Shown: positions 1-64,000 of the stretch, piece by piece
Layout of the letters: each line of letters opens with the position of its first letter
Position numbering within the stretch: the stretch's first letter is position 1
From: an uncultured Planctomycetota bacterium
GTDB taxonomy: Bacteria; Planctomycetota; Planctomycetia; Isosphaerales; Isosphaeraceae
Length of the DNA stretch: 64,000 bases
NCBI GenBank assembly: GCA_963737655.1
Contig: CAVTTN010000002.1
Coordinates: forward strand, 3,136,001-3,200,000
Reading direction: 5' to 3'
Program-made: the position numbers and the translations under genes
Notes under the pieces: model-generated
Databases searched by the model: none
What the model was told of the DNA's origin: nothing
Seen by the model: the letters and a program-made list of their open reading frames with translations, nothing else

Positions 1-969
1 GGTCGTCGCCGACAACCTCGAAGTCTTCGTCAAGGACCTCTTCGCCCGCTGGCCGACCATCGACGGCGGCCTCGCCCTCCTGGCGATTTATGCGTTCGCG
101 TTCCAGATCTATTGCGACTTCTCGGGCTACACCGACGCCGCCCGGGGGATCGCCAAGTGCCTGGGCTTCGAGCTCGCCCTGAACTTCAACCTGCCGTACT
201 TCGCCACCAGCCCGAAGGACTTCTGGAGCCGCTGGCATATCAGCCTGTCCACCTGGTTGCGCGACTATCTGTACATCCCCCTGGGGGGCAATCGCGGGGC
301 GAACGGGACGGTCGCGTTCAAGGCGATCTTCGCCGCCATCGCCGCCGGCTGCGCCTGGTACGTGTTCGGGCCGATGCGGCATGCCTCGGTCCTCGAACCG
401 ACGAAGATGATGTCGATCGGGGCCCTCGTGCTGGCGGCATTCGGCGTGGTTTTGCCGATGACGGGCAAGATCGCGATGTACCGCAACCTCCTGCTCACGA
501 TGATGATCGGGGGCTCTGGCACGGGGCCCAGTGGACGATGATCCTGTGGGGGACGTACCACGGCCTCTTGCTGGTCGTCCATCGCCTGGTGGAGCCTTTG
601 TTGAAGCGGTATCGGCCGACCGACCCGGTCGAATCGGCGGGCTGGGCGGCCGTGCGGATGATCGTGACGTTCCACCTCGTCTGCTTCGGCTGGCTCCTGT
701 TCCGCTCGGAGTCGCTCGACCAGGCGTTCGGGATGATCCGCGCGATCGTCGAGAGGCCGGCGATCCCGGTCTACACGACGTTGATCCCGGTCCTGGTCTG
801 CATCCTCCCCCTGCTCGCGGTCCAGCTCGTCCAGTACGCATCGAAAGACCTGGACGTGATCTTCCGGCTGCCCTGGTACGTCCGCTCGGTCGTGTACACG
901 GGGCTGTTCTACGCCTTCGTCCTGGGCGGCCGGTTCGACGGCGAGCGGTTCATCTATTTCCAGTTCTGA
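1..969 (+). CDS. MBOAT family O-acyltransferase (AlgI/DltB-like), 5'-truncated by the window, frameshift near 510
   Basis: Motifs [51 protein letters not shown] and C-terminal FIYFQF; the frame changes in a G run at about 509-513. Confidence 0.9.
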
Positions 970-988
970 ACCGGGAAGGGCGATCGCG

Positions 989-2116
989 ATGATGGAGGAG
1001 GGGCCTCGGCGACGAGCCCGGCTTCCGTGGGGACTGGCCGGGATGATCGGGCTGGTCGTCCTGGTCGAGGGCTTCCTCGCGCACCATCCCGACCGCTTCG
1101 GCCTGCCGAGCTGGGGCGACTGGTCCTCCGCCGCCCACGCCGCGAGGGACGAGGCGATCGGGGCTGAGGTGCTCCTGTTCGGCGACAGCCAGGTCAAGCT
1201 GGGCGTGCAGCCCCGAGTCATGGAAGCACGGCTCGGCGGACGGGTCCGCTCGCTGGCGGTCTCGGCGGGCCCGAGCCCGGCGAGCTATTTCCTCCTGAAA
1301 CGGGCGCTGGAGGCCGGCGCAAGTCCGAGCGCGGTCGTGGTGAGCTTCCATCCCCACCTGCTGCAGGAAGGGCCCCGGCATACGATCACCTACTGGCCCG
1401 AGCTCCTCAACCTGCGAGAAGCGTTCGAGCTCTCGAGGACGGCCCGCGATCCCAGCCTGCTCGCCGAGATCGCCCTGGGCCGGCTGATCCCGTCGATCGG
1501 CGGTCGCCACGAGGTCCGCGACGCCATCGCCTCGGCCCTGATCGGCCAGCCGAAGGGCCGGACCGACGCGATGCTCGCCTCGTGGCGGAACTGGAACGCG
1601 AACCGGGGCGGCTTCCTCATGGGCAACAATCCGAATTATCGGGGCGAGGTGGCGCCGGTATTCGCCTCGTTGTTCCCTCCCTCGTGGAAGCCCGATCCCG
1701 CCTCCGCCTCGTACCTCCGGCGGTTCCTTCGGCTGGCGAGGAGCCGGAAAATCCCGGTGGTCTGGCTGATCCCGCCGTTCGTTCCCGAGGCCCAGTCTCG
1801 CCGCGAAAACCTGGGGCTCGATGCGGGCTACACCGCGTTCGCGAAGGCCGTTCAGCGTGAATTCCCGGAGGTCACGGTGATCGACGCCCGCCATTCAGGC
1901 TACCAGGCGACGGAGTTCGCCGACCCGGTCCACCTGAACCGGCGAGGGGCCGTCGCGATGACCGAGGAGCTCGCCGAGGTCGTCGCCCAGGGCCTGACCG
2001 CCGGCCGATGGGTCGTCCTCCCGCTGTATCGCGAACATCCCGAACGAACGCCCCTGGAAGACGCATCGCAATCGACGCTCGCCCTGAAAAACCTCGGCCC
2101 GAGGGTGGTGCGATGA
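989..2116 (+). CDS. Membrane-anchored SGNH-like (DltD/AlgJ-like) protein, paralog 1
   Basis: N-terminal TM helix, LLFGDSQVKLG motif and C-terminal DPVHL; directly follows the MBOAT gene. Confidence 0.7.
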   Translation: MMEEGPRRRARLPWGLAGMIGLVVLVEGFLAHHPDRFGLPSWGDWSSAAHAARDEAIGAEVLLFGDSQVKLGVQPRVMEARLGGRVRSLAVSAGPSPASYFLLKRALEAGASPSAVVVSFHPHLLQEGPRHTITYWPELLNLREAFELSRTARDPSLLAEIALGRLIPSIGGRHEVRDAIASALIGQPKGRTDAMLASWRNWNANRGGFLMGNNPNYRGEVAPVFASLFPPSWKPDPASASYLRRFLRLARSRKIPVVWLIPPFVPEAQSRRENLGLDAGYTAFAKAVQREFPEVTVIDARHSGYQATEFADPVHLNRRGAVAMTEELAEVVAQGLTAGRWVVLPLYREHPERTPLEDASQSTLALKNLGPRVVR

Positions 2117-3243
2117 TCTCCGACCGCGTGAAATCGGCCTGCAAGCATCTCCCCGGCGGCTTCGTCGGCATGGTCCTGCTGCTGGTCATCATCGAACGCT
2201 GGGTCGCCAAGCATTCGCTCGATTTCGGGACGCCCACCGCGGCCGACTGGCGGCAGTCGGCCGGCTCGGCGACGAAGAGGGCGCCCAAGGCCGAGGTCCT
2301 GCTGTTCGGCGACTCGATGGTGAAGTTCGGCGTCCTGCCCCGGGTCCTCGAATCGGGCCTGAAGCGGTCGGCCTACAGCCTGGCCCTGTACAACGGCACG
2401 CCGCAAACCAGCTATTTCCTGCTGAAACGGGCGATCGACTCGGGGGCGAGCCCCAGGGCGATCGTCGTCGATTTCCAGCCGGAATTGCTGATGGCCGACC
2501 ACATCCGCCTGCACGTCCGGCAGTGGCCCGAGGTGCTCCGGCCTCGCGACGTGGTCGAGCTCGCCCGGGAGTCCGGCGAGCCCGACTTCGCCCTGGCCAC
2601 CCTGGCCGCCGAGGTCTTCCCCACCGTGAAGGATCGAGCCGAGATCCGCCTGGCGATCACCGAATCGCTGGGCGGGCGGCCCGCGTCGCCCCGTCCTTAT
2701 CTGATCACGTATGCACGCAACTGGCGGGAGAATCGCGGGGCACAGGTGCTCCCCCGGAACCCGGGGTATGCCGGCGAGGTGCCGCCGACCTACGCCCTGT
2801 TCTTCGACCAATGGGCCGCGAAGCCGCTGAACGCGGCGTTCGTGAGGAAGTTCCTGAAGCTGGCCGAGTCCCGCGAGATCCCCGTGTTCTGGGTCCTGCC
2901 CCCGAACGTCCCGCCGGTCCAGGCCCGGCGACTGGCGATCGGTTTGACCCCTCGATACGACGCCTTCGCGCATTCCGCCGTGGAGAAGTATCGGAACCTG
3001 ACCGTCCTCGATGCTCGCGAGATCGGCTTCGGCCACGAGAAGTTCATCGACGCCGTCCACCTCGACCGCCAGGGGGCCGCCGAGCTCTCGGCCAGCGTGG
3101 CGGAGGCGATCGCCCGGAGGCTGGGAGGGTCGGAAACCCGGCGATGGCTCGCGCTCCGGCCTTCGGCTCGATCCCGAGAAATCCCCCTGGAGGACACCGA
3201 ACAATCGCGATTGGCACTCCTCCGGGCGGGGGCGTTCCGATGA
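2113..3243 (+). CDS. Membrane-anchored SGNH-like protein, paralog 2
   Basis: ATGA overlap with the upstream stop; LLFGDSMVKFG, NWRENRGAQV, DAVHL. Confidence 0.7.
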   Translation: MISDRVKSACKHLPGGFVGMVLLLVIIERWVAKHSLDFGTPTAADWRQSAGSATKRAPKAEVLLFGDSMVKFGVLPRVLESGLKRSAYSLALYNGTPQTSYFLLKRAIDSGASPRAIVVDFQPELLMADHIRLHVRQWPEVLRPRDVVELARESGEPDFALATLAAEVFPTVKDRAEIRLAITESLGGRPASPRPYLITYARNWRENRGAQVLPRNPGYAGEVPPTYALFFDQWAAKPLNAAFVRKFLKLAESREIPVFWVLPPNVPPVQARRLAIGLTPRYDAFAHSAVEKYRNLTVLDAREIGFGHEKFIDAVHLDRQGAAELSASVAEAIARRLGGSETRRWLALRPSARSREIPLEDTEQSRLALLRAGAFR

Positions 3244-4376
3244 TGAAGGAAAACGCAAGCGGCGAGGCTCCGTCCCGATTCCGGGTGCCGCTGGGGCTGG
3301 TCGGCGCCCTGGCGATGATCGCCGCCGTGGAGTCGGCGATCGGCTCCAACGCGATGTCGTTCCGCAACCCCTGGGGCTGGGACTGGTTCCAGGCCAATCG
3401 CGCGGCCGAGAAGGAGGCGCCTCGGTGCGAGGTCCTCTTCTTCGGCGATAGCATGGTCAAGTTCGGCGTGGCGCCCCGGGTCGTCGAGCGGGAAAGCGGA
3501 CGCAAGGCGTACAACCTCGCGATCGCGGCCGGCCCGGTCCCGGCCAGCTATTTCCTGTTCCGAAGGGCGATCGAAGGCGGGGCCCGGCCCAAGGCGGTGG
3601 TGATCGACGCGATTCCGCATCTCCTGGCCTCGGGCCTCTCGCCCAGCGCCGTCTTGTGGCCCGATCTGCTCTCCTCTCGCGACTGCCTGGAACTGGCTTA
3701 TGAGGCGAAGGACGCCGATTTCTTCGCCTCGACGAGCGTGGCCAGGCTGTTTCCTTCGGTCCGGGACCGGATCGGCATCCGCAACGCCCTGATGGCGGCC
3801 TTTCGAGGGGAGCCGCCCCCCCTTCGCAACGGCGTGGGCACGTATCTCCGCAACTGGCGGGAGAACCGAGGGGCCCAGGTCATGAAGCGCGACCCGAACG
3901 CCCCCCCGATCCCGGCCGACCCCTGGGCCCCGGCCCTCTTCCCCGATTCCTGGCGTCCCGATCCGATCAACACCCATTTTCTCCGAGAATTCTTCCGCCT
4001 GGCCGACCTCCACGGGATCCAGGTCTACTGGTTGCTGCCCCCGTTCGGACCCGAGGTCCAGGCCCGCCGCGACTCCGGGGGCCGCGACGCCGAATATGAG
4101 GCATTCGTCCGCAAGGTCCGCCAGAAACACCCCAATGTGATCGTCCTGGACGCCCGACGCCGAGGCTACGGCGACGACGTCCACATCGACCCCATCCACC
4201 TCGACCTCCGAGGCGCCTCGGCCCTGAGCCGGGACCTGGCGGACCTCCTCGCCCGCCCGCCCGACCGCCTCACCTCCTGGACCCAAATGCCCCCCTTCCG
4301 CGAACCCTCGCCGGGAGGGCCGCTGGAAGACGTGGAGCAATCCGGGATTGCGGTGATGCTCCGCCATCGGCGATAG
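3240..4376 (+). CDS. Membrane-anchored SGNH-like protein, paralog 3
   Basis: ATGA overlap; LFFGDSMVKFG, NWRENRGAQV, DPIHL. Confidence 0.7.
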   Translation: MMKENASGEAPSRFRVPLGLVGALAMIAAVESAIGSNAMSFRNPWGWDWFQANRAAEKEAPRCEVLFFGDSMVKFGVAPRVVERESGRKAYNLAIAAGPVPASYFLFRRAIEGGARPKAVVIDAIPHLLASGLSPSAVLWPDLLSSRDCLELAYEAKDADFFASTSVARLFPSVRDRIGIRNALMAAFRGEPPPLRNGVGTYLRNWRENRGAQVMKRDPNAPPIPADPWAPALFPDSWRPDPINTHFLREFFRLADLHGIQVYWLLPPFGPEVQARRDSGGRDAEYEAFVRKVRQKHPNVIVLDARRRGYGDDVHIDPIHLDLRGASALSRDLADLLARPPDRLTSWTQMPPFREPSPGGPLEDVEQSGIAVMLRHRR

Positions 4377-4408
4377 AAGACCCGGGCCGACATCGCCGGA
4401 CCGCCCGG

Positions 4409-5637
4409 GTGAGCGCCGTGAATCCGTTCGAAGCCGAAGTAAACGTCCTGACCACGGACGAGGGCCGCGCCCTGCTGGCGGAGGTCCAGGAGGTCGCTTC
4501 GCCGACGGTCCGCGACATCGACCGCTGGCGGAAGGCGTTCGCGGCCGAGGTCGTCTCGGCGGCCGTCCGGCTGGCCGATTCGCGGAGACGGGGTCGAGCC
4601 AAGTTCTCTCGGCCCAGGAGATGTGGCTCGACCCGGTCGGCCTCGAACAGGCGACTTCCGAACCCGTCGCCCGGCACAAGGCGAGGCGTCTGAACGAGGG
4701 AGTGGTCTTCGACGTCTGCTCGGGCGTGGGCGGCGACTCGGTGGCGATGGCCTCGGCCGGGGCGCGGGTCGTCTCGATCGATCGAAGCCGCGAGCGTCTG
4801 CGCCGAACCTTCTGGAACGCCCGGGTTTATGGCGTCGAAACCGCGATCCTCCCGGTCCGGTCGATGGCGGAATCCCTGGCGATGCCGCAATCGGCCCGGG
4901 TCCACATCGACCCCGACCGCCGGATCGGTCGCGACCGCCGGGCCCGGGCCGTCGCCGATTATTCGCCGGGCTTGCCGTTCCTGAGATCGCTCGTCAACTC
5001 GGCCCGAGGCGGGGCGATCAAATTGGGGCCGGCGAGCGACTTTTCCGTGTTTTTCGATCCGCTTCGGACCGAAATCGAACTCATCAGCCTTGGGGGCGAG
5101 TGCAAGGAGGCGACCGTGTGGTTCGGCGATCGGGCGACGGGTCGCAGGAGGGCGACGGCGTTGCCCTCTGGGGCGTCGTGGACCGACCGGGACGGGCCGG
5201 ATTCCCCGGCGGCGGTCGGCCCGCTCGCGTCCTGCATCTTCGACCCCGACCCGGCGCTGGTCCGCTCGGGGTTGCTGGATGGGTTCGCGGTCGTTCACGG
5301 GTTGGCCCGGTTCGCCCCCGGGATCGACCTGCTGACCGGCCCCGGGCCGGTGCGCTCGCCGTGGCTGGCGGCCTTCGAGGTCCTCGACGTGCTGCCGATG
5401 GACCTGAAGCGGCTCCGTAAGTCCCTGGGGAATCGAGGGATCGGCGAGGTGGAGATCAAGCCCCGGGGGGTGGACGTCCGGCCCGAGACGCTCCGAAAAT
5501 CGCTCGGCCTCGAAGGAGAGATCCGGGCGGCCCTGTTCCCGATCGGCGGGGACGGCCCGAGGCGGGCGATCCTGGCGAGGCGGACCGACTTTGCGGCTTC
5601 ACCTCCTTGCCCGGAATCGCCGGGACTGGCAGACTGA
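4409..5637 (+). CDS. Class I SAM-dependent methyltransferase with THUMP-like C-terminus, frameshift near 4611
   Basis: LEQATSE, SAM-binding motif DVCSGVGGDS, IDPDRR; ORFs 4409-4693 and 4621-5637 join into one protein. Confidence 0.75.
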
Positions 5638-5701
5638 GGGACGATCGCCGGGGTCGGACCCGACCTCACCTCGTTCTCTTCCCTGGATGGGTGCATCACC
5701 G

Positions 5702-6625
5702 ATGACGACCTCGCGGCCCTGGACCCGGCCCCTCGCCCTGCTCGCCGCGACCGTGATCGCGGCCTCGGTCACCTCGTCGGCCTCGGCCGACACCAAGCTC
5801 CGGTGGAAGTTCGTCGCCGGCAAGTCCTATCAGTACAAGGTCACCCAGAAGACCAGCTCGAAGATGACGATCCAGGGCCGGGACCTGGACCAGACGATCA
5901 CCCAGGACATGGACATGACCTGGGAGATCAAGTCGGTCAAGCCCGACGGCTCCGCCGAGATGGTCCAGAAGATTGACCGGATCAAATTCATGATGGACGC
6001 GCCGTTCGGCAAGGTCAGCATCGATACCAAGGACGGCAAGGACCCCGAAGGCCCGATGGCGGCGATCGGGCCGATCTTCCGGGCCCTGGCCGGGGCGCCG
6101 GTCAGCCTGACGATGACCCCTCGGGGCGAGATCCAGGACGTCAAGGTCCCCCAGGAGCTGGTGGACGCGCTGAAGAACGCCGGCCCTGGCGCGGCGGCGG
6201 CCGGCGGGATGTTTTCCGAGGAGGGCCTGAAGAACCTGGTCAGCCAGGCCAGCCTCGTCCTGCCCGAGGCGGCCGTCGCCAAGGGGGCGAGCTGGAAGTC
6301 GGAAAAAGCGATCGATACCCCCCCCCTGGGCACGATGGTGATGGATAACACCTACACCTATCTGGGTTCGGAGAAGGGTGCCGAGAAGATCGGCTTGAAC
6401 CTCAAGATCACGCTCAAGGCCAAGGCCGATTCCCCCGTCCAGGTCACCATCGGCGACCAGGCGAACACCGGTTCGTTCGCATTCGACAACGTCGCCGGCC
6501 TGCTCAAGGCGTCCTCGGTGACCCAGAAGACCAAGATGACCATCTCCACCATGGGCCAGGAGTTCGTCCAGGACGTGACGTCCGAGACGGCCATGACCCT
6601 GGCTTCGCCGGGAACTTCGAGGTAA
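5702..6625 (+). CDS. Secreted hypothetical protein (possibly DUF6263-like)
   Basis: Signal peptide ending ASA, then LRWKF; strong codon bias. Confidence 0.7.
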   Translation: MTTSRPWTRPLALLAATVIAASVTSSASADTKLRWKFVAGKSYQYKVTQKTSSKMTIQGRDLDQTITQDMDMTWEIKSVKPDGSAEMVQKIDRIKFMMDAPFGKVSIDTKDGKDPEGPMAAIGPIFRALAGAPVSLTMTPRGEIQDVKVPQELVDALKNAGPGAAAAGGMFSEEGLKNLVSQASLVLPEAAVAKGASWKSEKAIDTPPLGTMVMDNTYTYLGSEKGAEKIGLNLKITLKAKADSPVQVTIGDQANTGSFAFDNVAGLLKASSVTQKTKMTISTMGQEFVQDVTSETAMTLASPGTSR

Positions 6626-6696
6626 TCGGTCCAGGAGGGCCGTCGGGCAAGTCCGAGCCGCCCGACGGCCCTCTCGATCCCATCGCGGACCGCCGA

Positions 6697-9600
6697 TCAC
6701 GCCAGCCCGTGTTTCTTCAATTTGCTGAAGAACGTGCTCCGGGGCATCTTCAGGAGCCGCGCGGCCTCGCTCTTGATCCCCCCCGCCTCGGCCAGCGCCT
6801 CAACAAGCATCTGCCGCTCGTCGGCCTCGGACTCGCGGTCCATCGGCCCGTCGTCGAGGTCTCGGCCGCCCGGCACGGTGACCAACGCCGGAGTCCTGGT
6901 CCGGCGACGGGCTGGACGGCGGATCTCGCCCGGCAAGTCGTCCCGGGTCAGCGCCGGACCGTCGGCCAGCACCACGGCCCGTTCGATCACGTTCTCCAGC
7001 TCCCGGATATTGCCCGGCCAGTCGTGGGCGATCAAAGCCTCGATGGCCGAGTCGTCCAGGTGGGTGACCGGCTTGCCCACCCTCCGGGCATGCTGGATCA
7101 AGAAGTGAACGGCGAGCTCGAAAATGTCCTCCCGGCGCTCGCGGAGGGCCGGGGTGCGAATGCTGATCACGTTCAGCCGATAATACAGGTCCTCGCGGAA
7201 TTTCCCCTCGCGGATCAGCCCTTCCAGGTCCTGGTGAGTCGCCGCGACGATCCTCACGTCCACCGTGATCGACTGGGAACTGCCCACCTTCTCGAACGCC
7301 ATCTCCTGGAGGACCCGCAAAAGCTTCGTCTGGACCTCCAAATTGATGTCGCCGATCTCGTCCAGGAACAGGGTGCCGCCGTCGGCCTGCTGGAACCGGC
7401 CGATCCGGTCCCGATGGGCATCGGTGAAGGCCCCCTTGACGTGGCCGAAAAGCTCGGATTCCAGCAATCCTTGCGAGAGGGCCGCGCAATGGACCTTCAC
7501 GAACGGTCGGCCCACCCGGGGGCTTGCCGCGTGGATCGCCTCGGCCAGAAGTTCTTTGCCCGTCCCGCTTTCCCCCCGAATCAGGACGGCCGACGGACTC
7601 GCCGCCACCTTCCTCGCCACCTCCAGCATCCGGCGGACGGCCCGGCTCGACCCCTTGATCGGCCCGAACACCGCCGGAGGGGCCGTTGCCAGGGCCATCT
7701 CGCCGGAACCCGGCAGAGTCCCCCCAATCGGCGAGGTCAACTGGTCCTGGAGGATCAGGATTCGCCGTTGCTGCTCGGCGATCTTCTCCACCTTGTCGCG
7801 CAGCTCGTGATTCAGAAGTTCCAGAGTGGCCTGGATTTCGGCCGATCGGAGCGCCAGCGTCGCCACCGAGCCCAGGGCCGCGAGAAAGGCAATCTCCTCG
7901 TCCTCATACGGCATCCCGCTCCGCTTCGGGCCCAGGACCAGCAAGCCCGGGGGCACGCCGTCGGCAATCAACGGGGTGGCGATCTCCCCTCCCAGCGCGA
8001 TCAGGGCATCCGCCGCCGGTCCCGAAGTCGGCCCAATTGAGCCAGTCCCCCGCGATGACCCCTCGGCGGCCCCTCGGAGGTGTTCCACCAGCGGGTTGCC
8101 CTCCTCAAGGATCGTCTCCTCGGGTTCCGGGCCGCTCGAAGCAGCCAAAAAAAGCCGGCCACCCTCCGCTTCGGCCAGGTAGATAGCTCCCCATTCAACC
8201 CGCAGCACGTCTCCGGCCGCCTCCAGCAACCGCCTCCCGAGCGTCTCGCGATCGACCAGACGATCCACGGCGGCGCTCATTTTCCGCATCGCCTGATCGA
8301 ATTTGTACTTTTCGCGGTGGAACCGGCGGTCGATGGCCGTCTGGAACCTCTGCCGGGCCGCGCCGGAGAGGATCAGCACCACGATGGCCGTGATCCACGC
8401 CACCACGGCGCCCATCGATGCCTGTTTGTCGAGCAGCCTTTCGCCGATGATGAGCGCGCCGACCACCAGGACGCCCGAGTACAACAGGCCAGCCATCACG
8501 CTGACCGCCACGTACACCACCCCGCGATTGAGCAGGGCTTCGGCCTGCGTCAGCTTGTAGCGTGTGATGCTCAGGGCATAGGCAATCGTGTAGAAAACCG
8601 ACACGAGGAACATTGGCCAGGCCGACCGGGTCATCCCCAGCCGGGCCGGGTCGATCATCGCATCCCAGAGCAGCCAGCTAATCGGCAGGAAGGAAAGCAG
8701 GGTCGCCAGCAAGATCCATCGGACCTGGTTCCGCTCGGCGGGCGTCGGCGACGTGCGATAGCTGTAGATCAGGCAGAGGAAACAGGCCACGAAGAGAACA
8801 AAAGCGAACCCCACGTAGCCCAACGCCAGCCGGCGGAGCAAATCGAGGGCGAACTCGACCCACGGCCCTTCGGACATCATCCGCGACCACGCCATGCAGC
8901 CCCACATCGCCAGCAGCGCCCCGATCGGCACGCCGTAAAGCAGCCTAAGTAAGACCCGTCGATGGGCGACCAGCAACGGATTGGGTCGAGGGAAGACCAG
9001 GTAGAAGTGGAGACTGACGATCGGGACGAACACGGCGAAAGCCGCGAACAGGTAGATCAAGGGTAAGAACACCACGATTTGCGACCAGTGGTAACCCCCC
9101 ATGAAGGCGCCCACCGTCACCACGCAGTTCCAGAAGAAGATCCGGGCCGAGGCGTCTCGCGGCCTCCTCGCCAGGACCCGCCATCCCACGGCGAAGATCA
9201 CCATTTCCTGGAGGAACCAGAGGACCGACCACACGAACGCCCCGGCCGGGGGGCGGCGGACCACGACCTCCCCTCGGCGCAGTTCGGAGTCGTCGGCCGA
9301 CGTCCAGACGACCTCCACCGCCTGGCCGATCCGGTCCCGGACCACCCGCAACGCCCGGACGTAATCGGCGTAATTCCGAACCGGCTGACCGGCGATGGAT
9401 TCGATCGAATCCCCCACGCCCGGAGGGCCGGGCGACCAGGCTCCTCGGCCCGTCGAGTCGCCCGCCGATGGCTGGACCCGCCAGGAATACGGGGCCACTT
9501 CCTTCACCTTGCGGCCGAACACACAACGAATCCCGAGATCGCCATTATAAGCGACAAGACCGAGCACCGAAACCGAATAAAAGATCACGAAAAGCGACGG

Positions 9601-9714
9601 AAGCCACATCCAGGCGGACCCCGGATGCGCCGGACCCACGCCGGGCCGGGCGATCCATCCTCGACGATCGGCATTCGCGGGGAAGGCGGACCGGGACATA
9701 AACGCTCGATTCAT
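6697..9714 (-). CDS. Membrane-anchored sigma-54-dependent transcriptional activator (PDZ-like, multi-TM, GAF, AAA+, Fis HTH)
   Basis: GESGTGKE, ESELFGHVKGAFTDA, LFLDEIGD, FREDLYYRLN, WPGNIRELEN, C-terminal HTH; many hydrophobic helices in the N-terminal half; true start may lie somewhat downstream. Confidence 0.9.
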   Translation of the reverse strand: MNRAFMSRSAFPANADRRGWIARPGVGPAHPGSAWMWLPSLFVIFYSVSVLGLVAYNGDLGIRCVFGRKVKEVAPYSWRVQPSAGDSTGRGAWSPGPPGVGDSIESIAGQPVRNYADYVRALRVVRDRIGQAVEVVWTSADDSELRRGEVVVRRPPAGAFVWSVLWFLQEMVIFAVGWRVLARRPRDASARIFFWNCVVTVGAFMGGYHWSQIVVFLPLIYLFAAFAVFVPIVSLHFYLVFPRPNPLLVAHRRVLLRLLYGVPIGALLAMWGCMAWSRMMSEGPWVEFALDLLRRLALGYVGFAFVLFVACFLCLIYSYRTSPTPAERNQVRWILLATLLSFLPISWLLWDAMIDPARLGMTRSAWPMFLVSVFYTIAYALSITRYKLTQAEALLNRGVVYVAVSVMAGLLYSGVLVVGALIIGERLLDKQASMGAVVAWITAIVVLILSGAARQRFQTAIDRRFHREKYKFDQAMRKMSAAVDRLVDRETLGRRLLEAAGDVLRVEWGAIYLAEAEGGRLFLAASSGPEPEETILEEGNPLVEHLRGAAEGSSRGTGSIGPTSGPAADALIALGGEIATPLIADGVPPGLLVLGPKRSGMPYEDEEIAFLAALGSVATLALRSAEIQATLELLNHELRDKVEKIAEQQRRILILQDQLTSPIGGTLPGSGEMALATAPPAVFGPIKGSSRAVRRMLEVARKVAASPSAVLIRGESGTGKELLAEAIHAASPRVGRPFVKVHCAALSQGLLESELFGHVKGAFTDAHRDRIGRFQQADGGTLFLDEIGDINLEVQTKLLRVLQEMAFEKVGSSQSITVDVRIVAATHQDLEGLIREGKFREDLYYRLNVISIRTPALRERREDIFELAVHFLIQHARRVGKPVTHLDDSAIEALIAHDWPGNIRELENVIERAVVLADGPALTRDDLPGEIRRPARRRTRTPALVTVPGGRDLDDGPMDRESEADERQMLVEALAEAGGIKSEAARLLKMPRSTFFSKLKKHGLA

Positions 9715-9787
9715 GAGTCGTGTGACCGAAACGAGGCCGGCGGCTGATGTCCCTCAACCTAGCGGATTCGGGGAGCGAAAGGAAGTA

Positions 9788-9801
9788 TTTCGTTAACGAA
9801 A
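9788..9801. promoter_or_regulatory. Perfect palindrome TTTCG-TTAA-CGAAA, candidate activator/operator site
   Basis: 14-bp palindrome with the same arms as the site at 10078-10091. Confidence 0.5.
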
Positions 9802-10054
9802 CCTTCGGCGCCGACCTTGGTGGCCCGTTTCGGCGCTTGTTGAAAGCAGCGAGGGTGGGTAATTTAGGGAAGAATGAGTGAAGAATCGATTTGCAACTTT
9901 CCTTCGCCTTTCTAGAGTGGCCAAACCCAGGACTCCTGGCCAGAACCACCCAGACCCAGGAAAATGTAGGGTTTGCACAGTTGGGGAGTGCGAGATCCCT
10001 GGTCCCCAGTCTGCGGGGCCACTCCGCCTTGCCCAGATCTCCAGGAGAGTAAAG

Positions 10055-10091
10055 TTAAGGCGCCGAAAAATGAGGTGTTTCGGCGCCGAAA
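10055..10091. promoter_or_regulatory. Tandem candidate upstream activator sequences (TTAAG-GCGC-CGAAA and TTTCG-GCGC-CGAAA)
   Basis: Perfect palindrome at 10078-10091 and a degenerate copy at 10055-10068, about 80-110 bp upstream of the predicted sigma-54 start site. Confidence 0.55.
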
Positions 10092-10141
10092 ACTCGACAA
10101 CCGAGAGGGTTTGACATACGGTCCCCATCCATTTTTTCGTG

Positions 10142-10157
10142 AGGTATGCCGGATGCT
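10142..10157 (+). promoter_or_regulatory. Candidate sigma-54 (-24/-12) promoter AGGTATGCCGGATGCT
   Basis: GG at 10143-10144 and GC at 10155-10156 with exactly 10 nt between them; divergent from a bEBP gene. Confidence 0.6.
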
Positions 10158-10214
10158 TTGATGGAATCCCGACACCTCGGATCGAGACACCTGGGCCCAG
10201 GCTGGGACGGACTC

Positions 10215-11071
10215 ATGCGGCTTGCGAAGAAGCATCGGAACGCGGGCAATGGTTGGAGCGAGTGGAGCCGGCTGGGCGGAGGCCCGGGCGATGGTTTCGA
10301 CGGCCCGGACGTGGTCCGCACCGGCCGAGGTGCCCCTCTGGTCCTCCTGCCAGGTTTGGCGGGTGGCACCCGTTTGCTGGCGCCCCTGATTACGTCCCTG
10401 GCGAGCCATTTCGAGGTCTTCGCGCTGGGGCTGCGAGGCGACCGAGGCGTCTGCCTGGGTCGCGACGGTCAGGGCGCGGCGGATCATGCTCGCGAGGTCG
10501 CCGACCGCCTCCAGACGCTCGGCCTGGAGAGGCCGACGGTCCTGGGCGTCTCGTTCGGCGGCGCCGTGGCCCTGGAGCTGGCCGTCCGGCGCCTCACGCG
10601 GTGGGCTCGCTGATCCTGAGCGGGGTCGAGGGGCGATTCCGGTCGAACCTGGGGACGGCGATCGCCGTCAGCGCGTTGCAGAGGTTCCCCCTGCCTCGCG
10701 AGAACGGGTTTTTGAATCAATTCTTCAACCTTCTGCACGGCAAGGCACCCGAGCCGGGCCCTCTGGCCGATTTCATCGTCCGGACCTGCTGGGAGACCGA
10801 TCAGGGCGTGGTGGCCAACCGGCTCCGGGGATTGGAGCGGTTTGACGTGACCGATCGGCTCTGGCGGATCGAGGCCCCGACGCGCATCCTCGCGGGAAGT
10901 CGGGACGTGGTCGTCCCGCCCGCCCGTCAGGAGGCGCTGGCCCGGTCGATCGCCGGGGCGACCGCAGCCCGGATCGAAGGGGCCGGTCACGTCGGCTTCC
11001 TGACCCATCGCGAGGAGTTCGTCCGTTCGATCCGCCGGTTCCTCCGGGCCGAGGTGCGGTCTCTCTGCTGA
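10215..11071 (+). CDS. Alpha/beta fold hydrolase, frameshift near 10591
   Basis: LVLLPGLAGG, nucleophile motif GVSFGG, GSRDVVVP, GAGH; start placed downstream of the sigma-54 promoter after GGGACGG. Confidence 0.8.
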
Positions 11072-11089
11072 GGACGAGGCGACGGCCGG

Positions 11090-12295
11090 TCATTTTGCCG
11101 GCTTTTCCTCGGCCTTCGGCGCCTCGCGGATCGCGCGGACCTGGGCCTCGACCTTCTCGGCCTGGTCCTCGCGGTCGGTCTGCCGGAGGAGCAACGCCCA
11201 ATGCTCCATCACGGCCGCGAGTTCGCCGCTCCTGGCTCCATGAGCCTTCTCGGCCAGGGTCATGGCCCGTCGGTAATACGGCTCGGCGACCTCGAAGCGA
11301 AGCTGGACGTAGGCGAGGTCTCCGAGGGTCGTCAGCGTGGGAACCAGGGCCGAAGAATCCTTGCCCCGGGCGGTCTCCTCCAGGGCGATTACCCGTTTAT
11401 AAAGGGGTTCGGCCTCCTGGTACTTGTCGGTCATATAAAGCACATTGGCCAGGCCGGAGAGGGCGTCGCAGAGTTCGACGTTCTGGGTCCCCGGGACTTT
11501 TTCCTGGATCGCCAGGGCCTTGCGGAACAGGGGTTCGGCGTCCGCGTAGCGATCCTTCTTGTAGTAGAGCGAGGCCAGACCCTGGAGGATTCGGGCGCAA
11601 TCGGGATGATCGGCGCCGAGGGCGGTTTCCTGGGCCTTGATCGCCTTCTTATACAGGGCCTCGGCCTCCTCGGTCCGATCGCGAAGGGCGGCGACGTTCG
11701 CCAGGCCGGCGAGGGTATGGGCCATCATCACGGAATTCTCGGGCTCGTTGGCCCGGCGGAGGGCGGCTTCGGCTTTCTGGTAGTGGGCCTCCGCCTGGTC
11801 GAGCCGGCCGGTCATGTAGAGCAGGTCGGCGAGGCCCACGAGCGAGGAGGCGGCCTCGCCGACGTTCTCGCCGCCCTCGGCCGATTCGAGGATCTTCAAG
11901 GCCCGCAGGTACTTCGGTTCGGCGTCCTTGTACTCGCCCCGGACGTAGGCGATGTGCGCCAGGCCGTTCAGGCAGCGGGCGGCGTCGGCCGAATCCTTCG
12001 CGCCGGCTTCCTCGAAGACGCCCAGGGCGCGGGTTTCGGTCTTCTCGGCCCCGGCCAGATCGTTCTTCATGTACTGGGCGCTGGCCAGCCCGTGGAGGCA
12101 CGTCGCCAGGATCTTGCTCCGGGGTCCCAGGCGCTCGGCCAGGGCCACGGCCTGCGCGAAATTCGCCTCGGACAGGGTGTAATTCCCCTCGGCGAACGCC
12201 TTCCAGCCCGCATCGTAGGCCGCTCGATAGGGGTCGTCCCGGAGCGGGCCGATCAGGGAAAGCACGACCGAGGCCAGGACCACACACGCATTCAT
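11090..12295 (-). CDS. Secreted tetratricopeptide-repeat protein
   Basis: Signal-like N-terminus followed by repeated AEPLYKRALAI-type ~42-aa TPR units. Confidence 0.85.
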   Translation of the reverse strand: MNACVVLASVVLSLIGPLRDDPYRAAYDAGWKAFAEGNYTLSEANFAQAVALAERLGPRSKILATCLHGLASAQYMKNDLAGAEKTETRALGVFEEAGAKDSADAARCLNGLAHIAYVRGEYKDAEPKYLRALKILESAEGGENVGEAASSLVGLADLLYMTGRLDQAEAHYQKAEAALRRANEPENSVMMAHTLAGLANVAALRDRTEEAEALYKKAIKAQETALGADHPDCARILQGLASLYYKKDRYADAEPLFRKALAIQEKVPGTQNVELCDALSGLANVLYMTDKYQEAEPLYKRVIALEETARGKDSSALVPTLTTLGDLAYVQLRFEVAEPYYRRAMTLAEKAHGARSGELAAVMEHWALLLRQTDREDQAEKVEAQVRAIREAPKAEEKPAK

Positions 12296-12640
12296 GGCAT
12301 TTCCCCCGCCGCGCCGGCCGACGATCGGCGGCGGGCCCTCTCAGTTTCCGCGACGAGCCTTGCCCTCGGCAACTCCTTTCCCTGAGTCCTGAATCCCATC
12401 GGGCCGTTCCTGTCGGAAGGAATCCCCGGGCGATTCACCACAAGGGGACCAGGATGACGGGCGAGGACGGGGAGGAAGACGCTTCTTCGCGAGACGTATA
12501 GCGTCCTTCGTGGGCCTCATGCTCCAACCCGCCCGGACCGGCACGGAATCCACGACGAATCGGCTCCTGGATGGCTCGGGCAGCCGTTTTCGGCGACGAT
12601 CGGCGGGCCATCGTGAATCTGGAATCGTGGAGACCGAGCC

Positions 12641-13276
12641 ATGAACGGGATGGGACGGGAGCCGCTCCTGTCGCTTCGCCTGGAATCTGCCCTGCGCCGG
12701 GCGGCCTCCTGGCACGCCGCCGAAGTTCGCAAAGGGTCTCAAGTCCCTTATTTCGCCCATCCGGTCGCCGTTGCGATGATCCTCGATCGCCTGGGGTTCG
12801 ACGAGGACGTGGTGATTGCCGGGCTGCTCCACGACGTGGTGGAAGACACTGACGCGACCCCCGAGGACGTCCTCCGCGAGTTCGGCCCCCGGGTCTCGCG
12901 ACTGGTGGCCGATCTTTCCGAGCGAAAAGTGGACGATCTAGGCGCGAAACGGCCGTGGATCGACCGGAAGACCGAGCATATCGACCATCTGGCCGGCGCC
13001 TCGGTCGAATCGCGGGCGATCGCCCTGGCGGACAAGCTCCACAACCTCACGAGCATCGAGTTCGACCTGGCCGAGGGGAGGCCGGTCTGGTCGCTGTTCA
13101 ACGCCAGCCGGGAGAGCGTCCTCTGGTACTATCGGACCAGCATCGAGCGTTATTCGTTCGAGACGCCGGAACTCGCCGAGCTGGCCGGGGCGTGCCGGGC
13201 GGTCCTGGATCGCGTGACGAGGGACACGGCGGCACCGGCCGGAAAAATCGTTTCGGAGGGGGTTCCGGCCCGTTGA
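12641..13276 (+). CDS. HD-domain protein, small alarmone hydrolase (Mesh1/SpoT-hydrolase-like)
   Basis: RKGSQVPYFAHP, GLLHDVVED, ADKLHNL; no synthetase domain. Confidence 0.8.
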   Translation: MNGMGREPLLSLRLESALRRAASWHAAEVRKGSQVPYFAHPVAVAMILDRLGFDEDVVIAGLLHDVVEDTDATPEDVLREFGPRVSRLVADLSERKVDDLGAKRPWIDRKTEHIDHLAGASVESRAIALADKLHNLTSIEFDLAEGRPVWSLFNASRESVLWYYRTSIERYSFETPELAELAGACRAVLDRVTRDTAAPAGKIVSEGVPAR

Positions 13277-13300
13277 TCCCCCGGACGAAATGCGTATAGT
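13273..13300 (+). promoter_or_regulatory. Candidate sigma-70 promoter TTGATC-N16-TATAGT
   Basis: Near-consensus hexamers immediately before a multi-hairpin region that starts at about 13307. Confidence 0.45.
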
Positions 13301-13306
13301 GTCTCT

Positions 13307-13510
13307 GTCGGCTGGGATTCACCCCCCAGCCGGCTCGGGTCGCGCAGAACGTAGCGCGACGGACTAAAGCCCGCTCCTGCTCGAGGCTGGACTCCCGCCG
13401 GACCGGGGAGGCCCGTTTTGCAAAGGGGGTGATCGCGTGTGTAGTGACAACCAGAGGCGGCTCGCCTAACGGCAGCCGACGGGTTGCCCGTCGGGCAGCC
13501 GCATCTTTTC
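13307..13510 (+). ncRNA. Putative structured small RNA or leader containing a micro-ORF
   Basis: Hairpins at 13307-13334, 13339-13360, 13392-13410 and 13476-13494, ending in TCTTTT; unassigned to any family. Confidence 0.4.
13437..13469 (+). CDS. Putative 10-aa micro-ORF MCSDNQRRLA
   Basis: GTG start preceded by AAAGGGGGTGATC (13422-13434) at canonical SD spacing; TAA stop. Confidence 0.4.
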   Translation: MCSDNQRRLA

Positions 13511-13593
13511 GGCTTGTGAGATCGATCCGGCCGGGCCCGATGTTCTCGGGCCCGGTCGGGTCCCCAAGACCCTCGGGGACGGACGGAGAGACC

Positions 13594-13707
13594 ATGACCC
13601 CTCGGCCGGAAACCACGATCGCGGAGGCGTCCCTCGCCGCAGGCGGGTGGTATTGGCTGTTTACGGGGTCGGATTCCTCGGGTCCTGGGGCCGGATCGAG
13701 CGTCTAA
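13594..13707 (+). CDS. Aromatic amino acid attenuator leader peptide (37 aa, contains WYWLF)
   Basis: GGAGAG RBS, ATG at 13594, codons TGG TAT TGG CTG TTT at 13648-13662, stop at 13705-13707; upstream of a terminator and aroF. Confidence 0.75.
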   Translation: MTPRPETTIAEASLAAGGWYWLFTGSDSSGPGAGSSV

Positions 13708-13736
13708 TCGCCACGCTCTCCGAAAGCGAATCACCG

Positions 13737-13772
13737 AAGCCCCGGGACCCGAGCGGTCCCGGGGCTTTTTTT
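13737..13772 (+). terminator. Intrinsic terminator of the attenuator
   Basis: 13-bp stem AAGCCCCGGGACC / GGTCCCGGGGCTT with a 5-nt loop, followed by a T run. Confidence 0.9.
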
Positions 13773-13883
13773 GTCGGTCGAGGCGAGGTCCGGGGGTCGG
13801 GCCTCGGCGGTTTCGCAGGTTCGGCGGGGGTCGCGGCGGGCCTCCTGAGGCTCGCCGACCCTCGCCCGGGAGGACGGGGCACC

Positions 13884-14896
13884 GTGATCGTCGTGATGAA
13901 GCCGGAGGCGACGGCCGACCAGATTGACGGGGTGGCCGCGCACATCACGGCCCTCGGGATGACGCCCCAGGTCATCCGAGGGACCGAAACCACCGTGATC
14001 GCCGCCATCGGCGAGGAGCGCGAGGGGCTGGCCGAGGCGTTGGAGCCGGGCGCGGGGGTCGAAAAGGTCCTGCCGATCCGCGCCCCTACAAGAGGGCGTC
14101 CTCGGAGCTCAAGGCCGAGAGGACCGTGGTCCGCGCCGGCAGCCTGGAGATCGGCGGGAAGAAGATCGGCGTGATCGCCGGCCCCTGCTCGGTCGAGAGC
14201 GAGGCCCAGATCGTCGCCCTCGCCCGGACGCTCAAGGCCAGGGGGGCCACGGGTTTGCGAGGAGGCGCGTTCAAGCCCCGGACCAGCCCCTATAGCTTCC
14301 AGGGCCACAAGGAAGACGGCCTCAAGATGCTGGCCGCCGCCCGCGAGGCCACGGGCCTGGCGATCGTCACTGAGGTCATGGCCCCGGAACACGTCCCGAT
14401 GGTCGCCCGATACGCCGACGTCCTCCAGATCGGCGCCCGCAACATGCAGAACTATCAACTCTTGCAGGCCGTCGGCGACAGCGGCAAGCCGGCCCTCCTG
14501 AAGCGGGGGATGAGCGCCACCGTTGATGAGTTCCTGCTCGCCGCGGAGTACATTCTCGATCGAAACAACCCGAACGTGATGCTTTGCGAGCGAGGCATCC
14601 GCACGTTCGAGGACCACACCCGGTTCACCCTGCCCCTGTCGGTCGTGCCCTACCTGCACGACAAGAGCCACTTGCCTGTGGTGGTCGATCCCTCGCACGG
14701 GACGGGCAAGGCGAAGCTCGTGGCGCCGATGGCGAAGGCGGCGGTGGCGTGCGGGGCGGACGGATTGATCATCGAGGTCCACGACGACCCCGCCCACGCC
14801 ATGAGCGACGGCTCCCAGACCATCACCCCGGCCGCCTTCGCCGCGCTGATGGCCGAGTGCCGACGGGTGGCCGAGGCGGTGGATCGGAGCCTCTAG
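13884..14896 (+). CDS. aroF: DAHP synthase (type I-beta with N-terminal regulatory domain), frameshift near 14080
   Basis: MIVVMKP start, [48 protein letters not shown]. Confidence 0.9.
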
Positions 14897-14964
14897 AATC
14901 CGAGAGAGATGGGGGACGGCCCCTCGTTCCCGAGGCGCCCGTCCCCCATCTTGCCCGCTTTACT

Positions 14965-16713
14965 TCACTTGATGGGCTTGCGAGGCAGCTTCTCGTCGGC
15001 CATCGCCGTGTTGTAGAGGAACCCGGCGATCACCACGGAGGCTTGCTTGAGGTCATCGGGCACGAGCCGTTCGTAAACGTCCATGTTCGAGTGGTGTGTC
15101 CGGGTGTCGTATTCCAGGGGGTCCTGGATGAACTGGAAGCCGGGCAGGCCGATGGCGTCGAACGACATGTGATCGGTGCCGCCGGTCCGGCTGCCGGTGA
15201 TGGTGGTCGCGCCGAGCTCGCGGAACGGGGTCAGCCACTTCTTGAAGATGGGGCGGACGGCCTCGTTCCCCTCGATGTAGACGCCCCGGACCTTGCCCGA
15301 GCCGTTATCCAGGTTGAAGTAGGCCGACAGCTTTTCGTACTCGGGGGTGGTCTTCAGGCTGGCCTGGGGGGCCGGGCCGCCGAACATGGTGGCGTAGAGG
15401 GCGACGGCCGAGGCGGTGGATCCTTCCTCGAAGCTGCCGAAGTGCTCCTTGACGTAAGCCCTGGAGCCGTAAAGCCCTTGCTCCTCGCCGCTCCACAAGG
15501 CGATGCGGATCGTCCGCCTCGGGTTGAGCTGGAGCTTCTGGAGGATGCGGACGGCCTCCATCGCGCAGGACACCCCGGCGGCGTTGTCCGTGGCGCCGGT
15601 GCCGCCGTGCCAGGAGTCCATGTGGCCGCCGACCATCACGATCTCGTCCTTGAGGTCGGTGCCGGGGATCTCGGCGACCGTGTTGTAGCCCATCAGGTCG
15701 TCGTCATGGAACTGGACGGCCAGGTCCACGGCCATCTTGAGGTGCTCCCCCTGGCGGATCATCCTCACGAGACGGTTGTAGTGCTCGACGGCCAAAACCA
15801 TCTGGGGCAAGGACTTCGGCGCCGATTTGTCCCACGCGGTCAGCCTCTGGCCGGGCGCCATCGAGGGGAGCCGGGTGACCCGGGCCGAGTCCACGAACAG
15901 GGTGCCGCCGTCCCCCTGGCCGCTCGGCTCGGCGAGGATCGCGGCGCCCTCATCGACGAGGAACTGGGCCCTCTTCAGCGCGAAGCTCGGGCCGTCGCCG
16001 CCGGCTCCTCCGCCGCCACCGCCGCCCCGGCCTCCGGTGCCTCCGACGGACAGCCTCCGCCGGCCCTGGGCTTCGGGGGTCTGGGCGTCGGCCAGCTCCA
16101 GCATCTCGGTATCGGTCAGGCGGGTGCCCGGGGCCTTGAAGTGGGGCGAGACGGCCCGGGGTCCCGCCTGCAAGATGATGGCGCCTTTGAGTTTACCGCG
16201 ATACTTCTCCAGGTCTTTCTCGTTCGTCGCCTCGAACAGGACGACGTCGCCGAGGATGGGCGCCTCCAGCCCCTGGGTCCACGCCCGAGGCACGGCGATG
16301 ATCGGGATGCATTGCGGCTCCACGACCTGGGCGCTGAACCTCTTGAGCGACCAGCCCCGGCCGAACGGTCCCCACGCTTCGAGATGGGCATCCTTGAGGC
16401 CCCATTCCGAGAGCTTGTCGCGCGTCCAGTTATTGGCCCGTTTCATGTTGGGCGAGGCGGTCAGGCGGGGGCCGATGGCGTTGGTCAGGTAATCCAGGGT
16501 CGTCATGACCTGGGAATTCTTCGTCCCTTCGTCCTTGATCTTCTCGATGGCGATCGTCGTGAACCGAGGAGCGGCCTCGGCGGCCTTCTTCGCGGCCTGG
16601 GTGGCCGATTCCTGAGACGGAGGGGTGGCCGGCGGGGCCTGGGGATACGCGACGGTCGCCGTCGCCAGGATCAGGGCGAGGCCCAGGGAGAGGGCCGGAA
16701 GGCGGAGGGGCAT
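14965..16713 (-). CDS. Secreted M28 family metallopeptidase (carboxypeptidase Q-like)
   Basis: Signal peptide, IGPRLTAS, GGHMDSW, TDNAAG, WSGEEQGL, GTDH, HHSNMD. Confidence 0.9.
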   Translation of the reverse strand: MPLRLPALSLGLALILATATVAYPQAPPATPPSQESATQAAKKAAEAAPRFTTIAIEKIKDEGTKNSQVMTTLDYLTNAIGPRLTASPNMKRANNWTRDKLSEWGLKDAHLEAWGPFGRGWSLKRFSAQVVEPQCIPIIAVPRAWTQGLEAPILGDVVLFEATNEKDLEKYRGKLKGAIILQAGPRAVSPHFKAPGTRLTDTEMLELADAQTPEAQGRRRLSVGGTGGRGGGGGGGAGGDGPSFALKRAQFLVDEGAAILAEPSGQGDGGTLFVDSARVTRLPSMAPGQRLTAWDKSAPKSLPQMVLAVEHYNRLVRMIRQGEHLKMAVDLAVQFHDDDLMGYNTVAEIPGTDLKDEIVMVGGHMDSWHGGTGATDNAAGVSCAMEAVRILQKLQLNPRRTIRIALWSGEEQGLYGSRAYVKEHFGSFEEGSTASAVALYATMFGGPAPQASLKTTPEYEKLSAYFNLDNGSGKVRGVYIEGNEAVRPIFKKWLTPFRELGATTITGSRTGGTDHMSFDAIGLPGFQFIQDPLEYDTRTHHSNMDVYERLVPDDLKQASVVIAGFLYNTAMADEKLPRKPIK

Positions 16714-16878
16714 CGGGACGGGCCTCCGAGAAGGAGGGATCGGGAGATGTCACGGCGGGAGAGGCGACGGACCAGCATACCCGGACCGCCCGCGGAGGCA
16801 ACGGGGCAGATCGGAGCGGAGTCGCCAAGGTGTTGGGCTCCGAATTCGGGAAACGTGATTCCGGGGTCGCGTCGTCCT

Positions 16879-16998
16879 GGGTGCCCCCGGTTCTTGAACC
16901 GGGGTCGCGCAGCGACGAGAGGCCGTGGTTTTCCGGCGCTGTCCGGACAACGGGCCTCCTGCGGCTGCGCCGCCCCGGTTCGAGAACCGGGGGCACCC
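16879..16998. repeat. REPIN-like inverted pair of palindromic units (GGGTGCCCCCGGTTC-YGAACCGGGG)
   Basis: 16879-16913 is an imperfect inverted copy of 16964-16998; each unit is itself a hairpin. Confidence 0.7.
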
Positions 16999-17077
16999 GG
17001 ATCGATGCCATCACCCGACCAGCCGAGTCGGCCGGATGGGGAGTTTCAACTCGAACCGTGTGCGAGCTGGGACCGCC

Positions 17078-19497
17078 TCACTGCCCGTCGATCCACCGCG
17101 AGAGCGCTTCCTCGCCGGGCCGACCGGCCTCGATCTTGAGCTGCGACCCGGCATCGGCCAGGTCATAGGCGTTCACGGGCCAGGCGGAGGCGAAGCCGGA
17201 GGGCGTCCCGGCGATCCACAACGGGGCCGGCGCGACCAGGGCCGCCGCCGCCTTCGGACCTCCGAATTGCAGAACTCCCGGCAGCCGCAGCCCTTCGGGA
17301 ACGGGTTGCGAGCCGTCGCCGTAGGAGAAGCCGTCCAGGTCGACGTAGGTCCTCGCCACTCCGTCCAGCATCGGCCGGGCCAGCAGGGCGAGCGTCCCAC
17401 TCTGACCCCGGGCGACCAGGTTGACCTGCCGGACGTCTGCTCGGGCCCGGCCCAGCCGATCACCGCGGCGAGGTCGCGCATCCGCTCGGCCGCCAGGACC
17501 CGGTTGTAAGTCGCGTTGTGAACTGTGTTTGGGCGACGATCGGCCGGGTGGAGCGGGTCGAAGGACTCGCCCACGAGGAACGGGTCGAAGCCGATCACCG
17601 CGATCCCTCGATCGAGCAGGGCGCGGACCACGGGCGTCGGCCTTCCGTCGGGTCCGACCAGCGCCGCCTTGCCGCGATCTTCCGCAATCACCGCGACCCG
17701 AACGGTCGGAGCGCCCTTCGAAACCAGGACGACCGGAATTTCCCCGGGCTGGCCGACCCGTCCGACCCGAAAATGAACGATCTGGAGCCCTTCCGAACTC
17801 TCGCGGCGGACCTCGGTCTCCCGGATGGTCGTCGGCAGGCGGTCTTCCAGGCCGACCCGGACCCGTGTCGCGGTCTTCAGCCGGTCGCGAAAGGCCGCCC
17901 AGAGTGCCGGATCGTTCGCCGGGGCCATCGCCTCGATCTCGGCGCCGACCTGGCCGATCAATTCGGCCTCAAGCTCTTTCGGGGTTCGAAGATCGGACGG
18001 CGCGGGGTGGGCCGCGTCGAAGGCGAGCATCTCGACGGGCTTTTCCAGGGTCTGCGGGCCTTCCTTCGTCGCCTCGGCGTCGTCGATGCCCAACAACCGC
18101 CGGCCGAAGAACGGATAGACTGCATTGCGGCTGGTTTGATTGTAATTGTGCGGGAAATCGAACAGGAACGCTTCGAGGTCCGAGGCCCGGCCGACCTTTT
18201 CGTAGACCCCCCGGATCGCCGGAAAGACCTTCGTGAGGTTGTTCGAGGTCCAGTCGCCGGTGGCACCCACGAGGATCATCGGCCGGGGGGCGGTCAGGGC
18301 GGCGATTTCGACGTTGTCCGTCCCCAGTCTCAGGCCCGACGCATTCTCGCAGACGCAGCCGCCCTGGAACCGCTCGGACACCATGACCACCGGCGCCGAG
18401 ACCGCAATCCGCGAATCAATCGCCGTCAGCAGAAAGGTTTGTGTCGAGCCGCCCGATTCGCCCGTGCAGCCGAGGCGGGCGGCATCGACGTCGGGCAACG
18501 AGGCGAGCCAGTCGAGCGCCCGAAGGCTGTTCCAGGTCTGGAGGGTCGGCAGGCTCAGGCCCCAGAGGTCGAGTCGGTCGTTCAGGAAGGCGTGTCCGAA
18601 CGGTTTCGTGTCGTTATAACCGACCATCTCGTAATCGAAGACGACCGCGCCCAGCCTGGCCAGGCCGATGCAGCGGGCCTGGACGTCGGGATGGACCCGG
18701 CCTTCCTCGTAATGGCCGTGAGGCGACAGGATGCCGGGGCGTTTCGTCGTCGGACCGGCCGGGCGGTAGAGGTTGCCGGCGATCACGAAGCCCGGGAGCG
18801 ATTCCAGGACGACCTTTTCGATCGTGTAGCCGTCCCGGGCGACCTTGCCGTAAACCCTGGGATGCAAGGGAGTTTTGGGAGGCATGGGCCAGAGGCCCAG
18901 GGTGACCAGCAGTTGTTCGCGGAGGTCTCGAGAGCGGTCCCGCCAGGCTTCGGCGGTCTCGGGAGGCCGGAACTGGGCCCCTTCGTGGTTCGTGCGGACG
19001 GAGGTGCGGCGCAGGTCGTCGGTCGGCAGGGTCGAATCGAGCCGGCCCCGGGCGATGGCCATCGCCGCCGACGGGTCGGCGTCGGTCGCCGTGCTGAGGA
19101 AGATCATCGCGGGGACCGGCGAGGAGGCGCCGCCCGTGACCTTCTGCTTGCCGGACTGATAATTGCCGGAAATCGTCGGAGGGTCAAACGTTGCGCCCCG
19201 GACCCGGACCGTCACCGGGCGATCCGCCGACAGGGGAACCCGGCCGACGACCCGCCAGGATGGCCTGGCGTCGGCCGATCCCGGCGTCTCCTTGCCGAAG
19301 AATTCCAGGGCGTTTTCCGAGTCCGACACGCCCCACGACGGATCGCCCGGCCCCCAGACCTGGATCGTGTAGTCGCCGGAGATCGGCACGCGAACGCCCG
19401 ACCGGGCGAGCCGAGGGAGGTCGCTGGCCAGGATCAGCCGAGAGGCCGGGGCGTCTCCCGGGGCGGTCAGCGCGAGTCCGAGCAAGATGGGCAGCAT
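17078..19497 (-). CDS. Secreted alpha/beta hydrolase (acetyl xylan esterase-like) with a second degenerate domain, frameshift near 17450
   Basis: YTIEKVVLESLPG, LSPHGH, nucleophile motif CTGESGG, GGCVCEN, FPHNYN; C-terminus continues in ORF 17078-17371. Confidence 0.8.
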
Positions 19498-19738
19498 GGG
19501 CGATCCAGGGTTGGGAGCCGGAGATCGGCCGGGTGGGGCGTTCCTGGCGATCGGCCCGGCTCTGGGTTCCGGGACGAGGCGGAAGGACGCTAATCCCTTG
19601 TGACGGCTTTCCTCGGATGGTAAGACTGGACGGGCGGGAACGAAAGCCTCTTCTCGCCCAGCTTCGGGACTTCCGGCCAAATCCTCTCCTGCCGACGATC
19701 CCCCCGCCCGGCCCATCCCTTCGCCCTCGGAGCACCTC

Positions 19739-22700
19739 ATGAATGCCCTGCGACACCTCGGGAGAGGTCGGCCGGCGGCCCTGATGGCCGTGGCCCTGGT
19801 CACGATCGCCACCCCCGCCCTGTTCTCGGCCGACGGGGAGTTCCGGCCCGACTATCGCCCGGCCGCCTATGCCATCGCCGGCGCGAAGGTCGTGCCGAGC
19901 CCGGGCCAGGTGATCGAGAACGGCACGGTGGTCGTCCGAGACGGCGTGATCGAGGCCGTGGGCAAGGCCGAGGAGGTCGCCATCCCGGCCGACGCCGAGA
20001 CGATCGAGGGCAAGGGCCTGGTGGTTTATCCCGGGTTCCTGGACATGTACACCACGCTCGGCACGCCGAGTGGGACGCAACGCTCCCTGACCGGCCCCGG
20101 CCGGACGATCCCCTACGCCGACTTCGCCCTGGCCCGCACCCCGACCGACAACCGGACCGGCATCACGCCCGAGTTCGCCGTCGGCAGCGTCCTGGAGATG
20201 CCCGACGCCACCGTCGAGGAGCGGCGGAAGCTGGGCTTCACGGACCTCGTGGCCGCCCCGGGCGGGTCGATCGCGGCCGGTCAGAGCGCGGTGGTGAGCC
20301 TCAGTGGCCTCCCCCGCCGCGAGGCCCTGCTCAAGACGCCCCTGGCCCTTCATATCCTGCTGGCCAACCCCGCCGGGTTTTCATTCTCCGAGAGCCGCGC
20401 GTGCGAGGATGAGGTCGTCCTGTTCGACGAGTTCCGGGCCGACGGGACGCCGCCGACGGCCCCCGCGCCCCCGGCCGAAGACCCGATCGAGGCCCGCCGT
20501 CGGGCGATGAGGGCGGCCGGCTATCCGATCTCGCTGATGGGCGTGATCGCCCATCTTCGCCAGGCCATGCTGGACGCCGATTACCAGCAGAAGCAGGAGG
20601 CGTATTACGCGAAGGACGGCGGCAACCGCCCCGCGCACGACCCGTCGCTCGACGCCCTGGCCGCGGCCCGCAGCAAGAAGCTGAGCGTCTGGTGGGAGGC
20701 GAACACTCGTGACGAGATCCACCGGGTCCTCGACCTGGCCGCCGAGTTCGGCACCGACGCCACCATCGTCGGCGGTCGCGAGGCCGCCAAGGTCGCCGAT
20801 CGCCTGAAGGCCCAGGAAATCCCGGTCGTCCTCCGGCTCGACTTCCCCGAGGAGCCCAAGGTCCCCTCCGAGGCCGATTTCCGGAAGAAGAACGCGGAGG
20901 GTCGCGATACTCCCCTGAAAGTCCTCCAGGAGCGTGAGAACCGCTGGAAGGAGCGGGTCGCGACGGCCTCCGCGCTCCACAAGGCGGGCGTGAAGTTCGC
21001 GTTCGGCTCGGATGGCCTGGCGAAGTCCGACACGTTCCACTCGCAGGTTCGCAAGCTGATCGCCGCCGGCCTTCCGGCCGATGCCGCCGTCGAGGCCCTC
21101 ACGCGCTCGGCGGCCGAGATCGCCGGGCTCGGCGGCAAGCTCGGGACGATCGAGAAGGGCAAGCTCGGCCACCTCGTCGTGATGACCGCCCCTTATGGCG
21201 ACGAGAAGGCCAAGCCCCGATACGTCCTGGCCGATGGCATGAAGTTCGACCTGGAAAAGACCTCCGCCGCGACCGCCAAGAAGGGCGGCGAGGGCCGAGG
21301 GGACGCCTCGAAGAAAGGCGACCCGACGTCCCCGCCGAAGAATGAGGAAGACCAGGCTACGAAGCCCGAGTCGAACAAGGTCAAGGCCGACCCGACCAAG
21401 GCCAGCCCCCCGGGACCGAAGCCCGAGCCGGGCAAGGCGGATGCCCCCGCACCGGCACCGGCGCCCGGCCCCGCGCCCGCCCCGAAGGCCGCCGACGGTG
21501 CCCCGGCTCACTCGCCGAAGGCCGCCGAACCCGCCCCGGGGCCGTTCGTGGACGTCCCCTCGGAGTTCGAGGCCGACCGCTATCCGAAATTGCGGACCGG
21601 AGGCAACGTCCTGATCAAGGACGCCACGATCCTGACCGTCTCCCGGGCCGGGACGATCGCGAAGGGGTCGATCCTCGTCCGCAACGGCAAGATCGAGGCG
21701 ATCGGCGCCGACCTGGCGGCCCCCGAGGGGTTCCAGGTCCTTGACGCGAACGGACTTGTGGCGATGCCGGGGATCATCGACACCCACTCGCACATGGCGA
21801 TCCAGGGCGGCGTGAACGAGGGGACGCTCTCGATCGTCCCCGAGGTCCGCGTGGCCGACGTCGTGGACGGCGAGGACCCGACGATCTACCGGGCCCTGGC
21901 CGGAGGGACGACCTCCGCCCGCCTCCTCCACGGCTCGGCCAACACGATCGGCGGGCAGGATGTGGTGGTGAAGCTCCGCTACGGCCTCCCGGCTCGGGAC
22001 TTGATCCTCCGGGACGAGAAGAGGCCGCAGGGCGTCAAGTTCGCCCTGGGCGAGAACGTGACCCGTCGGACGAACCGCTTCCCCTACAGCCGGATGGGCG
22101 TCGAGGCGACGATCGAGCGGGCGTTCCTCGAAGGCCGGGCCTACGCGGCCGAGAAGAAGGCCCACGACGAGGCCGAGGCCGCCGGCAAGGCCGTCGCCCC
22201 ATTCCGCCGGGACCTCCGCCTCGAAGCCCTCGCGGCGATCGTCGATGGCTCGATCAAGATCCACAGCCATTGCTATCGAAGCGACGAAATCCTCATGCTC
22301 CTCAGGACTTGCGAGCGGTTCGGGGTGCGGGTCCAGTCGCTCCAGCACGTCCTGGAAGGGTACAAGGTCGCCGCCGAGATCGCCGCCCACGGGGCCAGCG
22401 CCTCGACGTTCTCCGACTGGTGGGCCTACAAGATCGAAGCTTATGACGCCATCCCGTTCAACGCCGCCCTGCTGACCGAGGCCGGTGCCCGGGTCTGCAT
22501 CAAGAGCGACAGCGAGGAACTCGTCAGGCACCTGTACCTCGAAGCGGCGAAGATGGTGAAGTACGGCGCCGTGACCGAGGGCCAGGCCCTGGAGATGATC
22601 ACGCTCAACCCGGCCCGGGAACTCGGGTTGGAGCACCGGCTCGGGACGATCGAGGTCGGCAAGGACGCGGACATCGCCCTGTTCAACGCCCACCCGTTCG

Positions 22701-24264
22701 ACACGTTCGCCCGCTGCCAGATCAGCCTGGTGGACGGCGAGGTCCGGTTCCTCCGCAAGGAGGCCGACGGCAAGTTCGCCCCCCGTCCCGGCGACAAGGG
22801 GATGCCCGGCCCGGACCTCGCGGTTCGCACCCGGCCCCTCGACATCCCCGCGAACGCCAAGAACCTGTACGCCCTGACCGGCGCCACGATCCACCCGGTC
22901 AGCGGGGCCGACGTGCCCAACGGGACGATCGTCGTGGCCGACGGAAAGATCGCGGCCATCGGCGGTTCGGACACGCCGGTCCCGGCCGGGACGACCACGA
23001 TCGACGCTCGCGGCCTGGACGTGTGGCCGGGGATGGTCGATGCCGGCAGCGTCGTCGGCCTGTTCGAGATCGGCAGCCTCCCCGAGACGCTCGACGCCAG
23101 CGACTCGGCCCAGAGCCAGCCGGAAGTCCGCACGAGCGTGGCCATCCACCCCGATAGCGAGCTGATCCCGGTGACCCGGGCCAACGGCGTGCTCTCGGCC
23201 TACATCCAGCCCGGGGGCGGGGGCGGCCAGGGCCCCAACGGCGGCCTGATTCCCGGCCAGGGGTGCATCGCGGACCTCTCGGGCTGGGTGCCGTCGGAGA
23301 TGGTGCTCGTCGATGGCGCGGCCCTGAACGTGAACATCCCCAACTACATCCCGCCGGACCCCGAGGGCGGCCGTCGAGGCCGGTTCGGGGGAGGCGCCGG
23401 CGGCGACGATCCGAACAGCCGCCGCAAGGAACGTCTCGACGCGATCCGCGACGCCTTCCAGACGGCCGTGGCGTATGACAAGGTCGTCAGCGCCGCCAAG
23501 GCCGGCAAGGCCGCGATGCCCGCCCCCGACCCGCGAAACGCGGCCCTCGCCCCGTTCGCCAGGGGGAAAAGCTGGTGATCTTCCGCGCCGAGAGGCGGAT
23601 GGAAATCCTCGACGCCCTCAAGCTGATCGCCGACCTGAAGCTCAAGGGGGCGATCTCGGGAGCCGGCGAGGCGTGGAAGGCGATCGACGAGCTCAAGGCC
23701 GCGAAGGTGCCGGTGCTCGTCGCCGGGACCCTGCGAAGCCCGATCGATCGCCACGACCCGTACGACGCCCCTTACTCCAATCCGGCGAGGCTCCACGAGG
23801 CCGGCATCTCGTTCGCTATCCGCTCGATCGGCCAGGGGCCCGACCAGGCGACCTCGGCGAGGAACCTTCCTTATGAGGCGGGGACCGCCGTGGCGTATGG
23901 CCTGCCCGAGGCCGACGCGATCAAGGCCGTCACGATCGTCCCGGCGACGATCCTCGGCGTGGGCGACCGGCTCGGCTCCCTCGAAGTCGGCAAGAAGGCG
24001 AACCTGGTCATCACCGCCGGGCCGTTGCTCCAGGCGACGACCGACGTGAAGGCCCTGTTCATCGGCGGCAAGCCCCTGCCGCCGGAGAGCCGCCACACCA
24101 AGCTGTACGCGAAGTACCGGCAGAGGTTGGCCGAAGTCCGGGCCGGGACCGCCCCTCTGGGGCTGGAACGGACCCAGCCGACCGCGAAGGCCCCGGCCGA
24201 ACCCGCAGCCTCGCCGGTCGGCTCGGCCCCGACCCCGACCGCCGGCCCGGCCGACCGGCGATAA
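19739..24264 (+). CDS. Large secreted protein with three amidohydrolase modules, frameshift near 23565
   Basis: Three PG-x-x-D module starts (PGFLDMYT, PGIIDTHSH, PGMVDAGS), each with a closing G-T/S-I/L-E-x-GK motif; adding one G in AGGGGGAAAA fuses the two ORFs. Confidence 0.85.
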
Positions 24265-24286
24265 GGCGTTTAACCTTCGAGTGGCC

Positions 24287-24355
24287 TCTCCGTAGGGCAG
24301 GCCTTGGCCTGCCGAGATCCGCGAGGACGGCAGGCCGAGACCTGCCCTACGGAGA
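24287..24355. repeat. GTAG-family REP doublet (family A)
   Basis: TCTCCGTAGGGCAGGCC...CCTGCCCTACGGAGA inverted repeat between convergent genes; near-identical copy at 29496-29558. Confidence 0.8.
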
Positions 24356-24373
24356 CTGGCCAGGAGGCTCTTC

Positions 24374-25195
24374 TCAGTACTCGATCCCCCGGGCGTCCAG
24401 CGCCGCCTGGAGCGCCTTGGCGGCCTCGGCGAACCGTTCGGGGCCGGTGAAACCGTGGGATTTCTCGGCCAGGAGCAGGTGGGGCTCGAGCGTGCAGAAC
24501 CCGTCGTAACCCGTCGCCACCGCCTCGGCGATCAATCGGGGGATCTGCCCGGCCCCCTGCCCCGCCGGGACATTCTTCCGGGTGACCGGGTCGAAATCCT
24601 TCACGTGGAAGTGGATCACGCGAGTCCGGAGCAGGTCCCACGCCTCGTCGATCGGTTGTCCGACTTCCAGGTAATTCGCCGGGTCGAACGCGTGGCCCAG
24701 CGCCGGCGAATCGACGGTTTCGAGGATGTCGAGCACCCTCGGGGCGATGTCGCCGTAGATCCCCCGCTCGTTTTCCAGGACCATCCGCCGGCCCCGGGCC
24801 TCGGCGGCCTGCGCTTTGGCGGCCATCCGGCGGATGACCTCGTCGCGAAACGCCGAAGGATCTTCGCCCTCGGGCAGATAGTAGCTGAAGACGCGGATAT
24901 TGGGCGTCTCGTAGAACTCGGCCAGGTCCAGGGCCTTCTCGAACCGCTCCAGGTGGGGCGGGAACGGGTCGGTGATCGGGATCTTGCCGATCGGCGAGCC
25001 GATCGCGCTCAGGCTGTAGCCTCGTTCTCGGAGGAGGTCGCGGAACTCCTCGTGCTGGCCCGGGGAGAGGTCCATCACGTTGGTCCCCCAGGCCGCCCGG
25101 AACTCGATGTGGCGGATTCCCAGGGGGTCGAGGCACTCGAACTGTTCGAGGGGGTCGGCGGCGATCTCGTCCGCGAAGGCGCTGAGGCGGATCAT
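24374..25195 (-). CDS. Sugar phosphate isomerase/epimerase (xylose isomerase-like TIM barrel)
   Basis: MIRLSAFADEI, GSPIGK, LENE, FDPAN, HVKD, LEPHL. Confidence 0.85.
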   Translation of the reverse strand: MIRLSAFADEIAADPLEQFECLDPLGIRHIEFRAAWGTNVMDLSPGQHEEFRDLLRERGYSLSAIGSPIGKIPITDPFPPHLERFEKALDLAEFYETPNIRVFSYYLPEGEDPSAFRDEVIRRMAAKAQAAEARGRRMVLENERGIYGDIAPRVLDILETVDSPALGHAFDPANYLEVGQPIDEAWDLLRTRVIHFHVKDFDPVTRKNVPAGQGAGQIPRLIAEAVATGYDGFCTLEPHLLLAEKSHGFTGPERFAEAAKALQAALDARGIEY

Positions 25196-25324
25196 GGGAG
25201 AGGTCCTGGCGAGACGCGACGGGATTCCGCCGTGATCGTACCATGCTTCCGGCTTGACTTCCGGGGGCCGACATCTGACAACGGAAGACGACCGAGCAAT
25301 CGAACTCGACGAGGCATCCCCCCG

Positions 25325-25792
25325 ATGGCCGCGATCACCGGCAACATCCTGCCGTTCCTGTTCTACTGGCTGATCCTGTTCGTCACGTGTTTCAGCGTGG
25401 TCGAGTTCGGCCAGAATTACCTGTACGACGAGTCCACTCGCGGCGTCGGCTGGAAGGTGGCGATCGGCTCGGCGATCCTGAGCCTCCTGCTGACGTACAC
25501 CCGGCCCCGCTATGACGTGATGTTCACGTCGGAGATCGGCTGGACGGTGCTCCTGGCGGTCCTGTCGTTCGCGATCTTCACGCTGCTGTTCCAGTTCCAG
25601 CCGCACCACGGGGCGGCCATCGGCATCCTGTCGATGCTGCTCGTCTCGGGGATTGCCACGATGGGCGTGACCAGCCTGATCGACCCGGCCCCTCCGCTGT
25701 CGCCGACGGTCACCCGCCCGAGCAAGCCCCTCCGGCAACAGGGGACCAAGGCCGCCCCCCTGGTCCCCGTGGGCCCGCCCGTCAAGCGATGA
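25325..25792 (+). CDS. Hypothetical membrane protein (about 4 TM)
   Basis: Hydrophobic helices with typical codon usage. Confidence 0.7.
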   Translation: MAAITGNILPFLFYWLILFVTCFSVVEFGQNYLYDESTRGVGWKVAIGSAILSLLLTYTRPRYDVMFTSEIGWTVLLAVLSFAIFTLLFQFQPHHGAAIGILSMLLVSGIATMGVTSLIDPAPPLSPTVTRPSKPLRQQGTKAAPLVPVGPPVKR

Positions 25793-25807
25793 CCGGCCAG
25801 TGGTGCG

Positions 25808-27037
25808 TCAGGCCGGGGTGAGCAGACGCTCCCGGAACCGATGGAGGAGCCCGGCCGACGTCTTCTCCCACGTCGATTCCCGGGCCAGGTCCCATCGGAG
25901 GTCCGCCCGGCCATCGTCCGACCCCCGGGCCACGATCCGGCCGATCGACGCCACGAACGCCTCGGGCGTCTCGGCCACGTCGAAGAGATGGGCGTACAGC
26001 CGGCATTCGGGCAGGGCCGTCGAGACCACCGGCCGGCTCGTCGCCATGTAGTCCATCACCTTCGTGGGGCAGGCGGCCCGGTTGAACGGGTGATCGACCC
26101 GGTACGGGATCAGGCAGACGTCGAACGCCGCGTTGTAGCGGCCCACGTCCGCCCTCCAGCCGATCCGGTGGACGTTGGGCCGGGCCGCCGCCTTCAAATA
26201 GTCCGAGTACCACGCCTCGCCGGGCGTCGGCGCGGGCTCCCGGCCGATCAGGACGATCGAACCCTCGGGAAATTCGCGTGCCACCCGCTCGACCAGGGGC
26301 CAATCCAGCCGATCCTCCAGCGACCCGACGAACCCGAGCAACGGCCGAGGCAATTCGGCGATGTCGGCCGGGGCGAGGGCCGGCGTCCTCTGAGGTTGCT
26401 CGGCGATCGCGGCCGACGGGGCCCCGTGCGGCAAGTGGACGATCTTGGAGGCGGCGCCCGGCTCGGCCTCGGCCAGCTCCTCCGCCCGGATCCGGGCGCA
26501 GAAGACGGACAGGTCCGCCTCGCGGACCGCCTGCCGCTCCAGGCGGCGGATCGCCTCGCCCCGAGACGCCCAGTAGAAGGCGTAGTCGTCCATGTTGTAA
26601 TACAGCAGCCAGTCCGGCCGGAGCAGGTCGCGCAGATACAGGTAATGCGGATACGAGATCGCCAGGGCCAGCGGCCTGGGGCGGTCCAGCGACCGATGCC
26701 ACTCGCGGGCGGCCCAGGCCAGCGGCCTCATCCCCAGGCGAGGGTACGTCTTCATCCAGCCCGGAGGCAGGATGAATTGCCTCTGCCAGAGCCGTTCGCC
26801 CCGGCGACTCAGGGGCGAAAGCCAGTCGCGGACCGGCCGTCTCTGGTGGAGCGCATTACGCCAGTCGCACGCCTTGATCAACAGGGTGCGGACCCCCAGA
26901 TCGGCCAGGGGGGAGAACAGCTTCTCGGTCCAGGACCACGAGGCATCGGCGACCACCAGGTCGAACCCCGGGTCATCCTCGGGCGGCGCGCTCGCCACGA
27001 GGGGCGTCCCGGCCAGGTCTCCGTGGGGTCGGTTCAT
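25808..27037 (-). CDS. Glycosyltransferase (GT-B/GT4-like)
   Basis: LGFVGSLEDRLDW, FDVCLIPY, CPTKVMDYMATSRPVVST. Confidence 0.85.
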   Translation of the reverse strand: MNRPHGDLAGTPLVASAPPEDDPGFDLVVADASWSWTEKLFSPLADLGVRTLLIKACDWRNALHQRRPVRDWLSPLSRRGERLWQRQFILPPGWMKTYPRLGMRPLAWAAREWHRSLDRPRPLALAISYPHYLYLRDLLRPDWLLYYNMDDYAFYWASRGEAIRRLERQAVREADLSVFCARIRAEELAEAEPGAASKIVHLPHGAPSAAIAEQPQRTPALAPADIAELPRPLLGFVGSLEDRLDWPLVERVAREFPEGSIVLIGREPAPTPGEAWYSDYLKAAARPNVHRIGWRADVGRYNAAFDVCLIPYRVDHPFNRAACPTKVMDYMATSRPVVSTALPECRLYAHLFDVAETPEAFVASIGRIVARGSDDGRADLRWDLARESTWEKTSAGLLHRFRERLLTPA

Positions 27038-27459
27038 GCTCGGCCGAGGTGCTCACCCCGTCTCCGCCTCGCAAAGGGGCATCGAGTCCGTTCGAGGCCC
27101 GAGCGACGGCCAAGGCCGCCCGCTTCGACCCATTCGAGGCCGGGAGCCTCACTCTAGCCGGATTCCCCCACGTGTCAAGCGGATCGGGGACGGACCCAGC
27201 GCCGTTCCCCATTCCGAGAGGTCTCGGCTAGAAGCATTTCGGGTGGCAAGGGTTCCGTACTCGGAGCCCGCGGGACGGCCCTCACGGGTGAAGAGGACGG
27301 AAACCATGCCACCCGAAACCTTTCGGAAGATTCCTCTAGTGAGAAGGAACCGGCCCGGGAGACGGCCTGGAGATCGTGGCAGCTGTCGGCTGCCGAGCGT
27401 GGCCTTATCCTGGTAGGATGAATTGGTGTGGTCCCCACCCTCGGAATTGAGGCGACTCG

Positions 27460-29199
27460 ATGAACCCGGCGCGTTCTCTGGCCTGCGTCCTGGCGGCCCT
27501 CGTCCTCGCCGGCCCGGTCCTGGCCCAGGACTCCGGGCCGAGCGTTCCGGTGGCTCTGCGATGGCTCGGCGAGGATCGCCTGGCGGTGGCCCTTCGCGAG
27601 ACGCAATCGGTGGTCCTGGTGGACCCGGCGACCCGATCGGTGGTTTCGACCCGAAACGTCCCGCTGCGCCCGTTCTCGCTCGTCCTGCTCGGTGGTTCCC
27701 GCGTCGCCGTGGGCGGCGAAGACGGCTCGCTCGCCTTGTTCGACCTCTCGGGATCGGCGACCCCAGCTCGTCTCGAACTCGGGAGGGGGCCGGTCCAGCT
27801 CGCGGCCTTGCCCGACGGCCGGCTCGCGGTGGGCCTGCGATGGGATCACCGGGTCCTGATCGTCGATGCCCGGTCCGGCGAGGTGGTCGACCGTCACCCC
27901 CTGCCGTTTCCTCCCGGGACGCTGGTGGCATCCCCCGAGGGGCGGGTGATCGTCGCCGACGCCTTCGGCCCTCAACTGGCGGAAATCGAACCAGGGCGGA
28001 TCGGATCGGAACGATTTTTAACCTTTCCCAACCAGATGAACCTGCGAGGGCTGGCGATCTCGGGGGATGGTCGCGAGCTTTTGATGGCGCACATGGTCAA
28101 GAACGGACCGGGGCCGATCTCGAGGACCGCGATCGATTGGGGCTTGCTGATTTCGAGCAAGATGAGCGCGTTGCGGCTGACCGAGTTCGGGGTCGAGGGT
28201 CGGCCGGTGAACGTCCGGCGGCTCACGCTGGACGGCTCCCACAATGGCGCGGCCGACCCGTCGGCGATCGGGGTTTCGAACGACGGAAAGACCGTCCTGA
28301 TCGCACTTTCCGGCGCCCATCGCGTGCTCAAGATCGACCGGACGAAGGGGACGGCCGCCGCGACCGACTTGCTCCCCCTGGGCAGCAGCACGGCCATCGA
28401 GGAGATCGAGGTCGGCCGCTCGCCGGCGGACCTGGCGATCTCCCCGAGCGGTCGGCTCGCCGCCTCGGCCGATTCGATGGGCGACACAGTGACCGTGTTC
28501 GATCCCCAGACGATGCAACGGGTTGCGCAAATTTCGGTCGGACCCGAAAACGCCCGGAAGACGGCCGAGCAACGAGGAGAGGCGCTGTTCCTCGACGGCC
28601 GGCTCGCGCTGGACCGCTGGATGTCGTGCGCGACGTGCCATCCCTCGGGCCATTCGACGGGCCTGGCGTTCGACACCCTGGGCGACGGTGACAACGGCGA
28701 CCCCAAGGACACGCCCAGCCTCCTCGGCGTCGGGCCGACCGCCCCGTTCGGCTGGACCGGGCGGTTCCGCCGGCTGGAAGACCAGGTGTCCCAGTCGCTG
28801 GAATCGAGCTTGCAGGGCCACTCCGCCGACCCGGCCACCGTCGCGGACCTCGTGGCATATCTCCAATCCCTGGAAACACCTCCGCCGAAACGATCGGCCG
28901 ACGATCCCCGGGCGGTCCGGGGCCAATCGGTGTTCCAGGCGCGGAAATGCACCTCGTGCCATGTACCCCCGAGCTTCACGAGCCGGCCGTTGCGAGACGT
29001 CGGGTTCCGGGACGGCTCGGCGCGGGTCCGCTTGTACAGCCCGCCCTCGCTCCGGGGCGTGGGACGGTCCTCGCCGTACCTGCACGACGGCCGGGCCGCG
29101 ACGCTCGACGCGGTCTTGGGGCAGCATCATCCCGGTTTCGACGCCCCTCCCGAGCCGGCCGACCGAGCGGCCCTGGAAGCGTATCTTGAGTCACTTTAA
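27460..29199 (+). CDS. Secreted beta-propeller (YVTN-like) fused to a di-heme cytochrome c peroxidase-like domain
   Basis: Signal peptide, propeller repeats, CATCH and CTSCH heme motifs, TPSLLG, PSLRGVGRSSPYLHDG. Confidence 0.85.
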   Translation: MNPARSLACVLAALVLAGPVLAQDSGPSVPVALRWLGEDRLAVALRETQSVVLVDPATRSVVSTRNVPLRPFSLVLLGGSRVAVGGEDGSLALFDLSGSATPARLELGRGPVQLAALPDGRLAVGLRWDHRVLIVDARSGEVVDRHPLPFPPGTLVASPEGRVIVADAFGPQLAEIEPGRIGSERFLTFPNQMNLRGLAISGDGRELLMAHMVKNGPGPISRTAIDWGLLISSKMSALRLTEFGVEGRPVNVRRLTLDGSHNGAADPSAIGVSNDGKTVLIALSGAHRVLKIDRTKGTAAATDLLPLGSSTAIEEIEVGRSPADLAISPSGRLAASADSMGDTVTVFDPQTMQRVAQISVGPENARKTAEQRGEALFLDGRLALDRWMSCATCHPSGHSTGLAFDTLGDGDNGDPKDTPSLLGVGPTAPFGWTGRFRRLEDQVSQSLESSLQGHSADPATVADLVAYLQSLETPPPKRSADDPRAVRGQSVFQARKCTSCHVPPSFTSRPLRDVGFRDGSARVRLYSPPSLRGVGRSSPYLHDGRAATLDAVLGQHHPGFDAPPEPADRAALEAYLESL

Positions 29200-29232
29200 G
29201 TCGTTGTGGAACGAACCTCTCGGACCTCGCCG

Positions 29233-29469
29233 ATGGATCATTGCCTGAACAAGCTGGATGAGATCCTCGCCCGAGGGACCGACGACCGCCGATCCGTCCT
29301 GCAACTCGGCTACAACCTCGGCCGGTTGAGCGAGCTGTCCGGCCTGGGCCGCTCGGCGTTCTGGGACCAGTGGAAAGGGCCCGTGGAGCGGTGGGACCTG
29401 CCCTCGATGCAGGCCCTGGCCCAGTCGCTCCGGCGCGACCTGGGGTCCGGACCAGAGACGCTCCCCTAG
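29233..29469 (+). CDS. Small hypothetical protein (78 aa)
   Basis: ORF with typical codon bias just downstream of the cytochrome gene. Confidence 0.55.
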   Translation: MDHCLNKLDEILARGTDDRRSVLQLGYNLGRLSELSGLGRSAFWDQWKGPVERWDLPSMQALAQSLRRDLGSGPETLP

Positions 29470-29495
29470 AGTTGTCCTGGGACTGGGTACACATC

Positions 29496-29558
29496 CGTAG
29501 GGCAGGCCTCAGCCTGCCGAGATTGGCGAGGACGGCAGGCCGAGGCCTGCCCTATACG
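29496..29558. repeat. GTAG-family REP doublet (family A, second copy)
   Basis: CGTAGGGCAGGCCTCAGCCTGCCG...CGGCAGGCCGAGGCCTGCCCTA. Confidence 0.8.
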
Positions 29559-29770
29559 GGGGCGCGATCCGACCGAGGACCGCTCGGAATTGAGGCGAGA
29601 ATCGGCCCTGGCGGTCCGTCCGCGAGGTTCTCCGGCGAATTGCCGCGCAAAGGGGCCGCAAACCCGTCCGCTCGCGAAGAAGTTTTTGCGAAGATGGGGA
29701 GCAATTCGGCATTATCGACCGAAAAAGGTTCTATAATCTCCAAAACGCCCGACAATCCGGCGAAAGTTCG

Positions 29771-29786
29771 CGGATTTTTCCTTGCA
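29771..29786 (+). promoter_or_regulatory. Possible sigma-54 promoter CGGATTTTTCCTTGCA
   Basis: GG-N10-GC spacing with TTGCA; the -24 flank is non-consensus. Confidence 0.3.
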
Positions 29787-29902
29787 ACCGGCGGAGGCGG
29801 CATCCCAGAATGGGTCTCGACGGTCCTAAGGATATGGTCGTTCCTGAACAGACGGTCCACGGATGCCCCGTGCTCCAGGCACGAACTCAGGAGCCAGCCC
29901 CG

Positions 29903-30133
29903 ATGAACCAGCACCACCTCGCGGTCGACGGCGACTCGCTCGTCCAGCAAGTCGAGGACCGCGTCCGCCAGACGACTCACGGACGAATTCGCGGCCTGGC
30001 GGTGGAAGAGATCCAGGGGAACGTGGTGATCCGGGGCCAGGTCCCCTCGCACCACACCCGGCAACTGGCGCTCCACGCCGCCCTCGAATTGCTCGGGGGG
30101 GACCGCTGCCGGTCCTTCATCACCGTAGGTTGA
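29903..30133 (+). CDS. Small single BON-like domain protein
   Basis: AGGAG RBS; RIRGLAV...VVIRGQVPSHHTRQLA pattern. Confidence 0.7.
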   Translation: MNQHHLAVDGDSLVQQVEDRVRQTTHGRIRGLAVEEIQGNVVIRGQVPSHHTRQLALHAALELLGGDRCRSFITVG

Positions 30134-30287
30134 CCGGCCCGGCCTTCTCCGTCTGACCTTCGCTCGATCGACCCTGGACGACCCGGGCCGGGCGCCCTCG
30201 ATCCGCCTCGAAGTTGACGGCTCCCCGCGATTGGCGCACCATGAACGGCCTGTTTGTCGGTCCGAGCCGTCTTCCGAGGAGCCTTTC

Positions 30288-31775
30288 ATGATCCGATTGA
30301 CCCGCGCCTCGCTGGCGGTGGGAGTGATCCTCGCCCTGACCTCGCCCGCCGCACCGGCCCAGGAATCCTGGGACGCGATCTATCTCGGCGGCTCGAAGGT
30401 CGGCCACACTCACGTGACCATCGAGCCCGTGAAAGACAAGGCGGGGCGGAGCCTGGTCCGGGTCCGCGTCGATTGGGACCTCACGTTCCGTCGCGGCAAG
30501 AACCACGCGCGGATGAAGCTGATGTACGGGACGATCGAGACGCCCGACGGCGAGGTCATCCGGCTCGACACCCGCACCCACGCCGCCCAGAACGACGATC
30601 GCACCTATGGCGACGTCAAGGACGGCGCCATGGTCCTGATCCACGAGAACGGCGGCAATCGCCAGCAGGAACGGATCGCCTGGGGCCCCGAGGTCCGCGG
30701 GCCTTATGGCTCCGAGCTCAGCCTTTCGCGGAAGCCGATCGCCCCGGGCGAGGCCCGCGAGGTCAAGACGTATATCCCCGACCTGAACAAGGTTTGCGTC
30801 ACGAGGCTCGTGGCCAAGGACAAGGAGCCGGTGCCGATCGGCCAGGCCGGGGAGAAGCGTGAGCTGCTCCGCGTGGAGCAGGCCGTCCTGGGCGAGGACG
30901 GCAAGCCTCTTCCCGGGATGACCTCGACCCTCTGGATCGACGCCTCGGGCCAGATCCTCAAGAGCCATACCGACTTATTCGGCGGGATGGAGACCTTCCG
31001 GACCACCAAGGCCGGCGCCCTGGCCGAGGGGAACGATCGATTCGACCTGATGGCCCACGCCGTGCTCCGGGTCAAGGACATCCCGGACCCCGAGAAGAGC
31101 CGGCAAATCGTTTACCGGGTCACCTCGACCGACGACGACCTCGCCAGCGTCTTCCCGAACGACCGCCGACAGGAATACACCCCGGGAACGGTCAAGGGGA
31201 CCGGGACTTTGACCGTCCGGATGGCCAGGATCAACGACGGACTGGCCGATGGGGCCGAGCCGGACCCGGAATTCCTTCGCCCCAACCCCCTGGTCAACAG
31301 CGATGACCCCCGGGTCGTCCGTCTGATGAAGAGCGCGACCAAGGGAGTCCGGGCGGATGACCCCTGGGCCAAATCGGTGGCGATCGAGGATTGGGTGGCC
31401 ACGAACATCAAGGACAAGAATTTCAGCACCGCGTTCGCCTCGGCCGCCGAGGTCGCCAAGAACCTTCAGGGGGACTGCTCCGAGCACAGCGTCCTGGTGG
31501 CCGCGATGTGCCGTGCCGCCGGCGTTCCCGCTCGATGCGTCGTCGGCGTGGTCTACTCGCCGAACCTCGGGGGGTTCGGGCCTCACATGTGGAACGAGGT
31601 GTTCGTCAACGGCCGATGGGTCGCGATCGACGCGGCGTTCCATCAGTCGGAGGTCGATGCGACCCATCTCAAGCTGTCGGCGACGAGCCTCGACGGCGTG
31701 GCGCCGTTCCAGGCGTTCCTGCCCGTGCTGAAGGTGTTCGGCCCGCTGTCGCTGGAGCCGATCGAGATCCGCTGA
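30288..31775 (+). CDS. Secreted transglutaminase-like (Cys-His-Asp) protein
   Basis: Signal peptide, GDCSEHS, CRAAGVPAR, HMWNEV, WVAIDA. Confidence 0.85.
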   Translation: MIRLTRASLAVGVILALTSPAAPAQESWDAIYLGGSKVGHTHVTIEPVKDKAGRSLVRVRVDWDLTFRRGKNHARMKLMYGTIETPDGEVIRLDTRTHAAQNDDRTYGDVKDGAMVLIHENGGNRQQERIAWGPEVRGPYGSELSLSRKPIAPGEAREVKTYIPDLNKVCVTRLVAKDKEPVPIGQAGEKRELLRVEQAVLGEDGKPLPGMTSTLWIDASGQILKSHTDLFGGMETFRTTKAGALAEGNDRFDLMAHAVLRVKDIPDPEKSRQIVYRVTSTDDDLASVFPNDRRQEYTPGTVKGTGTLTVRMARINDGLADGAEPDPEFLRPNPLVNSDDPRVVRLMKSATKGVRADDPWAKSVAIEDWVATNIKDKNFSTAFASAAEVAKNLQGDCSEHSVLVAAMCRAAGVPARCVVGVVYSPNLGGFGPHMWNEVFVNGRWVAIDAAFHQSEVDATHLKLSATSLDGVAPFQAFLPVLKVFGPLSLEPIEIR

Positions 31776-31917
31776 ACGGGCCGTTTGCGGATAATCCGAG
31801 AGGGCCCCGGATTTTACTCGCCGTGATCCCCCCCGCCCGTTCGCTTGTTACAATAGGGACGGGCCGGGCGGATCGGCCGATCTGCCCGGCCCCGAGCCCC
31901 AGCCTTTTGAGGGGACC

Positions 31918-33363
31918 ATGGAACGGCACATCCGGCGGAACCTCGCGCTCCTCGCTCTGGCGGCCCTGAGCGGAGGCCCAGCCTGGGGGCAGGCGGCCCC
32001 CCAGCCCGTCGCCACCCCGCAATCTCAGACCAGGCCGGCCGCGACGGAACCGACGGCCCAGGAGATCGCCATCCTCCAGGCGCTCGTGGCCAACCCGGTC
32101 ACGGCCCCCTATCGGTTCGTCACGGCGATCCGGAATCGCCGGATCATCCTGGCCGGGCGGGTCGGGACGAAGGAAATCCACGACATCGCGATCCGGACCG
32201 CCCTGGCGGTCACGGCGTCGATCGACGACCGCGTTTCGATCGACACGGCCGAGGCCCACCGGGTGGCCGGAATCCCCGCCGCGACCCTGCCGACCTCGGG
32301 GTTCGGGATGCCGTATGGCCCTCTGGCGGGAACGGGTTATGGCAACTATCCTTACGTCTATCCCCAACCCCTCTTCGGCCGGTACGACGACCCGTTCCAG
32401 TGGTTCCAACCGCCGGCGATCAGCTATCCGCCGTTCTGGGGCGGATTGACGAACCTCCGGCGGGCCGAGCTCGGCATGGGGATGCCCGCGACCGCCGGCC
32501 CGGGCATGCCGCCGCAGGGCCCGGGCATCCAGGGGCCCTACCCGGCCGAAACGCCCCCCTCGCCCACTCCGGCGACGCCTTCGACGACCTCGGCGCCCGG
32601 CGGATCGTCCTCGGCGCCGGGCCGGACGATCGAGATGAGCCTGGACCCGCGAGGCGTAGCCGTCCTGCGGGGGACCGTCGATACGATGGCCGACCGGGTG
32701 GCCGTCGGGCAGAAGGTCGCGCAGTTGAACGGCGTCTCGGAAGTGATTAATTTGCTGGCCGTTGCGGACGAGGCGGCGAACGGGCCCGCGACGACGGTGC
32801 AGGTCGGGGGGGCCGTCCCTCCGGCCCCTCCTCGGCCGGCGGACGACCTCAACGCGCCTCCCCTCGCCCTGATCCCGCCCGGAGACGCCGGCGCCCCGGC
32901 CGGAGGCGGCGACCCGATCGACCGCAGGCTCGCCCAGGCCCTGGCGAAACGTCCGGCCCTGGCAGGGGTTGGGGTCAAGTCGTCGGTCGTTGACGGCGTG
33001 GCTCACCTCTCGGGCAAGGTGCCGTCGGTCCTGGAGGCGATGATCGCTTATCGGGCCGCCCAGCAGACGCCCGGGGTCCGCTCCATCATCGATAACCTGC
33101 AATTCACCGTCCCCGACGAGCCGGGCAAGAACCCGCTGGTGGACAAGGGCCGACCCGAGGACGTGGAGCCATACCTGGAAGCCCAGGTCCGCCGCCAGGT
33201 CGGCGACGAGGCGCACATCGACCGCGTGCGGGTCGTCGGCGACCGCGCCGAGATCAAGGGGACCGTGCCCCGGGCGGACGACCGCCCCCGGATCGAGGCC
33301 ATCTTGCGGTCGATGCCGGTCCTCCGCGGGTTCAAGGTGCAGACCGACCTCCAGGCGGAATGA
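31918..33363 (+). CDS. Secreted multi-BON domain protein with Pro-rich linkers
   Basis: Signal peptide; repeated LxGxV...GVxxVxNxL BON patterns. Confidence 0.8.
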   Translation: MERHIRRNLALLALAALSGGPAWGQAAPQPVATPQSQTRPAATEPTAQEIAILQALVANPVTAPYRFVTAIRNRRIILAGRVGTKEIHDIAIRTALAVTASIDDRVSIDTAEAHRVAGIPAATLPTSGFGMPYGPLAGTGYGNYPYVYPQPLFGRYDDPFQWFQPPAISYPPFWGGLTNLRRAELGMGMPATAGPGMPPQGPGIQGPYPAETPPSPTPATPSTTSAPGGSSSAPGRTIEMSLDPRGVAVLRGTVDTMADRVAVGQKVAQLNGVSEVINLLAVADEAANGPATTVQVGGAVPPAPPRPADDLNAPPLALIPPGDAGAPAGGGDPIDRRLAQALAKRPALAGVGVKSSVVDGVAHLSGKVPSVLEAMIAYRAAQQTPGVRSIIDNLQFTVPDEPGKNPLVDKGRPEDVEPYLEAQVRRQVGDEAHIDRVRVVGDRAEIKGTVPRADDRPRIEAILRSMPVLRGFKVQTDLQAE

Positions 33364-33384
33364 TCGGTTGTGCGGAATGGTGGG

Positions 33385-33436
33385 AAAATGGTGTCAGATC
33401 GATTTTTGAAGTTAAAAATCGATCTGACACCATTTT
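33385..33436. repeat. Perfect AT-rich inverted repeat (23-bp arms, 6-nt spacer)
   Basis: AAAATGGTGTCAGATCGATTTTT-GAAGTT-AAAAATCGATCTGACACCATTTT. Confidence 0.9.
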
Positions 33437-33605
33437 GCGCCATTTCCTCCGCCCTGGTGTTGCGGGAATTGCAACGGTTTTGACCTTGATTGAAAATCCG
33501 TCCCGGGCGTAGGATGCCGCCGCAACTTCGGGCCGGGCTCGGAATGGCGTCCGAGTCGGGGGCCCAAGTCGAGGGACGACGTCAAAGGGAAGGAACCCGG
33601 ATCGC

Positions 33606-35636
33606 ATGATCGCCAACAAGGATGGTGGCGTCGGCCGTCGGGCGGCGACGACGGGCTTTGGGCGGCTGACCCGCGGCCTCGCCGACGAGGTCCAGACGGC
33701 CCTTCAGTCGTGCCAGGCCCATCTCCTCGACACCCAGCACGCCGACGGCTACTGGGTGGGCGAGCTCGAAGGGGATACGATCCTCGAATCCGAGTACGTC
33801 CTCTTGATGGCCTTCCTCGGGCGCCACCGCGACGAGGTTTGCATCAGGGCCGGCAAGTATCTGGACGGGCACCAGCTCGAATCCGGGGGCTGGGCGATCT
33901 ATCCCGGCGGCCCGGTCGATCTCAGCGCCTCGGTCAAGGCGTACTTCGCGCTGAAGCTGGTGGGCCTGGACCCCGATCACCCGTCGATGGTCAAGGCCCG
34001 CAAGGCGATTTTGGAGGCCGGCGGGGCCCAGGCGTCCAACAGCTTCACCCGGTTCTACCTCGCCCTGCTCGGGCAGATCTCCTACGACGAATGCCCGAGC
34101 GTCCCGGTCGAGCTGATGCTCCTGCCGAAGAAGATCGGCGTGAGCCTCTACGACATGTCCTCGTGGACGAGGAAGATGGTCGTCACCCTGGCGATCATCT
34201 CGGCGAAGAAGCCGGTCCGCCAGGTGCCCGAGGGGCTGGGCATCCCCGAGCTGTTCCGGGCCGACCTCCCCATGAGGCCCAACCGCTGGAAGAGGCCGGT
34301 GGTCTGCTGGTCCAACTTCTTCCTGGGCGTGGACAAGGCCCTGAAGCTGTTCGAGAAGGTCGTGCCCGAGTCCTGGAGGGACCCGAGCGTCCGCCGGGCC
34401 CATCGCTGGATCCTCGAGCACCTGGAGAACTCCGACGGCCTCGGCGCGATCTTCCCGCCGATGATCTACACGGTGATCGTCCTGAAGTGCCTGGGCTACG
34501 ACGACCACTCGCCCCTGATGACCTGGTCGCTGGAGCATCTCGAAGACCTCCTCCTGGAGGAAGACGGGGCGGTCCGGGTCCAGCCGTGCCTGTCCCCGGT
34601 CTGGGACACCGCGCTGACGACGATCGCCCTGGCCGATTCGGGCCTGCCGTCGTTCCATCCGGCGATGATGAGGGCGGTCCGATGGCTGCTCTCGAAGGAG
34701 GTCCGCCGGCCCGGGGACTGGCAGATCAGCCGGCCGGGGGTCGAGCCGGGCGGCTGGTTCTTCGAGTTCAACAACGAGCTTTTCCCCGATATTGACGACA
34801 CCGCGATGGTCCTCCTCGCCCTGAAGAGGACCGCCCTGGCCGACGATCCCGAGGTCCTGGCCGCGACCGATCGCGCCGTCAACTGGCTGCTCGCCATGCA
34901 GAACCGCGACGGCGGGTTCGCGGCCTTCGACGTGGACATCGACAATCAGGTGCTCACCAAGGTCCCCTTCGCCGACCACAACGCGATGCTCGACCCGAGC
35001 TGCGCCGACATCACCGCGAGGGTGATCGAGGCCCTCGGCGGCCTGGGCTTCTCCCGGGAGCATCCGGCGATCTCCCGGGCGATCGACTACCTCTGGACGA
35101 CCCAGGAACCCGAGGGGTGCTGGTACGGCCGATGGGGCGTCAACTACATTTATGGGACGTGGCAGGTGCTCCTCGGCCTGGAGGCGATCCAGTTCCCGAT
35201 GGGGCACCCGAGGCTCCAGAAGGCGGCGGACTGGCTCGAATCGGTCCAGCAGGGCGACGGGGGCTGGGGCGAGGGCTGCCAGAGCTACGACGACCCGTCG
35301 TTGAAGGGGGTCGGGGTCACCACGGCCTCCCAGACCGCCTGGGCCGTGATGGGGCTGATGGCCGCCGGCCGATCGCGGTCGGACTCGGTCCGCAACGGCA
35401 TTCGCTACCTCGTCGAGACCCAGAACGCCGACGGCACCTGGGACGAGACCGAGTACACCGGCACCGGCTTCCCCCGGGTCTTCTACCTCCGCTATCACAT
35501 GTATCGGCTGTACTTCCCCCTGCTCGCCCTGGCGCGGTACAAGTCCGTGGTGGGTCGGTCGGTGCCGGGGACGAACAGCTCGGTCCCGGCCCTGGCGACC
35601 CGCGTGCCCGCCCTGCCGTTGTGGCGGGATGTCTGA
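33606..35636 (+). CDS. shc: Squalene-hopene cyclase
   Basis: DIDDTA catalytic motif, QW repeats (QNRDGGF, QQGDGGWGE, QNADGTW), WYGRWGVNYIYGTW, TGTGFPRVFYLRYH. Confidence 0.95.
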   Translation: MIANKDGGVGRRAATTGFGRLTRGLADEVQTALQSCQAHLLDTQHADGYWVGELEGDTILESEYVLLMAFLGRHRDEVCIRAGKYLDGHQLESGGWAIYPGGPVDLSASVKAYFALKLVGLDPDHPSMVKARKAILEAGGAQASNSFTRFYLALLGQISYDECPSVPVELMLLPKKIGVSLYDMSSWTRKMVVTLAIISAKKPVRQVPEGLGIPELFRADLPMRPNRWKRPVVCWSNFFLGVDKALKLFEKVVPESWRDPSVRRAHRWILEHLENSDGLGAIFPPMIYTVIVLKCLGYDDHSPLMTWSLEHLEDLLLEEDGAVRVQPCLSPVWDTALTTIALADSGLPSFHPAMMRAVRWLLSKEVRRPGDWQISRPGVEPGGWFFEFNNELFPDIDDTAMVLLALKRTALADDPEVLAATDRAVNWLLAMQNRDGGFAAFDVDIDNQVLTKVPFADHNAMLDPSCADITARVIEALGGLGFSREHPAISRAIDYLWTTQEPEGCWYGRWGVNYIYGTWQVLLGLEAIQFPMGHPRLQKAADWLESVQQGDGGWGEGCQSYDDPSLKGVGVTTASQTAWAVMGLMAAGRSRSDSVRNGIRYLVETQNADGTWDETEYTGTGFPRVFYLRYHMYRLYFPLLALARYKSVVGRSVPGTNSSVPALATRVPALPLWRDV

Positions 35637-35757
35637 GCCGCCCGCGATCAGTCTCCTCGGACGCAAGTTCCTTCGGGCCCGACGGATCGGGCCCCGCCCC
35701 CTGGACGCTCACCGACCGCGGACCCTCTCGCGGCGCCCTTCCTCTGGAGGAGGATCG

Positions 35758-36759
35758 ATGCGATTCCCTTTGAGCATGACCCTCTCGATCGCCGGCTACG
35801 TGGCCAAGAAGAAGGTCACGAGGGCCAAGCGGTTCCCGATGGTCCTGATGCTCGAACCGCTCCACGCCTGCAACCTGACCTGCACCGGCTGCGGCCGGAT
35901 CCGCGAGTACGAGACGTCCATCAAGCAAAAAATGTCGATCCAGGAATGCCTGGACGCCGTCGATGAGTGCGGGGCGCCGGTCGTCTCGATCTGCGGGGGC
36001 GAGCCGATGATCTACCCGGGGATCGGCGAGCTCACGGCCAAGATCCTCGAGCGCAAGAAGAGCGTGATCCTCTGCACCAACGGCATGTTCATCGCGAAGA
36101 AGATCGCCGAGTTCAAGCCGTCCAACCGCTTCTTCTTCAACGTCCACCTGGACGGGATGAGGAAGACCCACGACATCGCCGTCGAGCGCGAGGGGGTGTT
36201 CGACTCGGCCGTCGAGGGCATCAAGGCCGCGAAGGCCGCCGGGTTCCTCGTCTGCTCGAACACGACCGTCTTCAAGGAGACGGACATGGCCGAGCTCGAC
36301 GACCTCTTCGCCTTCCTGACGGGCCTGGGCGTCGACGGCTTCATGATCTCCCCCGGCTACAGCTACGCCGCGGTGGACTCCAAGGAGATCTTCATGAGCC
36401 GCGAGGACATCCGCGAGAAGTTCCGCGCCGCCGATTCGATGTTCAAGAAGTACAAGTTCAACACCTCGCCCATCTTCCTGGAGTTCCTCCAGGGCAAGCG
36501 CGAGATGAGCTGCACCGCCTGGGGCAACCCCACCCGGAACATCAAGGGATGGAAGGGCCCGTGCTACCTGATCACGGACATCCATCACAAGACGTTCGAC
36601 GACCTCTTGAACAAGACCCCCTGGGACAAGTACGGTCACGGCAAGGACCCCCGGTGCGAGAACTGCATGGTCCACTCCGGGTTCGAAGCCTCCGCCGCCC
36701 TCGGCGTCAACGGCAAGCTCGGCGACACCTTGAAGATGATCAAGTGGCAGTTCACGTGA
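35758..36759 (+). CDS. hpnH: Hopanoid radical SAM adenosyl-hopene transferase
   Basis: FPMVLMLEPLHACNLTCTGC, CTAWGNPTRN, DPRCENCMVHSGFE; follows shc. Confidence 0.9.
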   Translation: MRFPLSMTLSIAGYVAKKKVTRAKRFPMVLMLEPLHACNLTCTGCGRIREYETSIKQKMSIQECLDAVDECGAPVVSICGGEPMIYPGIGELTAKILERKKSVILCTNGMFIAKKIAEFKPSNRFFFNVHLDGMRKTHDIAVEREGVFDSAVEGIKAAKAAGFLVCSNTTVFKETDMAELDDLFAFLTGLGVDGFMISPGYSYAAVDSKEIFMSREDIREKFRAADSMFKKYKFNTSPIFLEFLQGKREMSCTAWGNPTRNIKGWKGPCYLITDIHHKTFDDLLNKTPWDKYGHGKDPRCENCMVHSGFEASAALGVNGKLGDTLKMIKWQFT

Positions 36760-36840
36760 GCGAAGCCACGCCCGATCGGGGAAAGGCTGGAGAAATGGGT
36801 TTCAGGTTGCTTCGGAGAAATCCCGGGCATGGAGAGCAAG

Positions 36841-36914
36841 CGAGTAGGTCCGACTTCAGTCGGGCCTACAAAAAAGTCTTGTTGTGCAGGCCCGACTGAA
36901 GTCGGAGCTACTCG
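36841..36914. repeat. GTAG-family REP doublet (family B)
   Basis: CGAGTAGGTCCGACTTCAGTCGGGCCTAC ... inverted GGCCCGACTGAAGTCGGAGCTACTCG; single copy at 58735-58766. Confidence 0.8.
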
Positions 36915-37006
36915 ATCGACCGCTTCGATCGGGTTTTTCTCCAGAGCAACCTGACACCGATCTCGCCGCCATTTCCCCCGCCCAATGTCCCCAAGGTTCG
37001 GCCGGC

Positions 37007-37768
37007 ATGACTCAATCCCGGCCCTTGCCCGTGGCGCCTCCTCCGGTCCCGGCCGACGTGGGACTGGTGGCGGCGCTCTGGATCGAGGTGGGGCCTCTCC
37101 TGGCTAAGCTCAAGAACGTCCGCAAGTATGCGAATGGGCGGCAGACGATCGTCGAGGGGCTGCTCGGCGAGAAGATCGTGGCGGCGATCGTCGGCGGCCC
37201 GGGGGTGAAGGCGGCGAGGAAGGCCACCGGGCTCCTGCTCGCCGGCCATCGTCCGAAGTGGGTGCTCTCGGCCGGTTTCGGCGGGGCGCTCGACCCGTCG
37301 CTGAAGCTCGGCGACCTCGTCTTCCCGACCGAGGTCCTCGACCGGGACGGCCCTCGATACGCGATCGACGTCTCGCTCGGACCCGACCCGTCGGGCCGGA
37401 CTTCCACCGGACGGCTCGTCACGGTCGCCGAGATCATCCGCACGGCCGCCGAGAAGGCCGCGCTTCGCGAAGCGACGGGCGCCGTGGTGGTGGACATGGA
37501 GACGGCCGGAGTCGCGGCGGTCTGCCAGGAACGCAACGTCCGCCTGATGGCCGTGAGGGTCATCAGCGACGAGGCCGGGACCGACCTTCCTCCCGAAGTC
37601 CTGGCCATCCTCGGGCGATCGGGCGGCTATCGGGTGGGCGCGGCCCTCGGGGCGATCTGGAACCGGCCGTCCAGCCTGAAGGACTTGCTGGGACTCCGCG
37701 ATTCGGCCAGGAAAGCCGCCGATCGGCTCGCCTCGGTCTTGCCCGAGGTCATCGCCCGGCTGCCGTGA
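37007..37768 (+). CDS. hpnG: Nucleoside phosphorylase/nucleosidase family protein, probable hopanoid-associated HpnG
   Basis: SAGFGGALDP, VDMETAG, RVISDEA; lies in the shc-hpnH cluster. Confidence 0.7.
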   Translation: MTQSRPLPVAPPPVPADVGLVAALWIEVGPLLAKLKNVRKYANGRQTIVEGLLGEKIVAAIVGGPGVKAARKATGLLLAGHRPKWVLSAGFGGALDPSLKLGDLVFPTEVLDRDGPRYAIDVSLGPDPSGRTSTGRLVTVAEIIRTAAEKAALREATGAVVVDMETAGVAAVCQERNVRLMAVRVISDEAGTDLPPEVLAILGRSGGYRVGAALGAIWNRPSSLKDLLGLRDSARKAADRLASVLPEVIARLP

Positions 37769-37792
37769 TCGACGCGATCCGATGCTCGCTCG

Positions 37793-38794
37793 TCAATCCT
37801 GGCGAGGTCCGGCCAGCCCCACCAGGAGGTTTTCCAGGATCACCCGAGGCGGGAGCTGCGAGAAGCCCTTGAGGTCCAGATCGGCTTTTAAAAGCATTTC
37901 CGGGAGTCGATCGACCCGGCCGGGCCCGAGATGCGCATGTTGCTGGAGCGTCTTCTCGACGGCCCCGGAGAAGATTCCCGCCTCGCGACACGCCTCCCGG
38001 CCGTCCTTTCGCAATCGGCGCAAGGTTCCGGCGTGGTAGACCTTGCGCAACGAAAACGTCATCGCCGCCAGGAGGGCGATCGGCGCCTCTCCCGAGGCGA
38101 TCAGGGCGTCGAGCGAGCGCACGGCCTCCGCGCCCCGACCCAGGGCCGCCGCGTCGAGAATTCCCCAGATTTCCTGGACTCGCCCCGATCCCACCATCTT
38201 GGCCACGTCGTCCGACGAGATCCGGTCGCGGGTGCCGACGTAGGTCGCGAGCTTCTCGACCTCCGAAACCAGGAGGCCGACCTCCGGGCCCACGAGGTCC
38301 AGCAGCAGGGCCGACGCCTCCGCATCCATCTTCTTGTCGTGCAAGATTTTGGCGAGCGAACCCAGCCATGCGGGCAACTCGCGTTCCTTGGGCGCCGAGC
38401 AGTCGATCGCCAGCCCCATTTTTTCCACGATCTTCGCCAGCTTGGTATTGCCCGGCCAGGTCTTGACCATCAAGACCAGCACCCCGGACTTCGCGGGCTT
38501 CTCGGCATACGCCTCGAGTTCCTTGCGATGGGCCGTTACGAACGGGTCGGCATTCTCGACGATCGCCACCCGGCATTTTGCCAAAAAAGGTAAGGTGCGG
38601 ACGTCGTCGAGGACGTCGGCCAGGGAGGCGGAGTCTCCCGGGTAGCGCGAGACCGAGAAGTCGTCGCCCTCCGCACCGATCGCGCCGTGAACGACCGCCG
38701 ACAGGGCTTCTCGCCGAAGGTAGGCATCGTCGCCGAGCACCGCATACACGGGGCGGCTCGGGCCGGGCGATCGGAGGAAATCGAGGGCAAGCAT
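37793..38794 (-). CDS. holA: DNA polymerase III subunit delta
   Basis: VYAVLGDDAYL, TLPFLAKCRVAIV, EVEKLATY, LLKADLDLKG. Confidence 0.85.
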   Translation of the reverse strand: MLALDFLRSPGPSRPVYAVLGDDAYLRREALSAVVHGAIGAEGDDFSVSRYPGDSASLADVLDDVRTLPFLAKCRVAIVENADPFVTAHRKELEAYAEKPAKSGVLVLMVKTWPGNTKLAKIVEKMGLAIDCSAPKERELPAWLGSLAKILHDKKMDAEASALLLDLVGPEVGLLVSEVEKLATYVGTRDRISSDDVAKMVGSGRVQEIWGILDAAALGRGAEAVRSLDALIASGEAPIALLAAMTFSLRKVYHAGTLRRLRKDGREACREAGIFSGAVEKTLQQHAHLGPGRVDRLPEMLLKADLDLKGFSQLPPRVILENLLVGLAGPRQD

Positions 38795-39000
38795 GGAGTC
38801 CGTCCGTGGTACGGGAGCGACGACCCGCGGATCGCGCGGACGAATGCGGATCATATCAATCCATGGCTTCGAGGAGTACCCCGAGTCGCCGGACTCAAAT
38901 CCCCGCAACGCGAACGGAGCAAGCCCCAGGAGGGCCGGAATCCGTCGCGCTCTTCGGAGGAAGAATCACGAGATTGATGAGGAACTAGAAACCTCGGCAA

Positions 39001-39140
39001 CCGCAGATTTCGCAGCTTGCTCAAGCCGGACTTCCGGCTGTATCCTCTGCAAAATCCCTTGATTTGTGACGGGTCGAGACTCTCTTCATCACAAGCATCA
39101 ATCCGTTCCTCTCATCTGCGGTCCTCTGCGACATCTGCGG
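39001..39140. repeat. Imperfect 15-bp inverted repeats flanking about 110 bp (MITE/REPIN-like)
   Basis: CCGCAGATTTCGCAG at 39001-39015 versus CTGCGACATCTGCGG at 39126-39140, 14 of 15 complementary. Confidence 0.5.
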
Positions 39141-39162
39141 ATCGCATCCTTTGTCCCGTGGT

Positions 39163-40027
39163 TCACCCAAAATACGACCGATCGCGGCGGTCCCACTCGT
39201 CGTATTCCAGGAGATCGTAGAGTTCGGCGCGGGTCTGCATCCGATCCACCACCGAAGCCTGAGTTCCCTGGTCGCGGATCGCCCGGAGCGTGTCTTCGGC
39301 CGCTTTCATGGCGGTTCGAAAGGCGGAGAGCGGATAAAGCACGCCCCGATACCCCATTTTGCCGAGTGCTTCGAGAGGAATCAGCGGGCCTCGGCCGAAC
39401 TCGGTCATGTTGGCGATCAGCGGGGCGGAAACAGCCTGGGCGAATTGGGCGAATTCCCCGGCCGATTCGAGGGCTTCGGGGAAGATGGCATCGGCCCCGG
39501 CGTCGAGGTAGAGGCGGGCGCGGGCCACGGCGGCCTGGAACCCCTCGACCGATCGGGCATCGGTCCGGGCCACGATCAGGAACTCGGGGTCTCGCCGGGC
39601 CGAGACGGCGGCGCGGACCTTGGCGGCCATCGCCTGCGGGTCGATCAGCGTCTTGCCGGAGAGGTGGCCGCACCGCTTGGGCAAGACCTGGTCTTCGAGG
39701 TGGAGGCCCGCCGCCCCGGCCGCTTCGATCAGGCGGACCGTCCTCTCGGCGTTGATCGCCTCGCCGAACCCGGTGTCGGCGTCGCAGAGGACCGGCAGCG
39801 TGGTGGCCCGGGCGAGGACCGCGGCGGCCTCGGCGAATTCGGAGAGCGTGAGCAGGCCGATATCGGGCAATCCCGCCCAGCCGGCCGACAAAGCCCCGCC
39901 CGACAGATAAACGGCCGAGAATCCCAGGCGCTCGGCCATCCGGGCGGTGAGCCGCATTGAAGGCCCCGGGGATGGCGATCGCGCCTTCCGACCATGCCGA
40001 TCTCAGCCGTCCCCCTGGCGATCTCAT
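39163..40027 (-). CDS. prpB: Methylisocitrate lyase, frameshift near 39954
   Basis: PGAFNA, LPDIGL, DADTGFG, EDQVLPKRCGH, ARTDA, ANMTEFG. Confidence 0.88.
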
Positions 40028-40208
40028 CGGAACCCTCGACGATCGACGGGCTGGCGGGCGAAAGCCTCATGGTAGCGAGGAGCGCAAAGTTCATCGAGGG
40101 CCCGCCCCGGGCCGGTTTCGATGGATCGCCCCTCGCGGATCATCCGATCATTCATTATCCTGGTCGAATCTCGGCGATCCCTCGTCGTCTTCGGATTGGG
40201 ATGGCAAC

Positions 40209-41516
40209 ATGGGCATTCGCGGTTTCGTCGTGCTGCTGGTGGCGGTCCCCGGTCTCGTGGCCCCGGCGCTGGCGGAGGACACGAAGGGCAAGGGGACGGT
40301 CGTCCTCCGGGCGGCCCGATTGATCGACGGCCGGGGCGGCCCGGCGATCTCGCCGGGGGTCGTGGTGGTCACGGACGACAGGATCGTCGCCGTGGGCGAT
40401 GGCGACGTCCGCATCCCCGAGGGCGCGAAGACCATCGACCTGGGCGATGCCACGTTGCTCCCGGGGTTCATCGATTGCCACACGCATATCATCGGGCGGC
40501 AACTGGGCGACCCCGGCAACGAGGCGGCGGGGGTGAAGGATTACGACTCCTACGGGGCCATCCTCGGCGTGGTCAACGCCCAGAAGACCCTGATGGCCGG
40601 GTTCACCACGATTCGCAACGTCGGCGCCGGCAATTTCGACGATATGGCCTTGAGGAAGGCCGTCGAGGAGGGCCGCATCCCCGGCCCGAGGATGAGGAAC
40701 GCCGGCCACGGGATCGGGATCACCGGCGGCCACGCCGACGAGAACGGATTCAAGCCCGGGCTGGCCGACGGCACGTTCAAGACCGGGATCGCCGACGGCC
40801 CCGAGCAGTGCCGCGCGGCCGTCCGCTACCAGGTGAAGTACGGCGCCGACGTGATCAAGGCCGTGGCGACCGGCGGAGTCCTGTCCGAGGGGGACGCCGT
40901 GGGGGCCACCCAGTACACGTATGAAGAGATGCAAGCCATCGTGAACGAGGCGAGGAAGCTCGAACGCAAGGTCGCGGCCCACGCCCACGGGGCCGAGGGG
41001 ATCAAGATCGCCACCGAGGCCGGCGTGGCCTCGATCGAGCACGGCTCGTTCCTGGACGACGAAGGGGCCGAGCTCATGGCCAGGCATGGCACCTACCTCG
41101 TCCCGACGCTCATGGCCGGCGAGGGCGTGGAGAAGGCCGCGCAAAGCGGCGTCCTGAAAGGGGATCGAGCCGAGAAGGCCCGGGCCGCCGCCAAGGGGAT
41201 GCGGTCGGCCATCAAACGGGCCGTGGCCCACAAGGTGCCGATCGCCCTGGGGACCGACGCCGGGGTGATCCCCCACGGCACGAACGCACGAGAATTCGTG
41301 TTGATGGTCGAATGGGGAGGGATGGCGCCGAAAGACGCGATCCTCGCCGGCACGAGGGACGCCGCCAGGCTCCTGGGCTGGGATGATCGCATCGGCACTC
41401 TCGAACCGAAGAAGCTCGCCGACGTGGTGGCCGTCGCGGGCGATCCCCTGGCCGACATCCACGCGATGGAAAGGCCCGTCTTCGTCATGAAAAATGGAGT
41501 GATCTACAAAAAGTAG
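40209..41516 (+). CDS. Secreted metal-dependent amidohydrolase (Xaa-Pro dipeptidase-like)
   Basis: PGFIDCHTH, TGGHAD, AAHAHG, IEHG, GTDAGV. Confidence 0.9.
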   Translation: MGIRGFVVLLVAVPGLVAPALAEDTKGKGTVVLRAARLIDGRGGPAISPGVVVVTDDRIVAVGDGDVRIPEGAKTIDLGDATLLPGFIDCHTHIIGRQLGDPGNEAAGVKDYDSYGAILGVVNAQKTLMAGFTTIRNVGAGNFDDMALRKAVEEGRIPGPRMRNAGHGIGITGGHADENGFKPGLADGTFKTGIADGPEQCRAAVRYQVKYGADVIKAVATGGVLSEGDAVGATQYTYEEMQAIVNEARKLERKVAAHAHGAEGIKIATEAGVASIEHGSFLDDEGAELMARHGTYLVPTLMAGEGVEKAAQSGVLKGDRAEKARAAAKGMRSAIKRAVAHKVPIALGTDAGVIPHGTNAREFVLMVEWGGMAPKDAILAGTRDAARLLGWDDRIGTLEPKKLADVVAVAGDPLADIHAMERPVFVMKNGVIYKK

Positions 41517-41606
41517 GGTGCATGAAATGCACCATCTTCGATTCGGTCTCGCCTCTTGCGAGATCGAGCCGCGAGTGGTTCGCGCACCCGACCGGAGACT
41601 TCGTCC

Positions 41607-42707
41607 TTGAATCTCGCCGTCGAATCCCCCGCCCTCCTGCCCGAGCCCCCGCCGATCGTCCGCGAGCCGTTCGCGATCGGCGGCGTCCCGATCCCCTCGC
41701 GGTTCTTCCTCGCCCCGCTGGCCGGGTATACGAGCCTCGCCTATCGTTTGGCGGTCCGCGAGAACGGCGGTCTCGGGCTGGCGACGACCGACCTCGTGAA
41801 CGCCCGAGCGATCCTCGAGAACCGGCCGAGGTCGGCCGAGCTTTCCCAGACTTGCCCCGAAGATAGGCCGGTCGCGATCCAGATCTATGGCGTGGACCAC
41901 GCCGAGATGAGCGAGGCCGCCCGGAGGATGGTGGATCGCGGGGCCACGATCATCGACATCAACATGGGCTGCCCGGTCCGCAAGGTCGTGAAGACGGGCG
42001 GCGGCTCGGCCCTGATGTGCGATTCGAACTCGGCCACGAGGCTGGTCGAGGCCATCGTGGGCGCGGTCGACGTGCCGGTGACGGTCAAGATGAGGCTGGG
42101 CTGGGACGACGAGACGCTCTCCGCCCCCGAGCTGGCCCGGAGGTTCGAATCGGTGGGCGCGGCGGCGGTGATCCTCCACGGCCGGACCCGGGCCCAGGGG
42201 TTCCGCGGCGGAGTGAACCGCGACGGGATCCGCGAGACGGTGGAGGCCGTCGAGAGGATGCCGATCGTCGGCAACGGCGACGTCCGGACGATCGCCGACG
42301 CCGCGGCGATGCTCCGCGAGACGGGCTGTTCGGCGGTCTCCATCGGCCGGGGGTCCCTGGCCAACCCGTTCCTGTTCCGGCAACTGGAACACTGGGGCCG
42401 GACGGGCCATCCGGGGCCGGAGCCGACGTTCTCGGAGCGAGTGGACGTGATGGCCCGGCACTTCCGCCGGCTGGTGGAACATCGAGGCGAGCGGACGGCG
42501 TGCCTGGAGTTCCGCAAGCTGATCAAGTGGTACAACTACGCGATCCGGCCGCCCAAGGCGCTGTACCACCGCCTGATCAACCTGGGCGGCGCGGCCCTGT
42601 TTGAAGAGGTCGTGAAGGCGATCCGGGATTCGGGGCCGACGTCGCGCCTGCCCGGGCATTTCGAGCCGAGGGTTCCCGTCCCCGGCGGACCGATTGACAA
42701 GTGGTGA
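41607..42707 (+). CDS. dusB: tRNA dihydrouridine synthase; start approximate
   Basis: LAPLAG, DINMGCP, TVKMRLGWD, HGRT, GNGDV, IGRG. Confidence 0.9.
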   Translation: MNLAVESPALLPEPPPIVREPFAIGGVPIPSRFFLAPLAGYTSLAYRLAVRENGGLGLATTDLVNARAILENRPRSAELSQTCPEDRPVAIQIYGVDHAEMSEAARRMVDRGATIIDINMGCPVRKVVKTGGGSALMCDSNSATRLVEAIVGAVDVPVTVKMRLGWDDETLSAPELARRFESVGAAAVILHGRTRAQGFRGGVNRDGIRETVEAVERMPIVGNGDVRTIADAAAMLRETGCSAVSIGRGSLANPFLFRQLEHWGRTGHPGPEPTFSERVDVMARHFRRLVEHRGERTACLEFRKLIKWYNYAIRPPKALYHRLINLGGAALFEEVVKAIRDSGPTSRLPGHFEPRVPVPGGPIDKW

Positions 42708-42738
42708 TCGGTCCACCGGGCCCGGAGTCAACCCGCGA

Positions 42739-43065
42739 TCAGCCGACGATCGTGTTGACGACCTCGGCCAGCTCGCGCCCGGCGTCGGTCAGGTAGTAGA
42801 AGTTGTGCTTGCCGGAGCGTCGGGGCTCGATCAGGCGGCCGTGGCGGAGCAGGGCGAGGTGGTGGCTCACGGCCGGCTGGCTCTGAGTGCCGAGGTCCTG
42901 GCAGAGCTCGGAGACGTTCCTCTCCTTCTCGGTCAGGAGCATGAGGACCTGGAGCCGGGTGGGGTCGGAGACCTGCTTGAGCAGGTCGGCGGCCTGGCGG
43001 ATCTGCGAGGACGGGCGCTGGGCCGAGGCGGTCTTCGACGTCTTGGTCTTCGGAGAAGCGGCCAT
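42739..43065 (-). CDS. ArsR/SmtB family transcriptional regulator
   Basis: SDPTRLQVL, SQPAVSHHLALLR, RRSGKHNFYYL. Confidence 0.9.
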   Translation of the reverse strand: MAASPKTKTSKTASAQRPSSQIRQAADLLKQVSDPTRLQVLMLLTEKERNVSELCQDLGTQSQPAVSHHLALLRHGRLIEPRRSGKHNFYYLTDAGRELAEVVNTIVG

Positions 43066-43152
43066 GACAGGACCTCGAACGAGTTGTTGGGGACGGACCG
43101 ATGGGTCGGGCGGAAGCGTGCGACTCAGACTTGGGATTCACGCTCTCATAGG

Positions 43153-43181
43153 ATGATATACATTCCAAATCCGAACGTCAA
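43153..43181 (-). promoter_or_regulatory. Sigma-70 promoter for the ArsR gene (TTGACG-N17-TATCAT)
   Basis: Near-consensus hexamers with a 17-nt spacer on the minus strand. Confidence 0.6.
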
Positions 43182-43392
43182 GCCTGAAACAGACTGAATG
43201 CAAGGCGAAATCACGCCTTCTTGAATGTGAACGAATGTTCGCGATGTGACGATCGTCGGGGTCATGTGGGCGCGGCGCCGCGGCGTCACGACGGGCCGGG
43301 GCCGGCGTAGGGAGTGGTGAGCGGATCGGCCCGTCGAGGGGCGACGCCCGGCAGCCCGGAAGCGCCATCCAGAGAAGAGATTGGGGGCGGAG

Positions 43393-43599
43393 ATGCTCGT
43401 CCTGACCAGGAAGATCGGGGAGAAGATCCACATCGGCGACCATGTGGTGGTCACGGTCGTGAGGATCCAGAACGACAAGGTCCGGATCGGGATCGACGCG
43501 CCGCCGGAGGTCGTCGTCCACCGCGAGGAGGTCCACGAGCGGGCCCTCCGGGCCCGGCGGCCGGGCGACCTCCCCGCGGCCTCCGCCGCCGAGGAGTGA
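43393..43599 (+). CDS. csrA: Carbon storage regulator CsrA
   Basis: MLVLTRKIGEKIHIG...KVRIGIDAP...VHREEV. Confidence 0.92.
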   Translation: MLVLTRKIGEKIHIGDHVVVTVVRIQNDKVRIGIDAPPEVVVHREEVHERALRARRPGDLPAASAAEE

Positions 43600-43803
43600 C
43601 CCCCGAGACTCCCTCCACGAACCGGAGGCGCACTCCTTCCCTTCCTCCCGACATATTCGAGAGCGTTGGCCATCGCCCCGGGCGCGCGCCCCTTCGCGCC
43701 GGCCGGGAGATCTGATAGGCTCAGCCTCCTCCGCGACGACCCCCGCCGGGCCCCGACCCGGCGCGGGGCGTTCGCGCGTCGAGTCGCCGTCAAGGGGTCG
43801 AGG

Positions 43804-44841
43804 ATGATCATCGTCTTGAAGCCCAATCCTTCCGCCGAGCAGGTCCGCCACGTCGTCGAGCGGATCGAGGAGCTCGGGCTGGTTCCCCACCTCAGCCAGG
43901 GCGTCTCCCGGACGATCATCGGCGTGATCGGCGACGAGGAGAAGCTCCAGGCCGAGCCCCTCCAGGCGATCGAGGGCGTGGAGTCCGTCGTCCCGATCCT
44001 CAAGCCGTTCAAGCTGGCCAGCCGCGAGTTCCACCGCGAGGAATCGGTCTTCGACGTCAAGGGCGTGAAGGTCGGCGGCGGCCACCTGATGATGATCGCC
44101 GGCCCCTGCGCGATCGAGTCCGAGGAGCGCCTGGTCGAGATCGCCGAGGTCGTCAAGGACGCCGGGGCGAACGTCCTCCGGGGCGGCGCCTACAAGCCTC
44201 GGACCAGTCCCTATAGCTTCCAGGGACTCGGCGAGGACGGCCTCAAGATCCTCCGGGCCGCCGGGGAGCGGTTCGACATGCCGGTGGTCACCGAGGTCAT
44301 GGACCCCCGCCAGGTCGAGACCGTCGAGAAGTATGCCGACCTGATCCAGATCGGCGCCCGGAACATGCAGAATTTCGACCTCCTGAAGGAAGTCGGCCGG
44401 ACCCGCACCCCGGTCCTCCTCAAGCGGGGGATGAGCGCGACGGTCAAGGACCTTCTGATGAGTGCCGAGTATGTCCTGGCCCAGGGGAACATGCGGGTGA
44501 TCCTCTGCGAGAGGGGCGTCCGCTCGTTCGAGGACTCGACCCGGAACATGATGGACCTCTCGGCCGTCCCGAACGTGAAGGGTCAGAGCCACCTGCCGAT
44601 CATCGTGGACCCGAGCCACGCGACGGGCCGCCCGGACCTGATCCCGCCCATGGCCCGGGCCGGGCTGGCCGCGGGGGCCGACGGGGTCCACGTCGAGGTC
44701 CACACCTGCCCGGAGAAGGCCCTCTCCGACGGCCCCCAGGCCCTCCTGCCGGCGGCCTACGCCCGGCTGATGGACGAGCTTCGGGCCCTGGCGGAGCTCA
44801 TGGGCAAGACGATCGACGTCCGCGAAGGGGTCCCCGCCTGA
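43804..44841 (+). CDS. aroF: DAHP synthase (type I-beta), second paralog
   Basis: [39 protein letters not shown]. Confidence 0.92.
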
Positions 44842-44842
44842 C

Positions 44843-45619
44843 ATGCGCCCTCTCTTCATCGCCGGCAACTGGAAGATGAACCCGCCGACCCTGGAGGCCG
44901 CCTCGGCCCTGGCCGAGGAGGTCAAGAAGGGCGTCGGCGCCGAGGTCTCGCCCCGGGTCGCGATCTGCCCGCCCTCGGTGTTCCTCCATGCCCTGGATCG
45001 CATCCTCGCCGGTTCTCCCATCGGCCTCGGCGCCCAGAACATGCACGGCAAGCCCGACGGCGCGTATACCGGCGAGCTCTGCGGCCCGATGCTCGTCGAT
45101 GCCGGATGCACTCATGTCATCCTAGGACACTCCGAGAGACGCCACGGGATGGGCGAGACCGACGCCCAGGTCAACGGCAAGCTGACGGCCGCGCTGAAGG
45201 TCGGCCTGATCCCGATCGTCTGCATCGGCGAGACCCTGGAGGAGCGCGAGGCCGACCGGACCGAAGCGGTCGTGGCGGCCCAGCTCGAAGGCTCCCTGAC
45301 GGGCCTGGCCGCCGAGCAGATGGCCGGGGTGGTCCTGGCGTATGAGCCGGTCTGGGCGATCGGCACGGGCCGGGTGGCCTCTCCCGAGCAGGCCCAGGCC
45401 GTCCATGCCTTCATCCGGGGCCGCCTGGAGTCGATGTTCGACCAGGCGACGGCGGGGCGGGTCGTTGTCCAGTACGGGGGGAGCGTCAAGGCGGACAACG
45501 CCCGGGACCTCCTGGCCTGCCCGGACATCGACGGCGCCCTAGTCGGCGGGGCCAGCCTCAAGGCCGCCGAGTTCCTCGGCATCATCGCCGCCGGCCGGGC
45601 CGTCGCCGCCCATCCCTGA
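44843..45619 (+). CDS. tpiA: Triosephosphate isomerase
   Basis: [37 protein letters not shown]. Confidence 0.97.
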
Positions 45620-45693
45620 TCCCGACCCGACCCCTCCCGATCCGAACCCTTCGCTTTCGCGAGATCGCGCCCCTAGTCCCGAGGAATCCGGCC

Positions 45694-46221
45694 GTGGTGA
45701 ATTTCCTGATCGGCTTGGCGAACGTCTTGATGGTCATCACCTCGCTGTTCCTGATCGGCCTGGTCCTGATCCAGAGGGGCAAGGGCGGAGGGCTCGCCGG
45801 GGCGTTCGGCGGGGCCGGCGGCTCCAGCGCCTTCGGCACCAAGGCCGGCGACGTCTTCACCCGGATCACCATCTTCACCGCCGGATTCTGGTTCCTCCTG
45901 GCCCTGTTCCTGGTCTATGCGAGCAATTCGAAGTCGAAATCGGCCTTCGACCGCGAGATCGAGCAAAAAGGCTCGCGAGACGCCGGCGCCGGGGCCGGTT
46001 TGGATCCGGACAAGGACAAGCCGCCCCTCGCCACCGACAAGGACAAGGCCCCGGCCGGCGAGCCGGCCGTCGAGCCCGCGCGACCGCCGATCGACGGCGT
46101 GCCGAAGAAGACGACCGACGGCCCGGTCGTCCCCCTGAACCCGGCCGACGCCGGGGCGAAGGCGAGCTCGAACCCGCCTCCGGCCCCTCCGGGCACCCCG
46201 CCCACGACGCCCAAGCCCTGA
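45694..46221 (+). CDS. secG: Preprotein translocase subunit SecG with a Pro-rich C-terminal tail
   Basis: [17 protein letters not shown], two TM helices; follows tpiA. Confidence 0.9.
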
Positions 46222-46335
46222 TCGATCGGGCGGCCTTCGCGGCCCGCCCGGTTGGTTCCCCAGCCCCTCGTCGAGGCGGCGGCCCCTTCGGAGAGGCCCC
46301 GCCTCGGCCCCGTTCGCTCCGTTGGCGAGGTCCGA

Positions 46336-47211
46336 GTGCTCCTGAGCATGACTGGATTCGGTGAGGCCCGCTCCGTCGACGACCGCCTGACGGTCATCGC
46401 CGAACTCCGCGCCGTGAATAATCGTCACCTGAAGCTCAACGCGCGGATCAGCGACCCGTTCTCCGCCCTGGAGCCGGACTTCGAGAGGCTGATCCGCGAG
46501 ACGATCCGCCGGGGGACGATCCAGTTCTCGCTCCGGGTCGAGAGGCCCCGCCGGGCCGAGGATTACCGGCTGAACCTCGTGGCGCTGTCGAGCTATCGGG
46601 ACCAGGTCGTCTCGATGCTCGGCCCGGGATCGCCTCCGCCGGACCTCGCGGCCCTGCTCGGCCTGCCGGGGGTCGTCGAGGGCCGGAACCATCAGGCCGA
46701 CGACCCCCGCGAGGAGTGGCCGAAGCTCGCCCAGGTCGTCGGCGAGGCCGTCGAGAAGCTCCAGGCCAGCCGGGCCGAGGAAGGCCGCGCGATGGCCTCC
46801 GAGCTGCTCTCCCTGGCTCGCCTGTTCGCCGGACAGCTCGACCACGTGGCCCGCCGGGGGCCGGAGATCGTCTCGGCCTATCAGTCCCGCCTGATCGAGA
46901 GGGTCCAGGCCCTGGTCAAGGACCGCGTGACGATCGAGCCCAAGGACCTGATCCGCGAGGTCGCCATCCTCGCCGAGAGGGCGGACATCGCCGAGGAGAT
47001 CGTCCGCCTCCGGGCCCATCTCCAGCAGTTCGAGGCCGTGATCGCCGAGCCCGAGAGCGCCGGCCGGAAGCTGGAATTCGTGGTCCAGGAGATGGGCCGG
47101 GAGACCAACACCATCGGCTCCAAGGCCAACGATGTTGAGATCAGCCGGTCGGTCGTCGAGATGAAGGGGCTGCTGGAGAAGATCCGCGAGCTGATCCTGA
47201 ATATCGAATGA
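46336..47211 (+). CDS. yicC: YicC/YloC family endoribonuclease
   Basis: SMTGFG, AVNNRHL, GRKLEFVVQEMGRETNTIGSK. Confidence 0.92.
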   Translation: MLLSMTGFGEARSVDDRLTVIAELRAVNNRHLKLNARISDPFSALEPDFERLIRETIRRGTIQFSLRVERPRRAEDYRLNLVALSSYRDQVVSMLGPGSPPPDLAALLGLPGVVEGRNHQADDPREEWPKLAQVVGEAVEKLQASRAEEGRAMASELLSLARLFAGQLDHVARRGPEIVSAYQSRLIERVQALVKDRVTIEPKDLIREVAILAERADIAEEIVRLRAHLQQFEAVIAEPESAGRKLEFVVQEMGRETNTIGSKANDVEISRSVVEMKGLLEKIRELILNIE

Positions 47212-47254
47212 ATCGGTCGGATCGAACGTCCGACCGAAGGAGGGCATCCGCCTG

Positions 47255-47863
47255 ATGTGGGTGGCCGGCTGGGGGGAATTGCCCGGGCATCTGGTGATCG
47301 TCTCGGGCCCGTCGGGGTCCGGGAAGAGTACGCTGGTACGCCGGGTCCTCCGGAGGCCGGACGTCCGGGCGAAGCTCTCGGTCTCGGCCACCACCCGCGC
47401 CCCCCGGCCGGGCGAGGTCCCCGGCGAGCACTATGACTTCCTGGATCGGGACGAGTTCCAGGGCCGGGTCGAGCGAAACGCCTTCCTGGAATGGGCGGAG
47501 TTCTCCGGGAACCTCTACGGGACGCCCGCCGAGCCGGTCCTCGAATCGCTCCGCGAGGGATTCGGCGTGATCCTGGAGATCGAGGTCCAGGGCGCCATGC
47601 AGGTCCGCGAAAAGGCGCCGTCGGCACTGTTCGTGTTCATCGACGTCCCCCGGTTCTGGGAGCTGGAGAAGAGGCTGCGGGCCCGGGGCACGGAGGATGA
47701 CGCGACGATCCACCGCCGGCTCGTCCGGGGGCGGGCCGAACGCGACGAAGCCCATCGCTACGACGTGACAATCATCAATGACGACCTGGAGAGCGCGGTC
47801 GATCGTCTCGCCGCCCTCCTGGTGGAACACGGTTGCGGAGGTCCCCTCGCCGATGCTCGATGA
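47255..47863 (+). CDS. gmk: Guanylate kinase
   Basis: [25 protein letters not shown]. Confidence 0.95.
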
Positions 47864-48119
47864 ACTGAAGGAAGAAGAGATCGTCAACAAGGTCGGAGGC
47901 CGGTTCAAGCTCTCGACCCTGATCCAGAAACGGATGATCGCGCTGAATCAGGGCGCACGTCCACTCGTGGACATGCGATCGCCGGACAAGATGGCGATCG
48001 TGATCCAGGAGATCATGCAGAACAAGATCTACCTGGACCTCTCGGGCAATCTCCAGTCGATGGCGGAGACCGAGGCGGACGAGCCCGAGACGGTCGATCT
48101 GACGCAACCCTCAGAGTAG
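47853..48119 (+). CDS. rpoZ: RNA polymerase omega subunit
   Basis: [15 protein letters not shown]; position after gmk. Confidence 0.85.
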
Positions 48120-48254
48120 GCGGAACCTCTCCCCGACCCCCCGAATCCCCCGGGGATCGCCGAAGCGGGCCCGGCGCCGAGGACGATCCCAGGGAGGGTC
48201 GCGCTCGTCGGGGGCCCCTCGCCCCTCGACGGCTCGCGCGCCCGAGGGGGAGCG

Positions 48255-50528
48255 ATGTCGGACCGTCCTCGATTGCGAAGCCACGGCCTGGCCCTGGCCC
48301 TGCTCTTCGGCGTTGCGTTCCTGGCGCTCAGCCTGGTCGGCTACGACCCGGCCGACCCGCCCGGATCGGCGGTCGAGCCTCCGCGCTCCCCGCCGAGCAA
48401 CCCGTGCGGGCCGGTCGGGGCGATCCTGGCGCATCTTTTGTTCTCCACGGTCGGCTGGGGGGCGTTCCTGCTCCTCTACGGGCTGGCGGTGGTGGTCGGC
48501 CTGGCCTTCCGTCGCAAGAGCTTCCCCGAGAAGGGCCAGAGGCTCGCCGGGATCGCGATGGTCACGTTCGTCCTGGCGTCGGCCCTCGCCCGGTTCGCGC
48601 CGGGCCTGCGGCCGTGCCCCCCGGTGGGGCCCGGGGGCTACGTCGGCGCGTTCGCCGTGGCGTTCCTCGGCGGCCAGTTCGGGCCGGTCGGGACGATCCT
48701 GATCCTCTCGGCCCTGGCCCTGGTCGGCGGCGCCCTCTGTTCGGATGTCCTGATCGTCTGGCCCATGCGAGAACTCGCCAGGCTGGCCAGGAGGCCGCAC
48801 CCCGCCACCTCGCCCGCCCTCTCCGAGATGCCCGAACCGGCCCCAGGCCCGATCTTCGCGATGATCGAGCCGCCGGCGCCGACTCCCCGGCTCGAAGGCC
48901 CGACCGGCCGCCCCTCGCTGCTCCGAAGCGTCGAGGGCCCGCCCCCGGTCACGGTCCACGGCGGATCGACGACCCTGGCGACCCGGGGGAACGCGTCGGC
49001 ATCACCTCGGCCGGTCTCGCCCGGGGGGTTCCAGATCCCGCCGATGGACCTCCTCGAACCCCCCCCGCCGTTCCCGATCCAGGAGCATGAGGCCAAGATC
49101 CAGGCCCGCGCCATGCTCCTGGAAAAGACCCTCCTGGAACACGGCTGCCAGGTCCGCGTGGTCCAGATCGATACCGGGCCGGTCATCACCCAGTTCGAGA
49201 TCGAGCTGGAGGCCGGCTTGCGCGTCTCGAAGGTCGCCGGCCTCTCCAATGACCTGGCCATCGCCCTGGCCGTGCCGAGCGTCCGCATCGTCGCGCCGAT
49301 CCCGGGCAAGACGACGGTGGGGATCGAGGTGCCGAACGAGAGGCGGGGGATGGTCAAGCTCGGCGATGTCCTGAACGGCGTGGGCCCCCGGCTCGAACGG
49401 CTGAGAATCCCCCTCTTCCTGGGCAAGGACGTGAAGGGCCAGCCCCTGGCGTTCGACCTGGCCGACATGCCCCACCTCCTGATCGCCGGCCGGACCGGCA
49501 CGGGCAAATCGGTCTGCCTGAACGCGATGATCCTCTCCATCCTCATGACCAAGAGGCCCGACGAGGTCAAGCTGCTGTTGATCGACCCCAAGATGGTCGA
49601 GCTCTCGCAGTTCAAGCGAATCCCCCACCTGATGCACCCGGTCGTCACCGACATGAAGAAGGCCGAAAGCCTCCTCGCCTGGGCCTGCGACAAGATGGAC
49701 GAACGGTACGGCTACCTCCAGAGGGCCGGGGTCCGCAACATCCAGGCCTATAACGCGCTCGGCCCCGAGGAGATCTTCAACCGGATGAGGCCCGAATCCG
49801 ACGAGGAACGCGGCCGAATCCCCGACTTCATGCCGTACATCGTGATCATCGCCGACGAGATGGCGGACCTCATGATGACGGCGGCCAAGGAGGTCGAGTC
49901 GCACATCGTCCGGCTCGCCCAGAAGGCCCGGGCGGCCGGGATCCACCTGATCCTGGCCACCCAGAGGCCGACCGTCGACGTCATCACCGGCCTGATCAAG
50001 GGGAACATGCCGGCCCGGATCGCCTTCCAGGTCACCAGCCGGAACGATTCGCGGGTCGTCCTGGACGAGATGGGGGCCGACAAGCTCCTGGGCAACGGCG
50101 ACATGCTGTTCCTCGTCCCGGGGACGTCCCACATCGTCCGCGCCCAGGGCACGTATGTTTCCGATGCCGAGGTCAACCGCGTCTGCGGCTACCTGGAGCA
50201 ATATCCGGTCGAGTTCAGCAAGGAGCTGATCGGCCTGCCCGCCGGAGGGGCCGCCGGCAAGGACCGAGGCGCCGCCCTGAAGGAACGCGACGAGATGTAC
50301 GAGCCGGCCATCGAGATCATCATCCGCGAAGGCCGAGGGTCCACGTCCTTGCTCCAAAGGGCCCTGGGGATCGGCTACGGCCGGGCCGCCCGCCTGATCG
50401 ACTTCATGGCCGAAGACGGGATCGTCGGCGAATACAAGAGCGGGTCGGCCCGCGAGGTCCTCTATTCCTGGGAAGAATGGGAGGCCATCAAGAACGGCGG
50501 GGAACCCCCGGCCGAATCGGCGGCGTGA
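48255..50528 (+). CDS. ftsK: DNA translocase FtsK
   Basis: N-terminal TM region, PHLLIAGRTGTGKS, LATQRP, LLGNGDML, gamma domain LQRALGIGYGRAARLID. Confidence 0.95.
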   Translation: MSDRPRLRSHGLALALLFGVAFLALSLVGYDPADPPGSAVEPPRSPPSNPCGPVGAILAHLLFSTVGWGAFLLLYGLAVVVGLAFRRKSFPEKGQRLAGIAMVTFVLASALARFAPGLRPCPPVGPGGYVGAFAVAFLGGQFGPVGTILILSALALVGGALCSDVLIVWPMRELARLARRPHPATSPALSEMPEPAPGPIFAMIEPPAPTPRLEGPTGRPSLLRSVEGPPPVTVHGGSTTLATRGNASASPRPVSPGGFQIPPMDLLEPPPPFPIQEHEAKIQARAMLLEKTLLEHGCQVRVVQIDTGPVITQFEIELEAGLRVSKVAGLSNDLAIALAVPSVRIVAPIPGKTTVGIEVPNERRGMVKLGDVLNGVGPRLERLRIPLFLGKDVKGQPLAFDLADMPHLLIAGRTGTGKSVCLNAMILSILMTKRPDEVKLLLIDPKMVELSQFKRIPHLMHPVVTDMKKAESLLAWACDKMDERYGYLQRAGVRNIQAYNALGPEEIFNRMRPESDEERGRIPDFMPYIVIIADEMADLMMTAAKEVESHIVRLAQKARAAGIHLILATQRPTVDVITGLIKGNMPARIAFQVTSRNDSRVVLDEMGADKLLGNGDMLFLVPGTSHIVRAQGTYVSDAEVNRVCGYLEQYPVEFSKELIGLPAGGAAGKDRGAALKERDEMYEPAIEIIIREGRGSTSLLQRALGIGYGRAARLIDFMAEDGIVGEYKSGSAREVLYSWEEWEAIKNGGEPPAESAA

Positions 50529-50628
50529 GGCGGGGGAGATCGATTCGCCGATGGCCGAGGAGCCATGCGGTCGGGGAAGACCGACGGCTTCCGGCAAGCG
50601 CAGAGGATGCGGGCGACCCGGGGAGTCC

Positions 50629-51040
50629 TCAAACCTCGTAATATTTGTCGCGTTCCGCGAGGAAAAACCCGGCTCCGGTCTCGTGCCCTTCCAGGAGGTA
50701 CGATTCCAGGAATTCGAGGGGCGCAATCTTCTGCCCGAGCCTCCTTCTCCCGGCGTTCGCGAAAGGGGTCGGTCGAGTCCGTCCCGGATTCGAGGAGGCC
50801 GCGGTAGTTCGTCAGGAGCCCTCGGACCGTCTCCAGTCCCTCGATCGCCGGGAACCAGCGGTCGTCCAGCGGACCGTCCGGGCCCTTGTAGATCAAGAAA
50901 TGGCCGAGCGGGACCAACGCCAGGAACTGGCAGGCCGAATCGTAGACGTGGCTGAGGTCGAGGAGCTCGCCGGAGAGGGGGATCGTGTCGGAGCCCCGGC
51001 AAGGCCGGTCGAACCGCAGAAACCAGCGTTCTTCTCGCAT
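50629..51040 (-). CDS. Hypothetical protein, probable frameshift near 50762
   Basis: Protein-like N-terminus; an alternative frame gives a natural-looking end LGQKIAPLEFLESYLLEG...KYYEV* that avoids overlap with ftsK. Confidence 0.45.
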
Positions 51041-51175
51041 GGCGCTTCTTTCTCGGAGGGGGAATTCGGAGGCGCATGGCCGGTCTCCCTCTCGGATTCA
51101 CGCGGCGGATGCCCTGGCCGAGGGAGCTTCGGTTTGAGTCGCCATGATCCCGGGAAGTTTCCCTAAAAGACGCGT

Positions 51176-51775
51176 TCAAAGAGTGAAATCCAGGTCCCCG
51201 GCGAGGAGCCTTCCGCCGGATTTCGTGATCCGGTGGACCTGGGCGAAGCCGATTTCGATCCGGTCGAGGTCGGCCGGCGACAGCCCGTCGATCAGGGTCG
51301 TCATGAGGACCTTGATGACCACCCCGTGGGCGACGACCACGATCGATCGCCCCTCCTCCCGATCGACGATCGCTTGAAACGCCGGGACGACGCGATCTCG
51401 GACGTCGGCGAACGATTCGCCTCCGGGATGGGTGGCGTCGAGGTCCCCGGCGATCCATCGGGACCGGGAGTCTTCCCAGACGTGCCGGGACTCGGCCCAG
51501 GTCGTCCCGCTGAGCGGCCCCATCTTGCGTTCGTGGAGCGGCTCGACCACCTTGGCGGCCAAGCCGGTCGCCTCGGCGATGGCCTGGGCGGTCTCTCGGG
51601 CGCGTCTCATCCCCGAACAATAGAGGGCGTCGGGTCGTTCGGGCGCCAGGAGCGCGGCGACGGCCCGGGCCTGCTCGAACCCGCGAGGGCCGAGGCCGAT
51701 GTCCGACTCGAAGCCGTGGAACAACTCGGGGGCGGCGGTCTCGGCGTGTCGCAACAGGGCGATTTTCGTCGTCAT
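51176..51775 (-). CDS. Histidine phosphatase (phosphoglycerate mutase-like) family protein
   Basis: LLRHAET, RARETA, PGGES, VVAHG. Confidence 0.88.
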   Translation of the reverse strand: MTTKIALLRHAETAAPELFHGFESDIGLGPRGFEQARAVAALLAPERPDALYCSGMRRARETAQAIAEATGLAAKVVEPLHERKMGPLSGTTWAESRHVWEDSRSRWIAGDLDATHPGGESFADVRDRVVPAFQAIVDREEGRSIVVVAHGVVIKVLMTTLIDGLSPADLDRIEIGFAQVHRITKSGGRLLAGDLDFTL

Positions 51776-51934
51776 GAATCGGTCGCCCGGGCGTTTTGGG
51801 TGAGGTACGGGGTTGCCGAACTCCCGAGGGTTCGCCCATGATGGACGGTCGGCGAGGCCCCGGGTCGGGCCCGTCTTCCCCCCTCTCCGTTCGCCGGCCG
51901 AACCGCCGTTTTGGCCGCCCGAGGCCGCTCCACC

Positions 51935-52585
51935 ATGAAGACCGAGTCGGGCTCGAAGTACCGGACGATCCTCCTCTTCGGCATGCCCGGCAGCGGCAAG
52001 GGGACGCAGGGCACGGTCCTCGGCCAGCTCCCGGACCTCGTCCACGTCTCCTGCGGCGACATCTTCCGAAAGCTCCCGAAGTGGGGCGAGCTGGGCCGGG
52101 AGGTCGTCCGCTACACCTCCTCCGGCCTGCTCGTCCCCGATGACCTCACGGTCCGCATCTGGAGGAGGCACGTCCAGATCCTGGAGCTCCAGGAGCTGCT
52201 CCTCCCCGAGCAGCATACCCTGATCCTCGACGGCCTGCCACGCAACTACGACCAGGCCCAGCAGCTCGACGACATGCTCAACGTCGTCCAGATCTTCCAC
52301 CTGAACATCTCCGACACCGACAAGGCCAGCGAACGGCTCAAGGCCCGGGCCCTGCGGGAGAACCGCCTCGACGACATCAACGAGGAAGTCATCCGCAAGC
52401 GCCTGCAAATCTACTACGAAGAGACCTTCCAGACGCTGAGCTTCTACGACCCATCCATCGTCTACGAGGTGGACGCCTCGCAATCGCCGCTGGACGTCCT
52501 GCGGACGATCGTCGATCGGCTCTCCGAGGTGAACCGGAGCCGGACGAGGCCCAGGCCCTCGGCGATCTCCGAGACGGCGGGCTAG
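51935..52585 (+). CDS. adk: Adenylate/nucleoside monophosphate kinase, short-LID type
   Basis: GMPGSGKGTQ, SCGDIFR, GLLVPD, LDGLPR, NRLDD. Confidence 0.85.
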   Translation: MKTESGSKYRTILLFGMPGSGKGTQGTVLGQLPDLVHVSCGDIFRKLPKWGELGREVVRYTSSGLLVPDDLTVRIWRRHVQILELQELLLPEQHTLILDGLPRNYDQAQQLDDMLNVVQIFHLNISDTDKASERLKARALRENRLDDINEEVIRKRLQIYYEETFQTLSFYDPSIVYEVDASQSPLDVLRTIVDRLSEVNRSRTRPRPSAISETAG

Positions 52586-52594
52586 GGACGCCCC

Positions 52595-53212
52595 ATGTTC
52601 GGGCCCGGAGAGCCGTGGGACGTTGGACCGGTCGCCGTGCCGTTGCTGGCGCTGGTCAACGGCCCCTGGACCGTCCCCGACCTCCGTCTTGCCGCGGTGA
52701 TGAACGGCTGGAAGGTCTCCGAGCACCGATCTTATCCGTGTCTGAGGTTCGAGATGGGCGGCCCTCTCGGGCTGACCTCGCCCCGGCCGTCGGCGTCGCC
52801 AGCCATCGAGTTGCGGCAGGCCACGTATGGCCACTTGTTACTCTATTATCACTGCGAGGAGAACGACCTTCGGGATGAGGAGTTCGGCGACTTCGGCAAG
52901 GTCGATTTCGATCATGCTTTTGAGGTCTACCGGGACCGACTTTCCAAGGATTTGGGACGGCCCACGGTCGAGGGGCTCCATGATTTCCGTTGGTGGCCCA
53001 ATTCGCGTTATCATCACGGGATCTGGCGCGGCGAGCCGGGTCTGTTGATCCTCCAGCAAGGAGAAACGGACCTGCATCGTTGCAGTGGCTTCGACCTGAG
53101 CGTAATCCTCGACCGTCCGGGACCGGGCCCTTCGTCGCCGAGGGCGCCAGTTCTTGTGTTGGGACGTGGCGGATCGCTCGTTCGGTGGGATGAGGCGCGG
53201 GCCGAGCCGTGA
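52595..53212 (+). CDS. Hypothetical protein
   Basis: 205-aa ORF with globular composition filling the gap between genes; no recognised motif. Confidence 0.5.
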   Translation: MFGPGEPWDVGPVAVPLLALVNGPWTVPDLRLAAVMNGWKVSEHRSYPCLRFEMGGPLGLTSPRPSASPAIELRQATYGHLLLYYHCEENDLRDEEFGDFGKVDFDHAFEVYRDRLSKDLGRPTVEGLHDFRWWPNSRYHHGIWRGEPGLLILQQGETDLHRCSGFDLSVILDRPGPGPSSPRAPVLVLGRGGSLVRWDEARAEP

Positions 53213-53218
53213 ACGGCT

Positions 53219-53965
53219 TTAGCGAGAAGGCCCCGCGTCCTTCTTGGACGGGTCCTCGGGTCGGGTCGCCGCGGGAGCCTGGCCGGCTTGCGGCGGCATC
53301 TTCCTCTTCCTCACGTTCAAGAAGAGATTCGAGCCGACCGGGGACTCGAACTTCGTCGGACGATCGGTGTCGTGCGGTCCGTAGCAGGATGTCCAGAGGT
53401 CCCCTTCGATCCGGTAGATGCCCTTGTGGTACTTCCCGGCAAACTTGCCGGTCTCGATCCTCGCGTCGAATTCGGCCGGCGATTTCGACGGGTCGAAGGT
53501 GATGGTCCACCGCGTCACGACCTTCCCGTCTTTTTCGGTCCTCATCGAGTCTCCCTCCACGATGGTCAGGACCTTCGACGCCCCCTCACCGGAGTTCCCG
53601 AGGGCCCCATCGAACTCGCTGGTGACCCCCAGCCACTCCCCCTGGGGCGTCGTGGCGTCGTCCGCGATCGGCTCGGTGCTGGGAGGTTTTTCCAGGGAGC
53701 GGCGGACCGCTTCGACCTCCCGGCGGAGGTCGCTGAGGTCCTGGCGGCGCCCCTGCTGATCCCGGATGATCCAGTTCGCCAGTTGGAGGTTTTGCCTCTC
53801 GATTCGCTCGTTCGTCGCCTCGAGCCTGGCGATCTTCCGATCCTGTTCGATCCGCATCCGAGCCTGGATCACCACCATGAGGCCCAGGGCGATCATGGCG
53901 ATGGCGAGCATGGCGGTTCGGAGACTGAAGCGTCGCACGCTCGGCCTGCCCGGTCCCGGATTCAT
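53219..53965 (-). CDS. Membrane-anchored coiled-coil protein with a TIGR03067-like domain
   Basis: RRFSLRTAML TM anchor; QGEW...DPSKSP...KGIYRIEGD...RPTKFES. Confidence 0.75.
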   Translation of the reverse strand: MNPGPGRPSVRRFSLRTAMLAIAMIALGLMVVIQARMRIEQDRKIARLEATNERIERQNLQLANWIIRDQQGRRQDLSDLRREVEAVRRSLEKPPSTEPIADDATTPQGEWLGVTSEFDGALGNSGEGASKVLTIVEGDSMRTEKDGKVVTRWTITFDPSKSPAEFDARIETGKFAGKYHKGIYRIEGDLWTSCYGPHDTDRPTKFESPVGSNLFLNVRKRKMPPQAGQAPAATRPEDPSKKDAGPSR

Positions 53966-54297
53966 GGGATGCCTCCTCGCCTTCCGTCGCCCGCCGTGTC
54001 CTGGGTTTCGTTCGTCGGACCGTCGTCCCGGCAGGGGCGGCAACTCGGATGGCTCGATTGGCCATCGAGCCTCCTCCGGACGGCCGCCCGAGTCAACTCT
54101 CCCGTGCCGGCCCTCGGTCATGGGAGCCGGCGAAAAGTCCGGCCGGGCCGTGCGGGGCGTGGAAGGTTGTTCACGGGCCTTGCGACGGCCCGACGGTTCG
54201 GTATGGTGTTAGGGTCGCGCCCCGCGAGGCCGGCGTCCTCTCTCCGCGCCGATTGGCCGATCCCCTTCCCCGTGCTCTCTTTCGAGGACGTCGCGGC

Positions 54298-56569
54298 ATG
54301 TCGGTTTCACCCCCGATCGAAGCCCCCGAGGCCGCCCCGGCCCATGAACCGTTCGTGCCCGATGCGGCGCGGATTCCCGAGCTGACCGTCTCGGCCCTGC
54401 TCCTGGGCGCCGCCCTCGGCGTGGTCTTCGGGGCGTCGTCGCTGTACCTCTCGCTGAAGGTCGGGATGACGGTCTCGGCCTCGATCCCGGTGGCCGTCCT
54501 GTCGATCGCCCTTTTTCGCGCGTTCGGCAAGGGCAAGGGTCGAGTCCTCGAAAACAACATCGTCCAGACCGCCGGGTCGGCCGGCGAGTCGATCGCCTTC
54601 GGCGTGGGCGTGACGATGCCGGCCCTGATGATCCTGGGCTATGACCTCGAACAGCCGATCCTGCAGATCGCCGGGATCTCGATCACCCGCGTGATGCTCG
54701 TCGCCTGCCTCGGCGGGCTGCTGGGGATCTTCATGATGATCCCGCTGCGACGGGCGTTCATCGTCAAGCAGCACGGGACGCTCGTCTACCCCGAAGGCAC
54801 GGCCTGCGCCAAGGTGCTCGTGGCCGGCGAGGCGGGCGGGGCCGGCGCGAAGCCGATCCTCTTCGGCCTCGGGCTGGGCTTCGTCTATCAGATCTGCATG
54901 CAAGGTTTAAAGCTCTGGAAGGAATACCCGGCCTACGCCTTCCGCAGCTTCAAGGGGGCGTTCGTCACGAACGAGGCCACGCCGACCTTGCTCGGCGTCG
55001 GCTACATCATCGGTTTTCGGATCGCCTCGATCATGGTGGCCGGAGGGCTGCTCGCCTCGTTCGTCCTCACGCCGATCTTCGCCATGTCGCCCGAATTCGG
55101 GCCCATCACCGGCACGACCAATGCCGAGATTCTGAAAAACACCCAGGACCTCTGGGCGCGATCCGCAACAAATACGTGCTGTACATCGGCGCCGGGGCCG
55201 TGGCCACCGGCGGCCTGATCAGCCTGGTCCAGTCCCTGCCCACGATCTGGCAGGGGATCGTCGGCAGCGTCCGCTCGATCGGCGGGAAGACGGCCGGCGG
55301 CAAGGGGCGCTCGGGCCGCACCGATCGCGATTTGCCGCTGTGGCTCGTGTTGCTCGGCGTGGCCGGCTTGATCGGCGCGATCGCCGGGACGAACCTGATC
55401 CCGACCACGATGGAAGGCCGGATCGTCGGCGCATCGCTGATCGTCCTCCTCGGATTCCTGTTCGTGACCGTCTCCTCGAGGCTGACCGGCGAGATCGGCT
55501 CCTCATCGAACCCGATTTCGGGGATGACCGTCGCCACGCTCCTTCTGACGTGCCTCGTCTTCTTCCTCCAGGGCTGGATCGGCCCCGAATACCGGCTCGC
55601 GGCGCTGTCGATCGCGGGGATCGTCTGCGTGGCCTCCTCCAACGGGGGGACGACCTCTCAGGACCTCAAAACGGGCTACCTCGTCGGCGCCACTCCGGCC
55701 AAGCAGCAGATCGCCATCCTCGTCGGGGCGCTCACCTCGGCCATCGTGATCGGCTTCGTCCTCCTGAAGTTGAACGACGCCAGCACCGTCTACACCAGCA
55801 AGGCCGAGAACCTGCCGAAGATCTCCGCCGATGTCTCGAAGCTCACCGAGACCCAATCTCACGACGGCAAGACGTACAAGGTCTGGCGGGTCACGTCGCC
55901 GATCGAGGGCGACAACAAGGCCACGCTCGCCCTCCCCGGCAAGTATCTCGTCGATCCCGAGAGCGGCAAGCCCGCCTGGCTGATCGACCCCGGCATCAAT
56001 GGCCGGATCAAGACCCTGGACGACGGCAAGACCGAAGTGCCCAAGTATGATGCCCCGAAAGCCTCGCTGATGGCCCTGATCATCGACGGGATCATGGCCG
56101 GCAAGCTGCCGTGGGGCCTGGTGACGATCGGCGCCTTCATCGCGATCGTCTTGCACCTCAGCGGCGCCCGGCCCTGGCGTTCTCGGTGGGCGTGTACCTG
56201 CCGCTCTCGACGTCGATGCCGATCTTCCTCGGCGGCCTGGTGCGAGGGCTGGTGGACCGGGCCCGCAAGACCAGCGCCGAGGATTCGGACTCCAGCCCGG
56301 CCGTCCTGCTCTCCAGCGGCTATATCGCGGGCGGGACGATCGCCGGCACGCTGATCGCCTTCCTCTCGTTCCGGATGGACTGGCTGGCGAAGCTGGACGT
56401 CTCGAAGTACCTGCCCGGTCGTTACACGGACTCGCAATGGCCCGCCGTCGCGGCGTTCTCTGTCCTGGTCCTCCTGCTCCTCCTGGTCGGCATGGGCGCC
56501 CTGTTCCGGGACCGCGAACCCCGCTCGGCCGTGGAGGACGGGATGACCGTCCGCGAGGACGAAATCTGA
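54298..56569 (+). CDS. OPT family oligopeptide transporter, frameshifts near 55155 and 56168
   Basis: YLSLKVGMTVSASIP, ENNIVQTAGSAGES, YPEGTACA, SSNPISGM, SQDLKTGYLVGATP. Confidence 0.9.
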
Positions 56570-56615
56570 CGACCGGCTCGCCAACCGTTCGAACTTCCGC
56601 CCCGGAGCCTTTTCC

Positions 56616-58699
56616 ATGAGACGCCTGATCCCGATGGCGGCCCTCGCCGCCCTGTTCGCCCCGAGCCTCGGAGGGACCGTGCTCGCCGACGAAGGCATGT
56701 GGGTCTTCAACAACCTGCCGCTCAGGACCCTGAGGGAAAAATACGACTTCGAGCCCACCAAGGCCTGGACCGACCACCTCCGGCTCTCGTCCGTGAGGTT
56801 CAACTCGGGAGGCTCGGGCTCGTTCGTCTCGCCGAACGGCCTGGTGATGACCAACCACCACGTCGGCGCCGACACCCTCCAGAAAATCAGCTCGAAGGAC
56901 AAGGACTACTACCGGGACGGCTTCACCGCCGGGACCAACGCCGAGGAAGTCCGCGCCCGGACCTGGAACTCAACGTCCTGATCGCGATCGAGGACGTGAC
57001 CGACCGGGTCAACGCCGAGATCAAGCCCGGGATGGACGATGCCGCGGTGTCGCTGGCCCGACGCAAGGCAACGGCCGCGATCGAGTCCGAGAGCAAGGCG
57101 AAGACCGGCCTGCGCTCCGACGTGGTCACGCTCTACCAGGGCGGCCAGTATCATCTTTACACCTACAAGACGTATACCGACGTCCGTCTCGTCTTCGCCC
57201 CCGAGTTCGACATCGCCTTCTTCGGCGGCGATCCCGACAACTTCGAATATCCCCGATACGACCTGGACGTCTGCTTCTTCCGGGCCTACGAGGACGGCAA
57301 GCCGGCGAAAGTGGAACACTTCCTCAAGTGGTCGCCCCACGGATCGAAGGACGGCGAGCTCATCTTCGTCTCCGGCCATCCGGGTCGCACGAACCGCCTG
57401 AACACGGCCGCCCACCTCGAATACCTCCGGGACGTGGGATACCCGCTCCAGCTCGAATTCCTGTTCGACAAGGAGGCGTTCCTCCAGGAATACGGCCAGA
57501 GAGGCCCCGAGCAGTTCCGCCAGTCGAAGGAGGACCTCTTCGGCGTCCAGAACAGCCGGAAGGCCCGGATCGGCGGCCTCGGCGGCCTGAAGGACGAGCC
57601 GTTCATGACCTCCAAGGCCGAGGCCGAGAAGGCCCTCCGAGGCCGGATTCAGTCCGAGGCCGCCCGCCACGAGAAGTACGGGACGGCCTGGGATCGCATC
57701 GCAACCGCCGAGAAGACCGCCGCGAAGATCCTCAAGCCCTACAACTTCGTCGAGCGTGGCCTCGCCTTCGATTCCACCCTCTTCCAGGTCGCCCGGGCGC
57801 TCGTCCGCCTGGCCGAGGAGGACGCGAAGCCGAACGGCGAACGGCTTCGCGAATACCGCGACTCCGCCCGCCCCTCGTTCGAGCTCGCCCTCTATTCCGA
57901 CGCGCCGATCTACTCCGAGTACGAGAAGGCCAAGCTCGCCCACTCGCTCGCGTTCTGGAAGAAGACCAGCCCGGATGACCCGATGGTCGAGCGCGTCCTC
58001 CGGGGCCGATCCCCGGACGAGGTGGCCAAGGCGCTTGTGGATGGGAGCAAGCTCGCCGACGTCGAGCTGAGGAAGAAGCTGGCCAAGGGCGGCTCCGCCG
58101 CGATCTCCGCGAGCGACGACCCGATGATCAAGCTCGCCCTGGCCATCGACGCCGACGCCCGGGCCGTCCGCAAGGTCCGCGAGGAGGAGGTCGAAGGGGT
58201 CGAGGCCTCGCAATACGCCCTGATCGCCCGGGCGATCTTCGAGGACCAGGGGGACCGAGTCTATCCCGACGCCACCTTCAGCCTCCGACTCGCCTTCGGC
58301 ACCGTCAAGGGCTACACCATCGATGGCAAGACGATCCCGCCGTATACCACGATCGCCGGCGCCTTCGAGCACGAGAAGGCCCACGGCGCGAAGCCGCCGT
58401 ATCAGCTCCCAACGAGCTGGCACGAGGCGAAGAAGGACGGCCGCCTCAAGCTCGACACCCCGATGAACTTCGTCTCCACGGCCGACATCATCGGCGGCAA
58501 CTCGGGAAGTCCGGTCGTGAACCGCGACAACGAGGTCGTCGGGCTGATCTTCGACGGCAACATCCAGTCGCTCGTCCTCGATTTCGGCTACGAGGACCGC
58601 CTCGCCCGGGCCGTCTCCGTCGATTCCCGCGCGATCGTCGAGGCCCTCCGCGACGTCTACCGCGCCTCGGACCTCGTTAAGGAATTGACGGGCAACTAA
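56616..58699 (+). CDS. S46 family dipeptidyl peptidase, frameshift near 56957
   Basis: ADEGMW, TNHH, FFGGDPDNFEYPR, YPDATFSLR, DIIGGNSGSP, GLIFDGN. Confidence 0.92.
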
Positions 58700-59698
58700 C
58701 GGCCGAGTTGAAGACCCCAGCGACAGTGGGGAAACGAGTAGGTCCGACTTCGGTCGGGCCGACTCGTATCTCGGATCAGCCCGCGCAAGATCGTCTTCAT
58801 CGCCGACGCCACCGCCGGGAACTTCAGCGAGGCATGATGGAACCGCCGGGCCACGGCGATCGAGGAGGGCCCGAGCCCCTCGAATCTGCGGAGGGAATCC
58901 GTCGCCTCGTCCAACCTCCGACGCTCCTCCTCGAGCGCGAACTCCGTCCACGCCAGCCGGTTTTCCGCCTCGCGAAGCGCATCGCGGAGCCGGTCGCGAT
59001 CCCAGCGGAGGTCGGCGATGTCGCGCGCATGCTCGTAATAGATGTAGTCATCCAGGCAGTTCGCGGGCGTCGCCAGCCTGGGCCGGAGCGCCTCGTCCTC
59101 CCGGCGGACGTAGTAGCGATTGAGCCCGTCGAAGGTCGCGAACAGGTAGTCGGCCGCGAGCAACGTCGGCTCCCAGCCGGTCCCCCCGGTCGATTCGATG
59201 ACCAGGACCCGGGGCCGCCACCTCGCGAAGTCGCCCCCTCGAATGACGGCATCTTCATGAGACTCGACGTCGATCTTGAGGAAGTCGATCTCGCCGGGGA
59301 CGTACCGCTCGCAGAGCGTGGCCAGCGGGAGGACCGGCACGCTCGCCTCGACGACGGGGAACCCGTCGCGACGGAGGCCGGCGGCGAACTCGGGGCAGAA
59401 CGTGGACATCCCCAGCGACGTCGTCGCCTCGAAGAACGCGAGCCGGCCCTCGTGGTCGGACACGCCGACGTTCAGGTTCACGTCCCGGGGCCTCGCCTCG
59501 ATCAGCTCGCCGAACACCGGAGGGGCTCGGTTCGACGTTCACACCCGTCCACCCGCGATCATAAAAGTGCCGGGTCACGGAATGATGCGTCGGATGATTC
59601 GCGCCGATGTCCACGTAGAAGCCGCGATGCCCCTCGGGGAACAGGCGGTCGAGAAGGACGTCCTCGGCGTTCTGGGCGAAGGAGATCATCCGGGGCAT
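58696..59698 (-). CDS. FkbM family methyltransferase with C-terminal coiled coil, frameshift near 59520; true stop may be earlier (about 58776)
   Basis: ISFAQNAED, YVDIGANHP, GWTGVNVEP, FLKIDVE, FDGLNRYY. Confidence 0.85.
58735..58766. repeat. GTAG-family REP (family B, single copy)
   Basis: CGAGTAGGTCCGACTTCGGTCGGGCCGACTCG between convergent genes. Confidence 0.7.
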
Positions 59699-59733
59699 CG
59701 GGCCGCCCTCCTGGCGGTTGGGGTCGGTTCGGG

Positions 59734-60906
59734 TCAGGCCGTCCAGGCCCAGGAATTCCGCGAGTACCAGGAGGCGGAGATCGCCCGCCACTTCCGTTCG
59801 GCCAATACGTCCCAGTCGAACACGGCCTGGAGCCGCCTCCGGTCGCCCACGGCCTCGGCGATCGAGGCACGATTCCGCTCCAGGGCGTCTTCGATCACGT
59901 GGCACGTCGCCCACACGTCATCGCCGGGGCAAAAGTGAGCACCTGCAAAGGGGCCGAACAGGCTCCTCGTGGCCTCCAGCTCGGTCAGGAAGACCGGCGT
60001 CCCGCACGCCAGCGCCTCGAGGATCGGGATGCCGAACGCCTCGAAGTCCGACAGAAGGACCAGGCCGAAGCTCTCGGCATAGGTCCGCCGCAGCTCCTCT
60101 TCCGACACGTATCCGCGAAGCTCGACCGACGATCGCAACGCCTCGGGCACGAGATCCAGAGCAGAATCGCTCCGATTGCCGATCACTACGAGCCTCAGGC
60201 TCGGCCAGCCCCGCTTGAGGATCGTCATCGCCGCGACGACCCGGTCGAACCGCTTCCTCGGCTCGGCCAGGTCGCCCACGAACACCAGCTGTTGCTTGCG
60301 GACCGCCGGCCCGGGTCGGAACGACCGAAAATCACAGCCCAGGGGCAGATACGTCCCGATATTGCGATCCGGCGCCCGTTTGTGGACCTCGCGCCGCTCC
60401 CACGTCGAGTCGCACAGGACGAGGTCGGCCCGGCGAATCACCCGGCGATGGACGTCCTCGGTGAACTCGGCCTGCCCCGGACCCATCGGCACGGTCCAGC
60501 TCGGCTGGTCGTGAGGAGTGTAGATCAACGTGGTTGAGTCCGCGAGATTTGCGAGCAGATCCTGATGGGTGGCCGCGTTCGCCCAGCAGACGCATTCGAC
60601 GGCGTCCCAGCGATCCTCCCGGAGCAAATCGGCCAGGTCGCGGTTGCCATTGTCCAGAGCTTCGGGCCTCTGGAAACCCCGGCCGACGTGCAACGTGCAT
60701 CCGTGGTCACGGGCGAATTCGGCGGCGAGGGCCAGGTTCTTGGGGTTCGCGTCGTCGATCGCGAATTCGTAATCGGCGCGGTCGAGCAGGCGTTCGGAGA
60801 GTTCGAACAGGGCCCGGCCGATCCCCGAATATAATTGATTCGACGAGGAAATCACGCTCAAGACGCGCATCCGGCGGCTCATGGCGGCCCTCCCGTCCCG
60901 GTTCAT
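59734..60906 (-). CDS. Glycosyltransferase family 4
   Basis: EAFGIPILEALACGTPV; ATGA overlap with the upstream gene. Confidence 0.88.
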   Translation of the reverse strand: MNRDGRAAMSRRMRVLSVISSSNQLYSGIGRALFELSERLLDRADYEFAIDDANPKNLALAAEFARDHGCTLHVGRGFQRPEALDNGNRDLADLLREDRWDAVECVCWANAATHQDLLANLADSTTLIYTPHDQPSWTVPMGPGQAEFTEDVHRRVIRRADLVLCDSTWERREVHKRAPDRNIGTYLPLGCDFRSFRPGPAVRKQQLVFVGDLAEPRKRFDRVVAAMTILKRGWPSLRLVVIGNRSDSALDLVPEALRSSVELRGYVSEEELRRTYAESFGLVLLSDFEAFGIPILEALACGTPVFLTELEATRSLFGPFAGAHFCPGDDVWATCHVIEDALERNRASIAEAVGDRRRLQAVFDWDVLAERKWRAISASWYSRNSWAWTA

Positions 60907-61289
60907 GACGCCTCGGCGAGGCGGTCGGCCTCGAACTCGGGGAACGGCAGGGACGGCTGATCGCCCGGGCCGCGAGCGGCCTCGTCGCGGGCGGTCAACG
61001 CCTCCACGCGGTCTTCCAGGGCCGCGAGCCGACGGGCCATGGCCACATAGTCCCATCCGAACGCGATCGTGGCCTGCAATTGATCGTTCGTGCGATCGAT
61101 TCGCGTGTGCAAGTCCTTGATGGAGGATTCCGCGGCGTCGTGCCGCAAGCCGTGGGCCGCGAGGATCTCCGCGTTGCGGACGAAGATCGGCCGGAGGACC
61201 CGGCGGAACGCCCTCCGGACGACCGTGAGGACGCGCTTCGGCCCGGTCGGACTCGGCCCCAGGTCGTTGTAGAACGCATAATCGGTCAC
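60903..61289 (-). CDS. Small coiled-coil hypothetical protein in the polysaccharide cluster
   Basis: GGAGG RBS with GTG start; amphipathic RRAFRRVLRP followed by heptad-like segments. Confidence 0.65.
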   Translation of the reverse strand: MTDYAFYNDLGPSPTGPKRVLTVVRRAFRRVLRPIFVRNAEILAAHGLRHDAAESSIKDLHTRIDRTNDQLQATIAFGWDYVAMARRLAALEDRVEALTARDEAARGPGDQPSLPFPEFEADRLAEAS

Positions 61290-61342
61290 TTCGCGGCCTC
61301 CGTTGCTCTCGGCCCGTCCGAACTCGATCCTCGCCCGCGGAC

Positions 61343-62620
61343 TCAGGCCGCCACGCATTCCTGGATGATCACCTTGGAGAGCCGTTCGGCCAGCAGGGCG
61401 AGCCGGTACGCCTCGTCGGCCGACCCCGCGCCCGAGCGGTCGGCCTTTGCCGCTTCACCCAGGGCCCGCTCGATCCGCGGGGCGATCGCGTCGAGGTGAA
61501 AGTCGCGGCGGACGACGGCGGCGGCTCGTCGGCCGATCGGCGCGGCGTCGATCGTGCCATCGAGGACCGAGGCGAACACCCGGGCGAACGCTTCGGGCGT
61601 CCGGGGGGCCTTCAGGGCGTGGACGCCGTGGACGAGCCATTCGGCGATCCCGCAGATCGGCGTCATCACCGGCACGCACCCCCTCGCCGCCGCCTCCAGG
61701 GGGGCGAAGCCGAACGGCTCCCGCTCTCGCGTCGGGAATGCGAAGAGGTCGGCATTCGCGAAGATGTCCGAAAGCTCGGATTGGGTCCGCGGGCCCCGCA
61801 GCCTGACCCGATCGGAGACCCCGAGGGACTGGATCAGGTGGGGGACGTATCCATCGGTCACACGGCCATACAAATCGATCTCGAAATCCTCATGCCCGAG
61901 GTCGCGGAGCCTGGCCGCCGCCTGGACGAGCAGGTCCATCCCCTTGTCGATCTGGCGGTCGATCTGACCGGCCGCCGAGACGATCCTCAGCCGGCCGGCC
62001 TCGAGGTAGGACGACCGGGCGGGGCCGATGGTGCCGTGGACCCAGTTCGAGACGGTCTCGACCTGCCCCCTCAGCGACAGTCCCCCGGCCGCGATCTCGT
62101 CGGCCAGTTGCTGGCTGCACGCGAGGTAATGGCCGCGAAGCTGCCGGCTGACCTCGCTCGCGAAGGTCGGGACGAGCCGCCCGGCGGACCGGCAGAGCAT
62201 CAGGGGGACGTCGTCCATCAGGTGCCAGACCCAGGGGATTCGCAGATGATGAAGCGTCGCCATCAGCCCGAGTCCGCCCACGCCCACCAGCATCCACACA
62301 TAAACGACGTCGGGGCGAAACGCCTCGATCTCCGCCAGCAAGGCGTGCACGTTGAACGCGCTCACCCGGAGCGACTCGCCCTGCTCCAGATGCACGGTCA
62401 CCGGCGCGCTGTTCACGAAAAGATAATGACTCCAGGATTCGACCAGGCGCAGCGATCGAGAAACGTGAGGCTCCGAAGGCGCGGGGACTCGCGGGGCCGA
62501 GGTCAGGACGCGGGCCTCGTGGCCCCTCGTCCGCAGGGCCTCGACGGCCTGGCGGCAGCCGAGTTCGTAGCCGCCGATGACGTCGGGCGGGTAGAGGTTG
62601 GTCAGGACGAGGACCCTCAC
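61343..62620 (-). CDS. Glycosyltransferase family 4
   Basis: VLTNLYPPDVIGGYE, EPFGFAPLEAAARG; GTGA overlap. Confidence 0.9.
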   Translation of the reverse strand: MRVLVLTNLYPPDVIGGYELGCRQAVEALRTRGHEARVLTSAPRVPAPSEPHVSRSLRLVESWSHYLFVNSAPVTVHLEQGESLRVSAFNVHALLAEIEAFRPDVVYVWMLVGVGGLGLMATLHHLRIPWVWHLMDDVPLMLCRSAGRLVPTFASEVSRQLRGHYLACSQQLADEIAAGGLSLRGQVETVSNWVHGTIGPARSSYLEAGRLRIVSAAGQIDRQIDKGMDLLVQAAARLRDLGHEDFEIDLYGRVTDGYVPHLIQSLGVSDRVRLRGPRTQSELSDIFANADLFAFPTREREPFGFAPLEAAARGCVPVMTPICGIAEWLVHGVHALKAPRTPEAFARVFASVLDGTIDAAPIGRRAAAVVRRDFHLDAIAPRIERALGEAAKADRSGAGSADEAYRLALLAERLSKVIIQECVAA

Positions 62621-63726
62621 GCGGCCACCCCCTCGGCCTGGTTCCACAGCGATTCATAAATCGAAAGCATCTTCGCGCCCGCCACGGTCAGGTCGAATTC
62701 GGCCTCGACGACTCCCCTCGCCCGCCGGCCCATCGCCTCGACGAGCCTCGCGTCGGTGGCGAGCCGGACGAGCCTATCCGTCAGTTGCGGGAGGTCGTCA
62801 TAGACGAATCCGGTCTCCCCGTCGCGGATGAATTCCGGCATGGCGCCAACCCGGGAGGCGATCGCCGGGGTTCCGCAGGCCATGGCCTCGAGGAGGGTGA
62901 AGCCCATCAGCTCGGGGGCCTCGTGCGAGTGGCCGTCGCAGTCGAGATAGACCGAGCCCAGGACGTTCGCCCAGGCGTTCGCATAGAGCGAGCGGATCGT
63001 GTCGTCGTCGGCATCCGTGACGAACTCCACGCGCTTGCCTTCGGCCATCCTCCGCAATCGGAGGAAGAAATCCGGGTGGTAGGGGCGTCCGCAGACGGTC
63101 AGGGGCAGGTCGGGTGGGAGGGCGGCGATCAGCCGGTCGATCCCCTTGTGGGGCAACAGCCGGCCGACGAACAGGATGCGATCGCGGGCCGGGCGGGGGC
63201 TCGGAGGGCGGAAATGGGTGGCGTCCACGCCCCCCTTGACGACCTCGATCGGCCGACTCGTCCGGTAGAGCGAGGCGCCGAAGTCGGAGTAGGCGACGAT
63301 GCGGTCGGCCAGCTCCAGGTGGCCGATCTCCTTGCCCAGGGGGCTGGTGGCGCCTCCGTGGTCGGTCATGCAGACGGGCTTCCTCTGCTGCTTCGCGACG
63401 AGGAGGCCGACCTCGGAGCATCGGGTATACGCTTGATGGATGTGGACGAGATCATACTCGGAGATGACCCCGGGGAGGTCCCAGGAGAGGACGTCCAGCG
63501 GGTTCCCGGGCCGGCTCGCGGCGGCCATCACGCGGAGGGCCACGCCGCCGGGCAACTCGAGCGATCGCGCCCGGTCGCCGAACGAGAGCAGGTCGACGCG
63601 GCATCGGCCGTCCGAGGCGAGCTGGACCCCTCGCGCCAGGTTCAGCGGGTAGCGCTCGCCGCCGCCGAGGCAGGAGGATTCATCGAAGTAGAGCGGGGTG
63701 AGGTAGGCGACGGCTCGCGAGGGCAT
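62617..63726 (-). CDS. Glycosyltransferase family 4
   Basis: GGGERY, FVGRLLPHKG, ELMGFTLLEAMACGTP. Confidence 0.9.
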   Translation of the reverse strand: MPSRAVAYLTPLYFDESSCLGGGERYPLNLARGVQLASDGRCRVDLLSFGDRARSLELPGGVALRVMAAASRPGNPLDVLSWDLPGVISEYDLVHIHQAYTRCSEVGLLVAKQQRKPVCMTDHGGATSPLGKEIGHLELADRIVAYSDFGASLYRTSRPIEVVKGGVDATHFRPPSPRPARDRILFVGRLLPHKGIDRLIAALPPDLPLTVCGRPYHPDFFLRLRRMAEGKRVEFVTDADDDTIRSLYANAWANVLGSVYLDCDGHSHEAPELMGFTLLEAMACGTPAIASRVGAMPEFIRDGETGFVYDDLPQLTDRLVRLATDARLVEAMGRRARGVVEAEFDLTVAGAKMLSIYESLWNQAEGVAA

Positions 63727-63860
63727 GGGGTCGTGATCCTGTTCCAGCGACGACGACGGCCGGCCGGTCGGGTCCGGCGGCCGGGCGGGCGGGGCGCGAT
63801 CACGAGGGAGCGGTTTCGAAGGGTTCGCCGGGGGCGTTCTAGCAGAACTCGCCGAGGCGG

Positions 63861-64000
63861 TCAACGCGACTTCGGATCGGCGGCCTCCGCCCGGTCCGCG
63901 TCGATCGAGGGGACGGTCGGCACGGGCTGCCCCGCCTGGAGGAAGACCCGGCAGAGCAGGATCAGCTGGTCCCCTTCCTTCATCGCGCCGGCCTCGGCGC
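63861..64000 (-). CDS. 3' end of an unidentified gene running off the window
   Basis: Open frame ...AMKEGDQLILLCRVFLQAGQPVPTVPSIDADRAEAADPKSR* with coding-like bias. Confidence 0.5.
   Translation of the reverse strand, partial: AEAGAMKEGDQLILLCRVFLQAGQPVPTVPSIDADRAEAADPKSR

Follow-up and report, generated by a model that had tools for sequence, protein, structure and literature searches.

The described RNAs that most resemble the one reported here are rreB and its kin, CC2171, and Ms_IGR-5. According to the main text of PMC5711450, rreB binds the 30S subunit, is weakly translated, and is stabilised once its start codon is removed; 20-fold overproduction of rreB did not slow growth, ribosomes were judged to be far more numerous than the RNA, and genes of this type were reported in Alphaproteobacteria only. 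CC2171 (RF01867) is expressed, and the parts of bioRxiv 10.1101/2022.01.24.477521 that concern it do not give a function. Ms_IGR-5 (RF02471) is presented as an sRNA with ribosome footprints in the relevant part of PMC4974804 and as an uncharacterised, NAD-capped RNA in that of bioRxiv 10.1101/2021.12.14.472595, and its expression is mentioned in PMC8079986, PMC10454040, and PMC8780764.

A single-copy RNA that is present in four of five genomes of a class, has covarying tertiary contacts, and has no entry in Rfam is rare. We describe such an RNA from the Planctomycetota. We analysed a window of 64,000 nucleotides from an uncultured member of the Isosphaeraceae, and positions below are those of the window. 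An Rfam scan, which the sequence-only reading of this DNA had proposed, gave only sub-threshold matches at the locus; the three kinds of RNA named above are related to it. Within the literature that we searched (subscription papers were outside its scope), neither the planctomycete RNA nor its contacts nor its second Shine-Dalgarno (SD) site is described. Planctomycete names are absent from the main texts of PMC8632094 and PMC11109978, and the supplement of the latter may bear on novelty.

A conserved transcript of about 200 nt

The sequence-only reading had proposed a self-contained transcript with a promoter (TTGATC-N16-TATAGT), three 5' hairpins, the extended SD sequence AAAGGGGGTGATC, an ORF of ten codons, and a final TCTTTT. 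All of these are present (Table 1). The promoter is the sole promoter-like site across 12500-14200 (1 found, 0.1 expected), and transcription probably starts near 13307. Across 20 aligned members of the family, the -35 and -10 boxes are kept and the spacer between them is variable. Furthermore, a promoter-like pattern lies 5' of 30 of the 95 homologs, as compared to 2 of 95 control stretches. At the locus the folding z-score is -2.59, and 3 of 200 shuffles folded equally well. At the other end, a hairpin with a U-run is found 3' of 67 of 92 homologs and of 3 of 92 control stretches. In the host genome the hairpin at 13528-13558 has no U-run, so the RNA may end either near 13509 or near 13560. 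These signals, the conservation in single copy, and the confinement of RNA contigs to the element (both below) bear out the proposal of a self-contained transcript.

Table 1. Features at the locus (positions in the window).
Feature	Position	Strand	Remarks
HD_4-domain gene (neighbour, outside the RNA)	12641-13276	+	PF13328, E 3e-22; stop overlaps the -35 box
Promoter, sigma-70-type	13273-13300	+	TTGATC (13273-13278), 16 nt, TATAGT (13295-13300)
RNA element	13307-13503	+	putative ~200-nt transcript
H1 hairpin	13307-13334	+	present only in the window's family
H2 hairpin	13339-13360	+	loop CGT 13350-13352; predicted kiss with the GACG loop of P6
P3 long arm	13361-13414	+	apical loop CTGG 13387-13390
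SD1, extended SD (AAAGGGGGTGATC)	13422-13434	+	13 nt complementary to the host 16S tail
Micro-ORF, GTG...TAA	13437-13469	+	10 codons, MCSDNQRRLA
SD2, internal SD-like site	13453-13459	+	GAGG 13454-13457, 6 nt upstream of the final sense codon
P5/P6 long hairpin	13457-13502	+	contains codons 8-10 plus the stop
P6 stem	13471-13488	+	GACG cap 13478-13481; 95.5% paired
3' end region	13504-13558	+	short U-run 13504-13509 (TCTTTT at the same place), then hairpin 13528-13558
Aromatic amino acid attenuator (separate element)	13594-13772	+	37-codon leader with WYWLF, plus terminator

The terminator loop carries GTATCT or CTATCT in 17 of the 95 homologs (L124, L137, L172, L401, L418, L432, L439, and others) and in no control. 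This loop is complementary to AGATAC in the 790 region of the host 16S rRNA and, weakly, to the SD.

Four metatranscriptomes from four studies contain contigs from relatives over 13330-13510 (446, 919, 1, and 4 contigs), and almost none on the flanks of the element; even a run of 1.5 million letters gave one element contig. These contigs document presence in RNA libraries, for relatives only, rather than ends, strand, or level. In the two metatranscriptomes with 446 and 919 contigs, which are from soil or plants, the summed depth inside the element is 1e5-1e6; as a total over organisms, this depth measures expression poorly, conservation is lower in the flanks, and the scarcity of contigs on the flanking genes is not evidence that they are weakly expressed. 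In one run (X5), a contig with a depth of about 5000 goes from 13495 back to 13348 (in H2), with 39 other letters between. The back-joint might be a tandem copy, a circular RNA, or an assembly artefact, and its letters matched none of the loci that we fetched.

Within the Isosphaeraceae, full-length DNA matches were found in 31 of the 36 genomes with any match. For more distant genomes we used two models, R1 (built from 55 sequences) and R2 (built from 71). R1 finds exactly one copy in 123 of 151 genomes of the class. R2 finds one copy in 60 of 151 genomes of the phylum, of which 52 are outside the class; the 91 genomes without a match may lack the element or may be too distant. The named matches include Gemmataceae, Pirellulales, and Phycisphaerales. 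Plasmid records had no match to the element. An IMG/VR contig (L484, 49.6 kb) contains the whole element at 310-483 (99 bits), possibly as host DNA next to a provirus; each of the remaining 31 viral matches to the SD-start pattern is below 16 bits.

A housekeeping-like spread in single copy would suit a bulk store of ribosomes, modelled on 6S RNA and pRNA: an abundant RNA would park 30S subunits or initiation complexes during starvation and release them when translation of the ORF opens the fold. The 446 and 919 contigs on the element with almost bare flanks, and two docking sites for the anti-SD (below), point the same way. But contig depth is subject to the limits just given, and in rreB, according to the main text of PMC5711450, the 20-fold overproduction had no slowing effect on growth and ribosomes were judged to far outnumber the RNA. 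We consider a bulk store unlikely.

Neighbouring genes

The sequence-only reading took the small alarmone hydrolase gene upstream and the attenuator downstream as a hint of starvation or translational control. We searched neighbouring genes against Pfam at 52 of 59 picked loci, omitting the window itself and six loci with weak coding scores. Besides the window, HD_4 is upstream at 1 of the 52 loci and DAHP synthase is downstream at 7. The hint is thus a local one, and the alarmone and attenuator neighbours are a case of local synteny.

The leader at 13594-13772 is probably an attenuator before DAHP synthase, as Pfam DAHP_synth_1 is found downstream of it. The reading frame of the window's DAHP synthase gene (13884-14896, + strand) shifts near 14080-14090, between an N-terminal part that begins at 13884 and the catalytic part. 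In relatives this gene is a single ORF, and the frame change reflects a sequencing error or a pseudogene. Aromatic clusters like WYWLF are present at L042 and L428, and none was seen at L124 and L137.

A riboswitch-like leader had also been suggested. If the RNA were a cis-acting leader (an attenuator or a riboswitch) of the downstream gene, here DAHP synthase, this would fit the seven other loci with DAHP synthase, which come from several families; at L124 and L137, DAHP synthase follows the terminator and no separate leader was seen. But the RNA is not consistently 5' of related genes on the same strand. Of the 42 downstream ORFs that were identified, 23 are on the opposite strand (convergent) and 19 are on the same strand; the latter include the seven DAHP synthases, and most of the same-strand genes are unrelated. 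Moreover, the DAHP synthase of the window has its own attenuator. With convergent downstream genes in 23 of the 42 cases, the leader is unsupported, and we consider it very improbable.

Covariation supports a caged ORF

We propose 50 base pairs for the RNA. In alignment A1, 88.0% of the cells at these positions are paired and 29 of the 50 pairs show double changes; none of 500 shuffles scored as high, and slid controls gave 28-45%. Double changes occur at every pair of the H2 stem (7/7) and of the upper three helices of P3 (13/13). P5 is 96.4% paired, and one of its pairs switches between C-G (37 sequences) and U-A (18 sequences); the basal helix of P3 is weak (70.5% paired). Kinship among the homologs inflates all of the covariation and structure counts given here, so that their independence is overstated.

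The sequence-only reading had drawn a hairpin at 13476-13494. This hairpin can form, but it is not favoured (82.4% paired, no double change, and 500 of 500 shuffles as high), and we rejected it as the main fold. The supported form is the GACG-capped stem at 13471-13488 within 13457-13502. A twister-like or kink-turn fold was dropped after we inspected the alignment by eye.

Because the long-range contacts are nearly invariant in A1, we tested them on distant homologs. This alignment (A2) has 95 matches, of which 86 were parsed; the others were one duplicate and 8 whose aligned stretch had no SD or ORF that could be parsed. A kiss of a GACG loop that is held by two C-G pairs is known from a retroviral RNA. 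Here, the loop of H2 (CGX) is predicted to kiss the loop of P6 (YCG), and the third position can pair in 75 of the 86 homologs (C-G in 36, U-A in 35, A-U in 2, and U-G in 2). As parsed, the 11 others are G/A (6), A/A (2), C/A (1), a missing loop (1), and a parsing slip (1) that is C-G by eye. In the predicted pseudoknot, the P3 loop CTGG (13387-13390) pairs with CCAG in the ORF (13451-13454). Across the homologs, the P3 loop pairs better with its own ORF than with the ORFs of others (14.3 versus 12.0 when permuted, sd 0.26, 0 of 2000 permutations), and it does so with 62 distinct helices in 86 sequences, starting anywhere from +4 to +24. This range led us to reject a "ring clamp" that is fixed to the mRNA entry channel as a general model. 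Overall, four helices and two long-range contacts, which would cage the ORF, have support from covariation. The SD-ORF unit and the hairpins are kept among relatives, a point that the sequence-only reading had wanted checked.

In the window's family, one side of the H1 loop, TCACCCCC (13319-13326), could form 8 bp with the main SD, and the unusual GGGGG of the window's SD is matched by CCCCC in H1. The H1 loop can pair over at least 5 bp with the SD or the start codon at 57 of 66 parsed loci (H1 is absent from a few of the 66), and its mean pairing score is 15.5, as compared to 10.8 (sd 0.3) for shuffled loops.

Two variants of the fold were also seen. Pirellulales-type members (L067, L075, L086, L104, L109, and L166) have an additional hairpin inserted in P5/P6, and by eye their stop codon pairs with the 3' strand (TGA/TCA or TAA/TTA), with L188 as an exception. 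In one frame group, 14 of 38 members have, 3' of the RNA, a hairpin with a GATCACC-type copy of the 16S tail; this hairpin (L393, L425, L433, L443, L447, and others; 3' of P5) is possibly a counterpart of H1.

Loops of this kind raise another explanation, in which the RNA is a trans-acting sRNA or a protein sponge that is tuned by its own translation, and its loops or a freed 3' strand act on other RNAs or on proteins. It would account for an independent transcript with variable neighbours, for the anti-SD-like loops of several lineages (H1, and the GATCACC-type stretch 3' of the RNA, the latter in 16 of 86, versus 1 control), and for the recurrent terminator loop (17 of 95, versus 0 controls). 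But the conserved loops are explained by covarying contacts within the molecule, and we consider a role in trans decidedly unlikely.

Two SD sites and a micro-ORF with a fixed stop

The sequence-only reading estimated that SD1 could pair with 16S rRNA over about 12-13 nt with one G-U pair. Against the host tail, taken from the three 16S copies in the genome, we find 13 nt with one G-U, provided that the mature end extends through CCUCCUUU. Genome-wide, only 11 entries reach 13 nt with at most one G-U, and 4 of these are the antisense strand of three rRNA genes. In homologs SD1 is mostly GGAGGTGRTC, and its pairing with the host 16S tail, allowing G-U, is at least 11 nt in 85 of 86 (range 10-19 nt).

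We parsed the ORF as the first start that gives 7-20 codons, which does not choose the position of the stop. In the 86 parsed homologs the ORF has 8-15 codons. It starts with GTG (60), ATG (14), or TTG (12) and stops with TAA (36), TGA (32), or TAG (18). Relative to P5 the ORF is in two main frames (47 and 38 homologs, plus 1 other), and yet the stop is 10, 11, or 13 nt after the start of P5 in 83 of 86. Since the stop is fixed to P5 despite the two frames, it is the reading event that is kept: selection maintains the path of the ribosome and the place where it stops, not one peptide. Codon 7 illustrates this. Near the host genome it is AGG, GGG, or GAG, which encode three residues and always give an SD-like run.

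That run is SD2. In the window it is weak (4-5 bp), and many homologs have GAGGTG. Pairing with the anti-SD peaks 4-5 nt before the last sense codon, much as the SD1 peak is 5 nt before the start. SD2 reaches -4 kcal/mol or lower in 81 of 86 homologs, as compared to 195 of 400 ends of long ORFs in the host genome, and the mean pairing energy of the region is -8.9 versus -4.0 at those ends. Nine of the 86 have no 4-nt SD core at SD2, and the G-richness of SD2 is partly demanded by pairing in P5. Internal SD sites are known to act on elongating ribosomes in prfB and dnaX.

The sequence-only reading also listed a micropeptide mRNA and the conservation of the peptide as something to check. The ORF is always intact, but the peptides, although conserved within lineages, diverge between them. 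Because the frame relative to the RNA varies as well, this proposal is weakened. In its stronger form, the RNA would be a small-protein gene whose effector is a peptide of 8-15 residues, often with a cysteine, and whose fold throttles synthesis. Besides the intact ORF, this could explain why, in close relatives, indels from the start to AAC come in steps of three, why codons 4 and 9 and the stop show synonymous changes, and why cysteine makes up 8.9% of residues. In contrast, GAGGYGG is read in different frames, as R-R/W-L or R-G-G in the Planctomycetota and as E-V-A in the Actinomycetota and Acidobacteriota. AAC CAG is invariant in 80 of 80 close relatives, as the pairing requires; codons 3-5 are partly fixed by our search pattern; and 23 of 86 peptides have no cysteine. 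We think it quite improbable that the peptide is the effector. We also rejected cysteine sensing: 63 of 86 peptides have a cysteine, but 23 do not, and there is no consistent sulfur gene downstream.

A possible mechanism

In the model that we prefer, and to which we give a chance just short of even, a ribosome is held at the start and at the stop of the micro-ORF, and the fold and lifetime of the RNA are set by translation. The best explanation of the data is that the working part is the encounter between RNA and ribosome, not the peptide.

As shown by covariation, the free RNA is predicted to fold into a cage (H2, the P3 arm, and P5/P6) that is closed by the pseudoknot, which involves the middle codons of the ORF, and by the kiss between H2 and P6. 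With the cage closed, a loop would remain that contains SD1, the weak start codon, and a few further codons, and in the window's family the loop of H1 could also cover SD1 or the start. The 30S subunit would grip SD1 very tightly and initiate slowly. Elongation would require breaking the pseudoknot and unwinding P5, which would free SD2. With the stop codon in the A site, SD2 would be at the normal SD spacing and could grip the 16S tail again, and so the ribosome might dwell a second time, at termination, with the cage open. One RNA would then hold one ribosome at two stations. Depending on the ease of initiation, elongation, and recycling, the RNA would be either closed and stable or open and then degradable or active, and it could thereby act as a gauge of translation capacity. 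We infer translation, ribosome binding, and both dwell points of the planctomycete RNA; against the two stations, SD2 has only 4-5 bp in the window and is partly a requirement of P5. The common geometry, in which the pseudoknot lies between an SD1 at the start and an SD2 at the stop, makes this a concrete, testable model. If ribosome storage or gauging is true, it would be translational control by RNA only, of a type not described in the literature that we searched.

Comparison with known RNAs

As described in the main text of PMC5711450, rreB and rreR resemble the planctomycete RNA in being independent transcripts (rreB is ~165 nt) with an extended SD that is partly hidden by structure, a GTG start, a short ORF, and a non-conserved genomic context. 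The window RNA also has a GTG start and a short ORF on an independent transcript. In contrast, rreB and rreR are defined by a 16S complementarity of 16-17 nt that reaches the start codon, and the window RNA, with 13 nt and one G-U, falls short of the at least 16 nt that this definition implies. Their ORFs have 14-18 codons, and that main text describes no pseudoknot, kiss, or second SD.

CC2171 matches the window locus with 16.4 bits (E 2.8, driven by the SD; the cut-off is 75), and the locus is not among the two best CC2171 matches in the host genome. A general SD-plus-start pattern mostly found Alphaproteobacteria; 17 of 20 tested loci matched CC2171, 6 of them above the cut-off, and R1 gives at most 17 bits on CC2171-type loci. 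CC2171 has the same SD and the same spacing to GTG or ATG, a terminator, and a short ORF that pairs, through its early codons, with a distant strand. That strand is the 3' end, which covers codons 3-5; the ORFs are mostly 14-27 codons, and CC2171 does not share the 3' helix motif.

A pattern of SD, stop, and P6 loop also matched loci in the Actinomycetota, three of them above the cut-off of Ms_IGR-5. The RF02471 model finds matches in 29 of 98 Actinomycetota genomes (three unpublished genomes omitted). It gives no match at the window locus at E up to 10, so that the locus falls short of 45 bits, and R2 gives only 16-25 bits on Ms_IGR-5 members. We examined 39 Ms_IGR-5 loci: in 22 of them the ORF has 11-14 codons, and all 22 place the stop 13 nt beyond GGTGG; nine have no ATG, GTG, or TTG (some have CTG or ATA by eye); 3 were unparsed, and the remainder are duplicates. 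Thus Ms_IGR-5, which is termed an sRNA in the parts of the literature cited above, has a conserved ORF and a fixed stop.

Like the planctomycete RNA, Ms_IGR-5 has an extended SD on the 5' side and mostly a non-AUG start. It has a conserved GAGGUGGCU, in which GGUGGCU pairs with a 3' AGYCACC, the counterpart of P5. The planctomycete RNA shares the SD, the short ORF, and a GAGGYGGCU helix whose 5' strand is closely followed by the stop; its distance from GGYGG to the stop is 11, 12, or 14 nt, as compared to 13 nt in Ms_IGR-5. A loop of Ms_IGR-5 pairs with the ORF just upstream, most clearly GGAC with GUCC; this loop-ORF test was weaker (12.8 versus 11.1 when permuted, sd 0.5, maximum 13.0), and end-finding failed in several rows. 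The pseudoknot loop of Ms_IGR-5 is in the 3' terminal hairpin, whereas in the planctomycete RNA it is in the 5' P3 arm and no 3' terminal loop pairs with the ORF. Ms_IGR-5 lacks H1, H2, and P3 upstream of its SD, and a GACG kiss was not seen.

In the Acidobacteriota, the core pattern is found in 16 of 121 genomes, as compared to 3 for the reversed control, and the stop is at the same 13 nt in 13 of 17 pattern matches. The same distance is found at one Syntrophobacter locus and at one locus from the phylum of G322. The strict core pattern is found in 2 of 121 genomes of the phylum of G322, one of which looks real (L722), and in 1 of 81 (doubtful) in the phylum of G321. R2 has no match in G321, G322, or G324. 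We take none of these results as absence. A structured GC-rich stretch precedes the SD at L711, L714-L720 (Acidobacteriota), and L722; at L706-L708, L712, and L524, a promoter is directly upstream of the SD. The Acidobacteriota members and L722 may bridge the two architectures. Other units with an extended SD and a short ORF fit neither model well (L534, L545, and L587, from Gaiella and kin; L542, from Gemmatimonadetes; and L246, L260, L303, and L311).

Two well-known RNAs resemble the planctomycete RNA only in how they may work: tmRNA has a short internal ORF within pseudoknots, and 6S RNA holds a machine and is released through the making of a short product. The window RNA is neither. ARAGORN finds no tmRNA in the window, and the host tmRNA is at C2:55719-56086; the window RNA has no tRNA-like domain and has its own SD and start for the ORF. 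For 6S RNA and SRP RNA, the best Rfam matches are elsewhere in the host genome. The host has a 6S-like RNA (L029) at C2:3414197-3414358 on the - strand, which scores 42.3 bits and narrowly misses the Rfam cut-off of 46.4.

The models of the different RNAs do not detect each other's members above threshold, so the case for a common ancestry depends on the motif and the geometry that they share. We tentatively suggest, as possible though rather doubtful, that a single old class of housekeeping RNA spans these phyla and comprises the Planctomycetota RNA, Ms_IGR-5, and the elements of the Acidobacteriota and Desulfobacterota, rreB and CC2171 being reduced or convergent versions of it. In this class, two SDs and a self-locking micro-ORF would hold a ribosome at the start and at the stop, ribosomes would be stored or gauged much as RNA polymerase is by 6S RNA, and the pseudoknot arm would have moved between the 5' and the 3' side.

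In summary, the element is an undescribed RNA family of the Planctomycetota that resembles rreB in its presumed working and Ms_IGR-5 in its core, and that belongs to neither by the features that define them; rreB and CC2171 are looser analogues. The planctomycete RNA thereby ties together the orphan entries Ms_IGR-5, CC2171, and rreB.

What the first reader, a model, noticed from the sequence alone, without database searches (positions are those of the whole stretch)
13594..13772. Complete leader-peptide attenuator sensing Trp, Tyr and Phe upstream of DAHP synthase
Seen: a GGAGAG RBS, a 37-codon ORF whose only aromatic codons form the cluster W-Y-W-L-F (13648-13662), and a strong terminator (13737-13772) about 110 nt before aroF. 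Also seen: a segment GGTCCTGGGGC (13681-13691) that can pair with the terminator's 5' arm GCCCCGGGACC (13739-13749) with one G-U pair. Established: this is the geometry of trpL/pheL-type ribosome-mediated attenuation, and DAHP synthase is the first step for all three aromatic amino acids. Inference: stalling at W/Y/F leaves 13681-13691 free to form the antiterminator, whereas translation to the stop at 13705 covers it and allows termination. One short leader would thus integrate all three end products. I do not know of this being described in planctomycetes, but I cannot check the literature.
Basis: partly seen in the sequence, partly recalled or inferred. Interest (0 to 1): 0.85.

Follow-up and report, generated by a model that had tools for sequence, protein, structure and literature searches.

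The report
Aromatic leader attenuator behind abundant mini-mRNA
A tiny gene with a run of tryptophan, tyrosine and phenylalanine codons sits beside two competing RNA hairpins and most likely lets this planctomycete turn up the first enzyme of aromatic amino-acid synthesis when those amino acids run short; the kind of switch is textbook, but here it is predicted to lack the usual default-off hairpin and to ride on the tail of a separate, likely very abundant small RNA.

Summary
Confirmed. The 37-codon ORF (WYWLF), a 15-bp antiterminator and a -29 kcal/mol terminator lie 111 nt before a type I-beta DAHP synthase. The same design was scored in 60 of 134 usable homologous loci, across Planctomycetota and in Geobacteraceae, Methylomirabilis, Syntrophaceae and Anaerolineaceae. 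Antiterminator and terminator arm co-vary, and Phe/Tyr codons are skewed to TTT/TAT. Best reading: ribosome-stalling transcription attenuation, as for Corynebacterium aroR-aroF (F-Y-F). Sensing of all three amino acids is inferred: 47 of 60 clusters hold W, Y and F, but Tyr had no effect on aroR. Two differences from trpL/pheL: no dominant protector hairpin is predicted, and in this family the leader appears to be the 3' part of an abundant rreB-like mini-mRNA whose hairpin lacks a U-tract. The aroF frameshift is probably a long-read error. This scan noted both elements before in other planctomycete genomes. I found no paper describing the leader in this phylum.

The parts
13273..13300 (+). 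sigma-70-type promoter (TTGATC-16-TATAGT), the only one found between 13200 and 14000; predicted to drive the mini-mRNA and the leader
   Evidence: 1 found, 0.1 expected in shuffles; similar -35/-10 boxes visible upstream of own-family copies
13306..13520 (+). structured rreB-like mini-mRNA, single copy per genome, found across the class
   Evidence: 43 consensus pairs, 14 with two-sided changes; one match in each of 61 of 81 class genomes; no real Rfam hit; very deep in two metatranscriptome assemblies of relatives
13422..13434 (+). extended Shine-Dalgarno, 13 nt complementary to the 16S 3' tail with one G-U
   Evidence: 16S tail read from this genome
13437..13469 (+). mini-ORF, GTG start, 10 codons (MCSDNQRRLA)
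   Evidence: frame kept by 3-nt indels and alternative stops in relatives
13524..13562 (+). strong hairpin without a U-tract, at the 3' end of the mini-mRNA; predicted read-through or processing boundary
   Evidence: -36.7 kcal/mol, 1 T in the following 8 nt; 6 or more T in 2 of 26 leader-linked copies against 17 of 26 stand-alone copies
13585..13590 (+). ribosome-binding site of the leader (GGAGAG)
13594..13707 (+). leader-peptide ORF, 37 codons
   Evidence: counterparts in 60 loci
13648..13662 (+). control codons W-Y-W-L-F (TGG TAT TGG CTG TTT)
   Evidence: TTT/TAT bias across leaders
13677..13691 (+). antiterminator strand, pairs with 13739-13753
   Evidence: cognate pairing beats all 10,000 permutations across 51 loci
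13736..13772 (+). intrinsic terminator hairpin and U-tract
13884..14896 (+). type I-beta DAHP synthase (aroF) with N-terminal ferredoxin-like regulatory domain; RBS GGAGGA at 13869-13874; one-base frameshift near 14082-14089 in this assembly
   Evidence: NF006421 at 417 bits, cut-off 335; PF18152; frameshift

Best explanation
This is a conserved leader ORF with a W/Y/F codon cluster, an antiterminator and a terminator in front of DAHP synthase, and it most likely works as a ribosome-stalling transcription attenuator that would raise aroF transcription when charged aromatic tRNAs run short. Steps: (1, inferred) transcription starts at the promoter at 13273-13300, runs through the mini-mRNA and its U-less hairpin into the leader; (2, inferred) a ribosome loads at ATG 13594 and follows the polymerase; (3, predicted by folding) if it waits at W19-F23, 13677-13691 is free and captures 13739-13753 before the terminator's 3' arm is made, so the polymerase reads into aroF; (4, predicted, weaker) if it runs on through codons 28-37 it melts that strand and then sits between it and its partner, the terminator forms, and transcription ends at 13772. 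Trp is probably the strongest input in this family; Phe and Tyr are likely inputs but untested. Because no dominant protector hairpin is predicted, specificity would come from how long the ribosome waits on the cluster, not from where it stops, and an untranslated leader would read through.
For: Conservation: 60 of 134 usable loci, from four lineages outside the phylum as well. Genome-wide null 1 of 47. Antiterminator duplex stronger than an upstream control in 57 of 60, shuffle p<0.05 in 36 of 60. Cognate strand:arm energy -21.9 against -17.6 +/- 0.4 in 10,000 permutations, best permutation -19.1, 51 loci; own family alone 0 of 10,000. Folding the RNA downstream of the ribosome: 5' arm captured with a stall at W in 52 of 53 loci, Y 52 of 54, F 58 of 60, at the stop 4 of 60. 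Phe codons TTT 137 of 177 and Tyr TAT 64 of 111, against 75 of 207 T-ending among other NNY codons of the same leaders. RNA contigs from two studies are deep on a relative's leader (1,088 and 1,409) and shallow on aroF (0-38), the reverse of a DNA run (2.6 against 2.5-114) (weak hint). No TrpR, T-box or TRAP found in this 87.7% complete genome. Precedent: aroR-aroF.
Against: Nothing was measured: no Ribo-seq, Term-seq or reporter. When RNA 5' of the ribosome is allowed to pair around it without a steric cost, the contrast shrinks: capture at the stop stays at or above 0.5 in 38 of 60 loci, and in the window is 0.68 (0.33-0.82 by footprint) against 0.85 at a stall, so the OFF state rests on sterics and timing that I could not model. 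At full length the terminator wins in nearly all states (55 and 60 of 60), as it does for trpL. 13 of 60 clusters lack W or Y inside the scored window. Tyr did not affect aroR. Only 22 of 60 leaders have an SD-like 4-mer and 47 an ATG. Loci were the best-scoring hits, and kin are not independent. aroF is frameshifted in this assembly.
Confidence: 0.85

Rival explanations
1. It is an attenuator, but effectively for one or two amino acids (mostly Trp in this family); the other aromatic codons are kept for RNA pairing or add little.
For: In aroR only Phe limitation acted. 5 of 14 scored own-family clusters read W+F with no Y inside the window, and 7 of 60 clusters lack W. The window has a single Y and a single F, and F23 is marginal at full length (terminator probability 0.72).
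Against: 47 of 60 clusters across distant lineages keep W, Y and F together with no fixed order. Both Phe and Tyr codons carry a TTT/TAT bias beyond the leader background. The five W+F own-family leaders each have a Tyr codon further upstream in the same frame.
Confidence: 0.35
2. The leader is a general gauge of translation speed or ribosome supply: any slowdown, or no translation at all, opens it, and the aromatic codons only bias the response.
For: No dominant protector: untranslated RNA still forms the antiterminator in 50 of 60 loci, and a stall 6 codons upstream does in 54 of 60. Window 0.85 against 0.06 (trpL) and 0.15 (pheL) by the same procedure. Weak ribosome-binding sites.
Against: The only conserved coding feature is the aromatic cluster, placed just 5' of the antiterminator. 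A transient cluster:antiterminator hairpin is predicted before the terminator is made in 31 of 60 loci (0.75 in the window) and could act kinetically.
Confidence: 0.15
3. The peptide itself is the functional product, or the cluster senses a small molecule inside the ribosome (TnaC-like arrest), and the terminator is simply the end of the upstream small RNA.
For: The upstream mini-mRNA lacks its own U-tract here and needs an end. 'FT' after the Trp run recurs in the own family.
Against: Residue order and length vary freely (WYWLF, FFYSFWFSY, YYFWFSF, FYYFRYYY). No Pfam match. The antiterminator co-varies with the terminator. The same leader occurs where no mini-mRNA is adjacent.
Confidence: 0.04
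4. In this particular genome aroF is a true pseudogene and the leader a relic.
For: One-base frameshift near 14082-14089, shared with one same-genus genome (L008). Two intact-looking paralogues exist.
Against: The change is one C short in a C run; 6 of 27 other test genes are also frame-broken in this assembly; a second same-genus genome (L005) is intact. The rest of the gene is 84-88% identical to its closest relatives.
Confidence: 0.12

Closest known systems
Corynebacterium glutamicum aroR-aroF attenuator (Mentz et al. 2013, PMC4046766, passages read; Neshat et al. 2014, not read, seen as summarised in passages of PMC11802643)
   Same: Short leader peptide with aromatic codons upstream of a DAHP synthase gene, controlling transcription by ribosome stalling.
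   Different: aroR has F-Y-F, no Trp, and responded to Phe but not Tyr. Here Trp codons are prominent, the enzyme is type I-beta with a ferredoxin-like domain, and the host is a planctomycete. Sequence homology to aroR was not tested.
E. coli trpL and pheL attenuators (Rfam RF00513 Trp_leader, RF01859 Phe_leader)
   Same: Leader ORF with cognate codon run, antiterminator sharing the terminator's 5' arm, intrinsic terminator.
   Different: No Rfam match for the window or 10 homologous loci while the E. coli controls matched. Three amino acids in one cluster. No dominant 1:2 protector predicted. Stop codon lies after the antiterminator strand, 11-18 nt in 25 of 60 loci.
Predicted premature terminators before DAHP synthase genes (Naville and Gautheret 2010, PMC2965389, passages and supplementary Tables S0, S1, S7, S8 searched; Song et al. 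2005, PMC1173090, passages incl. Table 7)
   Same: aroG is listed among frequently attenuated families with mechanism '?'. Table S8 lists terminators before Geobacter metallireducens Gmet_0346, Pelobacter, Dehalococcoides and Thermotoga DAHP synthases, and before a Rhodopirellula baltica gene of the same family annotated kdsA. Song et al. list one before Thermus aroA-I-beta.
   Different: Those entries give a terminator only, with sensor unassigned (one Photobacterium entry is labelled Trp_leader). No W/Y/F leader is described in what I read. Whether the R. baltica entry is this element was not checked.
rreB / rreR small mRNAs with extended Shine-Dalgarno (Hahn et al. 2016, PMC5711450, abstract and passages read) - for the upstream RNA only
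   Same: Small structured RNA, long complement to the 16S 3' end, GTG start, very short ORF.
   Different: rreB has a 17-nt SD reaching the start codon, a 14-aa ORF, and is described in Alphaproteobacteria; the paper does not mention planctomycetes. Here the match is 13 nt with one G-U, the ORF 10 codons, and the RNA abuts an amino-acid attenuator.

Membership tests
Ribosome-mediated (leader-peptide) transcription attenuator | Short upstream ORF with clustered codons for the pathway's end products | tested here: met
   null 1 of 47
Ribosome-mediated (leader-peptide) transcription attenuator | Intrinsic terminator between leader and first gene | tested here: met
Ribosome-mediated (leader-peptide) transcription attenuator | Mutually exclusive antiterminator placed just 3' of the control codons | tested here: met
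Ribosome-mediated (leader-peptide) transcription attenuator | Ribosome position switches the fold (stall = antiterminator, stop = terminator) | tested here: inconclusive
   clear when only RNA 3' of the ribosome folds; much weaker when 5' RNA may pair around it
Ribosome-mediated (leader-peptide) transcription attenuator | Leader is translated and read-through responds to amino-acid starvation | not testable with these tools
   only assembled contigs of relatives were available
trpL/pheL four-segment subtype | Dominant 1:2 protector hairpin giving termination when the leader is untranslated | tested here: not met
   equilibrium folding: window 0.85 capture without ribosome against 0.06 and 0.15 for trpL and pheL; 50 of 60 loci at or above 0.5
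Rfam Trp_leader / Phe_leader | Covariance-model score above the gathering threshold | tested here: not met
   (E. coli controls matched at 93 and 132 bits)
T-box riboswitch or TRAP-dependent attenuator | T-box model match; TRAP gene in the genome | tested here: not met
   genome 87.7% complete
rreB/rreR mini-mRNA (upstream RNA) | At least 16 nt complementarity to the 16S 3' end before a short ORF | tested here: not met
   13 nt with one G-U in the window; criterion from PMC5711450 abstract
rreB/rreR mini-mRNA (upstream RNA) | Short ORF with GTG start whose frame is conserved | tested here: met
rreB/rreR mini-mRNA (upstream RNA) | Co-sediments with 30S subunits | not testable with these tools
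   no experiment possible
6S RNA or tmRNA (upstream RNA) | Model match at this place | tested here: not met
   a 6S candidate (42.3 bits, under the 46.4 cut-off) and a tmRNA lie elsewhere in the genome; none here

The most novel reading that the evidence does not exclude
In this planctomycete family the aromatic attenuator has been captured by a ribosome-gripping mini-mRNA: one strong promoter makes one transcript, the attenuator's terminator serves as the small RNA's stop signal, and entry into aromatic biosynthesis is gated in series by ribosome supply (extended SD and 10-codon ORF) and by Trp, Tyr and Phe supply (protector-less leader that reads through when untranslated).
Probability: 0.2. 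Interest if true: 0.72.

Novelty: new variant of a known kind. Interest (0 to 1): 0.48.

Why it matters
E. coli controls this step with three isoenzymes and two repressors (recalled; TyrR and TrpR control also stated in PMC11802643). A single 15-nt codon cluster that could report all three aromatic amino acids would be a compact alternative. It would assign a sensor to a gene family that a genome-wide terminator survey listed as frequently attenuated with unknown mechanism, and give planctomycetes, for which no TrpR, T-box or TRAP was found here, a testable control point. It is also a ready part for a pan-aromatic biosensor. The mechanism class itself is textbook, which caps the surprise.

Tried and rejected
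Rfam scan of 12900-14200: five matches with E 0.74-4.7, all far below gathering score, treated as chance; the best (Caulobacter CC2171) shares the SD-like motif. No tRNA or tmRNA in the window. Upstream RNA as 6S or tmRNA: rejected. TrpR, T-box, TRAP: not found. Upstream regions of the two anthranilate-synthase-like genes, pheA and the two DAHP synthase paralogues were printed; none was among the aromatic-leader hits of the genome scan, whose strict stem rule could miss weak terminators. A conserved 1:2 protector: looked for, not supported at equilibrium. Public runs: none holds this organism (best share 0.06), so the frameshift could not be checked on its own reads; one contig of a relative has the extra C. 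Absence of laid contigs over the window's own leader is no evidence, since leaders diverge. Literature: ten searches gave no paper describing this leader in Planctomycetota; most subscription papers are not held, including comparative attenuation surveys that I recall (Vitreschak 2004, Lopatovskaya 2010), which may cover Geobacter or planctomycetes. PMC4833913 (first of three parts read) counts leader genes in planctomycetes but in that part names no aro leader; its gene tables were not seen. PMC2659441 (passages) lists a proposed Tyr attenuator before Shewanella aroF. I read 30 of 48 Rhodopirellula rows of Table S8 plus the family rows. Feedback inhibition of ferredoxin-domain DAHP synthases by Tyr/Phe is recalled; PMC8408635 gave only reference-list passages. 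Rows left out: L007 and L041 (no upstream sequence); L008 failed the automatic terminator rule but has leader and hairpin by eye and is counted as negative; L031 (near-duplicate) and 8 non-planctomycete loci were left out; L147 (no leader seen), L155 and several stand-alone copies (L165, L177, L181, L184) were not in the U-tract count, and L159, counted as linked, has a Trp-rich ORF but no clear terminator.

Full report
Observation. The ORF runs from ATG 13594 to TAA 13707, 37 codons, with W19 Y20 W21 L22 F23 as its only aromatic residues. The terminator (13736-13768, 14 pairs, -29.4 kcal/mol, T run to 13772) is the stronger of two terminator-like sites in 13200-14000. The antiterminator is longer than reported: 13677-13691 pairs with 13739-13753, taking the terminator's 5' arm and most of its loop. 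The downstream gene starts at GTG 13884 and is a type I-beta DAHP synthase (NF006421) with a ferredoxin-like N-terminal domain (PF18152); full-length solved relatives of 333-350 residues match a close homologue at E about 1e-95. The host is a planctomycete: nearest titled records are 84-85% identical Planctomycetota MAG proteins, and a paralogue is 82% identical to an Isosphaeraceae MAG protein, so that family is likely but not shown.

Chance. On the 7.6-Mb main contig a strict rule finds 88 terminators, 47 with a short upstream ORF; only this one has four W/Y/F codons in six.

Conservation. I took the best-scoring aroF loci from three searches: 136 loci, 134 with upstream sequence. One automatic rule (terminator, ORF ending before it, four or more W/Y/F in eight codons) scored 60: 14 of 17 own family, 13 of 16 other families of the class, 13 of 21 other classes of the phylum, 12 of 22 titled planctomycete records (some at 52-54% identity, probably paralogues) and 8 of 58 titled records from other phyla. 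Those eight are Oryzomonas, Geobacter, Geomonas propionica, Geoanaerobacter, Methylomirabilis, two Syntrophaceae and one Anaerolineaceae. Peptide order is free; composition is not: 47 clusters hold W, Y and F, 7 Y and F, 6 W and F. An in-frame ATG, GTG or TTG lies within 32 codons in 59 of 60, an ATG in 47, an SD-like 4-mer in 22. These loci are best hits, not a random sample, and kin are not independent.

RNA switch. The strand after the cluster pairs with the terminator's 5' arm more strongly than an upstream control in 57 of 60 loci, and beats shuffles at p<0.05 in 36. Each strand fits its own terminator better than others': mean -21.9 against -17.6 +/- 0.4 kcal/mol over 10,000 permutations of 51 planctomycete loci, none reaching the observed value; the 14 own-family loci alone give the same answer. 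Folding only the RNA 3' of the ribosome, the arm is captured with a stall at W in 52 of 53 loci, Y 52 of 54, F 58 of 60, and at the stop in 4 of 60. Against this: if RNA 5' of the ribosome may pair around it at no cost, capture at the stop remains at or above 0.5 in 38 of 60, and the window gives 0.33-0.82 depending on footprint. The stop lies 14-15 nt past the antiterminator strand in 17 of 60 loci, so a terminating ribosome would cover only its end and sit between the partners. The OFF state therefore depends on sterics and timing, which I could not compute. At full length the terminator wins almost everywhere, as it does for trpL, so the switch would be kinetic.

Difference from trpL and pheL. 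With no ribosome, the E. coli controls fetched give capture 0.06 and 0.15; the window gives 0.85 and stays there for every codon up to G25. Across loci, 50 of 60 stay at or above 0.5 untranslated; a transient cluster:antiterminator hairpin appears in 31 of 60 before the terminator is made. So super-attenuation is not predicted. Rfam Trp_leader and Phe_leader match the controls but not the window or ten homologues.

Codon choice. Phe is TTT in 137 of 177 cluster codons and Tyr is TAT in 64 of 111, against 23-24% in the aroF genes and 36% T-ending among other NNY codons in the same leaders. This fits selection on decoding, though U-rich RNA pairing could contribute.

Where the transcript comes from. 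The only promoter-like site lies at 13273-13300, 294 nt before the leader. Between them is a structured RNA (14 of 43 pairs with two-sided changes) with a 13-nt match to the 16S tail and a 10-codon ORF whose frame is conserved. A model of it finds exactly one copy in 61 of 81 class genomes, 18 of 18 in the own family. It has aroF next to it in all 15 further own-family loci printed and in none of 30 loci from other families, 20 of which had only about 0.5 kb of flank. It is not 6S or tmRNA and resembles rreB (lead from earlier findings). Its 3' hairpin is followed by six or more T in 2 of 26 leader-linked copies, 17 of 26 stand-alone copies and 4 of 4 copies that precede aroF without a leader; the linked group is almost one family, so this is one evolutionary event, not 26. 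Only 31 nt separate the hairpin from the leader ATG, and a promoter pattern was found after the RNA in 3 of 16 loci. In two soil or rhizosphere metatranscriptome assemblies of relatives, summed contig depth reaches 434,777 and 44,543 on this RNA; laid on a family member, it is 1,088 and 1,409 on the leader and 0-38 on aroF, while a DNA run gives 2.6 and 2.5-114; three RNA contigs join RNA to leader. The tool warns that contig depth cannot rank genes and that a joining contig does not show one transcript, so these are weak hints.

Frameshift. aroF changes frame near 14082-14089: one C short in a C run, the same in same-genus L008, intact in same-genus L005 and the other eight loci shown. Six of 27 other test genes also switch frame in this assembly. 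An assembly error is likely; a pseudogene is not excluded.

Known systems. C. glutamicum aroR (F-Y-F) precedes aroF; Phe but not Tyr limitation raised transcription. A terminator survey lists aroG as frequently attenuated with unknown mechanism and lists terminators, sensor unassigned, before DAHP synthases of Geobacter, Pelobacter, Dehalococcoides and Thermotoga and before a Rhodopirellula gene of that family annotated kdsA. Ten literature searches found no description of a W/Y/F leader in Planctomycetota; subscription papers are largely not held. This scan has noted the same leader in other planctomycetes, cyanobacteria and archaea; those are unchecked notes, not evidence.

Verdict. A real leader-peptide attenuator (0.85). 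All three amino acids acting as inputs: about 0.55. New variant of a known kind: three-amino-acid cluster, no dominant protector predicted, and in this family a likely shared transcript with an abundant mini-mRNA. Interest 0.48.

Noticed in passing
window 13273-13562 (+): Single-copy structured mini-mRNA with extended SD and 10-codon ORF, found across the class and very deep in two metatranscriptome assemblies; here it abuts the leader and its 3' hairpin has no U-tract.
   Followed up: yes
L016, L158, L161 (one own-family genus), mini-mRNA 138-142 nt before aroF: The aromatic leader is absent, the mini-mRNA hairpin has a U-tract, aroF starts about 45 nt later, and the mini-ORF carries a Trp codon in place of Arg (NQRWLP, DQRWSS). 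It could be a substitute Trp sensor, but L018 (has a leader) and stand-alone L165 also carry that Trp.
   Followed up: partly
L159, just upstream of aroF: Trp-rich ORF (PWSWWWDEIAWRGMRWE) ends 3 nt before the aroF start with no terminator seen: possible shift from transcriptional to translational control.
   Followed up: no
window 14082-14089: One-base frameshift in aroF, shared with L008; about a fifth of test genes in this assembly are frame-broken.
   Followed up: yes
window 43804-44814 and 43393-43599: A second I-beta DAHP synthase paralogue lies in the same window, without a detected leader, just after a 68-codon ORF that looks like CsrA (name recalled from the sequence, not searched). 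A third paralogue is at C2:7015829-7016839.
   Followed up: partly
window 12641-13276 (+): Stand-alone HD-domain protein resembling the hydrolase part of RelA/SpoT (PF13328) ends where the mini-mRNA promoter begins; whether this neighbour is conserved was not checked.
   Followed up: no
G000:C2:3414197-3414358 (L193): 6S RNA candidate, 42.3 bits, just under the Rfam cut-off.
   Followed up: no
L081, L085, L092, L125, L126: In these Geobacteraceae and Syntrophaceae leaders the scored terminator lies 60-100 nt after the leader stop and four of the five have a second terminator-like hairpin; the best-pairing strand lies far downstream, so their switch may be built differently.
   Followed up: no
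L035-L040 (family f34): Leaders dominated by Tyr and Phe, four of six without Trp in the cluster; the stop codon overlaps the antiterminator strand in most of them.
   Followed up: partly
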